A stretch of DNA of 63,461 nucleotides, the filler included, from Platydemus manokwari (taxonomy: Eukaryota): assembly GCA_037951405.1 (NCBI GenBank). It is 5 parts of 5 records of this genome, joined end to end, with 100 filler letters (N's around TTAATTAATTAA, not from the genome) between each part and the next. Parts side by side here need not be neighbours in the genome. Positions count along the whole stretch, not along the records: positions 1 to 15,525 come from JBBMOY011278095.1; 4 more parts are not named here. The stretch is one strand, 5' to 3'. The notes under the pieces are model-generated. The model worked only from the letters and a program-made list of their open reading frames with translations, was not told the DNA's origin and ran no database searches. Below are positions 1 through 63,461 of the stretch, piece by piece; positions within the stretch are counted from its first letter, which is position 1, and each line of letters opens with the position of its first letter. Both the position numbers and the translations under genes were made by a program.

Positions 1-853
1 GGTGTTTAATAGAAAGTTAAAATTCCAAACAAAATTTATACTTCATAAATTGACCCCTATATCTAATTTTACTGCGTTGATCGCAATCAGAGAATATATT
101 TAGTAAGACATACCTGTAATTATATAATTAAAAATTAAGTAATAAATTAAAAGAATTAATTAATCTCACAGATTTCCAAAATAATTATTATATAATATTA
201 GCGGTTTCGAATTTCTTAGAGGCTCTTAAGTTACAATCAGAAAACAATTACCTTCAATTTTTATCTTTAAAAATAATTTTAAATTGCCACCATTATAGAA
301 AGACATTAGTACAGATCTTAAGAGTAATCAACTGTAATAAAGTTTGAAAGGTAATAAATTCGTATTTAAATCTGTTCTTTCCAAAGCATAATTATATAAA
401 CAGTGGACAATAATACGTCATTATTTAACTCAAAATTTTCATTGATTCTGGAAAAACTTTATCAGATAAAAATATTTGTTATTTTAACAGTCTTATCACT
501 AATTTCCAAAATAATGTAAATATGTTGAGAAAATTACATTTATTCATTCTCACAAGTATGTTTAAGATATAATATCCAAAATAAATTTTTTATTTACCCA
601 TATTTTTACTCTTACTAATTATTCAATAAATTGGTATTAATATTAAGAGATTTAATTAAAAATTTTAATAATAAAACAAATTGTTCGTTAATTACTGTAA
701 ATTTTTAATAAACATTATTTACTCATTTGTTTTAAATAGTTGTAAAAATTTATTATTTCAAATTTTATTGCAAGTGATTTACAATTACATTATTTTTTAA
801 TTTTAAAGTAGTTTAATTAAATATTTAAACATTAAAATTTTATTTCTAAATAG

Positions 854-3800
854 ATGTTTTCCAGCGATCCGTTATATACAGATTTAGATGCTTATAATAG
901 TGGTAATCGATTATTTAATCTAAACGATGGACAGAATATTTGGTCTTCTGATAAGATGTATCCCATTGATAACAATTTTTTCAATAAAAATAGAAATGCA
1001 TTTAACAACAATATACAAATAACAGATAGATTCAATAGAACTAATCGAAAACCACCAGGAAACAGAAGCGAAACAAATTTAATAGTTAATTACCTTCCAG
1101 ATGGCTTTTACGAAAAGGAATTATTTGAGTTATTTAGTAAAGCTGGACCTATTATCCATTATCATGTTGTCAGGAATAGAGTAACCTTATGTTTAATATG
1201 TAATATATAATAGATAAAATTAGGAAAACAGAAGTGAATGCTACGGTTTTGTTGATTTTGAGAAGTCTAGTGATGCAGAGAAAGCTATTGATATGTTCCA
1301 TCAATATCAAATACAAAATAAAAAGCTTAAAGTCCAAAATGCTGCAGAAGGCTTACTTATCAAAGAAGGTGATGAAGTATATCGAAGTTATGATTAATAG
1401 ATGTTATTTTTTGCAGAAGAAAAATATCGTGCAACCAAGGGCTTTAATAATATAGGATATAATGTTGAAATCAAAAACGCGCCTACTAGATGGACTGTAA
1501 ATGACGTAAAGGTGAATTTTAATTTATTATATATTACCCAATTTAATTAAGTCTATAAAATATTACATAATTTATTTTAAAACTTTAAGTAGTAAATTTA
1601 TCCCCATTTATCGATTTGATAAGTTACGCAATCAATTTCATGAAACTACTGTTCATATTAATAATGATAATTTTTACAGAATATTTTTGGCAAATATGGT
1701 GAGATATTGAAAGTTTATGAACATGCGAACGATGAACTATGTACAAGCGAAAATTCCACAGATATCCGCACAAAAACATTTAACGTTATTTTCCGTTATC
1801 AAACAATTGCACAGAAAGTTGTTAAAAAGAAAAACAACCAATTAGCGGAACCGATGTGGCCATTGGAATTGGAGTTATCTATTGTCGGTCAGGAATTCAT
1901 TGAAGTTCCTTTGGAAAACTCTCGATCGTCTCGGCCTCGCTCAACGAAATTACGTTTCGATCAAATGTCCGACTGTTCGTGGGATAATAAAATTGATAAT
2001 AAGTTTGACAACACCAACTACGGACAGAAAAATTATGAAAATTCCATTTTCAGTTGGGGTGACAACGTCGAACTGACTCGACCGGGATTACCTTTAACTT
2101 CCAATGGGCGACCGATATTGAAACATAAAGATAATCTAATGCATTTGAATGGTGTTTATGATGTCAATCCAACAATCGATCCCACTGACAAATGGAATGG
2201 TAATGGCTTATCAAATGAACCAAATGGCGTTTATTTCGATCATAAAATTCGTGGTTCATGTAATGATATCAAAGCAATTTGGGAACCAAAAGAATCATTG
2301 TTAACCGATCCATTACCTCAAGATATATTCGTGACGACTCCATTGTTGCCATCACGGTTTCGAAATGATGATAAAGTCAAACACAAGGCCAATATTTGGT
2401 TTAAAATGGAAAACATGCAACCGACAGGTTCATTCAAGCTACGCGGAATGGCATTTTGGTGTTATAAGGTGAGTGTTGTAGTAAATAATGATTTTGATAA
2501 ACAAATAAACAATAATCAGATCAACATTATTAATATTCATTAATTATGCATGAAATTGATCATGTGATCACATAAATGTGGGTGTGTGTGTGTTTGTGTG
2601 GTGATGATCGCAATGATCTATTTGATCTCATCCATTATTGACAGTGCCTTGAATAACAATAGCAATAATAATAGATTTCATTATTGGTTCTATTCGATAC
2701 ACATATATACATATTATCATCATTGATATCACCAATCATATTCAGGCGAAAATCGATGGCGTACAACTTGTTGTTTCTTCCAGTGGTGGCAATGCAGGCT
2801 TGGCAGCAGCATATGCTTGTCGAATGTTAAAGTTGAAATGTACAGTTGTCGTTCCCAATACCACTCCTGTTGCCATTATTGGGGAATTGCTGAAGGAAAA
2901 TGCTGAAGTCATACAAGAAGGTTCGTGTTGGAAAGAAGCTCATGCTAAAGCTGAATCAATCGTTGCTAATTATCCTCGAATCAGTCGACTTGTTCATCCG
3001 TTTGATAGTGCACTGTTATGGAGTGGTTATGAGTCGATTGTTGATGAAATTGTTACCGATATGAAAGGTGCACGATTGGATATGATTGTTTGTGCTGTCG
3101 GAGGTGGTGGTTTGTTGAATGGAATAGCCCAGGGAATAACGAAAAACAAATTAAATAAAACCACTGCTATATTGGCAATGGAAACCGAAGGAGCAGCATG
3201 TTTCAATCAGTCAATGTCAGTTAATAGAATTGTTCCAATAGTTCCAAACAGTATTGCCACTTCTCTAGGAGCTTCCAGTATCAGTCAACGAACTTGGGAT
3301 ATTTTTTGCAACAAGGAATTCCATTTATTTTCGAAAGTCTGTTCTGATGCTGAAGCAGTTGAAGCCTGCTGTCAATTTTTAAGTAAGTTTTTCATTTTTA
3401 GAGAGCTTATTTTAGGGGTTGGTTGGGGTAAACAGGGCATTCTTATATAAATATATTCAATTAGAAAATGGAGCATTTATAATTCAAATGATTTATATAT
3501 AAATTGTAATTAAAAAATTGGTGATTCTCTACAAATATTTTTGATAAAATAACTCATTTGATTCATTCATGTCATTCAGTCAACAATTGATATTATAAGT
3601 AAATAAACACCAATCGATCCGTATTGTATTTCTGTTATCAACTAATGATCCATTGAAGTCCATGAAAATCTCTATTATTGTGACAAATTACATCACCTTA
3701 GATAAATACTGTCATTAATTCGACACCTAGAAACCCATAGGGTGACTGTTAACGATATATAATCCATCCTATCTATATATTACTCAATAAATTATTCAAT

Positions 3801-4615
3801 TGATTCTACAAAACAATAGGTAAACATTCATTAAAATTCGACACCTAGAAACCCATTTGGTGCCTGGTAACAATATAATCCATTTAATATCTATTTATTA
3901 CACAATCAATTCATGTTCAAACACATGCTTTCAATCCCTATGATGATAATATGTTCTTTATGTAATCTTAATTGGTAATTAATTGTTGTTTACAGATGAA
4001 CAAAACTGCTTAGTTGAACCTGCTTGTGGAGCATCTCTGTCATCGCTTTATAATGGGACATTAGATCAAATGGCTGAATGTCGAAATTGCGATCTGAATG
4101 TTGTTATTATTGTTTGTGGTGGTCGATGTATCGATATCCAAAGTCTCTTGGAAATGAGACAAGTCTATTCTGCTATTCTACCAAGCTCCACAACCTATGA
4201 TGTCCCGTACGATAATTTGTCGAATTTCGACGTTAATGATCGATTTCTTTCCTTGAATTTGAACAAGGATAATTTCTCTGCTCCAACCGAATCTGATATG
4301 TTTTACGGTTCCTCGAGATATGATATCATATCGAATAACTATAACCAAATGTTTCCTTCAATCACCAAGAATAATGATTCCAATAACTGCACAAATTTAC
4401 TCAAATCCAATATTCTGACAGAAAATAAATTCTGTTACCATCGCAACATGAATGAAAGCAATTCTCATATAAATTATAATAGTAGTAATAATAATAATTA
4501 TCAATCATCAATGACCACCGAACAAAATTACATGTCCACCAATGATTTGATGTCTTCACCTGTTGGTAGTCAACATTCGGATAAAGAGAATCGCATGTTA
4601 CCCAATGACAATTGA
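854..4615 (+). CDS. RRM-RRM-serine dehydratase (SDS/SDSL-like) fusion protein, about 870 aa, 6 exons
   Basis: Exons 854-1180, 1224-1368, 1417-1511, 1680-2468, 2746-3382, 3996-4615; all introns GT-AG and phase-consistent (2613 nt). RRM1: ETNLIVNYLP (RNP2, ELAV/Sxl-like) and SECYGFVDF (RNP1). RRM2-like: NVEIKNAPTRWTVNDVKNIFGKYGEILKV. Fold-type II PLP motifs: KMENMQPTGSFKLRG (Schiff-base Lys codon 2436-2438), SSSGGNAG, VGGGGL, EPACGA, IVCGG. Asn/Ser-rich tail. AATAAA at 4742-4747. Confidence 0.88.
3717..3920. repeat. Diverged tandem duplication (period about 118 bp) in intron 5 of the RRM-SDS gene
   Basis: AATTCGACACCTAGAAACCCAT occurs at about 3717 and 3835, and the following sequence also aligns. 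Confidence 0.75.
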
Positions 4616-5492
4616 TTTATAACGGTCAAAGACTCAAACGAAATAACTGGTTTAGATTAGTTTTTTTTACTTTATTTTATTAATTTGATTAAATTTGATG
4701 AATAACCACTCATTTTTTAATGCGGATGTGTATTTGAGAATAATAAATCTGTATGATATTATTATGTGGTGATTATTACTGTTCTTTATTATTATTATTA
4801 TTCGGATGATGATTTGATGATTCGATGAAACATTTCGTGCTTTGTGTAAAAATTTATGTCGTAGTGTTTAATTCCTGCATTTTATAACAAATTACAACCA
4901 CAATAACAACAACAACAACAACAACCAGTAATAATAATGATGATGATAATAATACCACAGTTATTGCGCTAGGATTGTTTTATTGATATCTCTATATATT
5001 TGATATATATATTGATATATATATATATTATTATTATTTTGCGCGCTCTACCATTAGTCAGCGCTTAATTTCTGTGTGCATAGTCTATTAGATTTTTGCT
5101 CATGAAATAGATTATCTGACAATTTAAGATATTTATTTTTTGTAATTCAGTTCCTGCGGTTGAAATTTCAATTTTTTTGCATATTTTCATGGTTGACTTG
5201 TCGAGGTATCTGTATATTTATAGTGTAGTTATTTTACTAAAAATACAATTTTGCTGTTAGTTGGACTTCTTTTTTTCTATTGTACAAATTCAATATTTGG
5301 TATCAGATGAATTTCATTGGATATTCATTCGATGATTGTCGACAAATGAAATATGGGTTGTTTTAATAGTAATTTTCAAACATACATATAAATATAACAT
5401 TTCGATGCTGATATTTTTAATGTTATCAATCTATGGTGAATATTTATTAAATATTTTTCCCAAATGTGAATTACCATAGAAGATTGTTTACA

Positions 5493-8400
5493 ATGGCCTT
5501 AGTGTTGAATTTGAATTATGTGGATAATTTGGATAACAGATGCGATCGAATAATGAAGATTAACTTTAGAGGTAATCCATTTGGACCTTAATGACTTGGA
5601 CATTTGCTACCATTGATTTTGTCAGATTTCGAAAAAATTACAAAAGTGGTTCGTGGAAAGGATAGCATATATTATGGGGAACAATTTCAATGGCCTATGG
5701 GTAGGAAATTGGATGCTATAGATACTTTAGAAATGCGATTATATCAATATAGTAAATATTTAAATAACAAGTAAGATGTATTTGTTTTTTTATTGTTTAG
5801 TCTCTGCACTCAATAATTCGATGATTTATTTATAATAAATTGAAAATGATTGAGAGAGAATTTATTAATATACGCGCATATAAACGAATATATAATGTAT
5901 ATTTATAAACGAAATAAATGTACTCAATTTTACTAAAATAGAAAATTTATTCAGTTTAAAAATCATCAATTAAGTAAATTATTTGATAATTACTATGAGA
6001 AAAGCTTTGAATGGAAATCATCACTGACGAAAATCATCTGTCAACAAGTCATATTTTATCATCCGCCCCAATCTACAGTTCGATTGATGATATTTCATCA
6101 GTTTGGGGAAAAATAATTGAATAACTATTTGGGTTGAAATCAAAATCAACGAAAAATCATTATATGAATTGTTCTTCATAATTATTCTAACAACAGGATG
6201 TTTAATAAAATTACTCTTGTCATTTTATCAGTTAATTTCTTCATTTCGATAGGAAATTGTGTCGATTAATATAAAGTATAATTTTATTCTTTGAGTTGTA
6301 TGTCACTTAAAAGGTCAACCACGTCGTTACATAACATGCAAATTATTGCCCCTTGATTTTCTTTTCGATTGCGTAATTCTTGGAAAAGTGATTTGCGTTA
6401 TAAAATCAATTAATTCCAATAAGAAGTTCGGATTAATCGAAGATTAGATGTTAATCTTAGATCTACATATTAATAAATGGTTAATATTATGTTCTGATCA
6501 TGTACTAAAATCAACTCAATGAAATGTGTGTGAACAATACAGAATTATTTTTTTTAAACAAAATCCATTATATTATAAATTTGTTTGTTCTGAATTCTGA
6601 TAACAAATCTAAAATTATATTCAATAGTTTATATGTGGTCAAAACTTCACAATATTTGATGATATGCATCAACACCATCATTTGTCTTTTCATTTACATA
6701 TCGGAAACCATCTTCATCTTCAACAATTTATTTTACAATTTATCTTTGTTGGTTAGACTATACTTTCAATACAACAACTGGATTGTAAATTTTGAGGTGT
6801 TTAATAAATCAGTTGTAAAAAATCTGATTGTAACTTCTCTAATAATTACATTTACTTATTAATTGTCAGTAAAGTTTTACAGTATTATCAATATATGGAA
6901 TTTATCTTTGAGTGATCAAATATATAATAGATTTATTAATGGATAACAAAACACTGGTGAAATTGTACAATCAAGACTCATACTAAAACCATGATTCAAA
7001 CTTGTGATTCATTCATAGCATTTTCTTTGTCTGCCAAGCTATTAATACGAGCAATTTATGTAGACGATTACGCAATCAATCGTCATTATCAAGCTGAGAG
7101 AAAACCATTTTTTGTAATGAATTGCACGAGAACAGGTATTAACTCAAAGCTTGTCAACTTGAGAGCTTGAAAATAAAAAATAAATTCATAAAAAATATCT
7201 CCAATTATTTAAAATTAACCATACATTAGTGCTCACTAAATTCGAAATAATTTGTCTAATGGTATTCACCCATTGATTTTTATTAATGTCTGGCAGTTTA
7301 CTAGTTCGATTCTTCAGAATTATTCAACCGGAAAGTAAGTAAATAACTCATAAAAACAAACTGTTAATTTTGCTTTTGGCCCATAATAGATGTTGACTTT
7401 AATTTTCTAATAACTGGATGTAATGCCAGTAAATGACACTAATCTGGTTTTATGTTGAGTAGACAAATACATTCGTTTCTGTACATAAATAAATTGTAAT
7501 TGATCTCAAAAATATAATACAAATAAACTTCCAATAAACATGATCTAGATGACGTAAGTACCTTCCCAATGCATTACAATGCCTTGAAAGTCCATTATAA
7601 TTTCAAAATCACAGTATGACACAACCAGTTATTGAAATAATTATTATGAACTATTAATGAAAACATTATTTGACAACAAATATTGTAAATTATTTCCAAT
7701 CTACTCCGTTCAATACAAATCCGTTATTCATTTTATAAAGTCTCACACAAAATTGGGTGGAGCTGTTTGTTAGAATTATTAGATAGGCTAGTAAAAAAAT
7801 TGTGACTTCAACGATTTTTTGTGAATATTTTTCCTTTCTCATATTTCATTTTTATATTATAAATTTCCATTCACTGAGTTCGTTTTATGCATTAAATGCT
7901 AATTGGTTTTCTTTTGTTTTTGTAATAAACATTTTCCGTATTATATAATATAAGTTTCATAAAATACAAATAGTTATGTGTCGATATAAATTTTGATAAT
8001 CCATGTCTTTATAACACATTCTTTCCAAATATTTAATTCATTAATTTAGATGGATATTCCAATTGATTTTTAATATTGGTCATTAATATGAATTGCAAAA
8101 ATATTTTTATTATTGAAATATTTAAAATAATAATAAATGTTTATTAATCAAATTAGAGTCTCAGTGACTTTTAGATTACAGAAGTGATCTACATTGGTAA
8201 CATGAGTCTTTTGTCGCCAATTAATCCAACAATCATACGTTTTACCATTAAGAAATTTTGATTGGAAATGTATTGAATAATATGATTTTATTTCTTTTTT
8301 GTAATTGATAACCAATATTTTCAGGAAATAAAAAATATGAACACCATTTAAAAATTAAATCCATACAACAAAAATGTTTGAATTTCTTAAATCACGAAAT

Positions 8401-11400
8401 AATTTGACTTTTATTATATTAAAATTAGTTTAACTATTATGTTAATATTTTACTGACACTAGAAGGCTTGAGTAACACGTGCTTAGACGATATTTCCGGA
8501 GAAGTTAACTGAATTATCTAGAAGTTTGGAATTTATATTGATTGGTTGTTGAGGCGGTAATTTGTATAAGTGTGGAAGAAAGTGAATTATTAAATATGAC
8601 CAATTATATTGTATTTTGATATCCTCATTTGTTAGAGTAGCCTATATATTAATAATAATTTATGATATGCGTATAAACATTGAAGTTAACTTCACAAAAA
8701 TAAAATAATAAAAACGATTTTGCTAAAATACATGACCAACTATGCAATACATGACTTACAAAATATACATTCTGCGGATATTAGAAAATGTAACAAATGA
8801 CGTCGAGAATAGATTTATTTTAAACAATTGAAAATTTAAATTAACTTATTAATTGATCCAACGAAGTGTATGTAACAAGAAAATGTTAGTCAATGTCAAA
8901 ATATTTTTCAAAATAATGACAACTTCGTCGTAGTCTTCTTAAAAATCAAATTCTTCTTGACCAACGATTTTGTTAATCTCTTTTGATAATCCCAAATTTT
9001 GCCTTCGAAATTAACTTTTTGTGAAGTAAGATAGACTAATTTCTGCTCGCTTTGTATACTATTTCATATATGAGCGTTGTGTCACGGGGATATATTTTGT
9101 TGATATTTAATTTCTTCATAAAATACAAGTATTTTATTCTTTGTGGTTTGCATTTATTTTGTCTGTTACTCAATTCGGTTGTCTGACTTAAATTAATTGT
9201 AGTCTGGCTTTCACCTTTCTCTTTTATTTATTATTAATTACCTGATTATTGTTATACAATATTACTACTATTCTGTTTATTTATTTACCTAAAATTGATT
9301 TATTGATATTATTATTTTTGTATAATTTTTAAATTTATTTTATTTATTGCGCCATTTATTTATTTAAATGATCTAAAATATTTTTTGTCTTAATTTGGTT
9401 TATTTTCTATTTTTACATATTATCGAGATATCAGACTTGGGTCAGTGAAGATTATTATTATTTTACTATCACTAATATTAACGCACACTCTTTATATTAA
9501 TCAAAATAAACACTGTATGATAAATTTATAAAAGAAAATTAAATGGTCCAATGTTCGCATCGAATAATAGTGGGTTTTGACTTACAATTTTGTTTTGATT
9601 TATTGAAAAGAACATGATACAGGAGTTGCGAATTTCTATATTTGTAAATTAATTTAATAAGGTAACTAATTGCAAACTAAGATTAAGAAAATATGTTGAT
9701 TAAACCATTAATATTTTAAAAATTAAATTAAATGTTAAAAAATCTCCAATAAACTAGAAAGCAAAGAAAGATTTAGATGATTTTTATGAGGTTATAAAAT
9801 AGACATAAGAGGTACATAAAATTAATTGCGCATAGAATATTTTAGAGACGTAATAAATCGAATAAAAAGAATAATTAAAATTATTTTATAATAATTGAAG
9901 ATAATTTTAATTAGATTAAATTTAGAAATTTAAAAAAAATGATTTTAAGGAAAACTAAATGAATACGTGATTCAAATCTACCACAAATCATAGATACAAT
10001 TCATGTGACTGTTTGATTTCCAACCAATTGTTACCTGATTAGCTACAAAACTGTTGATTCAATGAAAAAAATCTAATAGTAGTAACTTTCTGAATATATT
10101 TTAGATAAACTTGGCGACTGTTATGGGCATAAACATGAGGAATATATCAGTTCTTTTAATAATTTACAGATCATGTCAAAGATTGATATTCGCTCACATA
10201 TTTATATCATTTCAACTTGGGTACTTTTATCCGATGAGTAATTTAGAATTTTCAAAATTATATTCATTTTGATGCATTGATGGTACATTGTACCATTAAT
10301 CATATTATCTATTTGATTTGATTTGTCCTATTTTAAATAATTAATCGTAATTTGTACCACCATTTGATTGGATTCATATAAATGGTTTTTAGCATTTTTT
10401 TTTACAAAATTTGTTACCACTAATCTTGTTTTATTTTATTTTGTTTCAAATAAGTTATTATATATGTTACAAAAAATATTATCGCTTTCAAAAAATATCA
10501 AATTTTTATCCAAAAATCAATTATTAGATAAAATAGTCAAATAAAAAATTCAGATGAAAAAATCAGGCTATTAATAAAAAATAATATGAAGTAGTCAAAT
10601 ATCAAATAGTTTGTTCATTGGATTGTATTGATTTGAATTTTTTTCACTGGAGCTTTAACTGAATTTTTTAGGTCTTTCTGTATTGTTAGGCATCGAGATC
10701 CACAATCAATGATCTCCAGGTTCTATGTCCTTTTCAGCTCCTCCCGTCCTTTTAGAGTTTCTCCAATGTTGCCACGTTTTATGATCCGCTTTCTCTTTGT
10801 CGCTTTAATTTTCTGTTAGCCCATATTTATTGGATGTTGTGACGTATCCTGCCGATTCTGTTTTGGCTTTTTTTTTCAATTACTCATATGCGCTAATAGT
10901 TATGGACATATTTTCGTCCTAATCCGTTTCACTATCGAAGTATATCACTAATCTTCCCATTGTTAATTCTTCTGATTCTCTTGGGTTTTTACTTTTTGGC
11001 TCTCCCAACACTTATGTTTAAAAACTAAAGAGGTTGCCATGTAAATATAAAAAATTTGCAGATAATAGATATTGAGAAAGCCTATTACTATTTTGATAAA
11101 GACTTAACAGTATTTAATAAATAAATGGCGATTTTTTTTCTATTGACTCTACTGATTAATAACTTATCAAAACTTGATGTACAAATTATCGAAATACTTA
11201 AGTTTTAGTTGGTTATTGAATGTTTGGGTGATCTCTTAATGAGAAAGAGAGCATTCATACTGAATTTATAAAGAAAATTTTTTCCATTATCCACGCGGCA
11301 CCAAGGTAAATGTTTATTTTGAAGAATAAAGTGAAGTTTTGGGTCACAGAATCAACAAAGATTGTATAAAGCATTGAAGTTAAAGAAGAAAATGCAAAAC

Positions 11401-13289
11401 ATAATTGAAATAGTTTGTGGACTAACAAATTACAATTGTAGAATAAAAGATCTGAAAGTAAATACTTTATGATTCTAATTAAAATTCTCAGCCAGTCAAA
11501 TAAATAAGCTCGTAGTCGACATCGGAGCTATGAAAGATGTGATCACTATATTTTTGGAAAGAGGAATGACTTACTACCGTGAATGGAATTTTTTCTATTG
11601 TACTAAATCCCACAATATTGAAATAGCTTATGCACTCAAAACAAATTTATACATCGAATTAGAATGCAAAAAGGATTCTATCTAGGAATATTAAAGAAAA
11701 GTAGTAAGAGAAAATACGAATTTAGCAGCTTAAAAGATAGTAGTCATGGTCGAAGAGAGAAGGAAAAATAAAACTTTCAAGGAATCGAAAATATTAAAAC
11801 GACATTCATTAAAGACTGAAAAATAATATCGAAATTCAGGGACTCGTAAATGGAAAGACAAGTTTGTTAGTTTTTGAAATAGCTTTTTAAAATGAATTAA
11901 TTATAAAAATTACAAATTTATTTACTTCATAGGTTAAAAATTTATAATGGCTTTTGTTAAGTTTAATATTTAATAATCGAGCACATCGAAGTTTTAACGT
12001 TATTATCACGAGTATCAAAATGTATAAAGTACTAGATTTATGATTAATTATCATTAATATATTATTAATTTTTAATTATTTAAATAATAATAAATACATT
12101 CTATGTATTTTTTATTTCATCTTGTTTTGATCGGACATAAGTGATATAATTTATCATTGTGTGTACGTTAGAATACAAGAAAGTAAACTTATCAAAGGCG
12201 ACGATGAACTTTTATAAATACAGATAACAGATATTGAAAGAGACCAATAAAAATTGGCATGTATGGTATATAACAAAATCGATTAAAAATAGCTTTGAAA
12301 CAACCTTCAAAATGTTGATACATACAAACACAATAAACACTTACCATTAGCCAATCAAAGGTCTTAAAATTATCAATCTCTTTGAATTTCGATTTTCAAT
12401 CGATACATACGAAGTCTAGACAAAGAATAGCGGAGTATACCAATAACACGAGAATAGGATGGCACATGTCAACGAGTAAGTCTTCAGACGGTTATAACAA
12501 ATAAAAATCGAATTTGTAAGACAGTAAGTTAACACACACACCATGAGTCTATAAAATGAGTCAACTCATAGAGGCTGTCAATTTTTATGGGCATTATTTG
12601 TAGTAATTTTTATCGCACCCATTGTGATTTTGGCATTTTTTTCTTTGAATAACTTCGATGTTTATGATTTTTGAGTGTAGTGTAACGACAAGTTTATTTG
12701 GCTTGTGAATTGTTATTTAGAAATTATTTAGAATTATATTTTTCTGTTATTCGGTCTATTATTAAACGTAACAGGTAGAACAAAACACTCGACTGGATTT
12801 CTTATCGAATCTGTTCATGTTGAATTATAGCTGGATTTATAAGTTTGCCCTTAACATGATGATTCGTGGAAATAAACAGAAAAAATAGTTATTTTTATAA
12901 TATTTTCCACACAAATTTAAAACGGATTTATTAATAGAAATGTTAAAATAAAACTTTTTGAAAATAAATAAGTTAATTTAAGAACTCGGTGTGTCTATTA
13001 GTTAGTTGCCAAAAAGAAAATTAATGGGACATCTTATTACAAATTATAATAGACGCATATACATTTATAAATTAAAGGCAGTTCAACCTCTTTCCCTTGA
13101 TAATAATGTATTAATATAATAGTTGGAGATTAACCTAATTTTATTTTATTGACATTATCGATACAAAATTAATTTCTGATTATTTTTAGATTAATAGGAT
13201 CAATGACAATTAGTCTTCAGAAATTATTAGAAGATAATAAGATTTCTTATAAAGAAAATCTCATCGATAATAATCATTCCATAATACGT
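5493..13289 (+). CDS. otof: Otoferlin-like ferlin, 5' part (C2A domain); the rest lies beyond the segment end
   Basis: Exons 5493-5571, 5626-5770, 13190-13289 splice in frame to MALVLNLNYVDNLDNRCDRIMKINFRDFEKITKVVRGKDSIYYGEQFQWPMGRKLDAIDTLEMRLYQYSKYLNNKLIGSMTISLQKLLEDNKISYKENLIDNNHSIIR. This aligns by eye with the otoferlin N-terminus (MALLIHL..DRIAKVTFRG..FRWP..NYSK..NKLIG..LQK..LIDDNN). Confidence 0.85.
10660..11030 (-). mobile_element. Degenerate 3' fragment of a non-LTR (RTE-like) retrotransposon
   Basis: Frameshifted minus-strand translation ends ..RTWRSLIVDLDA*, resembling the DRxxWRxxV C-terminus of RTE ORFs; locally higher GC. Confidence 0.35.
11170..11850 (+). mobile_element. Highly degenerate Ty3/gypsy pol fragment
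   Basis: KVKFLGHRI at about 11328-11354 (RT primer-grip motif) within stop- and frameshift-ridden purine-rich sequence. Confidence 0.35.
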
Positions 13290-13863
13290 GTAAGTATTTG
13301 CTTTTATTGAATTAAAAGGATTATTAAACATAAATCGAAAGCATTTTTAACAGAAAAGAGTTTTAATTGAATTCGTTAAATTAAATTAAAATTCATTCTA
13401 ATTAGGAATTTTTTTTCACTTCGGAGCATATGTTTAAATGAATGAAAATCGAAAAAAAATTGGTAAAAATTATTGGTTGTCGATGGGTTTATAATTTTTT
13501 TGACTTTAAATCGTATGGAAAACGTATGGATAAAATTTATTATCAATATTTTGTTTGCATTTAGAAATTTTAAAATTTATAACGAATAGTATTTCAATGG
13601 ATTAGAAAAGTATATTAATTATGTTTTTCACGCATTTTTCTATAATTAAACATTCTAATGACACCTTATTATAATAAATAATAAATCAATGGAAATAAAA
13701 GTATTCATATATAAAGTCAGGGAATAGTTGTTATTAGTTATGCGATTTTAATGTTTGGAGTTATTACTAGGCTCGGCTTTTTATTTACATTTTATCTAAG
13801 GATCTATAGATCTAAGTCCGCTTCTAATCATGAATAAATTGGCAATCTATCTATCTATCTATA

Positions 13864-14490
13864 TACACCACAACTCCAAAACTGGAACAGGTTGAATGTT
13901 CCAGTTTTAGAACGATGTTAGTTAGGCTACGTTTAATTGGTGTTTCAATTTTCATTTCCTTCTGGATAATATTGGCTTGTGCAATTAACAATGGGCATGA
14001 TATTGTTAGCACCTCTTGTCGCTTTGACACGAACCATTTATACAAGCTCTTATCAAGCTCTTCCAAGTAGTGAAGTTTTATGTTTCACATCCTTTTATAT
14101 TATTTGACAATGATGATGTAGCTTGCAATATCTTATGACTCCTTTTTCTTAGATTGAAAAGAGTAGTTCAGCCAGTCTTGTATTTATCTAATTTGATATT
14201 ATTGTCAGTGCCATTATCTAATTTTTCTAAAGTTTCATATTTAGTTAAAAATTGATTTGCTTTCGTTTTTATTTTGATGCCATTATATGGGTATGCAAAG
14301 TATTAACTTAGATACTAAAATACTCTGTCAAAAAAATCTGTGAAGTAAAAGAAATAAGCACAATAACGAATAAAAAATGGTAGTCAATAATATCCTAAAA
14401 TTGTAGTAAAATATAAGCTACAAGTATGTTAGATTTTTAAGAAGGTTTTCCCGTTTCAGGATGTCCAGTTTGAGAACGTTACTCTTTGTA
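13864..14490 (-). mobile_element. Pogo/Tigger (CENP-B/Jerky-like) transposon remnant, internally deleted
   Basis: Broken N-terminus MASK.KRKQI from 14283 and CENP-B-type HTH EELDKSLYKWFVSKRQEVLTISCPLLIAQA. Degenerate TACA..AAACTGGA terminal repeats at both ends. No DDE domain seen. Confidence 0.65.
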
Positions 14491-15525
14491 TTTATAATAT
14501 CCAATTTTTAGTATTTATTTTTAATTTAAGTGAATTTTATTTATCTTGGAAATTTTATTTTAATGTTAGTAAGAATTTGTTCCCAATAATACACTGAATA
14601 CTTTTGACGTTCATCCAAACTTTGAGAGGAGTATACATATGAAAATAAAATAGAATATAAGCATTAAGTATAAAGGAATTTGAAAAAGTCGATGACAACA
14701 TTCAGAAATTTATTTGTGGGTTCAAAATTTGATTTAGATAAAACCATTTCGCACTCTAATGATATCATTATAACTAGAATCTTAATATTAAAAAATCCAA
14801 GAAAACAAGTAATGCATCTTGAAGTAAAAATCATCTTAAAGGTCGTAGGACACAGTTCTTGGTTATTATAGAAAAGAGAGACTGACCAATGGGTATGTGT
14901 GTAAATAATAGAATACAAAATGTAGAGTCAGACAAAGTTAGTTTCCATACACCTGACAATCATCTTTATTAAGAATGTTTAACAACAATGATATTTTGTT
15001 TGCCAATTATAAATAATTCCGACTACAATATATCGCTCTTGTTACTATAAAATATTCTGACTATCTGGAAGTCTCGGTGATATCTCATTTTAACCGTAAT
15101 CCGTTGCTTGGTTCTTTGGAAGATAAAATTAAAACAATTTAAAATACACATGGGCGCTTATATTGTGTTTGATTTTAATGATGAGTGATCGAGGGATACT
15201 AAAAACTAAGATTTTTATATTCAAAATGACAAATAAAAATCAATAAATTTACACTTAATGAAGATTTAGAAAGACAATTGTGGAAATAATCAAGAATAGG
15301 TTAAAAATTTGAACTGTGACGTTACCTAAAAATATTATTTTTACAAATATAAGATCTTGAATTTTTTTTCAGTTACTTCTGTTTTGAAGTCATTAGTTTG
15401 TTGGGGTTCCTGGAAAATAGCATTAAAACATTTTTGCATGCAATTGATTTGATGTATTAAAGTAGCATTTTTTTATCGTTTTATTGTAAAATATTATCTT
15501 CTTTGTTTCTATAGTTAATTGAAGC

Positions 15526-15625
15526 NNNNNNNNNNNNNNNNNNNNNNNNNNNNNNNNNNNNNNNNNNNNTTAATTAATTAANNNNNNNNNNNNNNNNNNN
15601 NNNNNNNNNNNNNNNNNNNNNNNNN
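15526..15625. other. Artificial contig linker N44-TTAATTAATTAA-N44
   Basis: Identical 100-nt spacer occurs four times; the 12-mer gives stops in all six frames. Confidence 0.97.
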
Positions 15626-18600
15626 TAATTTATGGGTCACTGCCCCCTAACTTCTTACGCGCCTTGTGTATATTGTTTAATATCAGACCTACTTCCAAAG
15701 CTATAACATTTATTTCGTGAGGTAACAATTAAATAAATATATTAGAGCTGTTTAATTTTTTGTTTCCATGTATTTTCAAATTTAAATTCTCTATTCTATA
15801 AAACCTGTAGAGATACATCTGCTCACAGTTTTTTGGATTTTTTTTCACTGTGAAATTTGAAGAAAATCAAAAGAAATTTTTCCCAAGAATTCGAAGAACT
15901 GTGAGCTCAGCTAGCATCATTGGATCACTTGAGAAAAATTAATTTTTTAGCTCATTATCTTAAAAAGAATTTATATTTCTGATATATAATATAGCTATGT
16001 ATTCGGATATTCAGATATATTTTAAAAATCAATGAAGTATTCACCTTAGCTTGTTTACCAAATTAAATTTGGTGGGATTTTTGTTTGACACAAATTGTTA
16101 TAATTATGTTTTCGACACCTGAGATTATTTTCTATAGTTATGTATACGCACGAAGGATAATATTAAATCAGATAAGTATTAGCTGCAATTTCAACAAGCT
16201 CATTATAAAGAAATTTCTGAAATAAAGGTAAATACGAACTTCTTTGATCGAAATGAAAAGTACAGCTGTAAAAACATCGAGTGGTTGTTATTACACATTC
16301 GCGATTAAATTAATAAAAATATTAGGAAAAACCGAGAAAAAATTGCGGTTTTCGGTTTTATCCTATAAGAAAACCAATAAAATTTATTGGCGGATGTTAA
16401 TTTGTAATTGGATTGATTTCTATTGAAAATCATAGTCACTGGTTTCAAAAATTTTCGAACTCCTACAATTTCTGGTGTCTTAAAAATTTGATCAGTTAAT
16501 TTTTTCCTCAAAATCGGACAACAATATCTTCCGGACAACGCTATGAGATTAGCTGATTAATAATATCTCCAATAATATCAGGAAATTACACAATATTGCA
16601 TCATAGCAGCGTGATCTGCAGACGAAATTTCAGAACACTTAAAATGTGTCTGTATGCGAAGCTTTGTGTGGTTCCTAAATAAGAGGAAAATATTGAATTT
16701 ACTGGGGATTAGATATTCAACTTAAGAGGCACGTGATCGCAATGACTTTCAGTTTAATCATGTTATATATTTAGCCACAAATTACATCTTTCAAGCTATG
16801 GATTTATTAATGTTCACTCGACATATCCGGGATATTTGTCATCTCGTGGTATTTTCGGATTTAATAAAAAACTGGGGAGAAAGATTCCAACAGATTTTTT
16901 CTTCAGAAAATATTTCAAATCCAACTCTACCCATGATCGGCCTATTTCTCAAGCTTAACACTCCGATCTATTACACTCATTTGTTATGTTAAATGGGAAA
17001 TCATTAGGAAATCAATATCAGCTGAATGCAGTTTTCCATGGTGATTAGTTTATAATTGATTGATAATTAATCTCTACATTCAACACTGTTGGTCATTATC
17101 AGTCGATTTGAGAGAAATAAAAATTCGCCACTGAAAATATATTAGATTTGAATTTAATAATATTTTCATTTGAATTTCGTTACACATAAAGAAAAAATAT
17201 GCTGACGCGTACTGATGATGTGTTCGCTGCATTGAATTTAGATCGCCAATACCAAATAACAGTCCACTGGTAGCTAAGTAGCACTGGTTTGCCAGTCGAG
17301 ACATTTTTGAAAAAAAAGGGATTCGAAAATTTTGATTTGAAAAATGTGCCTTATTAGAGCAGAGTTTTTTGTTTTTCAATTTACAATATTTTTCACAATT
17401 TTTGTAGTTTTATTGCCAATTTATGGTGTTGCATGAAATAATCAATTAAGCATGACAGTGTCGATAAATGGGATGTTAAAAAGTTTATCGTAATTTATCC
17501 CTTTAATTTTAATCGAAAATTTTTTATCTTTATATGGGCGATGCAAATTAATCGCTGATAAATGGATTATTTATTCGTTTGTGTGTGTGTGTGTTTTGGA
17601 AAAATAATTAACTGAAATCGATAAATGTTAAATAGATAATAATCAATTGAGGTCAATAAATAATTATTTATTTTAATAATTAACGATAACAATCAATACG
17701 AATGGACATGTTAAGTGCAAACATCATGGCATTGGAAACATTGAAACGTTGATTGTGTATTTTGATGCATAGTGTAACACTCTTGGGAATCAGAACAAAA
17801 TGCCTAAAAGCACGAGTTTCTAGATAAAAATCAGTCAAATCAAATTTGACAGAATATATATGGGGAAATATATTCCAACCATTTTCAATTGTGCCACTCT
17901 ACTTGAGTTCTGCCATTGCAGTCGAATATGTGCCCAGTGCATTTGTAATTCAATTATGGAAAATTTTCCAATGTCTTCCTTGAGTAACAAATCCCGAAGA
18001 GCAGAAGACAACCTCATTCGTAATTCATCACTACAACCAGTTGTCACTGCATCGAACCAGACTTGAGAGGCATGTTTGCCAGATAAAATAGAACTAGAAT
18101 AATTAACTAAAACTCATCTACTCATGACTCATCGTATTGCGTTCTCTTTTTTTTTATCACAGAGAGCTATTTTCTCTCGTTGTAGTCGATTTGGCTCTGC
18201 CAATTGTTTTTCTTATTAATTGATTTGTTGGTCTCGTAGATATATCATTGAAATCGCGATGATTGCACCACAAAAATAATCGGGTATTTTAAGGAAATAT
18301 AATCGATAATTAATTAGATTTTTCCAATGGAATTCTATTATAGAGATCGAAATTCTACGATTTCCCTCGTTATTTTCTATCAGGCCCATATTTGTCATAT
18401 TAAAATTGATGAATTTATGATTTCGCAACTGGCCTGTCAGTCAATATCCCGTTGGACGACTACTTTCACAGTTGTAATTTGATTGTAATTTCATAACGTT
18501 TTTCGTCTTAAAAATAATATGTATGTGTCCTAATGGTTTTCTATATGAGACAATCTCTTACATTTACTTTAATAATCAATAATTTCTAGATCAATTTTTA

Positions 18601-19120
18601 TGATCAATTGATTTTCGATTTGCACAAGCATTATAATTTATATCACGTTCTTGGACATCTTGGATGTGAGTTAGTTTTGGTACACAGTGTTTATCATTGA
18701 TTCGAATCGTCATTGTAATCCATTTTGATGATACATTTTCAAATTGTATTGATCGTTAGTTATAATAGACTTTTTAATGATCTACAAATTTGATCTTTAT
18801 AATAATTAGTGGTTTGTGTTGTTTATTGAAAACGTATGTTATATGGAATGGGGTAGTGTTGATGTAAAACCATAAGTGGTGTCGGTATCGATGCTGTGAG
18901 TGATGATTGCAGGCCTCTGTCAATTATGAAATAATATAGACTATTCAAAGTTAGTGATGGCAAGACTACACTGCAATTGACACTTGCACTATTCATTCTA
19001 ACAACAACACAATGCTGACATCTAATTATTTGTGTTAATTTTTGTAAGTTGCACAGAAATCAATGAAAATTATAGATTAATATTGTTATCACTGCTATGA
19101 ATGAATTTCTTTATTTTCAG

Positions 19121-22100
19121 GCTTCCTCTTTCAGTAGTATGACTGACTCTACAGTATCACTCAATATCATAACGGTTACTCTCAATATGGATACGGTTCC
19201 ATTTTTAGGGATCTCAATAGTGGGGCAGACAAACGGTAGTCAGGAAAATGGTGATGGTGGTATCTATGTTGGATCAATAATGAAGGGTGGAGCTGTTGCT
19301 CTTGATGGAAGAATAGAACCTGGTGATATGATTCTAGAAGTCAATGGAATCAGTTTTGAAAACGTAAGCAATGAGGAAGCCGTCAGAACCTTAAGAGAAC
19401 AAGTTCAGAAACTTGGGTGGGTTTAGATTTGGTTTAAAAATTATTAACAGATTCTGTTTTTCAGACCGGTTACCTTAGTCGTCGCCAAAAGCTGGGATCC
19501 AAACCCTCCTGGGTATATGCTTCCTCAACAAGATCCTGTGCGACCCATAGATCCCAGAGCTTGGGTATTGCACACTCAGGCCATGGGAAACATGGCTCCC
19601 CCAACACAACCTCCTGCAAGCAGTGAACAGTTTCTACAGGGTGGTGGAAAATATCTTCCGTACGCGGGAGCTATGTCCACAGTCGCAAGCACAATAACAA
19701 CTACGAGTTCCAGCCTAAAAAGCAGCTCAGTTGTTGAAGTACAAAATACTCAAAACAAATTTGTTAGCCGGAACGACGAGCCTATTCCTGTACCTTTAAC
19801 ATGTAACCATGAACCGGCAATTATCATCAGGGCCATGGCTCAATCAGATTCTGGGTTACCTATTAGGGACCGTTTATGGCTAAAAATTACCATATACAAT
19901 GCTTTCATTGGTTTGTTAAAGAATTTTTTTGTTATATTTCGATAAAATGATATCGCAGGTTCCGATCTCGTCGATTGGTTATTTTCTCATGTCCAGGGTT
20001 TTGCTGATAGAAAAGATGCCAGGAAATTTGCAACTAATCTCCTAAAAATGGGTTTCATCAGACACACGGTCAATAAATCTAGTTTCTCCGAACAGTGCTA
20101 TTATGTACTGAATGACATGACTAGTGGTAAGTGCTGATGGATTTTTATGATTGGATAATTATTATTAATCGATAATCATTGAATATCCCATTGTGTTCAA
20201 TCTAATTTAATTTTAAATAAAATAATTAGCCTATCGACGGAAAACTTAATCATACGTTAATTAAATAAATACGGTGAACCTCAATATTGATTAGCACATC
20301 GTCGATTAACATAATAATAATAATAATAATAAATATTATTATTGATTATTTTATTAAATAATTTTATCACTGTCATTATGGAAAATATTAAAATATTATC
20401 ATCAATATTCTATGATATAATTATGATTATTATTTTTGCTATAATTTTGATAAATATAATTATTAATACCTCAACTAAATAATTATGAGAAGAGTCATCT
20501 AAAGAATTAATTAAATAACTAATTATAATCTTGTTTTAATGTTACTTGCTGAGCCGATATAGTCTGCAAGATAGCGTAAAACTAGTGATAACGAATATTT
20601 CATCCTATTATCCGAATTTATAAATTTGAAATAAATTTTCATTTCACTGTATCACGAGAAACTCCACAATGATCAGGAATTAAATGCCTTGAAGCAGATG
20701 CATATTTTGATGTAACCAGTTGTTCCCTGTATTGCATATCACCGGTGTTCGGATGCACTGTAAGTCATGGTAGCAATTATAGTATAGGAACTGAAAGAAA
20801 ATAATTGAATTGTATGAAATCACGTTTTCTTGGCAGAAATTGGTAGAATTGAATTAAAAATATACACACACGCGAATGGGGAATGCGTGGACTGTGGTTG
20901 ATAAATAATACTGATCGAACAATATGAGGACTTCTATAGGAGTGTCCCTATATTTCAAGAAATCTATTGCTGGTATCAGAATTGTGGAAGTGTATGATGG
21001 CAACAATGCCAATATTGAAGGGAATTCTGTTGAAATGCGTTGGAACGGATATTTAATGAAACGCTTAATATGTTCTTTCTAAAGATGAGAGATTGATTTG
21101 AATATCATTATTGGATTTTTTTGCTTTTCTCTAATTTATTATTAAAAATAATAATTATAATGATATAATTTATACTATGACTGCTTCCATCAGCGGCTAA
21201 TGGAATTAAATCTCCGAGTCTTCTATTTAATAGTTGGTAATTTAATAAGATTTCTCCATATTTTTCCTTTGTGATCGACTAATATGTTTCATCAATAAAT
21301 CCATCAGGTGAGGAAGAATCATCGTGTAACATCAGCAAATGGATTTTCTCGTTAATTTGTGTCATTAAAATTCAGCAAGAGTTTAAAATTCACGATTTTA
21401 TGCAATAGCGAAATCCCCGGAAACATCAAATTGAGGAATATTCTTCCAGAATTGTTTTAGGATAAATATTGTTTCAATCTGTAAAAGTGTCACGCTCCAT
21501 GTAATCAAAATCCAATCAAAACAACTGTGCACGGTTAAGCGATAGTAAATATGAATGAAATGGCTTCGAAATTGGTTCGACTCCACTAGTTGATGATTTA
21601 TGGAAATTACTGTTACTAATCGATATCGATGAATCGAAAAGTTACCAAAGTGATATGTCGATGGACTGCTTGTTAGAATTGGCAGTGGGTAACTCATTAT
21701 CTATTCAATGCATAGAAATGTTAGGATTAAAAATTTGATCGGTTACCATTAGTGACCAAGAAAGTCATTTAAAAGCAGTTCTGACTAAAATAAAACTGAA
21801 AAATACAAAAATTGATTTGAAAAACTGTCAGATGTTACCGAAAATATTGAATCAGAAATAATTCCAAAAGATTTCGCGCTTACTCACGGAAATTATTTAA
21901 TAGTTTCAGAATCTTTCATCATTAATGATCACTCAAATTATTTGTCCTTTTCCTATGCTATGTTTATTAGATATTCCACAAAACAGCATCACCGATATTT
22001 ATACAAATATGTAAGTTTATTAAAAATTTAATCCACACGACCATCAATTTCGAGCTCTTGTATAAGTCTCACTATTTATAGTTCAGAGTTCGAGTAAATT

Positions 22101-25100
22101 TTACAAAAATGCATTGAGACCCATCAATTAGAGAAATTACGATTTCCGTAACAGCTCGAATATAAGATGAAAGGTGTTTTTGAAACAGAAATATCATCAA
22201 AAAAGTTAAGAGTTGGGAATTTTGTGAGTGATTAGATATTGCAATATATATATTTTTCAGTGGAAAAGTTAGGCTCGCATAAATATTCGGTCTAATCGGG
22301 TATAATTATTACAATTACGGCATAGATCGCAATCTGTTATCTATTAAGGATAATTTTATATACAATTTTTATCTGAATATTTATAACATCGACATGTTTA
22401 AGGAGTACTCCAATCTTGTAATTAAAAATGGGCAAAAATGTAGGGTTTTTTTTAAATAATATTATAATTTTTTGTATTAAATGTCTCGATTAATTTATAA
22501 TTTACCGATTTATAAATGACGTTGAATTAAACTAAAATTGAAAACTGATACATTTTGAGATCTTGGATCACTAATCTTTAACCTTTTGACCTACCTTGTT
22601 TAAACGGACGAAGTCTGTGCTACTATTGATTATATTTTCCTCGTGGGTTGGCAAGTTGAAAGTTTTTATATTTAAATTGAAAGGTCCATAATTCAATTAA
22701 TGTAATCAGTTATATCGTCAGATAAATGAAACCCATGGGTGACACAAAAATCAAAAAAGATTCCCAGAAAACGAATTAATAAGGAGTTTTCTAGTTTATT
22801 ACTATCTGGTTGTCATGGTAATGTAAACAGATATTTGAACGAATGTGGCCGTGTAATATTATGATTACTTATAAATTCGGTATAGATTTAATTTTGAGAT
22901 ATTTCGAAGATTTTGTAACCCAAAAATATGCGATAAGAAATATAAACCAATTCGTCGAAAATTGTTATTATCATCACAAGCCTCAGAACAAGATAATGTC
23001 ACAGTTTTTAAGCAAGGACTGTCTGACATAAGATAAAATGATATTCACATAATATTAGTAACTACAAGTACGGATTCAAGTACATTTAACGTGTTTGTAA
23101 AAATTGTTGTAAAAACTCGAGTGAATGGTGAAAAAATGGCGTGAAAATTTTATTATTAATCGGGTTCCACACAGAATTATCGAATAAAACACGTAAGTTG
23201 TAGAGATTTTTTCGAATTTGTAGTGAAATTTCTGAAGATATTCCAATCATAAATTTGAACTAAAATTATTAGTATATTAGTGATAGTGTTTTGTCTTTTC
23301 TCTTCGATATATTAATTCTAGCTACAAAATATTCCAGTAATTCAAAAATAGTTGTCCTTATTTGAAATCAAGAGATCAGATAACTTGAATTTCGGATTTT
23401 TGTATTCAAAACCAATAGAGAAAGGTCAAAAAATTTAATACTGACTTTGGATTTTTATCCATTTTTCCTTATTCGGATTTTATAATTATTTTAAAATAAT
23501 TTTTTTATTTTTAATCATGTCCAGTAGCATAATATGGTACAAAGGTATGATCACCGACAGTGATCCATATTCATCATATTACCAATCAAAATTTGATTCC
23601 ATAGTATTGTATCGCAAAATTTAAATTCATTTATGAATTTGAAGACACTGGAGTTGTTTTTATTTATTTTTAAGATACGCCCAAACTCCGAGTACTTTCA
23701 TTTTAAATATTTCTATTCTCAGCTCTGTCCGTCCTAAATTTGGAATCTGAGATTGATTCGGTCTCCGTTGTAGCCGGTCAGCAGCAATCCAAACCCCGTC
23801 TGATGCATCAAGAAATGGGTTGTAAAGAGTCACCAATCCTTTCTTCCGGATTTCAATCAGCCTGCAGTAATAAATGGTCCAGTTACAATCCACAGTCAAA
23901 TGTGCCCCCTGAAATGTATTCACAGGCAGGAATATATCCAATAACAAACAAGTACCTTTTATTAGGCCGATGCCTCGTTTCTTAAGCTGGTTTTTTCTCA
24001 TAGCAATTATAAGAACCAGAACTTCTATTCGGCAAATATCCAACCGCAATCTCAGTCTGTAGTAAAACCCCTTGGTCTTTCCAGTAATCTCAAATCCACC
24101 CGAGGTCCGGGATCAGTTAACAGTGGTTCAGGTAGAGATTTAATAATGTTTAATATCCAGATATCGATGTTTTCGCATGAGATTGTCAAAGCTTTGTAGC
24201 TGTGGTGACTGATGTCATTTTCATTTTTTGTGTTGTGTACATCATACTAAAACAAAACCAAGTCCAACAACAACAACAACAATTTAAAAATCATGGATTA
24301 CAGTATGGTAAAGTTTGAATTATCACGGGATTCTTTTATATATTTTTATTTATGGAATCACTTCGACTTTGTCAAAAAACATTTGATCTTGAATAGCCCT
24401 TTTGTATGTGTAGGCCTTTCGTATAGATTTGTTACTAGTTTGCGATTATCTGGTGGTATAAAAATAAACTCGCTAATTCCTTTTTCTATCGTCGTTATTC
24501 TCTTAAATAATGCGAATTTCTTCCCTTTTTGTCTTTTGCAGATTATCTCAGATTTATCAACGAAATATTTAGACTGAATCACTGTAAGGATTTTTATGAT
24601 ACTAAAGTGACTCTTGTCAAACTCCATTGCTGTAATTATAGACGGAAATAGTAGTCGGTGTTTCACCATCATTACCGTACTCATCCTCATCGTAAACTAT
24701 TATTTATGTAAAACATTCTATCATCAATGAAGTCATATTGATGGACCCAATGATATAGATATTTTATAAACTAGTGGTTACTAAAAACTGCGTTTGTCTC
24801 AATTCAATGAGTGTTCTCAAAGCTGTGAAGCATATGTGGGAAGGAACCAACAGACCTGTAATGGCAGCGGATCACAGTGGTAGTGGTGGAGGCGGTTCTA
24901 ATAAGGAGGTAGAGCCCGTCCCAACTGCCTCAAATCGCAATGTAGACGTCAAATCAACTGTCAGTGTGAACTCCACCACATGTGGGTTGTGCGGTGGCGA
25001 GCAGGAAGAATTTGATCTGTATTCACACGAAGAAGATGAGGAGATGCAGCAGAATCGTACAATGAAAATGGAAGCTCCAGCTACAACATCAGGTACCGGT

Positions 25101-25723
25101 CGTTGTGTTAGCTGCAGCGCTAAATGCCTGTTGTCGTGTAATACTAATATTCACACTGTGTGAGTGTGTTTGTATTGATCGTGTTGTCTCCACCACTGCT
25201 ACTAGAGCTGCTTCTACTAACACGACAAGTTAAACACTGTCGTTTAACTATCGCACTGCTTCACTGGTCATTGTATTGTGTCGATATTTGTGTTATATTC
25301 ATTTACCCCATCTATCGAATGCTGATATTAGTATCAGATTTCATGGAATCGTGGAGCAATTAATTTGATCTCATTAATAATTGAAACAATGTTGACACGA
25401 TGTCATCGATTTTAGGTAGTTCTGCAAGTGGTAGTAGCGGTAACGTTCCGCGCAACATCTCAATGCCAGTTTATCATTTACAAAACCAACAAACAGCCGG
25501 TGGTGGAATGGTTCTACCAGATACGTCTCAATATCCTATGCACAATAGTCCACCGCCATCATATCAGCAATCAGTTGCTATTGGAACGATTCTCGGTAAA
25601 AATCAGTCGATGATGGTCGGGGATTCCGGTTCTAATCAATTTTCTTTAAACATCTCTAATGGTATTCAAAATGAAAATAGCTCATCTGGCTTTTTCTCCG
25701 ATGGCCTCGACAAGTGTGATTGA
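19121..25723 (+). CDS. dvl: Dishevelled, 5'-partial (PDZ, DEP, C-terminus; DIX exons not found in this segment)
   Basis: Exons 19121-19416, 19465-19910, 19959-20126, 23723-23951, 24004-24131, 24823-25092 (possible cassette), 25416-25723. Motifs [63 protein letters not shown] (PDZ), [51 protein letters not shown] (DEP). Exons after DEP are less certain. Confidence 0.93.
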
Positions 25724-26192
25724 AGTTCACAATAATCAATAATTATTCTAGTCAAGCAATGTTTTTGAAGTAATTTTTCGTTTTTAAACAAATAATCCAT
25801 TATTTATTCCGATTTGGCGCCATAACACAAACTTGTAGCTGATTGATTTAGATAATTAGTAGGAGGGGATTTTATTTTCACTGGAGTTCATTCTCATTTT
25901 AACAGTCACTGGCTCCTTGGTTTTCTGATTTGGAAAATTATTTGATCGATATATAAAGGAATTCTGAATCCATTTCTTCATCGAGGCATTGCCAAAAATC
26001 GATATTTTTCGTTTTTATTGGCATTGTGAAATCAATGACCATGTTAGAGTTGAAATCAGTGGAACATAATTTATATTTCCTGATATTATTAATCTATCAC
26101 CCGTGATTATTGGATTTGATGTTGATAACTCTTATTAACAGCTGTTAATTCTCATATTATTATTATTATTAATATCTTTATATTTTATTTAG

Positions 26193-26320
26193 ACAGTTCT
26201 GGTCAATTCCATAATCCAGCGGCACCCTTCATCGATCGTGTTGATAAAATATCCGCCTTAATAAAATTATCTGGATGTATAGGTCTGCCATGTGATTTCA
26301 AAAACCAGAGAAATTGTTGA
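26193..26320 (+). CDS. Candidate alternative last coding exon of dvl
   Basis: Acceptor tattttatttag ends at 26192 and is phase-compatible with donor G|gtattc at 25661/25662. Reads DSSGQFHNPAAPFIDRVDKISALIKLSGCIGLPCDFKNQRNC*. Confidence 0.45.
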
Positions 26321-28774
26321 CCAGAACCATCATCAATCCTATCTCACTGTTATTATCATTTTCAAATTTTAATCTTAACCCTAAAAAAATAAACTGTTGC
26401 CTTCAATCAATACAAACACAGTGTATTTCTAATTATAATTTCGATCATCTTGGTTCGTAATCAGATTTTCTCAGTGCGGTGAGTATGGTTGATTCACGAT
26501 ACAGTTGTTATTTTGGTTTCGGTATCAGCATTTGACTGTTAAATTAACGATTGGTATCGATTATTATATTATTACCACCATTATTATTATTATTATATTA
26601 ATATTATTTCTAATCATCATCATAAATTATTATTAATATTATTATTATTGATATTATTATTAATTATATTATTACTCGAGATTTATTGCTCGTGATCGAC
26701 ACATGTAGGTTGTCTTTTAATTTCGGTGAAGTGTAACTGGTTTTCGATCATGGCTGTTGTTGTTTGATTAATTCGATGTTTCAATCAGCATAATATTGAT
26801 TTTTATCTCCAATCTCACTCTGTATGCGTGTGCGTGTGAAACGAAAAACAAAATATATATATACAAACCAATTCTTTGCAATTATTTATCATTTATCTGC
26901 TCCAGTATTGACAAGTTTTTACCGATCCGTTTTACTGGAACTCAGCATGTAGTTGTTCACAATTATGGAATTAACTGTTTTATTATGTTATATACGTGGT
27001 TATTTTGTGTAGATATGAATACAATATTTGACTTTTGCAGTTTTTATTTGCATGTACCAAACTTTATTTAATTTTCGATTTAATTCGTTTATTTATTGAT
27101 TATCGATAATTTTATTTATTGATATTATTTTTCTCGTTGTTGAGGGAGGTACTTGATTTTTTAGAATCGAACTGATAATTTATAACGCTTTGACATTTTA
27201 TTAATCTCAAATTATGCCCATAATTCTTGTTGAACACTTCATCGTCTTCTATCTTTAAAGTGTAAACGAAATCTTAAGCCGTGTTTTTTCTAAAAATTTG
27301 ATTTTGCTGCTGAAAAAGCTTTTCAAGAATTGAGCTAAGGGTAGGGATATTGTGAATTCAGAAACCTTCGTAATCGTTTGAATATTGATTTATTTAATAA
27401 TTTTAATATTGACTTTTATTTCCAATTGAACTGACTTTATAAAATATTGATTTTTAGAAGTTAATCTATGTTCTAAAATAGATTCCATTTACTGATGATT
27501 TTAAGTAATTAGCGAAATTTATTAACGGTTAACAAAAAAATACATTTGTGATATAAAAATCTGAGTACGATCTCCATTAATGAAAATGCGAAACACAGAT
27601 CATTATAGTATACTGATGTCAGATTGGAAAATCATTCTAAACGAATATAAATTCAATTGCAACGCTTAATGAATCACTGTTTCTCTTTTTTAGGAAAAAC
27701 GCCTTCGCTTGATAAAGATTGGTGTATTACTGCAGCAAAACTCAATCAAATATGATCAATATTTAATAATAATTTAATAAATCAATTAATATTATGTTTA
27801 TTGATTCTCGGACAATTATTCCATTATCACTCGAGTTTTATTTAGTATTTTTAATTTTATAAAATGTGAAATAGCTGATGATTAGATAATTAATTGGATC
27901 ATTCGCGAAATGTAATCACATGAAATCACAATCCAATATCATTTTCGAACAAGTGCCTTTTTGATGTCAAATAATAAAAAGGTTGCCGTTTATTTAAATA
28001 AAATATAGCGAGTTACTTTCCATGTCCGAGCAACAATTAAAACCTGGAAACTGGTAATCGGAGCTGGAAAATTTTGTTAAATTTTCTTGCACATTTCTTT
28101 TAGGGTTTTAAATTCAGAATTGTATTTATGCTCCTCAATTCTTTCGTGTCTCTTAGTGTATCTTGTAATGGTAGCTGTTCATGTGTCTGATCTACTATTG
28201 GAATTGTATCTTTTCCTTTGGTACTCGTAAACATTATTTTCTCATCAAATATTTTTTCCTATTATTTTCATCATCAGTAAGACTTTCACGCACCATCTTA
28301 CAAGAAAACGAGCAAATCTCTTTTTTGAATAATCAATAATAAATTTATAAACAGTAAATATATTTTGGCGTTACGTCAATACGATCAATTCTATATTTGA
28401 TTTTTTAAATTTTTAATATTGATTTATTTCAAGTTAAAGATATCGGATTTGAAAATCAATAAATTGTCGAATGTAATTTTATAATATATGTATGCTTGAT
28501 TATATCTAATGAAGAATTCGTGAATTCATTTCTCGTATTTTTAAAGATTTACAAAACCATTGATTTGAATTGGAGTCAGTAACCGATTTTAATCACTGTA
28601 ACTATGGTGATCACTTTAGAATTCATTCTGCAATAATTTACAAGTCAACTATTTTATCGATCTCACTACAATTTATGATCAATAACTTTAAAAAAATTTA
28701 AATTATCTACTATTAGTTGTAAGTAGAAACGATTATCATTGAATTGAAGTTAATGAATATAGAAGAGAAAAATG

Positions 28775-28993
28775 GCTGGATGTGGTGGTGCGCGTCTGTA
28801 ACTCTACTACCTGAGAGCCGGATTTATGAAGTGATGAATACATGGAATGGTATATGATTATATCACACCTTAATCTAACAGAACCAGTTTGAAGAAAAAC
28901 TGTGATCACATATGAATCACAGTGGTTCTTCAGATTGGTTCTGGTGTAGGTTAGGTTATTCATGAGTTCTGTAAATCACAACATAAATCTTTT
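28775..28993 (+). ncRNA. SRP/7SL Alu-domain RNA A (about 219 nt) with a long hairpin in place of the S domain
   Basis: 5' GCTGGATGTGGTGGTGCGCGTCTGTAACTCTACTACCTGAG matches the SRP RNA 5' Alu fold (helix 3, UGUAA, helix 4 CUC/GAG, loop-loop GGUGGU/ACUACC). GATTTATG..GTGAT pairs with 3' ATCAC..CATAAATC, directly followed by TTTT (28990-28993). Confidence 0.75.
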
Positions 28994-29047
28994 CATTTTA
29001 TTAATTCTAAAAGCGCTTAAATTGAATATTGATAACTTCTTAGAAAT

Positions 29048-31930
29048 TATATGAAAAAGGATATTGATTGACTGAGAACACTTGCATGTAAACACCAAAT
29101 GTTATTTATAAAATTCTTAAGAAAATATAAATTAACTTGTAGTTCATTATTTTTGTTCAATGAAACTAGCAAGATTGCTTCAATGACCGTCATCATTTCA
29201 AAATTGTAGGATCTCTATTCTTGTCATCACAGCTTCAGATGATCATTAAAGTTACTTGTCTCTCGGAAGGCGTTAAATTTTGAAAATATATATTTCTCTC
29301 CAGAAATACTTTTACAATCACTGTTAATGTTTTGCACACAAATAATATCGAAATGTGAATTTATTTTTTCATTAAAATATGTGAGAAGAATTGATAAAAA
29401 ATCAATAAAAATTCGAACAATCTGGGATTCGAACCACTACTGTCGGAGAATGATATGAAAGTGTTGTGATATTTTAATAATTGTTCATTTTATTCAAACA
29501 AAAAATTAATTGCTCTTATATAAAGATGTTGAAATTTATTTTAAAGTTCTGAAGAAAGACGGAGTTCTATTACAACAATTTGGAAGCATAAATTACCTTG
29601 AGAAACTGAGCAGTAACTTAAGCATTAAAACAATCGTTAAACATTTATTTTGGGAAACATAAGCCCACAGGCTCAAGGAACATCCGTAAAGCAAAATTTT
29701 CAAAAATTTTCAACCAAATTTACGTGAATTAGTTTACTTATACATCAGCCCCACATACTTGATAAATGATGTTGAAAAATTTCAAAACATAAAATCGATT
29801 ATCATGATTTTTTACTTTGTAAATCACATGATAAATTTTATTTAGAAAGAGACAAACAATGCATTACAGATAATTTCAAGAATTTATTGCGTGGTGATAG
29901 AGAAGGGAACAAATAAAACCGGATGATATTGATGATTATTTTAAAATATTAGATAAAGCATATTAATAGAACTGAACATTTCTATAATGAACTGCATAAT
30001 TATATTTATGTGTTAGATCACAGATTAATAACTAAGATAAATGAATCTTTTCTTTCGATAACATTTCGACAACCGATGTTATATATATATATATATAGGT
30101 TGTTGCTCATAAACTTTCTAACAGTACTGTTTCTATGTAAGACGATTTTTTAAATTAATGATATTACAACTGAAATAAATGATTAGAATCGTAAATAATG
30201 CGTATCAGGTGACTGTGATCTTTGTTATAGATTAAACTAAGATTTCGGGTTGACTATCTGTTATAATTCTTTCTAGATTTTGAAAATATGAATCTCGATC
30301 AGAAATTGTTTGACAATCATTTTTTAGGGTTTGTAAAGAAATAATATCGAAAATGACAACGATTTGATCACAGAAATTCGTGAAAGGAATTGTTAGGAAA
30401 TTCATTAAAAAATGTGATTAGTTGGGATTCGAACCTGTGCCGTAAGATAATATTAATAAATAATAGAGTGACAATGTGATTAAAAATCACTTCTATTTTT
30501 GTCTACAATTTTATTTTCTACAAGCGCTATAACTGGCATTACTTCGATTTTAAAATGTGATAAACATTTAGACATAAAGTAAAATTATAAATTGTCTCTC
30601 AATTTGTAAATAAATATTTATTAATAAGTATAAAAATATCAAACAGAATGTTTAAAGAGAATTATAAACAGTTTCGATTAACTATTTTATAATGATATTC
30701 CCATGAAATGAGCTCACTTTTACAGTTGAGAGATTGTTTTAAATTATTTAATAAGTGCATCTTTTCAAATTTATAATAATAATAACAATAACAATAACAA
30801 AAATTTTGTTAATATAAAAGATTTCAAAAATACCTCAATTTGTTCATTTTGTCAATGCAATGAACTATTATTAAAATATCACAACACTTTCATTTCAATG
30901 TCAAGCGGTGGTTCGAATCCCGGACTGCACACATTTTAATGATTTTCCAACCATTCTTCTCACATATTTTTATTACAAAATAAATTTTATATTTTGACAT
31001 TATTTGCTTACAAATCTTCATCATTAATTGTAAAAGTATTTCTGCTGGCAAGTATTTATTTCCAAAAGTTTTAGGATTCGTTAGAGATAAGTAACTGGAC
31101 TAGACGTCTGAAGTTGTGATGACAAGAATAGAGAACTGATATACACTAATTTAAATATAATTCAAGATGTTTAAAATACGAACCGGTTTCTCTTAAATGA
31201 ATGAATAAACTCATGTTAAGGGATTGAGTGGATTGAGCATATATTCTTTAATGAGTCTTTAATATTGGATGTTGATGCTCATTGAAGTAATCTAGCTATC
31301 TTCATCGAAAAAGAATAATGTGCTCTTGAAAATTCAGAATTACTCAAGAATTTTACAAATAATATTTTGTCGCTAGCTGAAAATACTCTTTATGAACCAA
31401 TGTGTATTATTTTTCATATTTTATGGCTAAACTCAAGACTTTCGGCAAATCGACTCTTTTCAGTACATATACTTTTACAATTCTTTAATAATAGTTTTAC
31501 AATATCGAAATTCAAAATTATTTTATTATAAAAATATATTGGAAAATTATCGAAAAAGTGTGCAACCTGGGATCTGAACCACTACCTGAGAATGATATGA
31601 AAGTGTTGTGATATTTTAATAATTGTTCATTGTACTGATAAAATGGACCAAATGAAATACTTTTCAAATCTTACGGCACAGGTTCGAATCCCAACTACTC
31701 ACATTTTTAATTAATTTCCTAACAATTCCTTTAACGATTTTCTGTGATCAAATCACAGTCAATTTCGACATTATTTCTTTACAAAAAGTTAAGAATGACT
31801 GTCAAACAATCATAGTTATTCATTTCAATTATAACGTTATTAATTTAAAATAAGGTCCTACATAAAAAAGTGCTATAAGAAGAATTATGAGCAATAACTT
31901 ATATATAACATCGGTTGTCGAAATATTTGG
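29048..31930. repeat. Cluster of five related B-box-containing repeats in mixed orientation
   Basis: 29048-29490 is an inverted copy of 30850-31420; 30060-30450 is an inverted copy of 31660-31930; a partial copy lies at 31480-31650. GGTTCGAATCCC at 29424-29435(-), 30424-30435(-), 30910-30921(+), 31681-31692(+), degenerate at 31569-31580(-). Confidence 0.8.
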
Positions 31931-32067
31931 TTTGCTACTTGGTTTATTATACAAGTGACTGTATATTCATCAAGGCAAACATCTTCGCAGAACCTAAGAA
32001 ACTACTTCTGATTAACAGTTAAGCTTTTATAAATTTAAATTCTTTTCGATTTGGAAATAATTTATTC

Positions 32068-32352
32068 AAAAGATTTGTGTCGATTTGAATTGACGGATAT
32101 CCGCTTGGAAGTTTATCAGAGTAGTTTTTATTTATTAACGGTTTGTTTTTACTTTCTCGGCTTACTTGAATTTGCCGACTTAACAAGTGACACCAAAGTA
32201 TTATTCTTAATGGTTTTGTTAATTGTTTTTCTACTCAACTCCAAGTTAAACATCATGGTGAATATGATTTGACAATATATCACCCACCATTCAAACTTCA
32301 CAAATCCAGTTCTCAGGTAGTTGAGTTACAGACGCGCACCACCACGCCCAGC
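32068..32352 (-). ncRNA. SRP/7SL Alu-domain RNA B (about 285 nt) with a non-SRP structured interior
   Basis: Minus strand starts GCTGGGCGTGGTGGTGCGCGTCTGTAACTCAACTACCTGAG. GATTTGTG..TTTGAAT pairs with ATTCAAA..CACAAATC, then TTTT. Interior stems CTTGGA/TCCAAG, GAGTAG/CTACTC, ATTAAC/GTTAAT, ACTTT/AAAGT. No helix-8 SRP54 motif seen. Confidence 0.75.
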
Positions 32353-32387
32353 TGATTTTTATTTTGCAATTTATTAATTTCAGTTAA

Positions 32388-32487
32388 NNNNNNNNNNNNN
32401 NNNNNNNNNNNNNNNNNNNNNNNNNNNNNNNTTAATTAATTAANNNNNNNNNNNNNNNNNNNNNNNNNNNNNNNNNNNNNNNNNNNN
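32388..32487. other. Artificial contig linker
   Basis: N44-TTAATTAATTAA-N44. Confidence 0.97.

Positions 32488-32557
<70 letters not shown>
32488..32557. repeat. (TTA)n microsatellite at segment edge
   Basis: Perfect trinucleotide run abutting the linker. Confidence 0.95.
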
Positions 32558-32558
<1 letters not shown>

Positions 32559-33316
32559 TTGAAACAGCGATTTATTAAAACACCTTTCATTTCTTTACAG
32601 AGTATTCCAAATGGATTATTTTCCATAATGGAATGTTTCTATCAATGTGCGGATAAGATTTTATTCAAGGAATTAATATGTATAACAATTAAAACAAATA
32701 CAACAAATGCAAACATTTACCTCAAATATGTCAACATTTAAGGTATTACTTTATCGAAAAATGTGAGTCTTTCACTCACTCGAGCCCAGGGTCTAAAGTA
32801 TCAATGAAGGTACCTACGACATTATTTTTTGATCACATAGCACATTGCCAACACATCAAACGTTAATAAAAATGCGATTTGAACTATTTTTATAATATTT
32901 ATTTCAGAATATTAAACAAGTGGTTTTGTAATAAAGGAAATATCGATTGGTCTTTGCAATTGGTTCAATTCATTATTGACAGCGAAACAAACATTTCTTA
33001 CCACCCACAACAATTTGATCTAGTAAAACAATTTTCATTTAGTGAACTGTGGTAATCAAATACTTCCTCCTATCGCATTTAAACAAGTCCATCAGAATGA
33101 ATCATTCAGCAAATTATAGGAATTCAAACTATCATTAAATTGCCAAACCAAATTACTGTTAGGGAAACAGCTCAATATTATTTTCGAAATTAACACACCA
33201 ACCCAAAATGAATACCAAAAATTTAATTCATAAATTCGATAAATCAATACAAATAAATCAATACTTTTGCGGGAGAAATCGATTTTAGGTCATCGAAATA
33301 AATTTGTTAAATGAAC

Positions 33317-33317
<1 letters not shown>

Positions 33318-33393
<76 letters not shown>
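33318..33393. repeat. (AAT)n microsatellite
   Basis: Perfect trinucleotide run followed by short (AGT)n. Confidence 0.95.
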
Positions 33394-33394
<1 letters not shown>

Positions 33395-33922
33395 GTAGTA
33401 GTAGTATAATGCAAAATATGTTTCTACATTTGCGACTAATTTCAGTTTTAGTGGCATTTATATGGCATCATTTAACAATGTGTTTTTCATGAGGAAAACG
33501 CAAGGTTAATTATATTAAAAAGTTGATATTCATCACAAAATATATTTACTATGAATTCATTGGTGTTGTTGTAAAAATATTTGTGTTGGCAGTATCTACA
33601 ATTACTTCTTAACATTTTCCAATTATAATCAATGGAATGAAATGTATTTTTAACGAATCACATTTCTATCAGACTTTGTTAGCACACTGGTGCGGTTTTA
33701 GAAAATGTTAATAATTTATTTTAAAACATGGTGGATTGCAATGGATATACTGGTTTGTAAACAAAAGCTGATTTTTGAATAGCTTATTCAATGATTACTT
33801 CCAGAATACAAAAGCAGTCTATCAGTGGACGATTTGTTTAAATCAACAATTGTTAAATTAGCGATCACCATAGCAATCCATTCACAATCAACCATTAATA
33901 ACAATCAATCGAAAACAAATAT

Positions 33923-34521
33923 GGCTTAAGTTAAGAAAATGAATTCTTAAATATAATTTTTAATTTGTTGAGCGTATTACAAAATTCTTATATAGTTTAA
34001 TTAATTATATTCTTTAAAATCATTTTGAATTTTTTATTTAAGTACTTCAAAAGAATTTTAGTTGTTTAGAGTTTCAAATATTAAATAGATTAGAGGTTCA
34101 AAATTTCCTACAATTTGATTATTTGAAACAAGGAGCAAAGTATGTCGAATTGCAATTTATTGAAAATTTACGAGGACCCTTTTTTAACATTAGAAACAAA
34201 TTAAGAGAAACTCTAAATTTTTACAATTATTTTATAAAAATAAGCAATGATATTATTAAACATGTTTGTAATTAACTAGCTCGATTTATAATTATAAAAA
34301 TTTAAATTTAATAACTCAAATAATTATATAGAAGTGTTGTGATTAGAATAGGATCTTGGTTTTCAAACTATGTTTTGCAATTTTTATACAAACTAAAAAT
34401 GATATATTATTTAAATTATATGAATAAATCAAACATCGCAACTATATATAAAATTATTTGATGCGCGAAAATTCATTATTTCAAAAGTAGGTCAAAATAC
34501 CCCTTTTCTTAACCTCAAGCT
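33923..34521 (+). mobile_element. About 600-bp MITE, copy 1
   Basis: Termini GGCTTAAGTTAAGAAAA ... TTTTCTTAACCTCAAGC are imperfect inverted repeats; body aligns in reverse to 35793-36374. Confidence 0.7.
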
Positions 34522-35792
34522 AAAAAATTTAATAAATTCCCCACAATATCTTGAAGCTTGTGATAATTTCAAGAAAACAACTCACACACACACAGCATTC
34601 ATTAAACAGCTGACATTTCAAGTTAAACCGGAATATATCAACCAACCTACCACTATTTGAGTTGAAATGTAAAACCAGTAAATGCAACTCTAGTCTGTTT
34701 ATGCAATTAATTAAAGCTGTAGTATTATTGAGATATTTAGAAATAGTTGACATGTAAAACAATACCAATGATAACATAGATTAATGAAACAACACATGGG
34801 CTCCTTAATCAAGTAACGTCAATTAAACATTCTCAATGAAATCGAATTACAACAGATTGTCTAGATTATTATTACCAGTTCAGATACGGTTTATATTACA
34901 AATTAACAAAAACATATTCTATTTAATCCTATTCAAAAACGTTTCTCTAATTATTTTTACCAAACGGATTTTCAATATCAAACCATTCAGACTTCATGAA
35001 AATTAAATGAAATAACTATCGTATGAAATCATAGATTTTTTAGTGAATATCATCAATCTTTATTAGAATAAGAGAACAATTTCTGGTCAATAATAGCTCG
35101 ATAATGTACAAGTGCTACAAAACCGGTGACATCTTATCTTATCACAGAGAACACGTGAATTGGTTTTTATCAAATAATCAGTTTTTGTGAACATATTTTT
35201 TGGGTTATTATAATAATTATTCGTCTCATTTCTCTGACATCGACCGAGAGTGAGAGAGAGAGAGAGAGAGAAAAAAAAAAAAGAAAAAAAGAGAGAAGAG
35301 AACTGTCAGGTTTTTTCGTGGTTATTTGTAAGCATCTACGATATATAATTAATCTATCATCATTCTTTGAGAACGATATTTGTTTTTGATAGGCAAGCCA
35401 TTATAATATTCATTGACAGAGAAGAATTAACAAATGTCAACTCTGGTTATCGACGTGACATATCTTATGAATAGATCGCTTAGGATGAAATTAAACTTTC
35501 AACTGACTTCTGGTTATTTGTAACAAAGTGGTTTGACTTGAGAGTCGAATTATAAACGAAAATGAACATTTCATTAATCTTATAAACTTCAATTTTTTAA
35601 AAAATTGTATAAAATTCGTATATTATTATATATTATTATTATTTATTATTATATATCATTATATAAACTATTTTATTAGTAATTTTAAATTAAAAGAATA
35701 AATGAAATTATAGTTGTTTATTTATGTAATTATCATCACTGTCGATGTTGAAATTAACTCTGTATTTCATTATAATCTTTCAATAGATTTAT

Positions 35793-36374
35793 GGGCTTAA
35801 GTTAAGAAAGTGTCCTTTTTTGCACCTGAGATCATTTTATAATTTAATTTTATATATAACTGCTATGTTTGATTTATTCGTATAATTCAGTTAATATCTC
35901 CCTTATAGAATGTCTATAAGTGGCAAAGCATAGTTTTAAAACCAAGTTCCTATTCTAATCAAAACACTTCTATCTGATTTTTTATTTGGTAAATTAAAGT
36001 ATTTTTATTTATAAGTCGAGTTAGTAAACTTCTGACTTGTTTAATAAACTGTTATTCCTTATTTTGAAAATTCATTTTAAAAATTTAGATTATCTCACAA
36101 TTTGCTTCTAATATTAAAAAAGGAGTCCCGCGAGTTTTCAATAAATTGCAATTTGACCTACTTTAATCCATTTTTCCAATTATCAAATTTTAAGAAATTT
36201 TTAAAATTTATTGTATTTAATATTTGATTTCAAACAACCAAAATTATTCTTAAATAATTAAATAAAAATTTGAAAATGTACCTAAAGAATATCATTTAAT
36301 AAACTATATAGATTTTTGCAATCTACTCACAATTTTAAAAGTTTCCTTGAGACTACTTTTCTTAACGTTACTCG
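35793..36374 (-). mobile_element. About 580-bp MITE, copy 2 (inverted relative to copy 1)
   Basis: Termini GGGCTTAAGTTAAGAAA ... TTTTCTTAACG. Shared blocks in reverse complement, e.g. AATTGCAATTTATTGAAAA and GATTAGAATAGGA..TTGGTTTT. Confidence 0.7.
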
Positions 36375-38099
36375 AAAATTTAAATTAAACCAATTGCCCA
36401 ATATTTAGAGAAAGTGAATTTCATAAATTTTTGATGAAAATAATTTAATTTTGTGGTTTGTAAATATGGAAAACTGTTAAAAATAATGCAAAACGATAAA
36501 TTTTTAAGCGAAATTTTTGTTTAAATAACATATTATCTTGTTTTTTGTTAACTATTTAAAAAATTTACTTTCTAAACTTTATTCATCAATTTATTTTTTA
36601 ATTTAATCCCTTTCCTCACTAGTTTTTCTGAACTTAAACAAGGGCATGATTTTAAATAAATTGTGGTATCACCTGAAAGAAAAATTATAAAAAAATTTTA
36701 AATATGTCCCCTGGCATATTTTTGGATGAATTATTGCATACAAATTTAAAGCAAAGTCTTTAATTTTAATATTAATAGACAAACTGATATTAATATGCAT
36801 TAAGGTTTATTTTTCGAGAAAGAAATTAGTATATTTGATGATTTATTTGATAAAATTAAACTAAATTCGTATTTTCAAAGCTTTCTAAACTGAAAATATA
36901 CATCCCCAATTCGATAACGTGATGCATAGTGAATATTTTGTGATTTTATTGACCATCAGAGAAATTTTGTAGAAGTTGGCTCTATGAAATGCTCTTTATT
37001 TTAAAATGTCCTCATTCTTTGATTCAATAAGTCATTGCTTATTAATCTAACTTCATATGCTTGCTACTTTTTGACGAGGAAGTAGTTTCAATAAGTTACA
37101 AATGATCGAATGCATAATACATGTAGGATTAGTCGCATCTAATTACACTGTCAACCTAAATATACGCCTATGGCAGTTAGAAATGATTTTATTTTAAGAA
37201 AAATCTTATTTGCGCCTTTGAGTTTTTCTAAGTTTTAAATGGATTAAAATTCTAAATAATTTCAATTGTTTATTCTTTATGCGAAACAACATTTTTAGAA
37301 GAACTCATGACGTTTGTGGTATTTTGGAACATGAGACTTGATAATGGATTTTATTGTATTATTCGTAGAAATTTTTAAAAAACAACGGATAAATAATATC
37401 TGTAATTTGAATTTATGCCTGTATGTTGATAAAGATCATATCTATTTCGAATTTCTAAAAATCTTTTCATACAAGTAGAATCAGCATATGCCAAATTATG
37501 TTACACACCATTTCCCCATAATATTGATGTTCTCAATTTTGAGATTATCAAAAATTAAATCCCTACATTATAATTTTAAAAAGCGCTGAACACATTCAAA
37601 AAACATACTCATTAGTCAACCGCTCTTAAAACCTCATATAATCGATGTCTTTTAAAGGTGATTGAATGAGAGACAGAATTTCAACTTTTAGATCCTTATT
37701 ATATGCTCTGATTTCAAATAGCTCTTCATATTGATTTTCTTTTTTCTTTTGTGTGAAACCAATATTCTCTGTCAATTTAAATATTTTTTATCATCTTTTG
37801 TTTTTGTCTAGCAGTGACATTCTGTTCGGTGTTATGTATCTATTTTCTCTAATACTCATAATGTCATACTCCAAAAAAGCTTTTGATTTCACTATCTACA
37901 TCGGGATTAATTTTCCGTTCACAAGCCATTGTAAATGGTGGAGAATTTGTTGTAGATTCTATAATAAAGAACACTCTCACTGCTAAGTATATTTGTTGAC
38001 TTAGGATTATTCACTAACTAATACAATTCAACAATTTCAACGGCATCATTTTCACTATCTGAACTTTCTTCTCCATTTGCATTTATTTTTAGAAATTTT

Positions 38100-38560
38100 T
38101 AGAAAATTTGATTATTTTGGTTTTCTTTTTTGTCCACTCTTATAAATTCATCGAATATTTCCTTGTATGGAGATAGGCAATTTAGTAATTATTTTTAAAT
38201 TTTAAACTCCTGTCATAAGAAGTATATATATTAAAATAAAATAAATTTGAAGTTTTGACGAAATTTAGACATTTCTGCAATTTCTTCTGACAATCTTCAT
38301 CAATCCTTTTAGTTTTCAGAGTCAACCTTATTATGAATTTCATTACCAATAAATCAGTTTCACCAAGTTTTTCCATTAATAAGTCCTAAATATCATCACC
38401 GGTCACATCATCTTCCCATTCCATAATTCTACCAAGATCTATGATGACACTAATTTTATCATTAGAGGATTCAGGTACTTTTTCTTTTTGAACCTGCATT
38501 TAACGGTGATCATTTTAAATTCTTTTAAAGATAGCTGTATTATTTTGATACAACCCTTGT
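38100..38560 (-). mobile_element. Degenerate Tigger/pogo transposase C-terminal remnant
   Basis: Frameshifted translation IIDLGRIMEWEDDVTGDDI*DLL .. DRSLKF .. CLSPYKEIFDE resembles the Tigger1/TIGD1-type C-terminus. Confidence 0.5.
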
Positions 38561-39549
38561 TAAAAATTCATTTCATGCTTTTTGTAAATGAATTAATTTA
38601 CACTGAGTTGAATCAATAACTCATCACAATGATCTAGTATGTTTTGCAGGTATAAACGATGTAATGATATAATAGCTGGACTGTTGGGAAACCATAGACC
38701 CCTCCAAATATCATCCCAAGTCTCCCAAATACCAGACAATGTGGTTTAAATGATACAGAGTTCAAGAAACCGATACAGACTCACATCATTTAACGACAGG
38801 GGCCCAAGCTGAAAAAGATCTGGGATGAAAATAACAAAATATGGGTAAAGATCAGCTGAAGCGTGTATTTCGACGCCTGAGGTCAGCGGAAAATTCAAAC
38901 ATTGAAATTCATTCCAGATAGTGTTGCAATATGCAAATCTACGAATTCCAAAAACTCAGTAACATCCCCAAAAAACATTTGTGAATATTTGATTTTTAAC
39001 GCTTTTGACATTTAGTTACAATCTTTATTTTTGTGATCACCTGGTAAAAAATTGACGATTCATTTGTGATTATATGATGTACGTATGAAAATATATTATT
39101 ATTTATAAAAAATAAATTAATTTATTAAATAAAATAGAGATAAATTAAATAAATTAAATTAGGGAGAATAAAATAAATTAATAGATTATAATGTCAAAAT
39201 AATATTAGTTAAATTTTCAAAGGTAGGATTAATAATGAGTTAAGAATCTTAGAGTTTTAAAATGTTTCATAAAATATTACGATATAAAGTACCGAAAATC
39301 ATAAACTAGTGAGTGATTGGGGGTACAGAGTTAAAGCAATCAATTAACTCGACTAAAAAAAGCGACAATATTAAAATTCAAACTTTAAAGGGAATATTGT
39401 TCGGAAAAAATAGAAAAACATAAAGAAATATTCGGTAACGATTATTAAATAATTAACATATAATAAAAAGTAACTGTGGTAAAAAAACTGATCTCCATAA
39501 ATATCACATCCTTTGAATATTATTATAAAATCTATAAAAACAAAAATCT

Positions 39550-40380
39550 TATGACTTGTAGTAGCGTTGTTGCTATTACAGCAAGATCACCACACTGATT
39601 TGTTTGATAAAATCTTTGTGTGAGTTAATTTGTGTGTAAGAAATCATAAAGACATCCACCACAACTCAACAGCAGTATGAGATATTGAGCTTTGGATGAC
39701 TTAAATAATGAGGAAGACATATAGCATTAAAGCTCAAGCTAATTTTCGTTGTCTGGCACAGAACATTTGAAAAACTATTTTCTAAATAAATTTACAGTCA
39801 GAAGCTTTTGAGCTATCTCAACGAATTACTGTTGTGATATTTTTCTATTTATATCTATTCCTCATTTTACAACTGTTTTATTTATTTCCATCATGGCTCA
39901 ACTGAATCAAAATTGAAAATTAGATGCCCTGTACATCCTTCATATTCAATGATTTTTTTAAGAAACTTTTCCTTGATTTCTTATCATATTAATTCCAAAA
40001 TGCATTTAAAATGTTTCAAACTAGCTTTCTACATATCTTTTTTGGATAATTATAAACTTTAAGAAATGTTTTAAAATATTTAAATACCGTGGAATCGTTT
40101 TCAAAATACATAATCAATCCAAATACCTTTTAAATAAATTTGTATTATTAGTGCTCAACTTGAAGATAAGTATCTGGTTTATAATAAAGAATCCCCGATA
40201 GCTGCATTTCTAATTTTCAATTCGTTTTTAATATTTTTGACTGTTGGTGGTGGCCTTAAATTTAAAACATAAGCAGCATAAAATACTTTTTACAACTTTT
40301 GATTCAAAATTTGTGTTTTCAATTCCACATATATTAACTTTCACATAAAAGTTTCATGACGTTTTCTCTAATCAGGTAAC
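39550..40380 (-). mobile_element. Possible hAT transposase remnant
   Basis: Broken motifs VELWWMSL..DLAVIATTLL resemble the hAT dimerisation domain; many stops. Confidence 0.25.
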
Positions 40381-41339
40381 TTAATATATTACATATATAT
40401 AATTTTAAAATAAACAAATTCTGACCATCAAAGTTTTTAAAAAATATAACATGCTAAAATAATCTAAACTATTAGTAATCAATACAATACAGTATTAATT
40501 TAAAAACAAAAACAGAAACATGAGTCTGTGCTAATTATGTTGGTACCGATATTAATTAACATAACCAAACCCAGATTTCCGTCTCTAAATGCCCATACAA
40601 CACAACTCAAAACAAATCATAATGCATACGTGAGATAATACTAGTGGACTTGTGCCACCGATTAATGATGATTGATAAGACAAATTAAATATTTTTGGCA
40701 AACCTTCAATAGGCCATACGAAACCAAAAGACGCCCGGAATTTATAAAAATAGCTAATTAAATTTAAAAACTAGTTGATATAATTATTTTCCTTTTAGTG
40801 ATTTATTGAAGCTTTGGAAAATTGTTTCGGCAGTGATTCGAGTCGATGATAAATTGTGTTTGCTTTTGTTAATGTTTCAAGAATCTACCATTCTTATTAA
40901 TATTAATATTAAGAAACTTAATCGGTCCACACGATTTGAAGAACTGATTATACATATTTAAATTTTCGAAAGTATTTCCCAACTTAATTATCGTATTGCA
41001 CGGTTCATCGCTTTCTTAAACGAAGTTTAAAAGTAAGTAAAGTTAAATACTTAACTTGGATTAAGATATAAGATGTCGTCACAGTTACTACTAGCCTTAA
41101 AGAAATAACAGTTTGAGAAGATATCAGAAGTATGAATTTGTCCATTGCGTTCCTATTGTAAAGAAAATCAATGCTAAAAGTTCATATAATATCTGATTAT
41201 CAGCACTACTGATATTTAAAGATTATTTTATCATTAATTTTTGTTTTTTGCATAAAATTAGCTCTTTATTTTGATAATTCGACTCTATTTTGAATTTATG
41301 CGATAAATATTGTTATTAATATTATGAATAGCATCTTCC

Positions 41340-41795
41340 ATTCAAGATTTTTGGTTCTACCGTATCAGATTCCTGCAATTAAGTGATTGGAATCCAAATT
41401 TGACAATCTATTTCCTCCATCTGGGCAAAATTAAGATGCAAAACATTACTTAATAAATGGCGTTATTGTTCCAATTCCCGAGAATTTTTCAATGTGATTT
41501 TAAAAAGAAGAATTAAAATTTACTATTATTCTATGTCTCGGGTAAATATTAAATAATTAACGGGACGAGGAGTAGAAAATTAATGAATTAGTTATGGATA
41601 GGGATTTAATATTCCACAAAATCAATGTCAATGATCTTGAAATGTTTTTTATTTCTTGTGCCGGTTTAATCTTCATCCAGTTATTCTTCGTGTTTTTCAG
41701 TATTTGTATGTAAAAATAATGTGCTGGCAAACGAGCTTGTTGGCACGATTCTCATATAGACATTAAATTTCTTTGTCCAATTTTTCTACAAGATA
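41340..41795 (-). mobile_element. Possible LINE APE-endonuclease remnant
   Basis: LTLILWNIKSL and a later HLIAG motif resemble APE motif I and the GDFN motif; heavily degenerate. Confidence 0.3.
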
Positions 41796-41895
41796 NNNNN
41801 NNNNNNNNNNNNNNNNNNNNNNNNNNNNNNNNNNNNNNNTTAATTAATTAANNNNNNNNNNNNNNNNNNNNNNNNNNNNNNNNNNNNNNNNNNNN
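41796..41895. other. Artificial contig linker
   Basis: N44-TTAATTAATTAA-N44. Confidence 0.97.
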
Positions 41896-44598
41896 TTAAT
41901 TAGCGCCGGTAAATCAGCATTTAATATGATTGTGAAATTTATTACCATTTTTAAATGGAAATTTGGTTTTGATAGGTTGAAATGACTTATACCACTTTCA
42001 TAATCAAGGACTCATATCAATTATAAAAATGTAATCTTAATATCGGATATCAGTTTGCAAGTCAAAAATACCTCAGCAAAATAAAACCGCTGGATTCTTA
42101 AAAGACAATTGCTACTTGGACATATTAATTTACAGAATATTTACAGGAAATATGGACAAAAATCCACTAGGTCGGTCACGATTTTAAAAAATATATCATT
42201 AATTATAACATCGATATGCGACGACCTACTGATGACTTTCTTCTTTGATCAATGGGATCCAGAATAAAATTAGAAAAACATTTTATCATGTACATATTGA
42301 GTTGAAAAATCAAAAATAAATAATTAAATTAAAAATAAATATTTTGCAAATTGCCAATAAGGACAATAAATCTCCAAAATCAATAAATTCATTGGGCATT
42401 TGTTAGAGATTTTCATACATTTAAATACGAAATTGAATCAAAAAACATTCCAAAAACAAGCACCAGGCGTGAATAAATATCCAATCGTTTCCACTTATTT
42501 TTGGCGGAAATATAAAATAGCAATTTATGGGGAAGCACATTATCAATTATATAAGAAAAGAAAATTTTTCCATATTTTGTAGAAAATCAAGATTTCTCGT
42601 CTCAATCTCTAATAATAAAAACAAACAATTATATGCCCGACTGTCATGAATTTTAAATATAACAGCAGGACAACACAAATGGATATCAATTATTGATAAA
42701 TTATTATTTTTGTTTAAATGATATGATTTTGTCTCTCCAAAACGTTTTCACGACATTCATTCTCTCATCTCACATATGGTTAGAACATTTAATAATTAAT
42801 CAAAACTTGCATTGATATTGTGAACCGCTTTTTTTCTCAGAAATGTATTGGGCGAACTACTTTTGGATTTTGTTGGCATAATGAAATTGATTGCTTTCGG
42901 TCTGTTGGTTTTGGATAATTTTCGATAATCATGTTGCTTATTCTCTCTAAAATTATTCATGAAAAATAACTCGAAACCAATTGTCATTTATTCAACTTTG
43001 CCAACCGAAAATCACAAAGCAGTTCCGTTACATCGTGAAGTTGTCGGGTTTGAGGTTGAATATTAGAGACAAGTTGATAAGCCAATTGATTTTTATCCGT
43101 TGTGATTTCAGATAAATTGTATTTTTGCCTGATAACTTCGATCTGTGTCAATTTAAATTTGAAAAATAAATGAATGATTAATTCCAAATGTTTTCATATA
43201 TATATATATCGGGATTATTTTCCAATTCGTTATAACAATAGCAAAAAGATTTTCTACGTGATATTATGGAGAAGGAAACGATCGTGATTATAGCTTTGAC
43301 TGGCGATTATTTCAACAATCTGTCCACCAATAAACACATTTCAACTTTTCATATTAGAATAGGGCCTCAAATCGATTAATTTTATATCTATAACAGAGTT
43401 ATTTCATTCAACCTCTGGTAACTAGACAATAAGATGATACATATTTTGGTTAATAATGACCATATTCTCATGGATAAAAATCCAAATCTCAGCCATGAAA
43501 CCTATTATTATTCAAGGTATTATTCAAAGCTTAATTCTGCTCTAAATCTTTTGAATAAATGATAAGATGGCAAGATGAAATGAAAATATATGAAATAAAC
43601 AGTATGCTCTTGTTGATGATTTCGATGTGAATTACTTATATCATCAATAACTTAATGATAAAAGGTAGAATGTTTTCAGGAAAATATCGAGCTAATGATT
43701 AACTTGCTCAAGCTTGCGATGCTTTCAAGCTTCAATATCAATTAATGGTTCCAATTATATATTTGAATATCAATATGTTTCAAAGAAAATTGTTCTTATT
43801 AATATTCATTAAGGAGAGTTTGTATTTAACGATAAGAAAGACATTATTTGCACTTAATAAACAAATTGTGAGTTTGATATGTATTTGAATCCAGTGTCAT
43901 TCCTTAATATATTTTATACATAATTATTTATAGATATATTTTATATATAGCAAAATAAACCTAATACAATACAACTCTTGCTTTTTAATGATTTTTCTAA
44001 AGAATAAATCTAGCCATATATTCGGCCTATAATTCATCATGTATATTTTTCCATGCTTATAACCGGCAAAAATCCAATACTTTAAAATTTTAGGGTATTA
44101 AATGAAAAATAATAAATAATTATATTAATTTTAACAAGACAAACTTAGCGGTGATACGAAAATCTTTAAATGATATTGTAAATGGAAACAGAAGCAATAC
44201 ATCAGATCTTATATTATTCAAAGTAGTTCTTCAATAATTTTGGGAAAGATTTATTGATACACATTTATACATACACACACATATATATAATAAAACATTA
44301 TACACCCCATATCTTATCATTCTAGTGATAACAGAGGACAAATTTTACTATGTATGTGTGTGTTTGTATTTTATGGTTTTCTAAATTTCTGAAAACTTGA
44401 TTCATTTACAGTTCCATATCAGTTCCTTTAAATTCTATCATTTATATCATGTTTTTATTAGATTTAAAACCCACTCATAGCTCATCCTCGTGACAATGAA
44501 TCGAAAACAAGATATGATAAGTTGTTTTTAACAAAATCATATCAATAACACGATATTTTGGAAACTGATTCCAAATGAAATACAAATTCATCTTTGTC

Positions 44599-44641
<43 letters not shown>

Positions 44642-45302
44642 CATCGATCATACTTTCATCGAAGACAGTCTTATTCGAATCTTATAACAACTTATTTTAC
44701 TAAATGATGGACAAGTATAGAGAACGCTTGAAAAGGATGATTTCCATCGATGAACGCAGGAAAAATAGTAAAAAGTCAAAGTTAATATAACTTCTAGATG
44801 AGAGGGAGAATCTATCTAATCTTTTAAAGTAGAAAATAGTATCAAAAGAATACACAAAATCTCAGGAGATACGCGTTCCCAGTAGTGGCAGTTTACTGAA
44901 TTTATTATATATTGGTCTAGAGCTTCTCGGTCGCTGTTGGAGTAAAATCACTTATCAAACCCTACTTATAACTCTGATGATTGAAAATAGTTCAACTATT
45001 TCCGTTCGACAGAGACCACAACAATGTTCAAGCTTTAACTGTAGGAATATGAAAATATTTCATCAGTGTGCCTTTTTATATCAATAAATAATAGTAAAAT
45101 AATTCAACTGAATAAAATTGGCCAAATCTATCAATAAAAAGCTGATTAGGGATCATAGTTATCAATTAATGCATCAAATTATTGATTACTATTACAATTT
45201 GTATAGTTTAAAGGTTCCTTACGAATTTTTATCCTAAATTATAAAAATGTATACCTTATAACAATGATCATCTTAATTATCTCATTGGCGTTATCTCTAA
45301 TT

Positions 45303-46055
45303 TTACTGAATTGAACTTATTATCATTGAAATTATAGTGTGACAAAAAGAATAAATCCATATCTTAATAATGGTTAAATAATAAAAATCAACCTCATTTT
45401 TTTCTAATTGGTTAATACAATTATCAAGGCGTATATCAAAATTGAAAAATTTCTCCAAATCACTCTCATTTGACATGACTGATCGAACGACTTGCATGAA
45501 AAAGTTTACCATCGACAAATAAAAGCTATCGATCCATAAACGAGTGAAATATATAGCAAATATTTTATGTTCAGATGGTATTTTAAGAAATGGAAATTCT
45601 AAAATGAATTTCAATAGACATTCGCCAATAGAAAATTCTCACCAAACCAATCAATCCATTCCGTTTTATTGTTCAACATGTAAGAACCCATTGACTGGAA
45701 AAATAAGTTTATTTTATCATTTTTTTTGTTTTTAAAACATTCTACTAAAAATGCTTTAAACATATCTGATTTCATTGAATCAGCAGTTCTTTGTTTGTCA
45801 AAATCCAAAAACTTAAAATAAAGTATTTCATAATCCTTCCAAATTTTTATTAAAGAATCAAGATCATTAGACTGTATAGCTACTTGAATTAAATCAACGA
45901 AATAACGAGACTAAAGTAAAGCAATAAGATTTAAGTTTGCAAAAAAAGACCTTCTTTTTCGGTCGATCCACTCTTTCTTCTTCGGTGAAAGCATTTAAAG
46001 TTAATTTATAATCTTTTATAGTCAAAATCTGTTTAATATAACTTTTTTCATTCAT
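45303..46055 (-). CDS. WDR91 N-terminal-domain-like protein; 3' end uncertain
   Basis: Exons 46055-45951, 45910-45643, 45598-45303 (possible donor near 45392). ..NDLDSLIKIWKDYE..KNDKINLFFQ..TEWIDWFEFPFLKIPSEHKIFAIYFTRLWIDSFYLSMVNF aligns by eye to WDR91 [50 protein letters not shown]. Confidence 0.75.
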
Positions 46056-46741
46056 TTTCTGATTATTTTAAAAATCAAACAACCAATAACATATATTTAA
46101 ACAAAATGTACATAAAATAAAATTCTATAAAGTATTGCAAAGATAATGTCATTTTTAATTTTCTGCCTTTCCTAAATAAAATTTAAATTAGTAACTATAT
46201 ACACATTTAAACTTAAAATCAAGCAAATAATTCAGTTAAAGTGATAATTATCAAAGAAATATCATGAAGTAATTCATATATTCCTCAAATGGCACCTGCT
46301 TCATCACGATAAATCATATACATCTTTAAAAATTATATATTCAAATTATACACTAATTTTTTAATAGCTAATGCAATTCATAGGTAAAGTGAAAACTACA
46401 AAATTAACTTTAAAACCTAAATAATGTACGTAACTTGTGAAAAAATTTTCTGTTAAATTCAGAACTAACGATATCCATTGATATTTTCATTTACTCCTTA
46501 AATTGGTTGTAATTTAGAGGAGAATATTAAGTAAAATTGTTCTAAATTTAAAAATTTAAAGGAATTGTGAAAAATAAAATTAACCAACTTTAAAACAGGC
46601 ACAACCATAAAAAACTGTTTCATATTTTTATCGGATTATCAGTTTATTTCCAGTTTCAGACAAACGAAAATATCTCTACCACATTAATACCCTAAAATCC
46701 TTGAAACTAAAAGAATTTTAATTAGCGTTCAAATAAAATTT

Positions 46742-49700
46742 TTATTTTACTTGATCATTGATCTTGGTTAAATATTGCCATAATATTTCCCCACACTTAT
46801 TATTGTATGCCAATTCTGATGGTTGACATAAGCATCCATTATTAAAATATGTTCCGGAAAATTTTTTTATTGATGATGAAATGCAGCACAACAGTGGCGT
46901 TGAAGCAGCCTGGCTCTAAATCAAAGTTGGAATTTACAAACAACAATTGGTGTTTGAATACAAACTTAAATCTAAAAATGTTTATTTTTCAATAGATAAG
47001 CTCAAATAAAAAAATTATAAATTGCATAATGGAAGCAATTTTGTTTTGGAGCAAAACTCAACATAAGATGAATATTTATATTAATGGATAACTGAAAAGT
47101 TTTAAAGTTTGGAGGTTAAAACCATTTATTTCTATAGGCCGATAAAATGACGTCATAACTACACTAAAGTTTCAAGTACTTAAAAGCTTCATCTCTAAAC
47201 TATTTATTACGGTAGGAATATATTAATATTAACTGATGAGAAATTAACTGAATTTATTTAAGAGTATAATAAAGTTTAATGAAAAAATAAATTCAAACTA
47301 AAAATAAAGAACGATAGATGGTAAAAATATAAATATAATAATTATAAATAAAATTAATGAAAAGAGCATTCAAAAACTCCAATACATTGGTATTTAATCA
47401 TTGCAGAATACCAAAACTACTTTGCGCAGTAAATCGTGCAAAATTCCAATCTTTGGGATGCTATCTTACATGCAAAATGCCAACTAAATTCATCAAATAA
47501 GATTGTATTTAAAATTCATCAATTATTGACCATATAATGACCGATAGAATAATGCCTGATGATATAGCCAGAAAAGAGAATAAAAGAACTATTACAAATT
47601 CATAAATCACAAATTAATAGACCTTTAAATGCTAGATTTAATTTATAATTATAAACATATGATGCTTAGAATTTGTGAATTTTCGTGCCAACAAATCAAA
47701 GCACTCAAATAAAATTGTTATTTACTTCAAAATATATGTGGAAACTTGTGTAGACAAGTTATCCATATCTGTCGAGATATCCATTCACCAAACATTTCAT
47801 TTCTAGTAGATTCGATACCATAATCATTATTTAAGGCACGACATCTTTAACCTTAAAATCAGTAACATAATCAATAGCGAATTAATTTTCCATCGTTGTA
47901 ATATCGATCTATTATTGTATCTACATTTAATCGCTGTTGTTATCATTTGTTTTCAGTCTTATTGATTTACACAAATAAATTACAATTTGAAAAGAATCAA
48001 ATTATTGGTGGCGACATCCCAGTAATCTAATTCAATATTGGATGAAATAGAACTCGTGACCAATAACACAAGCAAAACCCCATCAAAATCTAAGATATTT
48101 TCATAACTAGGAACGGTTTTGACATCTTTAACCTTAAAATCAGTAACGCAATCAATAACGAATCATTTTCTATTATTGTATTATCGATCTATTATTGTAT
48201 CTACATTTAATCGCTGTTGTTATCATTTGTTTCCAGTCTTATTGATTTACACAGACAACTTATAATTTGAAAAGAATCAAATTATTGGTGACGACATGCA
48301 CGTAATCTAATCCAATATTACATGAAATAGAACTCGTGACCAATAATTAGGAACGGTTTTGACATTAATTATAAGCAGTGGAATAATTATTGTCAATCTA
48401 TTTCTCGCTGTTTCTGGTAAATATATTTCTTATAAATTACATGAGATCATTTTTCCAATCCATCTAGCCGAAACATGTTTAAATCATTTCTGATAGGAAT
48501 ATTAAAACTGATCAAAAAGTGTAATTTAAATATCTGATATTCGTAAGTGATGAATAGATTATCGATTATGGTGATATTAACCGAATTAGTCTCGGATTTT
48601 TTTTTATTATTATAAATGAAAAATGATTTGTAAGCAAATGCGATATTATTCAATACATAACCAAATAGATATAAATCAACCAATCAATTTACATCTTACC
48701 AAAGTTTTAGTAAATGGACTGAACAACCAAAACATTAGTCTGATAAACGAATGATATCTCGCAATATTCGTTCCATGAACAACATTTCCAGGATGACAAG
48801 CAAAAAACAATGGCCTACTATTACAATGGCGCAAATCCCATCGTTTTTTCGATTGGTTCACTAGAATAATTTTACACAAACTTGTCAACGAATAAACATG
48901 GAATCCATTGTAATCCATTAATGACGGTTGTAAATCGGTGGGTTTGAAATCTTTAACAGCTCTAAACAGCGTCTCATTTAATTGATAAATCATTGATAAT
49001 CAATCAACAACCTATGACTCTCACAAGTCAACCAAACCACTCTACATTCACACTGGGACAGAGCAAATGTCGACAAAAGAGTTTCTTGAATATAAAACTG
49101 AGATAAAACATTTATCTGAACCGATGATTCAAATCCATCACGTGTGATAACGAATGGAGGACACATAATCGCAGCACTAAAGACAATCATATTGGCATCA
49201 CTTGTTTTATTCAATACTAACTAGACAAACAAAACTTAATCAATAATTATTAAAACAAAACTTCAACATTGCAAAACATTTTGACCGATTGAAAACTGGT
49301 GAGGTCTAAATGAAAAATTGTTACAAAATCAATAAAGTATTCATGGCCTATTTTCATAATCAAATCAGAACTGCATTTTTTAATATCAGGACAACCCAAA
49401 ATAATCAGACAATTTTTCGATATTAGCTGGTGAACGATTTCCAAACCTATTCCAGAACAACCACCAATCACAATTGCCAATTTTGAAGATAGATTTGAAC
49501 CAATTATTACCTGATATAATGATAACATATTAATCATCGTGGTACTTCATTGATTAACATAAAATACATTTGTAAATATTATTTGTAAACTTACTATTTT
49601 CAATCTGCTTCCAATAATAAGTAATAAATAGATTATTATAATATATTTTTATCTTTATTAAGTGAAATTTAAAAAATTTTATTTTCTAAATTTTGGTTAA

Positions 49701-50018
49701 ATGAACTATTGTAATGAATTTACTTGCTCAGAAGTTGAAAATGAATCATATTTTTGAATAAATTTCTCCGATTTTTGTCTGGAACGATTGAAAGCACAGG
49801 ATTTATTATATTTGGTGTATTTTAACGAATCGTCATTATCAATGCTTAGTAATTTCATCGGTGAAATCATCTGTGTTGTATTGTTAATATGACTAATAAA
49901 ATTAAATAAATAGTTAATAAATTATCCTCAGTTACTTAATGTAAGTAGTCTGATCATTATTTAGACATTTTTCCCACCCTGGGGGCAATTCGCATTCAGA
50001 ATCAGTATCACTATCCAT
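46742..50018 (-). CDS. wwox: WWOX-like WW domain-containing oxidoreductase, about 381 aa, 6 exons
   Basis: Exons 50018-49936, 49892-49724, 49510-49262, 49220-49012, 48961-48700, 46915-46742, phase-consistent (1146 nt). Motifs DTDSECELPPGWE, GGCSGIG, LDLTSFQSVKMF, CESHR, HPGN, FSPFTKTLSQAASTPLLC, GTYFNN. Confidence 0.9.
47840..48365. repeat. Tandem duplication (about 225-bp core, period 281 bp) in the last WWOX intron
   Basis: GACATCTTTAACCTTAAAATCAGTAAC...GAAATAGAACTCGTGACCAATAA at 47840-48066 and 48121-48346. Confidence 0.9.
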
Positions 50019-50171
50019 TTAAATTTCAGATTCTTTAAACTTTAAAATATCGTAAAATTCAGTGATGAAAAACTTCAAACAATAACGCATTTATAATTTT
50101 AAAAAGCAAAATTTAAATAAATAATAACTGCGAAAAAACTATATTTGAATAAAAGGCATTTATTGAGCTCA

Positions 50172-51292
50172 TTAAAACATTTTACACAAATTTACATTAA
50201 TAACAGCATCTTGATATAACAGTTCAACCATTTCTGCCAGAATATTTTTGCTTTGTTTATTATTATCGGGAAACTGCTTATGTACATTTCTAATTAACAT
50301 TCTAGTATTATATAATTGCTCGCGTAACATTTGTAAATTTTCGGATAAATTATTCGTGATACACAGTTGGTTATTATATTGAAATATTTTACTTTCTACT
50401 TTCTCAGGGGAAATTTTTTGAGTAATCTATCAATAATATAAATCGTTATAAAAACATTAATTAATTTTACAAACCGTATAAATGTTTTCACATATATTAT
50501 AGAATTCACACCAATGAATAGCCCAATTTTCAGCTATTTTTTCATCACCTACGATTTGATCTTCAATATCATTTGTTCTCAATGATACAGCTGCTTTACA
50601 ACATTTACTAAATAATGAACCACTTGATAAATAAATATATTTCCTATATTGGTCATCGTTAATGTCATTCACTTTAAAGAAAATAGATTCAATGCTATCT
50701 CCGATACCGTTGGATATAAGATCGACAATCTGAAATAAATTATTACTTAAACATTAATTAACCAAGTATTACATTTGTATTCTGAAAATCAGCTAAAGCC
50801 TTAGAAACAGACGCCAAGAGATAATCTCCGCACAATGTAGCCATTTTATTACCAAATTGCATATCACAACTCCAATCACTTATTTTAGCTTTTGAATTAT
50901 TTTCAATATTAACCAAATCCCTTGTTAAAAAATAATAAAATATTGAATGTCAAAATAAAATTTTACCTGTGAATACGTAATGCTGCGTGAGCAGTTTCCA
51001 CAATCTCGGCCAAACTTCGCTGGTTAGCGTTAATACTGGAATATTGATTATTAAAACTTTTGGAAACTAGCAGAACTAAAAGACCACGAAGTTGAGATAC
51101 CCCATGCTTATCACCTATTAATGTTTTCGCAGTTTTTAATAAAGGATGCTGTGTGCCTACTAATTTTCTAACTTGAGATGCAACAAATGCCATCTCATCA
51201 CTAATTAAATAACGGATATTGATGAGAGAAGATGGGTAACAAACCACTTTTTCGGAACGACTAATTAATTTTTGCCAAGGTGTCTTCCACAT
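50172..51292 (-). CDS. pdss2: Decaprenyl-diphosphate synthase subunit 2 (PDSS2/DLP1), 4 exons
   Basis: Exons 51292-50967, 50920-50773, 50729-50475, 50426-50172. SEKVVCYPSS..LISDEM..QVRKLVGTQHPLLKTA..QLRGLLVLLVSK, QRSLAEIVE, MQFGNKMATLCGDYLLA; lacks DDxxD, as expected for subunit 2. AATAAA follows at about 50159-50164. Confidence 0.9.
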
Positions 51293-51501
51293 TAAAATAA
51301 TTGACTGCGTATTAAATCGTAATTAACTTCGACTTTTTTATTTTGAGAGTTTGTATTTCGTTTGGTAATATCAGAATCAGGTGTATTAGGTAAATATTCC
51401 GTTTTTATGTCAATATTTTCGAATTCTATTATGTCTGTTACCCAATCTTTATCGATGATGTCAATTAAATAACCAGGGAAAGTATAAGAAGCATCAGACA
51501 T
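51292..51501 (-). CDS. anapc13: Anaphase-promoting complex subunit 13-like, 69 aa
   Basis: GYLIDIIDKDWVTDIIEFENIDIKTEYLP aligns by eye with APC13 GRILDLIDDAWREDKLPYEDVAIPLNELP; size matches. A 5'UTR intron (51547-51502) ends right at the ATG. Confidence 0.75.
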   Translation of the reverse strand: MSDASYTFPGYLIDIIDKDWVTDIIEFENIDIKTEYLPNTPDSDITKRNTNSQNKKVEVNYDLIRSQLF

Positions 51502-52318
51502 CTAAATGTTAAATTAATTTTTTTTTAATCAACAACTAAAAACATACTTAAATTATGAAAGATAAGTATTTGTCTTATCAAATATATAAACAAAGAAATT
51601 TACCATATTAAATAATAAAATTTTAAAAATACAAATAATTATAAATAGCTATTTAAATTTTTTTATCTCATTTAGTTTTTAACATTAATTATAAATATGT
51701 CGTTTTCATTATAATATAAACTAATGAAAAAATATCTACAATTGCATCATTTTGACAAAAAACATTATTTGACCTTCTCTAAATTACCGTGTCTACGGTT
51801 TCGACCTCTCAAAACTTTATCAATTTTCTTATTAAATTTAATTTTATCTTTTGCATTTGTTTATGCATGTTTGTCATCTTCTAAAAACAGTATCCGCCTT
51901 ATACATTTGCATTGCTTCTACGATAGAACTCATTATGTTAGGAAAAAGCTTATCACCTTATTTTATTAAAGCGTCTAGTTATTTCAATATTAAATTATGA
52001 TTTTCATTTTTGGTTATTTGCAGTTACCAAAAGTTGTTTCTGTAAAATTGAATTTATGTTTTACTCAGTTTCATATTTGAGAAATTCTAATAATTCTTTC
52101 AGTTCTGAGTACTAATAAAGAAATTATTATACTTCTTGAGCTCGTACATAAATTCAATTTCAGATGAAAATTTGTTAGGAATAATTATCATGTTTTGTAG
52201 AACTGCTTAATATGTTTGAGCCAACACGTTAATTTAAGTAATATCAAATATAATTCTTGTATAATATAGTAGTATATTTGCTGGGTTATTGTTGTTCAAA
52301 GGCTGTTAATAAGCTCAA

Positions 52319-52418
52319 NNNNNNNNNNNNNNNNNNNNNNNNNNNNNNNNNNNNNNNNNNNNTTAATTAATTAANNNNNNNNNNNNNNNNNNNNNNNNNN
52401 NNNNNNNNNNNNNNNNNN
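52319..52418. other. Artificial contig linker
   Basis: N44-TTAATTAATTAA-N44. Confidence 0.97.
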
Positions 52419-53473
52419 ATATAATGTTCAGTATTTTAATCTTGTTAAAATCATTAATCGTTAAAATCATTAATCTGACCTATTGAATTATTATTAAATT
52501 TGTGTGCCTCCAATATTTTTATTTTATGATTCCATTAATCCTATCGATAAGTTAATGAAATCCAGAAAAATGAAGATATTGAGAGAACTGACAACCTATA
52601 TTGCACAATCTACACTCGATACTATGGAGAGAGAAATATAATTTTAAATAAGTAATTTTAACATGAGTTACCTGATATTTGAAATATACATATGATCAAT
52701 AGTTGGGGTTTGAAGTTTGAACTTTAGTTCTCGTTCGTAATACTTTAACAGAATAACTTGAACCGTATTTATGGCTTTTATTTTTATATAAAAATAATAA
52801 GGTCATTGTTGGTAAACAGATTTTCTAGACATGAAATGTATGCTTATTTGTTATCTGACATAAATTTATTAAAATTTTCAATGTAGTTCAACCTTAAATT
52901 TAAAATATTTATTTAAATTTGGTTTTAACACACACACGCATATATATACTCAATGATCTATTTATTTTAGAATGTCATTCAGTTCAAACTACTGTTTTGA
53001 TCGAAAAATAAAATGGCTTCACAATCTATGATAATGATCTTCTCATGATCTTCTTACCAATATATTACAATTGACTCAGAATGTATATTTATGTACACAT
53101 TCGGTATATAGAGATTATTAATATATATTAATGATTCCTTGATTGTCAGAAATATTTTGTCTTTTCTACCAAACATTTGTATGGCTGAATAAATACTAAT
53201 AAAATACTGAATATAAATGAATATAAATGTATTTGAAAATATATAAAATTTCAATAGATTAATAATGTTTTTTCGCTTTATATTGATGTATTAAATTATT
53301 CACTGGAATCGATGAATTCAATGAATTAATACAATCATCGTGGTGAAATTTAGTTTTTGAGAAAAATAAAACATAAATGGTGTTTTGTATGGTGCAGTGA
53401 ATATATAATGACATATAATATACTAAATATTAATGTTAATGTAATAAGAAGTCCGTAAAATGATAATCTATAT

Positions 53474-53515
53474 CAGTGGTTTTCAACATTTTAGCTGGCG
53501 AGGAACCTCACGGAA
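53474..53515 (+). mobile_element. Solitary hAT-type terminal repeat
   Basis: CAGTGGTTTTCAAC resembles the terminus of the element at 58788; no partner end found. Confidence 0.35.
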
Positions 53516-54655
53516 ATTTAAAAGAATAGTTATAAAATATAATAAAAGTATATTCTAAATAATAAAAATCAACATAAATAGTTATACTTAAGAGCATTTA
53601 AGAGCAACACGATCAATAACAAAATCACGTCTGCAGGAAAAACATCAAAAAATACATGAACATTGCAATTCTAATAATAAAATAATTTGATTCTACTTTA
53701 TAAGCAGCAACAATCTAGAGAACCTCAAAAGTACACTTAATAAAGATAATCAATACTGAACTACAATTAACATTCCCCAGTAAAAGTGCCACAGTCAGTT
53801 TAACTCAGTAAGAGATGGTAATTTTGTTTATATAATTAAATATCATAATCAACAAATTCGCTGATCTTTGATAATACCTCTATGCCAACTGCAACGCTAA
53901 TCTCTTCTCCTAAGTAATAAGTATTTTCTATCATTTTTATGTATTAAGATTTTTATTGTTATAACATAAGTTAATCGTCACAACTAAGTTAAAATACAAG
54001 TACAGTAGTTAAAATATTCATCACATAGTTAGAAAAGTAGTAGACTGACAACGACCTTGACTATAGATTCAAACTCTTATTGGATGTAGGTTTAATCAAT
54101 AGCATTTTATAAGTATCATAAGAACATAAAGAGACTTTCAAACTAAACTACTCATAGTCAGTGGAAGGATATTTTGATAAATTATTTTTCACTCAAGTAA
54201 TACTTTCTTTAAAAATATCGAACCTTGTTACCTTATTCCATATTACTTTTAGTAATTCGTAAATACTTAAAATTATTCCGTTGACTTTATATTTAGTTTG
54301 AAATTGCATTGAAAAATACCAATTTGGTTTAATGGAGACATATATATCAATAAATTTACACATACATTTTTAATTATTAAAATCTCAAAAAATTAAATAA
54401 ATTCCAGTTAAATATTACTCGTTTATTTTTTCATTAAAACTAAGTAAAATGAAACCTGCAAAGTTTCGTAATTTATTTATAATATCTAATGATATCTAAA
54501 TTAAATTAATTTTTTTTCAATTTGAAAATTTCCACTGTTTTAATATTACCATAACAAATTGAGTTTTATTTAAATAATTTCACTTAGAGTTATTTAATTT
54601 CTTAACTTTAACCAACACTTCAAATTAATTAACTGGAACCTATATTTGATAAAAT

Positions 54656-57402
54656 ATGACTTTTGAAGAATGTGAATATAATTTTCCATATCGACCTTAT
54701 CCACAACAAACCCGATTGATGGAAGAATTATTCAATACTATTGAAAATAGAAAAATTGGTATATTTGAAAGCCCAACAGGCACTGGAAAATCACTTAGTG
54801 TTTTGTGCAGTTCACTTCATTGGATTCTCAAAAACCAACAAAATGAAATGAATCAATTGATTAAATATAAATCAGAAATTCAAAATGCTGAAATCGAATC
54901 GCAAAATGATCTAGATTGGATAATTGCATTCGATAGAAAGCAGAAGTTAAATTTGAAATTAGCAGATGATATCGAGAAATTAGAGAAAATTAAAATAATC
55001 ACGGATCATATTAAGTCTGTTAAAGCAAATAAGCTCAAAAATGAAAAGAATTCGAGAAATGATTTGAGTAAATTGCATCAGGGTGATAATGTGAGAAAAT
55101 TTGAAGAGGAGCACATTGTAAATTATAATAGCGATGATGAAAATTACGATGATGACATTGGAAAGATCAAAGAAGGTTCAATTACTAAAGTTTATTATTG
55201 CAGTCGAACTCATTCACAGTTATCTCAAGTTTTGAAGGAATTGTTAAAAACAAGTTACTCCGACAAAATTGTTACATGTTGCTTGGGATCGAGACAGAAT
55301 TTATGCATCAATAGTATGGTAAACAATCTCAAATCAATAAATCTAATCAATGAAAAGTGCTTAGATTTACAAAAACCATCCATTGAAAACGATGAAAATT
55401 CTGAACCTTCAAAAAAGAAGGCTAAAATATCTAATAGTTCTTGCTGCAGTTACAAAACACCCGGAAAAATTGAAGAGATTTCCGAAGACATTATTCGAAC
55501 GAGTATGGATATTGAAGAATTGGCTAAGATTGGAAATGAGCGCGGTGGTTGTCCATTTTATGGTGTGAGGCAAACGTTAAATAAAGCTCATTTAGTTTTG
55601 ATGCCTTATCAGAATCTTTTAAATCCCGCTGCTAGACTTGCCAGTCAAATAGAGTTACGTAATAATATTATTATTATTGACGAAGCGCATAATCTACCTG
55701 ATACAATTTCTGCCGTCAATGCGGTTACACTGACCCTCACTGAGATTAAGGCATGTCTTAACCAGATAAATAATTACTTCACTCGATATCTTAAGCGACT
55801 TTCCAACAAGAATCTTTGGTATCTCAGACAAATTATAGCGATTCTACGTAATTTAGAAGAGTTTCTCAACAAAGGAGAAAAGGAAAGCTTTTCTTTGAGT
55901 TGTGTCGATTTCGTATTTCAATCTTATATTGATAATTTTAAATTGGATAAATTATTAAATTACTTAAATAAAAGTAAATTGGCATTCAAGTTGCGAGCTT
56001 CCATCAAAAAACAAAATGACGAAAGCGAATTGGTAGTGAAAAATAGGAAATCTCGATCGTTGTTTCGTTGTGATGATCATTTGGTCGATGGAGCAATACA
56101 ACCGACGGAAAAGACAGTGAATGATGTTGAAAATGTTGGTAATGCCATGTTGGTCATGGAAAACTTTTTATCGGCCATAATTCATTCTTTGGATGCACGA
56201 ATTTTGGTGAATTCTAAAGAATCTCTAACATTTTTTGTCGTAGATCCTGGAAAATATTTGACAGGTTAGTTTTTCTATTTTATTTGCTTAAGAAAATTTT
56301 AAGTCGAGTAAAGATTAATAATTGCTTATCTTTATTGATTTGTTTTAATCGTTCCAAACACAAACACTATGCAGACATCATCAAACAATGTCGATCACTG
56401 ATTGTAATTGGCGGAACGATGCAACCATTCAGCGAATTTACGGATCGATTATTCAAGGTTGCTGGTTGTTGTGTAGATGACATACATACATTTTCTTGTG
56501 ATCATGTGATCGATGCAAGTGAGCAAATGAAAATTATCGCACTCGGTAAAGGATTAACTGGAAAGAAATTGAAATTCACTTTCGAAGTATAATATTTCGA
56601 GTTGTTTAATTTTTATGATTGTCATTTAGAATCGTTCTGATCAGAATATGATTATGGAGACCGGTGATTTGATTCACTCAGCATTAGGGTGTTGTCCAAG
56701 TTGAAAACATTTTTCTGTGCAAAATTAATGAACTTTATATTAGATGGTGCCGTTATATTTTTTCCCAGTTATGATTTCATGCAAACAATCATTGCGATAT
56801 GGAGGTCTTCTGGTATTTTAAGTAAGATTGAGAAATTGAAATCGATTTTCATTGAACCAAAGCAAGCAATTCTATCTGAACAGGTTGTGGGGTCTTGTTA
56901 AATGAGGATTTTGATTTAATTTTACATTTAGATCATGCAGAAATATGCACACGCAGCCCAATCAAGCAGAGGCGGTGTTTTGTTTGCTGTTATTGGAGCA
57001 AAATTGAGTGAAGGCATTAATTTCGGAGACGAACTAGCTAGACTCGTTATCGTAATCGGTGTTCCTTATCCGCAAATAAACAATCCAATTTTGCGAGAGA
57101 AAAAGAAATTCATTGAAACTCAGTATGGATCTGAAATTGCTCAAACTATGTATGAAAATCTGGCAATGAAAGCAGTTAATCAAGCTATTGGACGAGCAAT
57201 TCGACACAAGAATGACTATGCCGCTGTTTTATTATTGGATTTACGTTATGCATATATTGCTAACATTTCAAATGAAATGGAAGTTAAAAAAGGAAAATTA
57301 GGCCTTCCACAATGGATGAAACCAGCAGTTTCGGTTCATTCGACAGCAGATTCTATTTTAGTAGATTTAAAGTCATTTTTTAATAAAAGAGAATTTAATT
57401 AA
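54656..57402 (+). CDS. ddx11: ATP-dependent Fe-S DNA helicase DDX11/Chl1, 5 exons
   Basis: Exons 54656-56264, 56375-56586, 56630-56699, 56744-56883, 56932-57402. Motifs FPYRPYPQQ, IGIFESPTGTGKSLS, YYCSRTHSQLSQ, LGSRQNLCIN, CPFY, IIDEAHNL, GGTMQP, FFPSY, GAKLSEGINFGDELAR, NQAIGRAIRHKNDYA. Confidence 0.95.
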
Positions 57403-57700
57403 GTTGCTTCTAATAGTTTTTAGTTGGTTTAGGTATATTTTTTGTGAATCAAATGTCATAGCTATTAAGGCAGTAAAAAAAATTAACTTTGAAATTCAAA
57501 GTTTCCAATTATTTTAAGTTCCAAAATGTGACGTAACATTCGTTATTAAATCCAAAAATTAATTATTAAAAATTTCATTTATAGTCTTAAATACAAAACG
57601 CACAATTTAACACGAATTTCCAATTTTGTAAATTTCAACTCTAGAAGTTAACTTATACGTGTTTAAATATTCAAACTCTCCGACTATTTTAATTTATATC

Positions 57701-58351
57701 ATGCGTGAATTGACTGAAAATGAAAGAGAAGTTTTGTACGAAAAATTATCAAGATTGTAAATTCTAATTTAATTATTATATTACATTAAAATATTTGTTT
57801 CATAGCATAGGTAAGGAAAATATTGAAAAATTACTTAATCGGGAAGATGATAAATATGTTCTAAAATATCACAATAAAAAAGTGTTATATATTAGGTAAA
57901 TATTAATCAACATAATTCTATCTGTTAAATTTTACAATTCAGAGATCTGATCGCAAAGCAAGCTATATCTTTCGGTAGAAAAGAAATTTTAATATGCGGT
58001 GTTTGTTTTGGGAAATTTACATCAAAGGATCATAAACCTCAATTTAAACTTTCTGTAACAGCTCTTGAATATTTATCAGTATATTGTAAGCACAAAGTCT
58101 GGGTTAAAGATAGTGCTGAAGATCTGTTTAGTAGAGGAAATCACGTTCGCAAAATGGATCTTAGCAGAATGTCGGATGACGTTCCTCAATATGCTGGTGT
58201 TGTTGTTTATAATCTAAAAAGCATTCCTTTAGGATTTGGTGCAGCTGCTAAATCCACAGTTCAGTGTCGAACAACTGACCCAGGAGCTAATGTTGTATTT
58301 AATTACGGTGATATTGGAGAATATATCAGAAATGAAGACACAATAGTTTAA
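57701..58351 (+). CDS. nip7: 60S ribosome biogenesis protein NIP7, 3 exons
   Basis: Exons 57701-57756, 57806-57895, 57943-58351. MRELTENE..EKLSRFIG..GVCFGKFT..HKVWVK..GNHV..QYAGVVVY..PLGFG.AAKST..DIGEYIRNE (PUA domain). Confidence 0.93.
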
Positions 58352-58787
58352 TAATAAAAAAATTAAACATTGAGTTTTCTTTATAATAAATAAATCCACT
58401 CCAATCATAGCTATTTGTAGGGTCACTCATAAATTATTAGTTTTACAAAAACAATGAGTTTTCTTTTCTCATTTTTCTTTCGGGTTTTTATTGTACTTGG
58501 TACTTTTATCACGTATTTTTTTCTTCATTAATCTTGTTAGAGTTTCGTGTTCGTTTTCTTATCAATCACGTAGAACCTCTTAGTTTTCTTTAATTATATT
58601 TTATTCTTTTTCGTATTTTTCTTTTGTAGATTGGTTTGACTATTTTCGAGCAGCATTACTTAATATTCAAGATCGGTCGATTATATGGTGATTTTCGTTT
58701 TGCGATGAGCATATGTATATATGGTCGTCAACTATTATTTCATATTGATAGCTTTTATACAATATTTTCAACTTATTATATCTAACT

Positions 58788-59128
58788 CAGTGGTTCTCAA
58801 CCCTGGGGTCAGCAAGCATTTTTAAAGGGGTTGCCGAATTATGAGAGGTGTACAAACCATTGCGTGTGAAAAATCGTGTTTTATGATGCTGTTAAATATA
58901 TGGTTTGTGATTCGGATTAAACTTCTGTTCATCATTATCTTGAACACTACGGTTAAGTATTTTATAGGTAATGTTATCTGATAATCTTCTTATTATAAGT
59001 GAAATGATATATATAGTAGATATTATATGGAATGAAATGATATTTAGTAATATTGATTTTCTTTGGGGTCGCCAAGATCTTAAAATTGGGGAAATGTGCC
59101 GCCAAAAAATAAAGGTTGAGAACCGCTG
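58788..59128. mobile_element. hAT-family MITE (341 bp) with 8-bp target-site duplication
   Basis: Terminal repeats CAGTGGTTCTCAACC / GGTTGAGAACCGCTG; flanks ATCTAACT and ATCAAACT match at 7 of 8 positions. Confidence 0.88.
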
Positions 59129-59169
59129 ATCAAACTGGTTTTTGTAGTTAAAATTATTTTCCACTATTG

Positions 59170-61705
59170 TGTGATATGGACTTTAGATATCTAAAGTGAT
59201 TATCTTCTGACTATCCTATCTTGTTTCTTCTATTTTTGAAGTTAATCTTTCAAAAATTTTATTGAAAAGCAGCCTAAGAACTTATATTGTAATGTATATG
59301 AGGATTTATTGTGTTTAGGGTTAAGGATACTTGAGTACTAAATGTTATTTATGAGTTGCAGTAGTGATTGTTAATGGATGTATTTTAATATAAGATATAA
59401 ATAGTTAGATAAAAAAGAAATTTGTTTTAATAAAAAAACAAATGCGTGTGATTTTGAAAATAGAATAAAATATTGATGAAAACGACTTATGTTTTTGCTG
59501 GCGACCACGCCGAAATTAAATCTCTGACTAGAGCTAATCGAGAAGAGAGGCAGAAAATTTTTGCGAATCTGCCACAAAAAACACAGGGGTTATTAATTCC
59601 GAAACCATCATTCTTCGATTCATCAATCCAATACGCTGAGAAATGGTTCATAACAACCAAAGATTTCGCAATATTTAATCAAATGAAACTATTGTTTGCA
59701 TTTGACATGCTTCGGAGAGATTAAGCCAAGCAAGTGTGACAAGAATTCAGCAGTTTCAAAGAGGCTGTTTCAAATGAAGAGATCGAAAAATGGTTTTTAG
59801 AAACATTTTCACATGCCAAAACAGTATACGACAAGGTTCAAGATTTGGCAAAGACCAGATGAAAATATCTCAGTTTTGAACTTCGAGTAAAGAAGCTAGT
59901 TTCGGAGGGGTATGACGAGAAAAACACCCTTGAAAAAATTTCAAGACTATTTATTCTGCAAGACTTAAATAGCAAGAAATTGAAAGATTCATTTACTCTC
60001 GACCCTGCAATGTCCGATGATAGAAGAGAGCTTGCTGTCAATTTTGAGAAGTTAACTCTGAGGAAGCCCATACAAGCCATTAAGATGACTTACGCTTAGT
60101 CGGTATTTCAAAGTGACCTAAGAAAGACCTTTCAGAAGGAGATATCGTTCAAAAAAACCAAGTCTAATCGTGCAGGAAAGAGATTTTGGTGTAAAGGAAT
60201 ATCATCGAGCACCAGTTAATCGCATTGAATCTCCAAATAATGAGAAACCAACAAGATCAATGAAATCTATTGCCTCTAAATTTTATAACAATTGTAGATG
60301 AAGACCCACACCACGTAGTGATTATTTGAAACCAGATGCTTGTTTTTGCTGTGGTGAGCTTTGACACCGGTGGTTTGAATGTCCACTGCGGAAAAAATAT
60401 TTGATATGCAGTAAAGGACATTCGTTCAGAGAATATCATTTATCCAGAAAGACTGGTAACAATAGTCCGAGGAGAATATTGTGTATCCATGACGAAGAAG
60501 ATGAAGCCGATATTCAAACTGAAAGTGAAGCATGTGATTGTGTTAGCTTACTTTCTGTGGAAGAGAAAAAAACTGGAATCAATCTCTTTTGCTTATCTTG
60601 TCAGTGGGGTTGAGTCAATAAGACATATATTAGCTAGAGATAGAATAGAATTAAATAAAAAAGATGGCAAGAGGAAGAGGAAGCATTCATAGATGTACCA
60701 GAAAGCAGATGGTAGACAGTGGAGTAAAATTGAATGCAACGGTACACATATAGAAATGTTATGGGAGTCTTGTGCATCAATAATAGTAATGGACGAGAGC
60801 AATTGGAGGTGCATTGGAGAGCCCCAAATTAAAAATTCTGGCGTTCGATTGGCTGGTGTATTCTCCAATACACAAACCGTGTCTAGGGAAAATAAGGATC
60901 TCAATAGTTTGGAACAACAAAATACTAGTAAAGGAGATCATTGTAATAAAAGAAATATCGCCAAGAATTATCGGAGGAGTTGATATGATGAAGACTTTTG
61001 GAATATTCCTCATAGGGATAAAATCAATTGATGCCAAGGATGTGGGAAAGAAATATAGCGACCAAGACAGAATCGAAATGACACTGAAGAGTATCGCTGA
61101 TAAGAATTATATTTCATTGAATAGGTGTATAAAAGAAAATGGCTCAATTTTATGGCTTCTGGGTTCGATTTGGGACTAACAGATTTGGTGAAGCACGAGA
61201 TCCGTACTAGAGGGGAACCTATTGTTCCAAACCCCAGAAGGCAGCCAATAAATTTAGAAACCAAAATTCAATAATTGATAGAAAATCTTCTGGAAAGTAA
61301 TGTCATAACACCTTGCAAGAGCCGTTGGAACTCTCCTTTGGACGTAGTTCTTAAGAAAGATGGATTGATTAGGATGTGTTTAGACTTCAGAAAAATTAAC
61401 GAACAGATTGAGAGGTTTTCTTTTCCGGTACCTGATATCCAAACGTTACTGGATTCAGGATATGGATTATATACCGCACCAGCAACGTTTCAGAGTCTAA
61501 TGAATACTATATTCAAGGACTTGATTTACAAAGGCGATCTTTTTCATCTGGGCGATATTTTAGTGAATGGAAGAACGGTAGAGAAACACAATGAGAAACT
61601 TGAAAAGGTATTCAGGTTGATTAAATCATCAAGTTGAATAAAATGGACAAGGCTACAAGAACGCGTTTACACACCGAGAAGTCTACAAAAGAAGTTTGAT
61701 ATCAC
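59170..61705 (+). mobile_element. Dead, 3'-truncated Ty3/gypsy LTR retrotransposon (gag-protease-RT remnants)
   Basis: PBS-like TGGCGACCAC at about 59499; knuckle CFCCGEL*HRWFEC at about 60340; RT motifs SRWNSPL..KKDGLIRMCLDFRKINE and GLYTAPATFQ; YxDD decayed to HLGD; many stops and frameshifts. Boundaries approximate. Confidence 0.85.
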
Positions 61706-62435
61706 AAGCTACTCTAGTCTTTTGTGGTCGGGAATTTTTTACCTGTCTTATTCTTTTGTATGATTATTTTTATGACCAATCTTTAATCTTTTATGGTCGT
61801 TATTTCCGTGATTGTTTAATTTTGAGGTGTTTAACTCGTTAATTTTTAATTAGCTTTGCTCTTTGAAAGTGATTTAGAATCCAAATTTGATATTGTAATT
61901 ACATTCTTTGGATTTTCAAAATTAATGAATATCTAATAATTATCACAAATAAGGGATAAAAGATTTAATAAAATAATTTAATAAAAAGATTTAATTTAAA
62001 TAAAATATTTATAAACTATTTTTATATTAAGATAAAGATTTAAGTTATTACAATATTGAATTTAATTTTAAATAAATTTTTTATGTTAATTTTGATTTTG
62101 AGGTTACTGGAATTTTCGAAATTGTAAATATCAAAATATTCTTATTAATTGAATTTTTTAAATAATCAAATCATTGATTCAAAACATTTGTTTATAAATT
62201 GTAGATATTCGAGAAATTTAAATTTAATATTTTATTGTAAATAGTAAATTCAATTATTTAATTTACATTTTTCCTATGCTGTTTTTTACAAAGGAAGAAT
62301 TGAAATGCCGTATATCATATATTAAAAAAATGATGGGTATTCAATTACTTTTTTCATTTAAATATTATAATTTTATGATTTTTTAAATTGTAATTTGATA
62401 ATTGTTTTTCAAATACAGATGCTTTAAACATAAAG

Positions 62436-62812
62436 ATGAATTATTTTGAAAATTTATTGCAAGGATTAGAAGTTGTTTGAGATTGTTTTTATACTGAATT
62501 ATTAGGAAACGTTTTCTAGTGTTCCACAGAAAAACATTGTTTGATAATTAATGTGTCATTTCAAGATATTCCAATGGATGCTTTTATGGATTGTGATACA
62601 ATCGAAGTTATTTTTTAATTATTTATTTCCATTTTTGAAACTTTGTTATATTTTATTATGTGTTTCATTAGGTTTTGTCCAACACGGATAAAACGGAGAA
62701 CGATAAAGTTATTTTAATTATCATTAATATTTATAAATATTCAATATTATTTATACAGAATATGAACAAAAAATCTAAAACCAGTAACAGTTCAAAGACT
62801 CCAAAACGTAAG
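62436..62812 (+). CDS. Possible short-exon gene of unknown function (partial)
   Basis: Candidate exons 62436-62471, 62520-62538, 62566-62606, 62672-62707, 62759-62812 join in frame: MNYFENLLQGLECSTEKHYIPMDAFMDCDTIEVLSNTDKTENDKNMNKKSKTSNSSKTPKRK. One intron would be only 27 nt. Confidence 0.35.
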
Positions 62813-63461
62813 GTAATTTTTATATGATTTTATATTATGGGTTTCTTATAAATTTGGAGAGAATTATTCTTGCTTAGTGATCAAATTAACAATCTTAACA
62901 TTTAATCCACCGATATATCAGTTTCATTTTGTTTTCTGCTCATCATAATCGGTTAAGCTGTCGAATTCACCATCTAAACATTCGTTCATTGATAGGTTCT
63001 TTACTTTCTGATCTGTAGAACCTGTGATTGTATTTCTGTTTCTTATCAGTATATGTTTGACACCAGTGTTATTGTCTCTCATAACGATTAATATTGATAG
63101 AAACATATGGCTTTAAATAAAGTGACTGCTTGTTCGAATCCGTAATTATGAAGGTGGATTCAATGATCTTATCCATTTAAATATAATTAGCACTGTTATT
63201 AGCATTGTTAATATTAATTCTGACGACTTAAAAAAACAAATCTACAAAGCTTGTGAATGTTTTCAAAATCTTGCAAAAGATCCATTTTGGTTTTACAAGA
63301 TTTATTGAAATTATATTTGATTATATTATTTATGCTATTTATTTTCTTTTGTATTATTTTATTATTATTAATCATTTCTGCTATTATTATTATTAATATT
63401 TTTGTTATTATTAATTATATTCCATGATATTGGTTCTGCTTTTATTATTAATATCAATTTG

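Follow-up and report, generated by a model that had tools for sequence, protein, structure and literature searches.

Does a gene of the flatworm Platydemus manokwari really join an ELAV/Sxl-type RNA-binding protein to an intact serine dehydratase (SDS), and if so, what might such a protein do? The window, that is, the whole stretch of 63,461 nt that was analysed, had been predicted to hold a fusion of this kind, 870 aa long, between positions 854 and 4615. Our model of this region comprises six GT-AG exons on the + strand, and its translation runs without a stop over 870 aa, the same length as in the original prediction. The features are as follows.

854..1180, + strand: exon 1, with the start codon, the N-terminal region (aa 1-73) and the front half of RRM1; placed by the ORF and the GT donor at 1181, by Pfam RRM_1 positions 1-33 and by an N-terminus matching orthologue P0008
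1073-1099, + strand: RNP2 of RRM1, TNLIVNYLP, in exon 1
1224..1368, + strand: exon 2, rear half of RRM1 (Pfam RRM_1 positions 36-70, E 7.6e-8)
1239-1259, + strand: RNP1 of RRM1, CYGFVDF, in exon 2
1417..1511, + strand: exon 3, inter-RRM spacer and strand 1 of RRM2, colinear with P0008 over both junctions
1458-1484, + strand: YNVEIKNAP, the first strand of RRM2, in exon 3
1680..2468, + strand: exon 4, the remaining RRM2, the disordered hinge and the SDS N-terminus with the PLP lysine
1680-1880, + strand: rear two thirds of RRM2 (NIFGKYGEI...KTFNVIFRY...WPLELELS), in exon 4
1881 to about 2290, + strand: hinge, ~135 aa, disordered, in exon 4
2100-2153, + strand: conserved hinge motif SNGRPILKHKDNLMHLNG, in exon 4
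2253-2288, + strand: conserved hinge motif GSCNDIKAIWEP, in exon 4
2430-2447, + strand: SFKLRG, in exon 4, with the Lys codon at 2436-2438
2746..3382, + strand: exon 5, SDS (PALP) core (Pfam PALP E 5.1e-38)
2776-2799, + strand: SSSGGNAG, in exon 5
3097-3117, + strand: VGGGGLL, in exon 5
3383..3995, + strand: intron 5, 613 nt, with GT...AG boundaries
3996..4615, + strand: exon 6, end of SDS, Asn/Ser-rich tail and TGA stop (4613-4615)
4013-4036, + strand: VEPACGAS, in exon 6
4109-4126, + strand: IVCGGR, in exon 6
about 4170, + strand: end of the SDS domain in exon 6, with a low-complexity Asn/Ser-rich tail (~150 aa) beyond

The C-terminal tail is unconserved and predicted to be disordered in relatives. 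Intron 5 carries a direct repeat of two copies of about 71-90 nt (3689-3759 and 3807-3877, 118 nt spacing, 75% identical).

The join was expected to lie inside one uninterrupted exon, and it does: exon 4 falls within one frame that stays open for 290 codons (1671-2543, stop to stop) and encodes the rear of RRM2, the hinge and SFKLRG. The three long ORFs of the gene have 290, 265 and 210 codons, against a maximum of 174 in 300 composition-matched shuffles, which ruled out a chance ORF. In a contig of a relative (L003), the acceptor and donor of exon 4 are conserved with flanking introns that lack similarity, all indels within the exon are in-frame, and pN is low (0.09-0.11) against a saturated pS (about 0.95) in each of the three segments (RRM2 portion, hinge and SDS portion). 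One 674-codon ORF of Hymenolepis diminuta spans RRM2, hinge and the complete SDS domain. The intron positions after aa 109, 189 and 452 are common to the P. manokwari gene and Taenia (aa 109: Taenia solium), and the fused SDS domains group together in a single clade (SH-aLRT 98), in which the P. manokwari domain is sister to that of P0002. On these four lines of comparative sequence evidence, the fusion is confirmed as real and not an artefact of the gene model.

This conclusion bears directly on the possibility that two neighbouring genes, one for a two-RRM protein and the other for SDS, or a polycistron resolved by trans-splicing, were wrongly merged into one model. Flatworms use spliced-leader trans-splicing, there are in-frame Met codons within the hinge, and the orthologues are gene predictions themselves, several of which are truncated or mis-predicted (P0002, P0003 and P0141). 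Nevertheless, RRM2 straddles the exon 3/4 junction at an intron position conserved in Taenia, the open frame of exon 4 begins right at the conserved acceptor and stays constrained through the hinge, and the Hymenolepis ORF runs from RRM2 to the stop. Moreover, the same order and colinearity recur in at least 25 species from different annotation pipelines. We therefore rejected a merged pair of genes as the main reading and regard it as highly improbable. An extra SDS-only or RRM-only isoform, made from an internal start or by alternative polyadenylation or trans-splicing, may exist beside the fusion. The one public sequencing run found to contain the stretch is a set of contigs that follow the genome without joints, and probably represents the source DNA.

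The original prediction knew of no described protein with this architecture. No description of the flatworm RRM_1+PALP fusion was found in a full-text literature search either, but the fusion is no one-off: at least 25 flatworm species have RRM_1+PALP proteins of 715-971 aa in NCBI/UniProt, and the homologue search yielded 26 proteins, nearly all from flatworms, of which 24 have both domains. Thus, other genomes share the architecture, yet it is uncharacterised. A widespread and already characterised architecture would have removed its novelty; widespread it proved to be, but all flatworm entries carry automatic annotation ("L-serine ammonia-lyase"). Examples are Schistosoma mekongi KAK4474193.1 / A0AAE1ZIC0, the S. 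japonicum "Serine dehydratase-like" protein, the H. diminuta protein and Macrostomum lignano BOX15_Mlig010810g1. The order RRM1-RRM2-hinge-SDS aligned colinearly with 17 orthologues, and by domain order, SDS clade and shared introns the P. manokwari gene belongs to the flatworm RRM-SDS orthogroup. Its nearest database relatives are planarian-like entries; a hinge query (P0008:150-430) matched only P0008 and P0002, and no transcript-derived planarian proteins. The sequence comparisons indicate that macrostomids, planarian-like forms, monogeneans, cestodes and trematodes have orthologous copies of the fusion, and that it arose once, early in flatworm evolution. It was not found outside flatworms by a word-seeded, length-limited search or by an exhaustive search with exon 4 only, which is weak evidence that it is restricted to them. 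Macrostomum melav2 (PMC2795745) was rejected as a candidate for this gene; melav2 is a protein of 422 aa with three RRMs.

Pfam, structure and database work was done on the exon pieces and on the orthologues P0008 and P0002. Together with PDB matches and the comparative evidence, Pfam bore out the prediction of ELAV/Sxl-type RRMs fused to an intact SDS domain. RRM1 was found by Pfam RRM_1, split across exons 1 and 2, and has the RNP2 NLIVNYLP and RNP1 YGFV of the ELAV type. The closest solved relatives of RRM1 from P0008 are HuR (4ed5), HuC, Sxl and HuD (E 1e-18 to 5e-17), and the tandem of Macrostomum matched HuR RRM1-2 with E 4e-39. The RNP residues TNLI-NYLP and CYGFVD are invariant over 21 sequences, and no part of the protein is under tighter constraint than RRM1 (omega 0.014 in taeniids, Taenia vs Hydatigera). 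RRM2 is another matter. The second RRM-like domain stood as a fold, but not as a Pfam match, which was absent from the P. manokwari protein pieces, from the close orthologue P0008 and from most orthologues. It aligns to RRM2 of Macrostomum, which is significant in Pfam; AlphaFold gave a beta-alpha-beta-beta-alpha-beta fold for P0008 (pLDDT about 87-94), and Foldseek aligned both P0008 RRMs to the RRM1-2 tandems of HuR, Sxl and HuD. On the other hand, the RNP2 aromatic is replaced and the canonical RNP residues are lost in P. manokwari, so "two ELAV RRMs" overstates its RNA-binding module. RRM2 is degenerate, and RRM1 may be the sole RNA-binding domain. The hinge is predicted to be disordered in orthologue P0002. 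No third RRM was found after it; the C-terminal domain is PALP according to Pfam and PDB matches. At least two ordinary tandem-RRM ELAV-like loci are present elsewhere in the P. manokwari genome.

The PALP domain extends over exons 4 (Pfam E 3.2e-7) and 5 (the E-value listed above), and its best PDB matches are SDSL/SDS structures (2rkb, 1pwe, 4h27 and 1p5j; on exon 5, human SDSL 2rkb with E 7e-35 as well as rat and human SDS). Exons 4, 5 and 6 cover SDSL residues 6-47, 53-254 and 258-310, respectively, the last corresponding to rat SDS 262-315. With SDS/SDSL as its best relatives over the full domain length, the domain belongs to this group. The protein departs from the single-domain size of 320-400 aa, having 870 aa with RRM1, RRM2 and the hinge in front, while non-flatworm SDS homologues are PALP-only proteins of 363-474 aa and other fusions are rare. 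The cofactor motifs were said to be intact, and SSGGNAG, GGGGL, EPACGA and IVCGG were all located in exons 5-6. In the alignment, the P. manokwari domain shares five motifs (SFKxRG, SSGGNAG, the tetraglycine, EPACGA and the VCGG Cys) letter for letter with 22 stand-alone SDS sequences. We take the Schiff-base lysine, the Asn loop and the tetraglycine phosphate loop to have the roles known from the rat SDS structure. A heuristic search of the fragmented assembly (1.99 million contigs) found this one SDS-type locus and no second one. Since every catalytic and cofactor motif is kept and no second locus was found, the SDS domain of P. manokwari is probably still an enzyme that deaminates L-serine/L-threonine.

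The other flatworms present a different picture. All eight cestodes examined, and also Macrostomum, have other residues in place of the Phe-Lys pair, and in trematodes both the Asn loop and the residue at the pyridine-N1 site are altered. P. manokwari and its planarian-like relatives combine the most canonical SDS motifs with the most degenerate RRM2. Despite loss of the lysine, the SDS domain is under purifying selection (omega 0.129 over 340 codons, Taenia vs Hydatigera), which implies a conserved non-catalytic role. Cestodes and Macrostomum retain the RRMs and the SDS domain without the lysine; thus, enzyme activity cannot maintain the fusion, and catalysis cannot be its conserved reason. 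The original prediction proposed that the protein couples serine/threonine catabolism or amino-acid/PLP sensing to mRNA regulation, or tethers the enzyme to RNP granules; as far as sequences can tell, a structural or sensing role is favoured over the tethering of an enzyme.

These data also weigh on the idea that the protein is simply a housekeeping serine/threonine dehydratase, with an N-terminal RRM extension that is inert, or binds proteins only, and has no RNA function. The wholly canonical catalytic motifs, the sole SDS-type locus found in the assembly, the degenerate RRM2 and the database name "L-serine ammonia-lyase" all fit such an enzyme. However, a mere extension would hardly agree with RRM1 as the most constrained part and its invariant RNP2/RNP1, nor a mere enzyme with the retention of both modules after lysine loss, and we consider this idea quite unlikely.

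Conversely, the SDS domain could be a pseudoenzyme or ligand sensor in all flatworms including P. manokwari, which binds Ser/Thr or PLP, or only dimerises, and gates RNA binding after meaningful catabolic flux has gone. The repeated lysine loss under continued purifying selection and the altered trematode residues are in line with this. So is Echinococcus, where a paper on the "threonine deaminase" EmTD, which leaves RRMs unmentioned, reported hardly any transcript and no detected protein in metacestodes; we infer that EmTD (E. multilocularis EmuJ_001093200) is probably the orthologue of the fusion gene. There is also a precedent in the PLP enzyme SHMT1, in which metabolites affect RNA binding and vice versa (PMC10758965). 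On the other hand, the five motifs of P. manokwari are those of active stand-alone enzymes, a match that would be difficult to account for unless catalysis were selected, and another SDS gene to supply the activity was not found in the assembly. A pseudoenzyme throughout the phylum is therefore rather doubtful, though it is the strongest of the alternatives.

What kind of protein is it, then? Like ELAV/Hu proteins (HuR/ELAVL1, HuC, HuD and Drosophila ELAV) and Sex-lethal, it has RNP2 TNLIVNYLP and RNP1 YGFV in RRM1, and like ELAV/Hu it has a second RRM fold directly after RRM1, followed by a long flexible hinge. Unlike them, it has no RRM3 but an SDS domain instead, and its RRM2 has lost the canonical RNP residues. 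Its full-length SDS domain is colinear with SDSL residues 6-310, as expected for relatives of SDS/SDSL and yeast CHA1 (fold-type II PLP enzymes, PF00291), whereas stand-alone SDS enzymes (about 320-400 aa, single-domain) lack the ~390 aa of RNA-binding module and hinge ahead and the ~150-aa tail behind. With the uncharacterised flatworm RRM_1+PALP proteins it shares domain order, intron positions and the SDS clade; in contrast to the cestode and Macrostomum orthologues, it keeps the PLP lysine. In common with SHMT1, it would link a PLP-dependent enzyme of serine metabolism to RNA-binding activity, here predicted from sequence. SHMT1, however, binds RNA through its catalytic fold and has no RRM, whereas this protein carries a dedicated ELAV-type RRM module covalently joined to its SDS domain.

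The reading that we hold to be reasonably probable is that of an ELAV paralogue in which RRM3 has been replaced by a dimerising SDS domain, with that domain probably still an enzyme in P. manokwari. This lineage-specific ELAV/Hu derivative would have kept RRM1, RRM2 and the flexible hinge, and would have received a complete SDS/SDSL domain in the place of RRM3. RRM1, nearly invariant across the phylum, would bind U/AU-rich RNA like RRM1 of Hu/ELAV, and RRM2, degenerate in P. manokwari, may assist or mediate protein contacts. RRM3 dimerises in HuR and ELAV (PMC6344896, PMC2275111). The SDS domain is predicted to form the usual SDS homodimer, which would pair two RNA-binding modules and take over this dimerising job. 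The homodimer prediction for two copies of P0002:275-615 gave 0.81 versus 0.00 for the best control, with at least 97% contact agreement between runs and a partner pLDDT of at least 87, values that possibly reflect the predictor's memory of solved SDS dimers; among solved structures, 21 of 30 homodimers and none of 23 single chains reached the homodimer mark. Most likely, the P. manokwari protein would be bifunctional, its SDS domain deaminating L-serine/L-threonine, and this domain may also report Ser/Thr or PLP status.

A bolder version would see an ELAV-type RNA-binding protein switched by metabolites through its SDS domain, with dimerisation or RRM accessibility changing according to the catalytic state or to whether serine, threonine or PLP is bound. 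We regard such a switch as unlikely. If it were true, the stability or translation of U-rich mRNA would be tied directly to amino-acid status in flatworms; the cestode and Macrostomum versions would be pure sensors or scaffolds, and the planarian-type version still an enzyme.

Finally, gene fusions that arise in nature hint strongly at functional coupling, and this one, kept phylum-wide, joins a module of a classic post-transcriptional regulator (ELAV/Hu RRM1-2) with an enzyme of serine/threonine catabolism. The catalytic lysine has been lost repeatedly while the domain stayed under purifying selection, a clean example of pseudoenzyme evolution. This suggests that the fold of a metabolic enzyme is able to stand in for RRM3, the dimerising domain of ELAV proteins. 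Moreover, the fusion is a genetically tractable case for the RNA-enzyme-metabolite idea, as RNAi and in situ hybridization exist for planarians, Macrostomum and schistosomes. Metabolic reconstructions of parasitic flatworms, for example of Echinococcus, treat the gene as a normal "threonine/serine deaminase". For cestodes, this assignment is probably mistaken, given that they lack the PLP lysine.

The fusion gene lies in an AT-rich window of eukaryotic structure (GC about 19-37% across 500-base windows). Its spliced reading frame (854-4615, plus strand) comprises 2,613 nt or 870 codons, in exons with GT-AG borders:

854-1180, plus strand, exon 1
1224-1368, plus strand, exon 2
1417-1511, plus strand, exon 3
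1680-2468, plus strand, exon 4
2746-3382, plus strand, exon 5
3996-4615, plus strand, exon 6

The open frames around the three largest exons extend over 290, 265 and 210 codons, versus 174 codons for the longest chance frame in 15.5 kb (300 shuffles at exon-4 composition), and are therefore not due to chance. The nearest full-length relatives, the MetaClust entries P0008 and P0002, bear out the start codon and each of the five splice junctions. The orthologues are themselves predictions and some are faulty (P0003 with a duplicated segment, P0002 without RRM1); exon pieces and close orthologues served as stand-ins for the spliced protein in domain and structure analysis. The gene appears isolated on its contig: the remaining ~11 kb (4700-15525) gave no further convincing coding exon, the longest frames (at most 118 codons) being within the shuffle range. 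A 71-codon ORF there (13851-14066, minus strand) weakly matches HTH_Tnp_Tc5, the DNA-binding domain of Tc5/pogo transposases (E 5e-4, short of the Pfam threshold); judging from this match, it is likely the decayed remnant of a pogo/Tigger-type transposon. Intron 5 (613 nt) carries an element of ~71 nt, extending to ~90 nt, twice (3689-3759 and 3807-3877; 75% identical, spaced by 118 nt), possibly a small repeat or MITE remnant, and an imperfect inverted repeat of 29 nt at 3439-3504.

The original prediction that the join lies within one uninterrupted exon (1680-2468) was borne out, as exon 4 contains the rear of RRM2, the hinge and the start of the serine dehydratase (SDS) domain:

1680-1880, plus strand, rear two thirds of RRM2 (NIFGKYGEI ... 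KTFNVIFRY ... WPLELELS)
between this RRM2 part and the SDS start, plus strand, hinge of ~135 residues
2436-2438, plus strand, codon of Lys442, in the part of exon 4 that encodes the initial 60 SDS residues

The exon-4 frame opens at 1671, just ahead of the acceptor (1679/1680), and the RRM2 helix motif DVK|NIFGKYGEI spans the exon 3/4 junction. The hinge is predicted to be disordered (pLDDT ~30-35). Within it, a short basic motif at 2100-2153, SNGRPILKHKDN, is recognisable phylum-wide, with the counterparts RPIIRNK (Spirometra) and R(A/P)I(I/M)RNK (Schistosoma). The motif might serve in localisation or interaction, and its position is comparable to that of the shuttling element in the hinge of HuR.

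The comparative case that the fusion is real is strong. The one public sequencing run containing the stretch gave a contig collinear with the genome, probably the source DNA. L003, a relative's genomic contig of 1,010 nt (Logan, run SRR33002330), shows 84% protein identity over exon 4, with acceptor and donor identical in position, while similarity is lost in the flanking introns. The four indels are each one codon, and pN (0.09-0.11) and pS (~0.95, saturated) are alike for all three segments (RRM2, hinge and SDS). Judged from these sequences, the exon-4 frame is translated through the hinge and is under constraint there. Almost all synonymous sites of exon 4 differ in L003 and its third positions are far G/C-richer, a strong compositional shift between fairly close species. 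In Hymenolepis diminuta, a single 674-codon ORF runs from RRM2 through the hinge to the end of the SDS domain, so that the fusion there is independent of splicing. Moreover, three intron positions are shared exactly with Taenia solium, following residues 109 (RRM1), 189 (RRM2) and 452 (SDS).

With regard to the two ELAV-type RRMs originally predicted, RRM1 was recovered by Pfam as one RRM_1 domain divided between exons 1 and 2. RRM2 gave no Pfam match, either in the exon pieces or in P0008, a close orthologue, and its status comes from alignment with the Pfam-significant RRM2 of Macrostomum, from an AlphaFold model of P0008:60-300 (two beta-alpha-beta-beta-alpha-beta domains, pLDDT ~87-95), and from Foldseek, which aligned both domains to the RRM1-2 tandems of HuR, Sxl and HuD. 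In the alignment, RRM2 has Glu in place of the RNP2 aromatic, and its RNP1 matches poorly; therefore, RRM2 may no longer bind RNA canonically. The nearest relatives of the planarian-type RRM1 are HuR, HuC, Sxl and HuD, and the less derived Macrostomum tandem aligns with both HuR RRMs at E 4e-39. By this similarity the RRM module is ELAV/Hu-derived, though the RRM1-RRM2-hinge-RRM3 order of ELAV/Hu proteins is here RRM1-RRM2-hinge-SDS. Elsewhere in the genome, at least two further loci each carry a tandem ELAV-type RRM1-RRM2 within a long single open frame, so the fusion gene is an extra paralogue to these presumably canonical ELAV-like genes:

G000:C57792:783-1295, plus strand, 493 aa
G000:C739648:2755-3267, minus strand, 415 aa

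Pfam PALP covers the end of exon 4, with the SDS start and the SFKLRG lysine, and the whole of exon 5 (E 5e-38); the domain is completed in exon 6, whose 54 opening residues align to SDSL residues 258-310. The closest solved structures are human SDSL (2rkb, E 7e-35), then rat and human SDS. The cofactor motifs, described as intact, were all found, and the 22 stand-alone SDS enzymes in the alignment have identical ones. A heuristic search of the very fragmented 911-Mb assembly found no second SDS-type locus. With a fully canonical active site and no other SDS gene found, Ser/Thr deaminase activity is likely retained in Platydemus manokwari, so the protein is probably bifunctional (RNA binding and dehydratase).

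In a search seeded with a Schistosoma mekongi protein, 24 of the 26 proteins returned contained both RRM_1 and PALP. The fusion occurs in trematodes (Schistosoma spp., Heterobilharzia, Trichobilharzia, Fasciolopsis, Paragonimus, Dicrocoelium, Opisthorchis, Calicophoron, Echinostoma), cestodes (Spirometra, Schistocephalus, Mesocestoides, Taenia, Echinococcus, Hydatigera, Hymenolepis), the monogenean Cichlidogyrus and Macrostomum lignano; the partial Protopolystoma entry P0150 has RRM_1 only. In a maximum-likelihood SDS-domain tree, the fused flatworm sequences, 19 in all, group in a single clade (SH-aLRT 98), and the branching inside it matches flatworm taxonomy, consistent with one ancient fusion. 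Limited searches outside flatworms revealed no such fusion, and a nemertean has PDZ+PALP in place of RRM+PALP.

The window's gene, planarian-like relatives and trematodes retain the Schiff-base Lys and the Phe before it, and Cichlidogyrus keeps the lysine with Phe changed to His. None of the eight cestodes examined has the pair (V-L, V-V, V-A or V-T instead), nor does Macrostomum (V-C), and the glycine loop has also decayed in cyclophyllidean cestodes. Lysine-less proteins, at the column of window 2433-2438, are:

P0139, P0140, P0142, P0143, P0144, P0145, P0148 (cestodes)
P0146 (Macrostomum)

Comparison of Taenia solium with Hydatigera taeniaeformis gives an omega of 0.129 for the lysine-less SDS domain (340 codons), 0.106 for RRM2 plus hinge and 0.014 for RRM1, the most constrained part. 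By these ratios the lysine-less domain is under purifying selection and not decaying; therefore, catalysis cannot be the conserved reason for keeping it. The cestode and Macrostomum entries named 'L-serine ammonia-lyase' are probably pseudoenzymes.

The supposed novelty stands only in part: public protein databases already contain the architecture from many flatworms, though only under automatic names, and a full-text literature search found no paper describing an RRM-SDS or ELAV-SDS protein. EmuJ_001093200 is, we presume, probably the Echinococcus orthologue. A 2025 Echinococcus study handled it as plain 'threonine deaminase' and reported near-absent expression in metacestodes. Macrostomum melav2 was rejected as the fusion gene, being a different gene with three RRMs. 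Thus, the fusion is a lineage-specific combination of known domains, with the window's copy as an ordinary orthologue among the others.

Finally, RRM1 would bind U/AU-rich RNA in the Hu/ELAV manner, and the SDS domain is predicted to homodimerise (0.81 versus 0.00 for the best control, contacts agreeing at least 97% between runs, pLDDT at least 87), although this score may reflect the predictor's memory of solved SDS dimers. Of 30 solved homodimers, 21 attained the score mark used, as against none of 23 single chains. Such a dimer would pair two RRM modules, a job done by RRM3 in HuR and ELAV (PMC6344896; PMC2275111). Speculatively, metabolite binding or catalysis might feed back on RNA binding, for which the PLP enzyme SHMT1 is a precedent (PMC10758965).

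Follow-up and report, generated by a model that had tools for sequence, protein, structure and literature searches.

Two convergent 7SL-derived loci with an SRP Alu domain and no S domain in the flatworm Platydemus manokwari: candidate gene-like paralogues of SRP RNA

Can the Alu domain of SRP RNA (signal recognition particle RNA, 7SL) occur in a flatworm genome as part of RNAs that lack the S domain, and would such loci be genes, dying duplicates or repeats? The question is raised by a pair of neighbouring, convergent loci in the AT-rich genome of Platydemus manokwari (GCA_037951405.1). They were found in a window of 63,461 nucleotides, i.e. the whole stretch of DNA that was analysed, made of five parts of five records joined by filler, and both lie on the part derived from JBBMOY011145882.1. 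RNA A occupies positions 28775-28993 on the plus strand (219 nt including its TTTT) and RNA B positions 32352-32068 on the minus strand (285 nt including its TTTT); both are 7SL-like, have no recognizable S domain and are matched by the Rfam Metazoa_SRP model (RF00017). A preliminary description had placed the pair at these coordinates and strands and had described a nearly identical 5' end, and both statements hold. The 21-mer of positions 28784-28804 has an exact second copy on the minus strand, at 32323-32343, where 0 matches are expected by chance, and in a pairwise alignment 52 of the first 57 nucleotides of the RNAs are identical (five differences), including 25/29 in the stretch from nt 29 to nt 57. 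Besides the shared 5' end, the 3' ends of A and B are also alike.

The 5' part of both RNAs can be read as the Alu domain. In A (nt 1-45, 28775-28819, plus strand) the alignment to RF00017 and the predicted fold recover helix 2 (GCU/AGC), helix 3, the UGUAA U-turn, helix 4 and the GGUGG/CUAC loops, and in B (nt 1-45, 32308-32352, minus strand) they recover the corresponding domain with one C-A mismatch in helix 2 (C2/A43). The Alu-domain hallmarks that had been claimed from the sequence are thus borne out, with helices 2, 3 and 4, the UGUAA and the GGUGG and CUAC loops all aligned at high posterior probability in both RNAs, and the differences between A and B in helix 3 preserve pairing by means of wobble. 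The fold bound by SRP9/14 requires a U-turn triad, formed by the G4-U23 pair and G24, together with complementary loop bases (PMC12265939). Both A and B have G4, U23, G24, G13 and G14 as well as CUAC in the loop of helix 4, and the presence of these sequence requirements supports an intact Alu domain. In the comparison with Metazoa_SRP, for which matches at the 5' and 3' ends had been expected, A was aligned globally (1-299; 54.3 bits, E 3.8e-13) and B was matched at its Alu 5' domain alone (35.1 bits, E 1.3e-07). Both scores lie under the gathering threshold of this model (70 bits), so that neither RNA is a match at gathering.

In both RNAs the segment that follows the Alu domain is predicted to pair with the last nucleotides ahead of the TTTT at the 3' end, as had been proposed, forming 9 bp in each of the minimum free energy (MFE) folds in the manner of helix 5. 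In A, nt 46-54 (GGAUUUAUG, 28820-28828, plus strand) pair with nt 208-216 (28982-28990), with GUGAU opposite AUCAC; the 3' strand, CAUAAAUC(U), leads into the TTTT terminator at 28990-28993, the two together spanning 28982-28993. In B, nt 46-54 (GGAUUUGUG, 32299-32307, minus strand) pair with nt 274-282 (32071-32079), with UUUGA opposite UCAAA, and the 3' strand, CACAAAUC(U), leads into the terminator at 32071-32068 (32068-32079 in all). The compensatory changes claimed for this stem come down to one two-sided pair, A-U52 in A versus G-C52 in B, the covariation in these two members consisting of this compensatory pair and two wobble changes. Inside A or B no T4 run occurs (0 in either), a property shared by 9% of same-length background windows for A and by 5% for B; B has four runs of A4 or longer yet no internal T4.

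Between the strands of helix 5 the two RNAs differ. The contention that the interiors are unrelated holds statistically, with 65 of 500 shuffles reaching the A-versus-B interior score, and constraint thus appears, from these alignments, to be confined to the Alu domain, the ends being alike and the interiors not significantly so. Interior GC content is 34% in A and 32% in B versus 27% locally. A side hairpin follows the proximal helix 5 at the same place in the predicted folds of both RNAs (A, nt 74-91, 28848-28865; B, nt 63-98, 32255-32290). As candidate homologues of helix 6 these side hairpins were rejected, since the homology is not significant and the alignment of a Schmidtea 7SL northern probe with B, though suggestive, does not rise above background (38/500 shuffles and 9% of genomic windows reach its score). 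Distal to the side hairpin, A forms a long apical hairpin (nt 93-182, 28867-28956), and B a distal rod in which nt 99-122 pair with nt 229-257 (32096-32254; z -3.4, mononucleotide shuffle); at the tip of this rod are a pair of hairpins, nt 131-173 and nt 175-196, and a single strand rich in A. The earlier statement that each interior is structured stands for A, with an MFE of the whole RNA of -81.7 kcal/mol (z -7.3) and a bias to the sense strand: -70.1 kcal/mol with 7 G-U pairs versus -53.9 kcal/mol with 2 for the antisense fold, and -47.2 with 4 versus -34.1 with 1 for the apical hairpin. It is weak for B, whose whole-RNA MFE is -66.4 kcal/mol (z -2.6), whose interior has a z of about -2 to -3 and whose sense and antisense folds, at -53.6 and -52.8 kcal/mol, display no strand bias in energy. 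The 3' arm of the apical hairpin of A carries AAUCACAGUGG with the seed of the miR-2 family. Although this AUCACAG seed is present, the scores of the hairpin against mir-2944 (26.4 bits, E 0.0028; gathering 56) and mir-6 (25.7 bits, E 0.021; gathering 58) are far under gathering, and a literature search on the miRNA-like arm found nothing relevant.

The similarity of A and B extends upstream of their starts, in keeping with the preliminary description: 21 of 35 flanking positions are identical, including a TGAAnTTAATnAAT block (binomial p ~0.002 at a match probability of 0.35). The flank of A (28740-28774, plus strand) is AT-rich, has a TATA-like TTAATGAATATA some 17-28 nt ahead of the start, and may function as an upstream Pol III promoter element; that of B (32353-32387, minus strand) is truncated at 32387, where the piece ends. 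Also in line with what had been described, neither a poly(A) tail nor a target duplication above chance is seen at A or B. Their flanks share 7- to 8-mers, none of which abuts the ends of the RNAs, and 62% of shuffles share a 7-mer; for B, with its truncated flank, the test has limited reach. Repeat-rich sequence with many local duplications surrounds the loci, and the spacer between them contains five copies of a box-B-like repeat and no tRNA genes detectable by ARAGORN or Rfam. The other 13 kb of the piece hold no further copy resembling A or B, leaving two copies only. No matches were found for a 35-mer and a 26-mer in metagenome scans, or for the same 26-mer in collections of genome contigs and viral contigs, and exact look-ups of the ORFs of the window found nothing. 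The neighbouring gene encodes Dishevelled (PDZ+DEP). A search with an exon of this gene gave a 37% cestode match, and its last exon found no homologue. For the exon at 19517-19942, a fragment with 93% identity is carried by a Logan contig of SRR33002330 that measures 1751 nt. This contig is collinear genomic DNA with 79% nucleotide identity, indicating that it comes from a related species, and it ends short of A and B.

With regard to the S domain, the earlier assertion that helix 6 and helix 8 motifs are missing was upheld by the RF00017 alignments and a motif scan. In the alignment of A, 11 nt take the place of 97 model positions that correspond to helices 6 and 8; AGCA is absent from both RNAs, and two incidental GNAR tetraloop hairpins in A both lie outside the MFE fold. 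The lack of these motifs implies that neither RNA has a site for SRP19 or SRP54. Thus, by sequence and predicted fold, A and B are real 7SL-derived loci without an S domain and are not canonical SRP RNA. That B, which at 285 nt is near the canonical length, might be the real, highly divergent SRP RNA of this organism is a very improbable alternative. Its length and its topology, a rod ending in two hairpins, would fit, as would the fast evolution of flatworm ncRNAs. Against these points, B contains no GNAR tetraloop hairpin and yields no second SRP or S-domain match at E up to 10, its match to the Schmidtea probe is not significant, and the published Schmidtea 7SL, which shares 62% identity with the human RNA, retains the GGAG of helix 6 and has a helix 8 that begins as in human. 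A planarian is known to possess SRP9, SRP54 and a canonical 7SL in which the sequence of helix 6/8 is normal. B was hence rejected as canonical SRP RNA on account of its missing S-domain motifs and matches; the published planarian 7SL probe sequence is itself absent from the window. It is still harder to credit a 3.6-kb DNA transposon of which the shared ends would be the terminal inverted repeats, their likeness to 7SL being incidental. An inverted repeat of 91 nt with 79% complementarity does join 28742-28832 to 32295-32385, and the region between is full of repeats; however, both by sequence and by structure the arms fit the covariance model of SRP RNA, each leads into an RNA of its own which folds back to pair with the arm and ends in T4, and no transposase ORF lies between them.

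More weight has to be given to readings that accept the 7SL descent. A and B could be dead or dying 7SL duplicates whose S domains decayed or were replaced by insertions and whose transcription, if any, is residual and functionless, a possibility to be taken seriously though on balance rather unlikely. The likeness of the 5' ends would then stem from gene conversion with active 7SL genes or from recent duplication; independently of that reading, gene conversion from canonical 7SL genes, in place of selection on A and B, could account for the 5' uniformity. The sub-threshold Rfam scores and the wealth of local duplications in the region fit such an origin, as do the helix 2 mismatch of B and its weakly structured, AT-rich interior lacking a strand bias, which resemble a decaying copy and are counted against the gene reading. 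There is a precedent in Schistosoma mansoni, with 8-12 SRP RNA candidates of which some are mutated and one is near-canonical (PMC2770079). Neutral decay, however, should strike all parts equally, whereas the Alu domain, together with the closing strand at the 3' end, is 91% identical and the interiors cannot be aligned. Decay is likewise at odds with the compensatory change in helix 5, the lack of internal T4 runs in AT-rich sequence, the 90-nt rod of A with G-U pairs on the sense strand only, and a matching change at the 3' end that is beyond the reach of gene conversion. Distinctly less probable is that A and B belong to SINE families with a 7SL head, be it as members or as master copies, with the head serving as Pol III promoter and the different bodies marking different families. 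This remains a live rival because a Dugesia genome preprint labels expanded repeats as SINE/7SL and SINE/Alu, classes said to be absent from Schmidtea (bioRxiv 10.64898/2025.12.11.693146). The occurrence of two copies within 3.6 kb, the repeat-rich spacer with its box-B-like copies and the loss of the S domain as in Alu and B1 also point in this direction. A SINE origin is opposed by the want of an A-rich or simple-repeat tail and of target duplications above chance, by terminators that directly abut a 3' end pairing back to the head, by similar upstream flanks, not expected of retroposed copies, by the unrelated interiors and by the lack of further copies in the rest of the piece. Antisense ORFs across the interiors, used as paralogue probes, found no relatives in protein collections, a blank that is weak evidence.

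The T4 after the closing stem, the freedom from internal T4, from an A tail and from duplications, and the similar flanks together suggest that A and B are gene-like rather than retroposed. There appears to be an about even chance that they are gene-like convergent paralogues of SRP (7SL) RNA which have preserved the whole of the Alu domain while losing the S domain, and most likely they are candidate Pol III genes yielding Alu-domain RNPs. The preliminary reading as functional 7SL-derived RNAs is thereby sustained as regards 7SL descent, the Alu-domain features including the closing helix 5, the missing S-domain motifs and the appearance of Pol III units, with the function being putative. The anatomy of both RNAs comes from their sequence, and we infer every step of the following working. 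RNA polymerase III would start at the G of GCUGG and stop at the first T4, driven by an internal 5' element of the 7SL type and by the upstream AT-rich, TATA-like element, to give products of ~215 nt (A) and ~281 nt (B). In each RNA, helices 2-4, the U-turn and loop-loop contacts would make up the Alu 5' pseudoknot, clamped by the 5'/3' stem of helix 5, and a long rod would substitute for helices 6 and 8. Such an RNA would be expected to bind SRP9/14, but not SRP19, SRP54, SRP68 or SRP72, and the resulting Alu-type RNP, akin to those of BC200 and scAlu, could titrate SRP9/14 or reach the elongation-factor site of the ribosome. A broader proposal is more doubtful and is offered as an unlikely, speculative one: a small, independently evolved family of flatworm Pol III RNAs, in which the SRP Alu domain (a handle for SRP9/14 and for docking at the ribosomal factor site) would act as a scaffold for exchangeable structured modules. 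Such a family would parallel the BC200 and scAlu RNPs outside the mammals and without being a SINE, and the hairpin of A with the miR-2-family seed might perhaps be diced into a small RNA.

If A and B are gene-like paralogues, the Alu domain would have been recruited at least twice to serve as a module on its own, and they would offer an invertebrate system for the roles of Alu RNPs outside SRP, which is tractable in that RNAi of planarian SRP9 has a phenotype (PMC12579931). Much of the planarian 7SL signal lies in high-molecular-weight fractions outside SRP (PMC12579931), and probes or qPCR directed at the 7SL 5' end would also pick up RNAs like A and B. Should they be pseudogenes or SINE heads, the finding would be a useful annotation note only.

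Among the flatworm relatives, the Dugesia SINE/7SL repeats are planarian sequences recognized as 7SL-like by repeat software and may be of the same kind as A and B; the class is an automatic label that comes without sequence, structure, termini or transcription. The S. mansoni candidates resemble A and B in that a flatworm genome holds several 7SL-like loci, but are described as full-length with point mutations rather than as devoid of the S domain. The view that such RNAs had not been described in flatworms therefore needs qualification: neither the Dugesia preprint nor the S. mansoni paper has S-domain-less RNAs like A and B, but SINE/7SL and SINE/Alu classes have been reported in planarians.

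With the canonical metazoan SRP RNA (RF00017), A and B share helices 2-4, the UGUAA U-turn and the GGUGG/CUAC loops, the closing of helix 5 by pairing of the 5' end with the 3' end, a T-run terminator and, probably, a Pol III promoter with upstream and internal parts; they differ from it in lacking the motifs of helix 6 (GGAG) and helix 8 (GNAR, AGCA), and A has just 219 nt. Primates, rodents and tree shrews are known to have RNAs that retain only the Alu domain of 7SL, and there these gave rise to Alu, B1 and regulatory RNAs such as BC200; to our knowledge, 7SL derivatives of the mammalian Alu, B1 and BC200 type are known from Supraprimates only. Like A and B, the mammalian Alu/scAlu, B1, BC200 and 4.5SH descend from 7SL by loss of the S domain and retain the Alu 5' pseudoknot, including the U-turn triad on which SRP9/14 depends. 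They are transcribed by Pol III, with BC200 also requiring upstream elements, and A and B are candidate Pol III units. Unlike in A and B, a central deletion joined the two Alu halves of the mammalian derivatives, and these have A-rich tails, retropose via LINE-1 and reach huge copy numbers. A and B, on the other hand, are free of insertion hallmarks and combine a long insert between the strands of helix 5 with similar upstream flanks and terminators of their own.

At the Rfam gathering thresholds no family is called anywhere in the part 15626-32387. Under E-value reporting, used for matches below gathering, Metazoa_SRP is the top family for both candidate 7SL-like RNA genes, A (28775-28993, + strand) and B (32352-32068, - strand), which are arranged tail to tail. 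The alignment of A (54.3 bits, E 3.8e-13) spans the model from end to end, with 11 nt standing in place of the 97 model positions of helices 6 and 8, and that of B (35.1 bits, E 1.3e-07) covers the Alu 5' domain alone. Both loci possess a complete Alu 5' domain with the hallmarks originally proposed, namely helices 2-4, UGUAA, the G4-U23/G24 triad, G13, G14 and the helix 4 loop CUAC; the triad, G13/G14 and loop features are among the requirements of the SRP9/14-binding pseudoknot named in recent work (PMC12265939). The reported lack of helix 6/8 motifs likewise stands: AGCA occurs in neither RNA, a search of B for a GNAR tetraloop hairpin found none, and the two incidental GNAR tetraloop hairpins of A are incompatible with its fold. 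Together, the intact Alu features, the Rfam results and the absent S-domain motifs indicate that A and B are, as judged from sequence, 7SL-derived, with the Alu domain intact and the S domain absent, and neither is a member of the canonical SRP RNA family.

The near-identity of the 5' ends is borne out by an exactly shared 21-mer (chance expectation 0 matches) and by only five differing positions over RNA nt 1-57, with 25/29 identities over nt 29-57; the final 17 nt agree at 13. In the minimum free energy (MFE) folds of both RNAs nt 46-54 pair, as had been claimed, with the last nine nt, just ahead of the T run or reaching into it; next come an AA bulge and the second short stem previously pointed out, GUGAU/AUCAC in A and UUUGA/UCAAA in B. 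The proposed compensation in the closing helix is seen at position 52, where an A-U pair in A corresponds to a G-C pair in B. The helix 3 differences A6/G6 and U7/C7 both retain pairing via wobble; helix 2 of B has a single break (C2/A43). Conservation is restricted to exactly the predicted Alu-domain parts, backed by one compensatory pair.

The interiors (GC 34% in A and 32% in B, against 27% in the surroundings) show no significant similarity, in line with the initial description, their score being reached by 65/500 shuffles, yet in both a hairpin immediately follows the proximal helix 5. That each interior is structured holds well for A and poorly for B. In the fold of A (MFE -81.7 kcal/mol, z -7.3), a small side hairpin and a rod of 90 nt accompany the Alu domain and helix 5. 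The region of the rod favours the sense strand by 16 kcal/mol (-70.1 versus -53.9 kcal/mol antisense), with 7 versus 2 G-U pairs, a bias that would fit pairing preserved in the RNA of the strand predicted to be transcribed. The fold of B is weaker (z -2.6) and shows no energy bias between strands, with 9 sense versus 3 antisense G-U pairs; two hairpins and a strand rich in A form the end of its rod, which is S-domain-like by topology only. The apical hairpin of A (28879-28943, + strand) gave weak matches to mir-2944 (26.4 bits, E 0.0028) and mir-6 (25.7 bits, E 0.021), both far under gathering. Its 3' arm starts with AAUCACAGUGG, which contains the miR-2-family seed AUCACAG, and a literature search for this arm returned no match.

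Both loci follow, about 3 kb downstream, the final long reading frame (25385-25720) of a Dishevelled-type gene region (19097-25720, + strand) in the left portion of this AT-rich part (per-kb GC 26-41%). This region includes a PDZ exon (19097-19423), a further exon (19517-19942) and an exon encoding the latter half of the DEP domain (19946-20134), all on the + strand. The long, poorly conserved frames up to 25720 may be its C-terminal exons; homologue and Pfam searches with 25385-25720 gave no match. One exon has a cestode protein (37% identity) as its closest named relative, and a 93% identical exon fragment is found on a 1.75 kb Logan contig of SRR33002330, which is genomic DNA collinear with the region at 79% nucleotide identity and thus belongs to a related species. 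Scans of metagenome, genome-contig and viral-contig collections with short probes from the two loci gave no matches. The spacer between A and B (29200-31930) contains five copies of a local repeat of 150-320 nt in both orientations (29200-29520, -; 30290-30455, -; 30810-31140, +; 31495-31680, -; 31660-31815, +). Its top-conserved block, GGTTCGAATCCC, resembles the T-arm of a tRNA or a Pol III box B and is followed after 10-14 nt by a T4-5 run; ARAGORN and Rfam made no tRNA calls on it, and it may represent a tRNA-derived SINE or MITE-like family. A further inverted pair (30060-30192/31806-31927) extends two of the copies. Next to a 28-nt inverted repeat, 96% complementary (30060-30087/31900-31927), there is a short stretch of (TA)n, at about 30077-30099.

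Schmidtea mediterranea possesses a predicted 7SL with 62% identity to human and conserved structure, together with SRP54 and SRP9 (PMC12579931). The northern probe for this RNA, read as sense RNA, contains helix 6 with a GGAG loop and a helix 8 whose start resembles the human one. The probe is absent from the window and not significantly similar to the interior of A or B. Given this canonical planarian 7SL, B is not simply the flatworm version of SRP RNA; and as it further lacks AGCA, a GNAR tetraloop hairpin and any second SRP match up to E 10, its being a divergent canonical SRP RNA is very improbable. That the shared ends are terminal repeats of a transposon is scarcely credible.

A SINE-type explanation is retained, since a Dugesia genome preprint lists SINE/7SL and SINE/Alu repeat classes, said to be absent from Schmidtea, and Schistosoma mansoni has 8-12 SRP RNA candidates, some mutated, so that multi-copy 7SL-like sequences in flatworms are not unheard of. 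Nevertheless, A and B are unlikely to be heads or masters of SINEs. As initially reported, neither has an A-rich tail or a target duplication, their flanks sharing only 7- to 8-mers, none abutting the ends, a level equalled by 62% of shuffled flanks. The similarity noted between their upstream flanks also holds (21/35 identical over the 35 nt that could be aligned, including a TGAAnTTAATnAAT block; binomial p ~0.002), and argues against retroposition, as retroposed copies should not share them. ORF-based probes recovered no hidden paralogues of the interiors, which counts only weakly against SINEs. Somewhat less doubtful, though still the lesser possibility, is that both are decaying 7SL duplicates. 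In both loci TTTT stands immediately 3' of the closing stem and no internal T4 run is present; background windows without T4 amount to 9% at the length of A and 5% at that of B, which has four A4+ runs.

The Alu-confined conservation, compensatory pair, own terminators, T4 avoidance, upstream flanks and sense bias of A thus point, with about an even chance, to two Pol III genes making Alu-domain RNPs. Their claimed novelty in flatworms is upheld insofar as the literature searched contained no account of 7SL-like RNAs lacking an S domain there, and is qualified by the Dugesia and S. mansoni precedents. By analogy with BC200 and scAlu, such RNPs might function in SRP9/14 titration or translational control.

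What the first reader, a model, noticed from the sequence alone, without database searches (positions are those of the whole stretch)
50963..51606. APC13 stop codon overlaps the PDSS2 start codon (TAATG): candidate bicistronic, translationally coupled animal locus
Seen: minus-strand 51294-51290 reads TAATG; the last A of the APC13-like TAA is the A of the PDSS2 ATG. The PDSS2 frame is closed 11 codons upstream, leaving no separate 5'UTR or long mitochondrial presequence. A cryptic acceptor (tacgcag|, exon start 51304) lies inside the APC13 ORF 12 nt before the ATG. Joining an AUG-ending flatworm spliced leader, or the upstream ATG|gtaaat donor (51606-51604), to it would give in-frame MSIILMWKTPW. 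Established: stop-start overlaps drive termination-reinitiation in viruses and coupling in bacteria, and are rare in animal nuclear genes. Inference: one transcription unit linking a cell-cycle E3 subunit and ubiquinone synthesis, resolved by reinitiation, alternative 3' splicing or trans-splicing.
Basis: partly seen in the sequence, partly recalled or inferred. Interest (0 to 1): 0.8.

Follow-up and report, generated by a model that had tools for sequence, protein, structure and literature searches.

The report
Conserved flatworm APC13–PDSS2 two-gene unit
A tiny cell-cycle gene (APC13) and a ubiquinone-synthesis gene (PDSS2) sit end to start on one strand in this AT-rich flatworm-like genome and in tapeworms and a monogenean, and the near-absence of AUGs in the first gene suggests both proteins come from one mRNA by leaky scanning.

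Summary
On the minus strand, a 69-codon APC13-like ORF (51501-51292) ends in TAA, and its last A starts the ATG of a four-exon, 327-aa PDSS2-like gene. A second assembly of the reads shows no indel.

The same gene pair occurs in a deeply diverged relative, in Protopolystoma, and in the tapeworms Spirometra, Mesocestoides and Hymenolepis. The stop-to-start distance ranges from -32 to +15 nt, so close apposition is conserved but the exact overlap is not.

Three features favour a true bicistronic mRNA read by leaky scanning:
- In every lineage with an intact PDSS2, the APC13 cistron holds almost no AUGs: 5 observed against 19.8 expected over five lineages, P about 8e-5.
- The APC13 AUG has a weak context.
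- Relatives whose PDSS2 has decayed, or which lack a downstream PDSS2, show no AUG depletion.

An intron-free contig from a tapeworm-like relative carries both ORFs. No RNA data exist for this genome, so trans-splicing at the cag| site 12 nt upstream, or reinitiation, remain possible.

This is a new example of a known kind, of moderate interest.

The parts
51292..51501 (-). APC13-like ORF: 69 codons plus TAA. It has no internal Met and a single out-of-frame ATG at +7.
   Evidence: (the profile hits a named Protopolystoma APC13 and a canonical Apc13p protein). dN/dS is 0.04 against L001.
51290..51294 (-). TAATG, where the APC13 stop shares one base with the PDSS2 start.
   Evidence: L001 is identical here. 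A re-assembly shows no indel.
51502..51506 (-). tttag| acceptor-like site directly abutting the APC13 ATG. It may be a trans-splice acceptor or a cis acceptor for a 5' exon.
   Evidence: AG lies directly before the ATG in the window, L001, L002, L004, L005 and L006. Its use is inferred.
51305..51311 (-). tacgcag| candidate acceptor inside the last APC13 codons, 12 nt before the PDSS2 ATG.
   Evidence: It is conserved in L001 and reads ..gcaa / ..tcaa in L002 and L004, where PDSS2 has decayed. In the window-L001 comparison, 11 of the last 12 synonymous codons of APC13 are identical against 55% overall. This is a weak signal.
50967..51292 (-). PDSS2-like exon 1: 108 full codons plus 2 nt. The protein starts at the conserved core and has no long presequence.
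   Evidence: (aligns to residues 2-89 of solanesyl-diphosphate synthases).
50773..50920 (-). PDSS2-like exon 2, containing the motif DMQFGNKMATLCGDYLLA.
50475..50729 (-). PDSS2-like exon 3.
50172..50426 (-). PDSS2-like exon 4, with the stop TAA at 50174-50172.
50159..50164 (-). AATAAA 8 nt after the PDSS2 stop. This is the likely poly(A) signal of the unit.
   Evidence: conserved in L001. Its function is inferred.
49936..50018 (-). First exon (WW domain) of a WWOX-like gene, starting 153 nt after the PDSS2 stop on the same strand.
   Evidence: The SDR exons match Pfam adh_short. The same gene follows the PDSS2 remnant in L002.
51602..51606 (-). It is probably a chance match.
   Evidence: It is present in the window, but no ATG|GT occurs upstream of APC13 in L002 or L004.

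Best explanation
APC13 and PDSS2 form an old two-gene unit in flatworms, most likely transcribed from one promoter as a single RNA. The small APC13 ORF comes first, and the PDSS2 start lies within -32 to +15 nt of the APC13 stop.

The most likely way PDSS2 is made is leaky scanning on a mature bicistronic mRNA. Some 40S subunits skip the weak-context APC13 AUG and scan through an APC13 cistron that selection keeps almost free of AUGs. They then initiate at the next AUG, which is the PDSS2 start. In the window this happens to give the TAATG overlap.

What is shown and what is inferred:
- Shown: the gene identities, conserved adjacency, purifying selection, AUG depletion and weak start context.
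- Partly shown: a spliced RNA-like contig in a relative that carries both ORFs.
- Inferred: co-transcription in this species, and leaky scanning itself.
For: Identity of the two genes:
- A profile of the window clade hits the UniRef-named APC13 of Protopolystoma (E 2e-7) and a canonical Apc13p protein.
- The upstream ORFs of Hymenolepis diminuta and Protopolystoma pass the Pfam Apc13p cut-off.
- A family profile hits human APC13 at E 7e-13.
- The PDSS2-like protein matches polyprenyl synthases but lacks both DDxxD motifs. The Hymenolepis-like orthologue falls in the 'decaprenyl diphosphate synthase subunit 2 / DLP1' clusters.

Conserved adjacency, given as stop-to-ATG distance:

| Locus | Distance (nt) |
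|---|---|
| window | -1 |
| L001 | -1 |
| Protopolystoma | +1 |
| Mesocestoides | +6 |
| L008 | +13 |
| Spirometra | +15 |
| Hymenolepis diminuta | -32 |
| L006 | -32 |

A non-flatworm APC13 locus has no PDSS2 neighbour.

AUG depletion:
- The seven tabulated loci hold 1, 1, 1, 2, 1, 0 and 1 ATGs between the two starts, and Mesocestoides holds none by direct reading, against 3-5 expected per locus.
- Over five lineages, 5 are observed against 19.8 expected (Poisson P 8e-5).
- A codon-permutation null gives P of 0.002 to 0.22 per locus.
- Most control coding stretches (PDSS2, WWOX) sit near expectation; the Spirometra PDSS2 exon 1 has 2 ATGs against 4.2 expected.
- APC13 is not depleted where PDSS2 has decayed (L002 has 3, L004 has 6) or is absent (L013 has 7).

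Start context: the APC13 AUG has a pyrimidine at -3 in 6 of 8 loci and T at +4 in all 8.

RNA-level hint: L008 lacks the introns that the window, Protopolystoma, Spirometra and Hymenolepis share, yet carries both ORFs. It therefore looks like a spliced RNA.

Precedent: green-algal bicistronic loci, where leaky scanning was proven by mutation, show the same signature. They have a weak ORF1 Kozak sequence, few AUGs before ORF2 and short inter-ORF spacers, and some have stop/start overlaps (PMC11291117).
Against: - No RNA data exist for this genome, so neither co-transcription nor a bicistronic mature mRNA is shown here.
- L008 could be an assembly merge of overlapping transcripts, and its sample type could not be checked.
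- The lineages share ancestry, so the AUG counts are not fully independent. Each locus alone is only marginally significant.
- One conserved out-of-frame AUG at +7 opens a 9-10 codon ORF, and L008 has two internal AUGs. Both would capture some scanning ribosomes.
- The PDSS2 AUG context in the window is also weak.
- Flatworms are known to resolve polycistrons by SL trans-splicing (PMC12582326), and a conserved cag| sits 12 nt upstream of the PDSS2 ATG.
Confidence: 0.5

Rival explanations
1. This is an operon resolved by splicing. The primary transcript covers both genes. A spliced leader, or a shared 5' exon, is joined either to the tttag| site in front of APC13 or to the tacgcag| site at 51304 inside the last APC13 codons. 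The second choice gives a monocistronic PDSS2 mRNA at the cost of APC13 on that molecule.
For: - Flatworms trans-splice and have operons (PMC12582326).
- AG directly precedes the APC13 ATG in six loci.
- The cag| site is conserved between the window and L001 despite saturated dS, and is lost in L002 and L004, where PDSS2 has decayed.
- Synonymous codons are unusually conserved over the last 12 APC13 codons.
- An AUG-ending leader joined at 51304 would be in frame and open.
Against: - This model does not explain why the whole 200-300 nt APC13 cistron is AUG-poor in every lineage with an intact PDSS2.
- Hymenolepis has no AG within 47-58 nt of the PDSS2 ATG, and Protopolystoma has none within about 70 nt.
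- All 45 Schistosoma mansoni operon pairs analysed in the literature have at least 5 bp between the poly(A) site and the acceptor, with a median of 99 bp. Here there is no room for a 3' UTR.
- The acceptor loss in L002 and L004 is probably a single event.
- The run of conserved synonymous codons is not significant genome-wide.
Confidence: 0.25
2. This is termination-reinitiation. Ribosomes translate APC13, terminate at UAA, and a fraction restart at the overlapping or nearby AUG of PDSS2, as at the UAAUG of caliciviruses, hypovirus CHV1 or the SART1 retrotransposon.
For: - The stop and start lie within -32 to +15 nt in all eight loci.
- The window and L001 have UAAUG, and UAAUG restart sites are documented (PMC10275272).
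- Protopolystoma carries an N-terminal extension of about 9 residues that keeps its AUG beside the stop.
Against: - ORF1 is 69-102 codons long. Reinitiation after ORFs of that length normally needs a dedicated upstream element, and none was found. Folding z-scores at the junction run from -0.45 to +0.95, and no UGGGA motif occurs in the 90 nt upstream (direct reading).
- This model does not predict AUG depletion or a weak ORF1 context.
- A 32-nt backward move in Hymenolepis would be inefficient.
Confidence: 0.12
3. These are two independent genes that merely abut. PDSS2 has its own transcription start inside or just upstream of the APC13 ORF, and APC13 mRNAs end inside PDSS2.
For: Compact genomes do hold overlapping transcription units. 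AT-rich sequence offers many promoter-like and poly(A)-like sites, for example ATTAAA within PDSS2 exon 1 (direct reading).
Against: - Abutment is conserved across a monogenean, four tapeworm lineages and the window clade while the flanking genes differ.
- AUG depletion extends back to the APC13 start.
- L008 carries both ORFs on one intron-free sequence.
Confidence: 0.08

Closest known systems
Bicistronic nuclear loci of green algae (Chlamydomonas, Auxenochlorella), translated by leaky scanning (PMC11291117)
   Same: ORF1 is short, and the inter-ORF spacer is very short or overlapping. ORF1 has a weak start context, and AUGs are under-represented before ORF2. The pairing is conserved across species.
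   Different: This locus is in an animal, a flatworm, that also has SL trans-splicing. Here the mature bicistronic mRNA and the effect of mutations are not shown. The signature rests on one gene pair in several lineages, not on a genome-wide set.
Flatworm polycistrons resolved by SL trans-splicing (Schistosoma, Echinococcus, Hymenolepis; PMC12582326)
   Same: The genes lie on the same strand with far less than 300 bp between them. The taxon is known to trans-splice. Acceptor-like AGs precede both ATGs in the window clade.
   Different: There is no intercistronic space at all (-32 to +15 nt between the ORFs), so any acceptor and any 3'-end signal would lie inside coding sequence. The analysed S. 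mansoni pairs have at least 5 bp between poly(A) site and acceptor, with a median of 99 bp. That paper finds operon composition poorly conserved among parasitic flatworms, whereas this pair is conserved.
UAAUG / AUGA termination-reinitiation (caliciviruses, influenza B, hypovirus CHV1, SART1 retrotransposon; PMC10275272, PMC2699510)
   Same: The window and L001 have the identical UAAUG pentanucleotide joining two out-of-frame ORFs.
   Different: The overlap is not conserved in the other lineages. No upstream structured or 18S-complementary element was found. AUG depletion of ORF1 is not a feature of that mechanism.
SL1-type operons of C. elegans and operons of Ciona (as summarised in PMC12582326)
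   Same: There is no intercistronic sequence. Processing of the upstream 3' end and the downstream 5' end would compete on one molecule.
   Different: In those operons the poly(A) site abuts the acceptor after a normal 3' UTR. Here the acceptor would lie upstream of the first gene's stop codon.
Mammalian MOCS2 (MOCS2A/MOCS2B overlapping ORFs on one mRNA). This comparison comes from my own knowledge and was not checked here.
   Same: It is an animal nuclear gene with a small first ORF overlapping the start of a second ORF, thought to be read by leaky scanning.
   Different: The two MOCS2 products are subunits of one enzyme. APC13 and PDSS2 have no known functional link.

Membership tests
APC13 (Pfam PF05839 Apc13p) | Match to the Apc13p profile at or above the curated cut-off of 22 bits | tested here: inconclusive
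   The window ORF scores 16.5 bits (E 0.0095), below the cut-off. The syntenic orthologues of H. diminuta (22.8) and Protopolystoma (22.2) pass, and Spirometra scores 21.8.
APC13 (Pfam PF05839 Apc13p) | A small protein (about 60-100 aa) whose N-terminal G-x-L/I-x-D-x-V/I-D-x-x-W ... LP motif aligns with human APC13 | tested here: met
   Residues 7-45 align with human APC13 residues 6-43. The window-clade profile finds the UniRef-named APC13 of Protopolystoma (E 2e-7) and a canonical Apc13p protein. The family profile hits 4ui9_M at E 7e-13. That profile includes one canonical sequence, so the last result is partly circular.
APC13 (Pfam PF05839 Apc13p) | Being a subunit of the anaphase-promoting complex | not testable with these tools
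   This needs biochemistry.
PDSS2 / DLP1 (non-catalytic subunit of long-chain trans-prenyl diphosphate synthase) | Homology to the polyprenyl synthase fold | tested here: met
   Individual exons score below the Pfam polyprenyl_synt cut-off (13.8 and 14.1 bits). Exon 1 matches solanesyl-diphosphate synthases at E 5e-5 over chain residues 2-89. Atlas neighbours belong to polyprenyl_synt. Exons 1-3 align along the length of tapeworm PDSS2 proteins, which carry PF00348; exon 4 aligns only at its C-terminal part.
PDSS2 / DLP1 (non-catalytic subunit of long-chain trans-prenyl diphosphate synthase) | Both Asp-rich DDxxD motifs missing, together with the PDSS2 signature around DMxFGNK..L.GD.LLA | tested here: met
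   The 327-aa translation has IHRDLVN where catalytic enzymes have IHDD, and it has no DDxxD anywhere (read). The Hymenolepis-like orthologue falls in the 'Decaprenyl diphosphate synthase subunit 2' and 'DLP1' clusters at scores of 0.93 and 0.90.
PDSS2 / DLP1 (non-catalytic subunit of long-chain trans-prenyl diphosphate synthase) | A heterotetramer with PDSS1 in mitochondria | not testable with these tools
   No PDSS1 gene lies in the piece, and targeting was not predicted.
SL-resolved flatworm operon | [quoted passage not shown] | tested here: met
   The distance is -1 nt in the window and -32 to +15 nt in relatives.
SL-resolved flatworm operon | Spliced-leader reads at an acceptor upstream of the downstream gene | not testable with these tools
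   No RNA run holds the locus. Only a candidate cag| site at 51305-51307 exists.
SL-resolved flatworm operon | Space for the upstream 3' UTR and poly(A) site before the acceptor (at least 5 bp in all analysed S. mansoni pairs) | tested here: not met
   The ORFs abut or overlap, so any acceptor lies inside the APC13 coding sequence.
Termination-reinitiation of the UAAUG / TURBS type | Stop and restart codons that overlap or lie within a few nt of each other | tested here: met
   The window and L001 have TAATG, and other lineages range from -32 to +15 nt.
Termination-reinitiation of the UAAUG / TURBS type | An upstream structured or 18S-complementary element that tethers the ribosome after a long ORF | tested here: not met
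   Six 100-nt windows around the junction, in the window and in L001, fold no better than shuffles (z from -0.45 to +0.95). No UGGGA occurs in the 90 nt upstream. Absence of a known motif does not exclude an unknown one.
Leaky-scanning bicistronic locus | A weak initiation context at ORF1 | tested here: met
   There is a pyrimidine at -3 in 6 of 8 loci and T at +4 in all 8. If a leader is spliced at AG|ATG, the context would change. That possibility is untested.
Leaky-scanning bicistronic locus | Under-representation of AUGs between the ORF1 and ORF2 starts | tested here: met
   Loci hold 0-2 ATGs against 3-5 expected. Over five lineages, 5 are observed against 19.8 expected (P 8e-5). Most control coding stretches sit near expectation (the Spirometra PDSS2 exon 1 has 2 against 4.2). 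Depletion is absent where PDSS2 has decayed or is not adjacent.
Leaky-scanning bicistronic locus | A mature mRNA that carries both ORFs | tested here: inconclusive
   L008 and L012 lack the conserved introns, and L008 holds both ORFs. The sample type is unverified, and an assembly merge is possible. There is no evidence for the window species.

The most novel reading that the evidence does not exclude
This would be an obligately bicistronic animal nuclear mRNA, conserved since before the split of monogeneans, tapeworms and the AT-rich window clade. A cell-cycle E3 subunit and the regulatory subunit of the coenzyme-Q side-chain synthase would be made in a fixed ratio from one capped message by leaky scanning. 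There would be no spliced-leader resolution, even though the host phylum has that machinery. Selection would be visible in APC13 as avoidance of methionine and of out-of-frame AUGs, relaxed once PDSS2 dies.
Probability: 0.4. Interest if true: 0.65.

Novelty: new member of a known kind. Interest (0 to 1): 0.5.

Why it matters
Truly bicistronic nuclear mRNAs are rare in animals, and few are conserved over long spans. This pair offers three things:

- **A natural test.** Leaky scanning, reinitiation and trans-splicing can be compared in a phylum that has all the needed machinery.
- **A marker of translational constraint.** A protein's methionine content and out-of-frame AUGs appear to be shaped by the gene that lies downstream of it.
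- **An annotation lesson.** The APC13 ORF is not annotated in the Hymenolepis diminuta and Mesocestoides corti assemblies, although it sits directly in front of an annotated gene.

It would also explain why flatworm PDSS2 starts right at the conserved core, without the long presequence seen elsewhere. That last comparison comes from my own knowledge of human PDSS2 and was not checked here.

Tried and rejected
- **RNA evidence.** The only run holding the stretch is a DNA run, kept as contigs. Laying it on the window could only confirm the sequence.
- **More relatives.** Two metagenome scans returned nothing new: PDSS2 exon 1 found nothing and APC13 re-found L003. The last word-based protein search, with a PDSS2 alignment, returned only known hits. 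Trematodes, planarians and macrostomids could therefore not be checked.
- **False positive.** P0005, from the profile search, is a 1061-aa repeat protein and was discarded.
- **RNA structure.** No structure stands out at the junction, and the piece has no Rfam family.
It is not conserved and was treated as chance.
- **Frameshift or readthrough fusion.** This was rejected. The heptamer before the stop is not a slippery site of the form X XXY YYZ, and the PDSS2 frame is closed 11 codons upstream.
- **Synonymous-site conservation near the junction.** The run of 11 of 12 identical codons is suggestive but not significant across the whole alignment.
- **Literature.** No paper in the library links ANAPC13 with PDSS2 in flatworms, or links decaprenyl synthase with spliced leaders. 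The supplements of PMC12582326 mention neither gene.
- **Species identity.** The window's species was not determined. The evidence for a flatworm is that the nearest named APC13 is monogenean and that the derived synteny is shared with tapeworms.
Full report
**1. Observation**

On the minus strand, a 69-codon ORF (51501..51292) ends with TAA at 51294-51292. The next ORF starts with ATG at 51292-51290, so the strand reads TAATG.

The downstream frame is closed by a TAA 11 codons upstream. tacgcag| ends at 51305, 12 nt before the ATG. ATG|gtaaat lies at 51606-51604.

An independent Logan assembly of the only run that holds the stretch (X1, DNA, depth about 13) matches 49900-51900 with no differences and no indels. 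It may derive from the same reads as the window.

**2. What the genes are**

*The upstream ORF is an APC13 homologue.*
- It scores below the Pfam Apc13p cut-off (16.5 against 22 bits). It aligns to human APC13 position for position, residues 7-45 against 6-43.
- A profile of the window ORF and its two close relatives was searched against 1.8 billion representative proteins. It found only small proteins of the same type. These include the UniRef-named APC13 of the monogenean Protopolystoma xenopodis (E 2e-7) and a canonical Apc13p protein.
- The syntenic ORFs of Hymenolepis diminuta and Protopolystoma pass the Pfam cut-off.
- A family profile hits human APC13 at E 7e-13.

*The downstream gene is a PDSS2/DLP1-type subunit.*
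- It has four exons: 51292-50967, 50920-50773, 50729-50475 and 50426-50172. Introns are 43-48 nt, and the protein is 327 aa.
- It is a polyprenyl-synthase homologue that lacks both DDxxD motifs and carries the DMQFGNK..L.GD.LLA signature.
- The Hymenolepis-like orthologue falls in the 'decaprenyl diphosphate synthase subunit 2 / DLP1' clusters.

Both genes are under strong purifying selection against L001, a relative with saturated synonymous sites. dN/dS is 0.04 for APC13 and 0.06 for PDSS2.

**3. Relatives**

The pair is conserved, but the overlap is not.

| Locus | Source | Stop-to-ATG distance (nt) | Note |
|---|---|---|---|
| window | this piece | -1 (TAATG) | |
| L001 | Logan contig | -1 (TAATG) | introns at the same places |
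| L007 | Protopolystoma xenopodis | +1 (TAAAATG) | |
| L015 | Mesocestoides corti | +6 | APC13 unannotated |
| L008 | tapeworm-like JGI contig | +13 | no introns |
| L011 | Spirometra sp. Aus1 | +15 | an 89-aa gene is annotated upstream |
| L010 | Hymenolepis diminuta | -32 | APC13 unannotated |
| L006 | Hymenolepis-like Logan contig | -32 | |

These loci were read.

A canonical APC13 on a 356-kb contig of another animal has no PDSS2 neighbour. The nearest PDSS2 relatives of L008 are tapeworm proteins. Together with the APC13 result, this places the window among flatworms, but its species is unknown. The piece has 27% GC.

In two environmental relatives (L002/L003 and L004), APC13 is followed by a decayed PDSS2 remnant with stops and frameshifts.

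**4. Mechanism**

APC13 cannot be made from an mRNA that ends before PDSS2 begins, because there is no room for a 3' UTR. Some APC13-coding RNA must therefore run into PDSS2. Several observations bear on how PDSS2 is then translated.

*The APC13 cistron is almost free of AUGs wherever PDSS2 is intact.*
- The seven tabulated loci hold 1, 1, 1, 2, 1, 0 and 1 ATGs between the two starts, and Mesocestoides holds none by direct reading, against 3-5 expected.
- Over five lineages treated as independent, 5 are observed against 19.8 expected (Poisson P 8e-5).
- A codon-order permutation null gives P of 0.002 to 0.22 per locus.
- Most of the PDSS2 and WWOX coding stretches used as controls sit near expectation; the Spirometra PDSS2 exon 1 is low (2 against 4.2).
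- APC13 is not depleted in L002 (3), L004 (6) or the non-flatworm locus (7), and it gains internal methionines there.

*The APC13 AUG has a weak context.* There is a pyrimidine at -3 in 6 of 8 loci and T at +4 in all 8.

*L008 carries both ORFs but lacks introns.* The missing introns are those whose positions are shared by the window, Protopolystoma, Spirometra and Hymenolepis. It therefore looks like a spliced RNA holding both cistrons. An assembly merge cannot be excluded.

This is the signature reported for green-algal bicistronic loci, where leaky scanning was proven by mutation (PMC11291117). Neither reinitiation nor trans-splicing near the PDSS2 ATG predicts AUG avoidance across the whole first cistron.

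**5. Rivals**

*Splicing-based resolution stays open.* AG abuts the APC13 ATG in six loci. The cag| site at 51305-51307 is conserved in L001 and lost in the two loci with a decayed PDSS2. The last 12 same-residue codons of APC13 are identical in 11 cases, against 55% overall, which is weak evidence. Against this model, Hymenolepis and Protopolystoma have no AG within about 47-70 nt of the PDSS2 ATG. Known S. mansoni operons keep at least 5 bp, with a median of 99 bp, between poly(A) site and acceptor.

*Termination-reinitiation fits the close spacing but little else.* It lacks any detectable upstream element. It would follow a 69-102 codon ORF, which normally needs such an element.

*An internal promoter is the least likely.* The conservation of the pair and the extent of the AUG-poor stretch both argue against it.

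**6. Comparison and novelty**

The kinds are known. These are eukaryotic bicistronic genes read by leaky scanning, flatworm polycistrons, and UAAUG restart sites. This pair was not found in the paper library.

I file it as a new member of a known kind. The point of interest is the conserved, AUG-depleted first cistron in an animal phylum that could have used trans-splicing instead. The TAATG overlap itself looks like one local outcome of compaction rather than the functional element.

**7. Limits**

- There is no RNA evidence for this genome.
- The number of independent lineages is small.
- The sample type of L008 could not be verified.

Noticed in passing
window 48676-50018 (-): A WWOX-like gene follows on the same strand. 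It has a WW-domain first exon (MDSDTDSECELPPGWEK...) and then short-chain dehydrogenase exons (Pfam adh_short, 26.6 bits). It starts 153 nt after the PDSS2 stop, with AATAAA at 50164-50159 in between. The same gene follows the PDSS2 remnant in L002. In tapeworms the downstream neighbour is instead a nicotinic-receptor-type channel gene.
   Followed up: partly
L002 286-800, L004 527-700: In two environmental relatives from the same sample, the PDSS2 downstream of APC13 is a decayed remnant with stops, frameshifts and truncation. Their APC13 has gained 2 and 4 internal methionines. Whether these organisms keep another PDSS2 copy is unknown.
   Followed up: partly
L010 2724-3032; L015 2225-2494: The APC13 ORF is not annotated in the Hymenolepis diminuta (GCA_902177915.1, GCA_900618445.1) and Mesocestoides corti (GCA_900604375.1) assemblies, although it lies directly in front of the annotated PDSS2 gene.
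   Followed up: yes
L005 349-585: An APC13 homologue has an in-frame TAG at the conserved Leu of EYLPNT. The source's gene caller read it as Q. It may be a pseudogene, a sequencing error or an alternative code.
   Followed up: no
window 50019-50090 (-): An upstream ORF of 23 codons lies in the putative WWOX leader. Its TAA stop is immediately followed by the WWOX ATG (TAAATG). L002 does not obviously conserve it.
   Followed up: no
window 45306-45614 (-): A 103-aa ORF gives a weak, sub-threshold match to the Armc9 CTLH-like domain (20.4 bits, cut-off 27). This may be part of another minus-strand gene. The rest of 41896-48400 was not analysed.
   Followed up: no
L008 1466-1538; L012 829-902: The intron-free tapeworm-like contigs both run on past the PDSS2 stop into a tttttttcag| acceptor-like site with no AATAAA. 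This hints at a further downstream cistron or an unprocessed 3' end.
   Followed up: no
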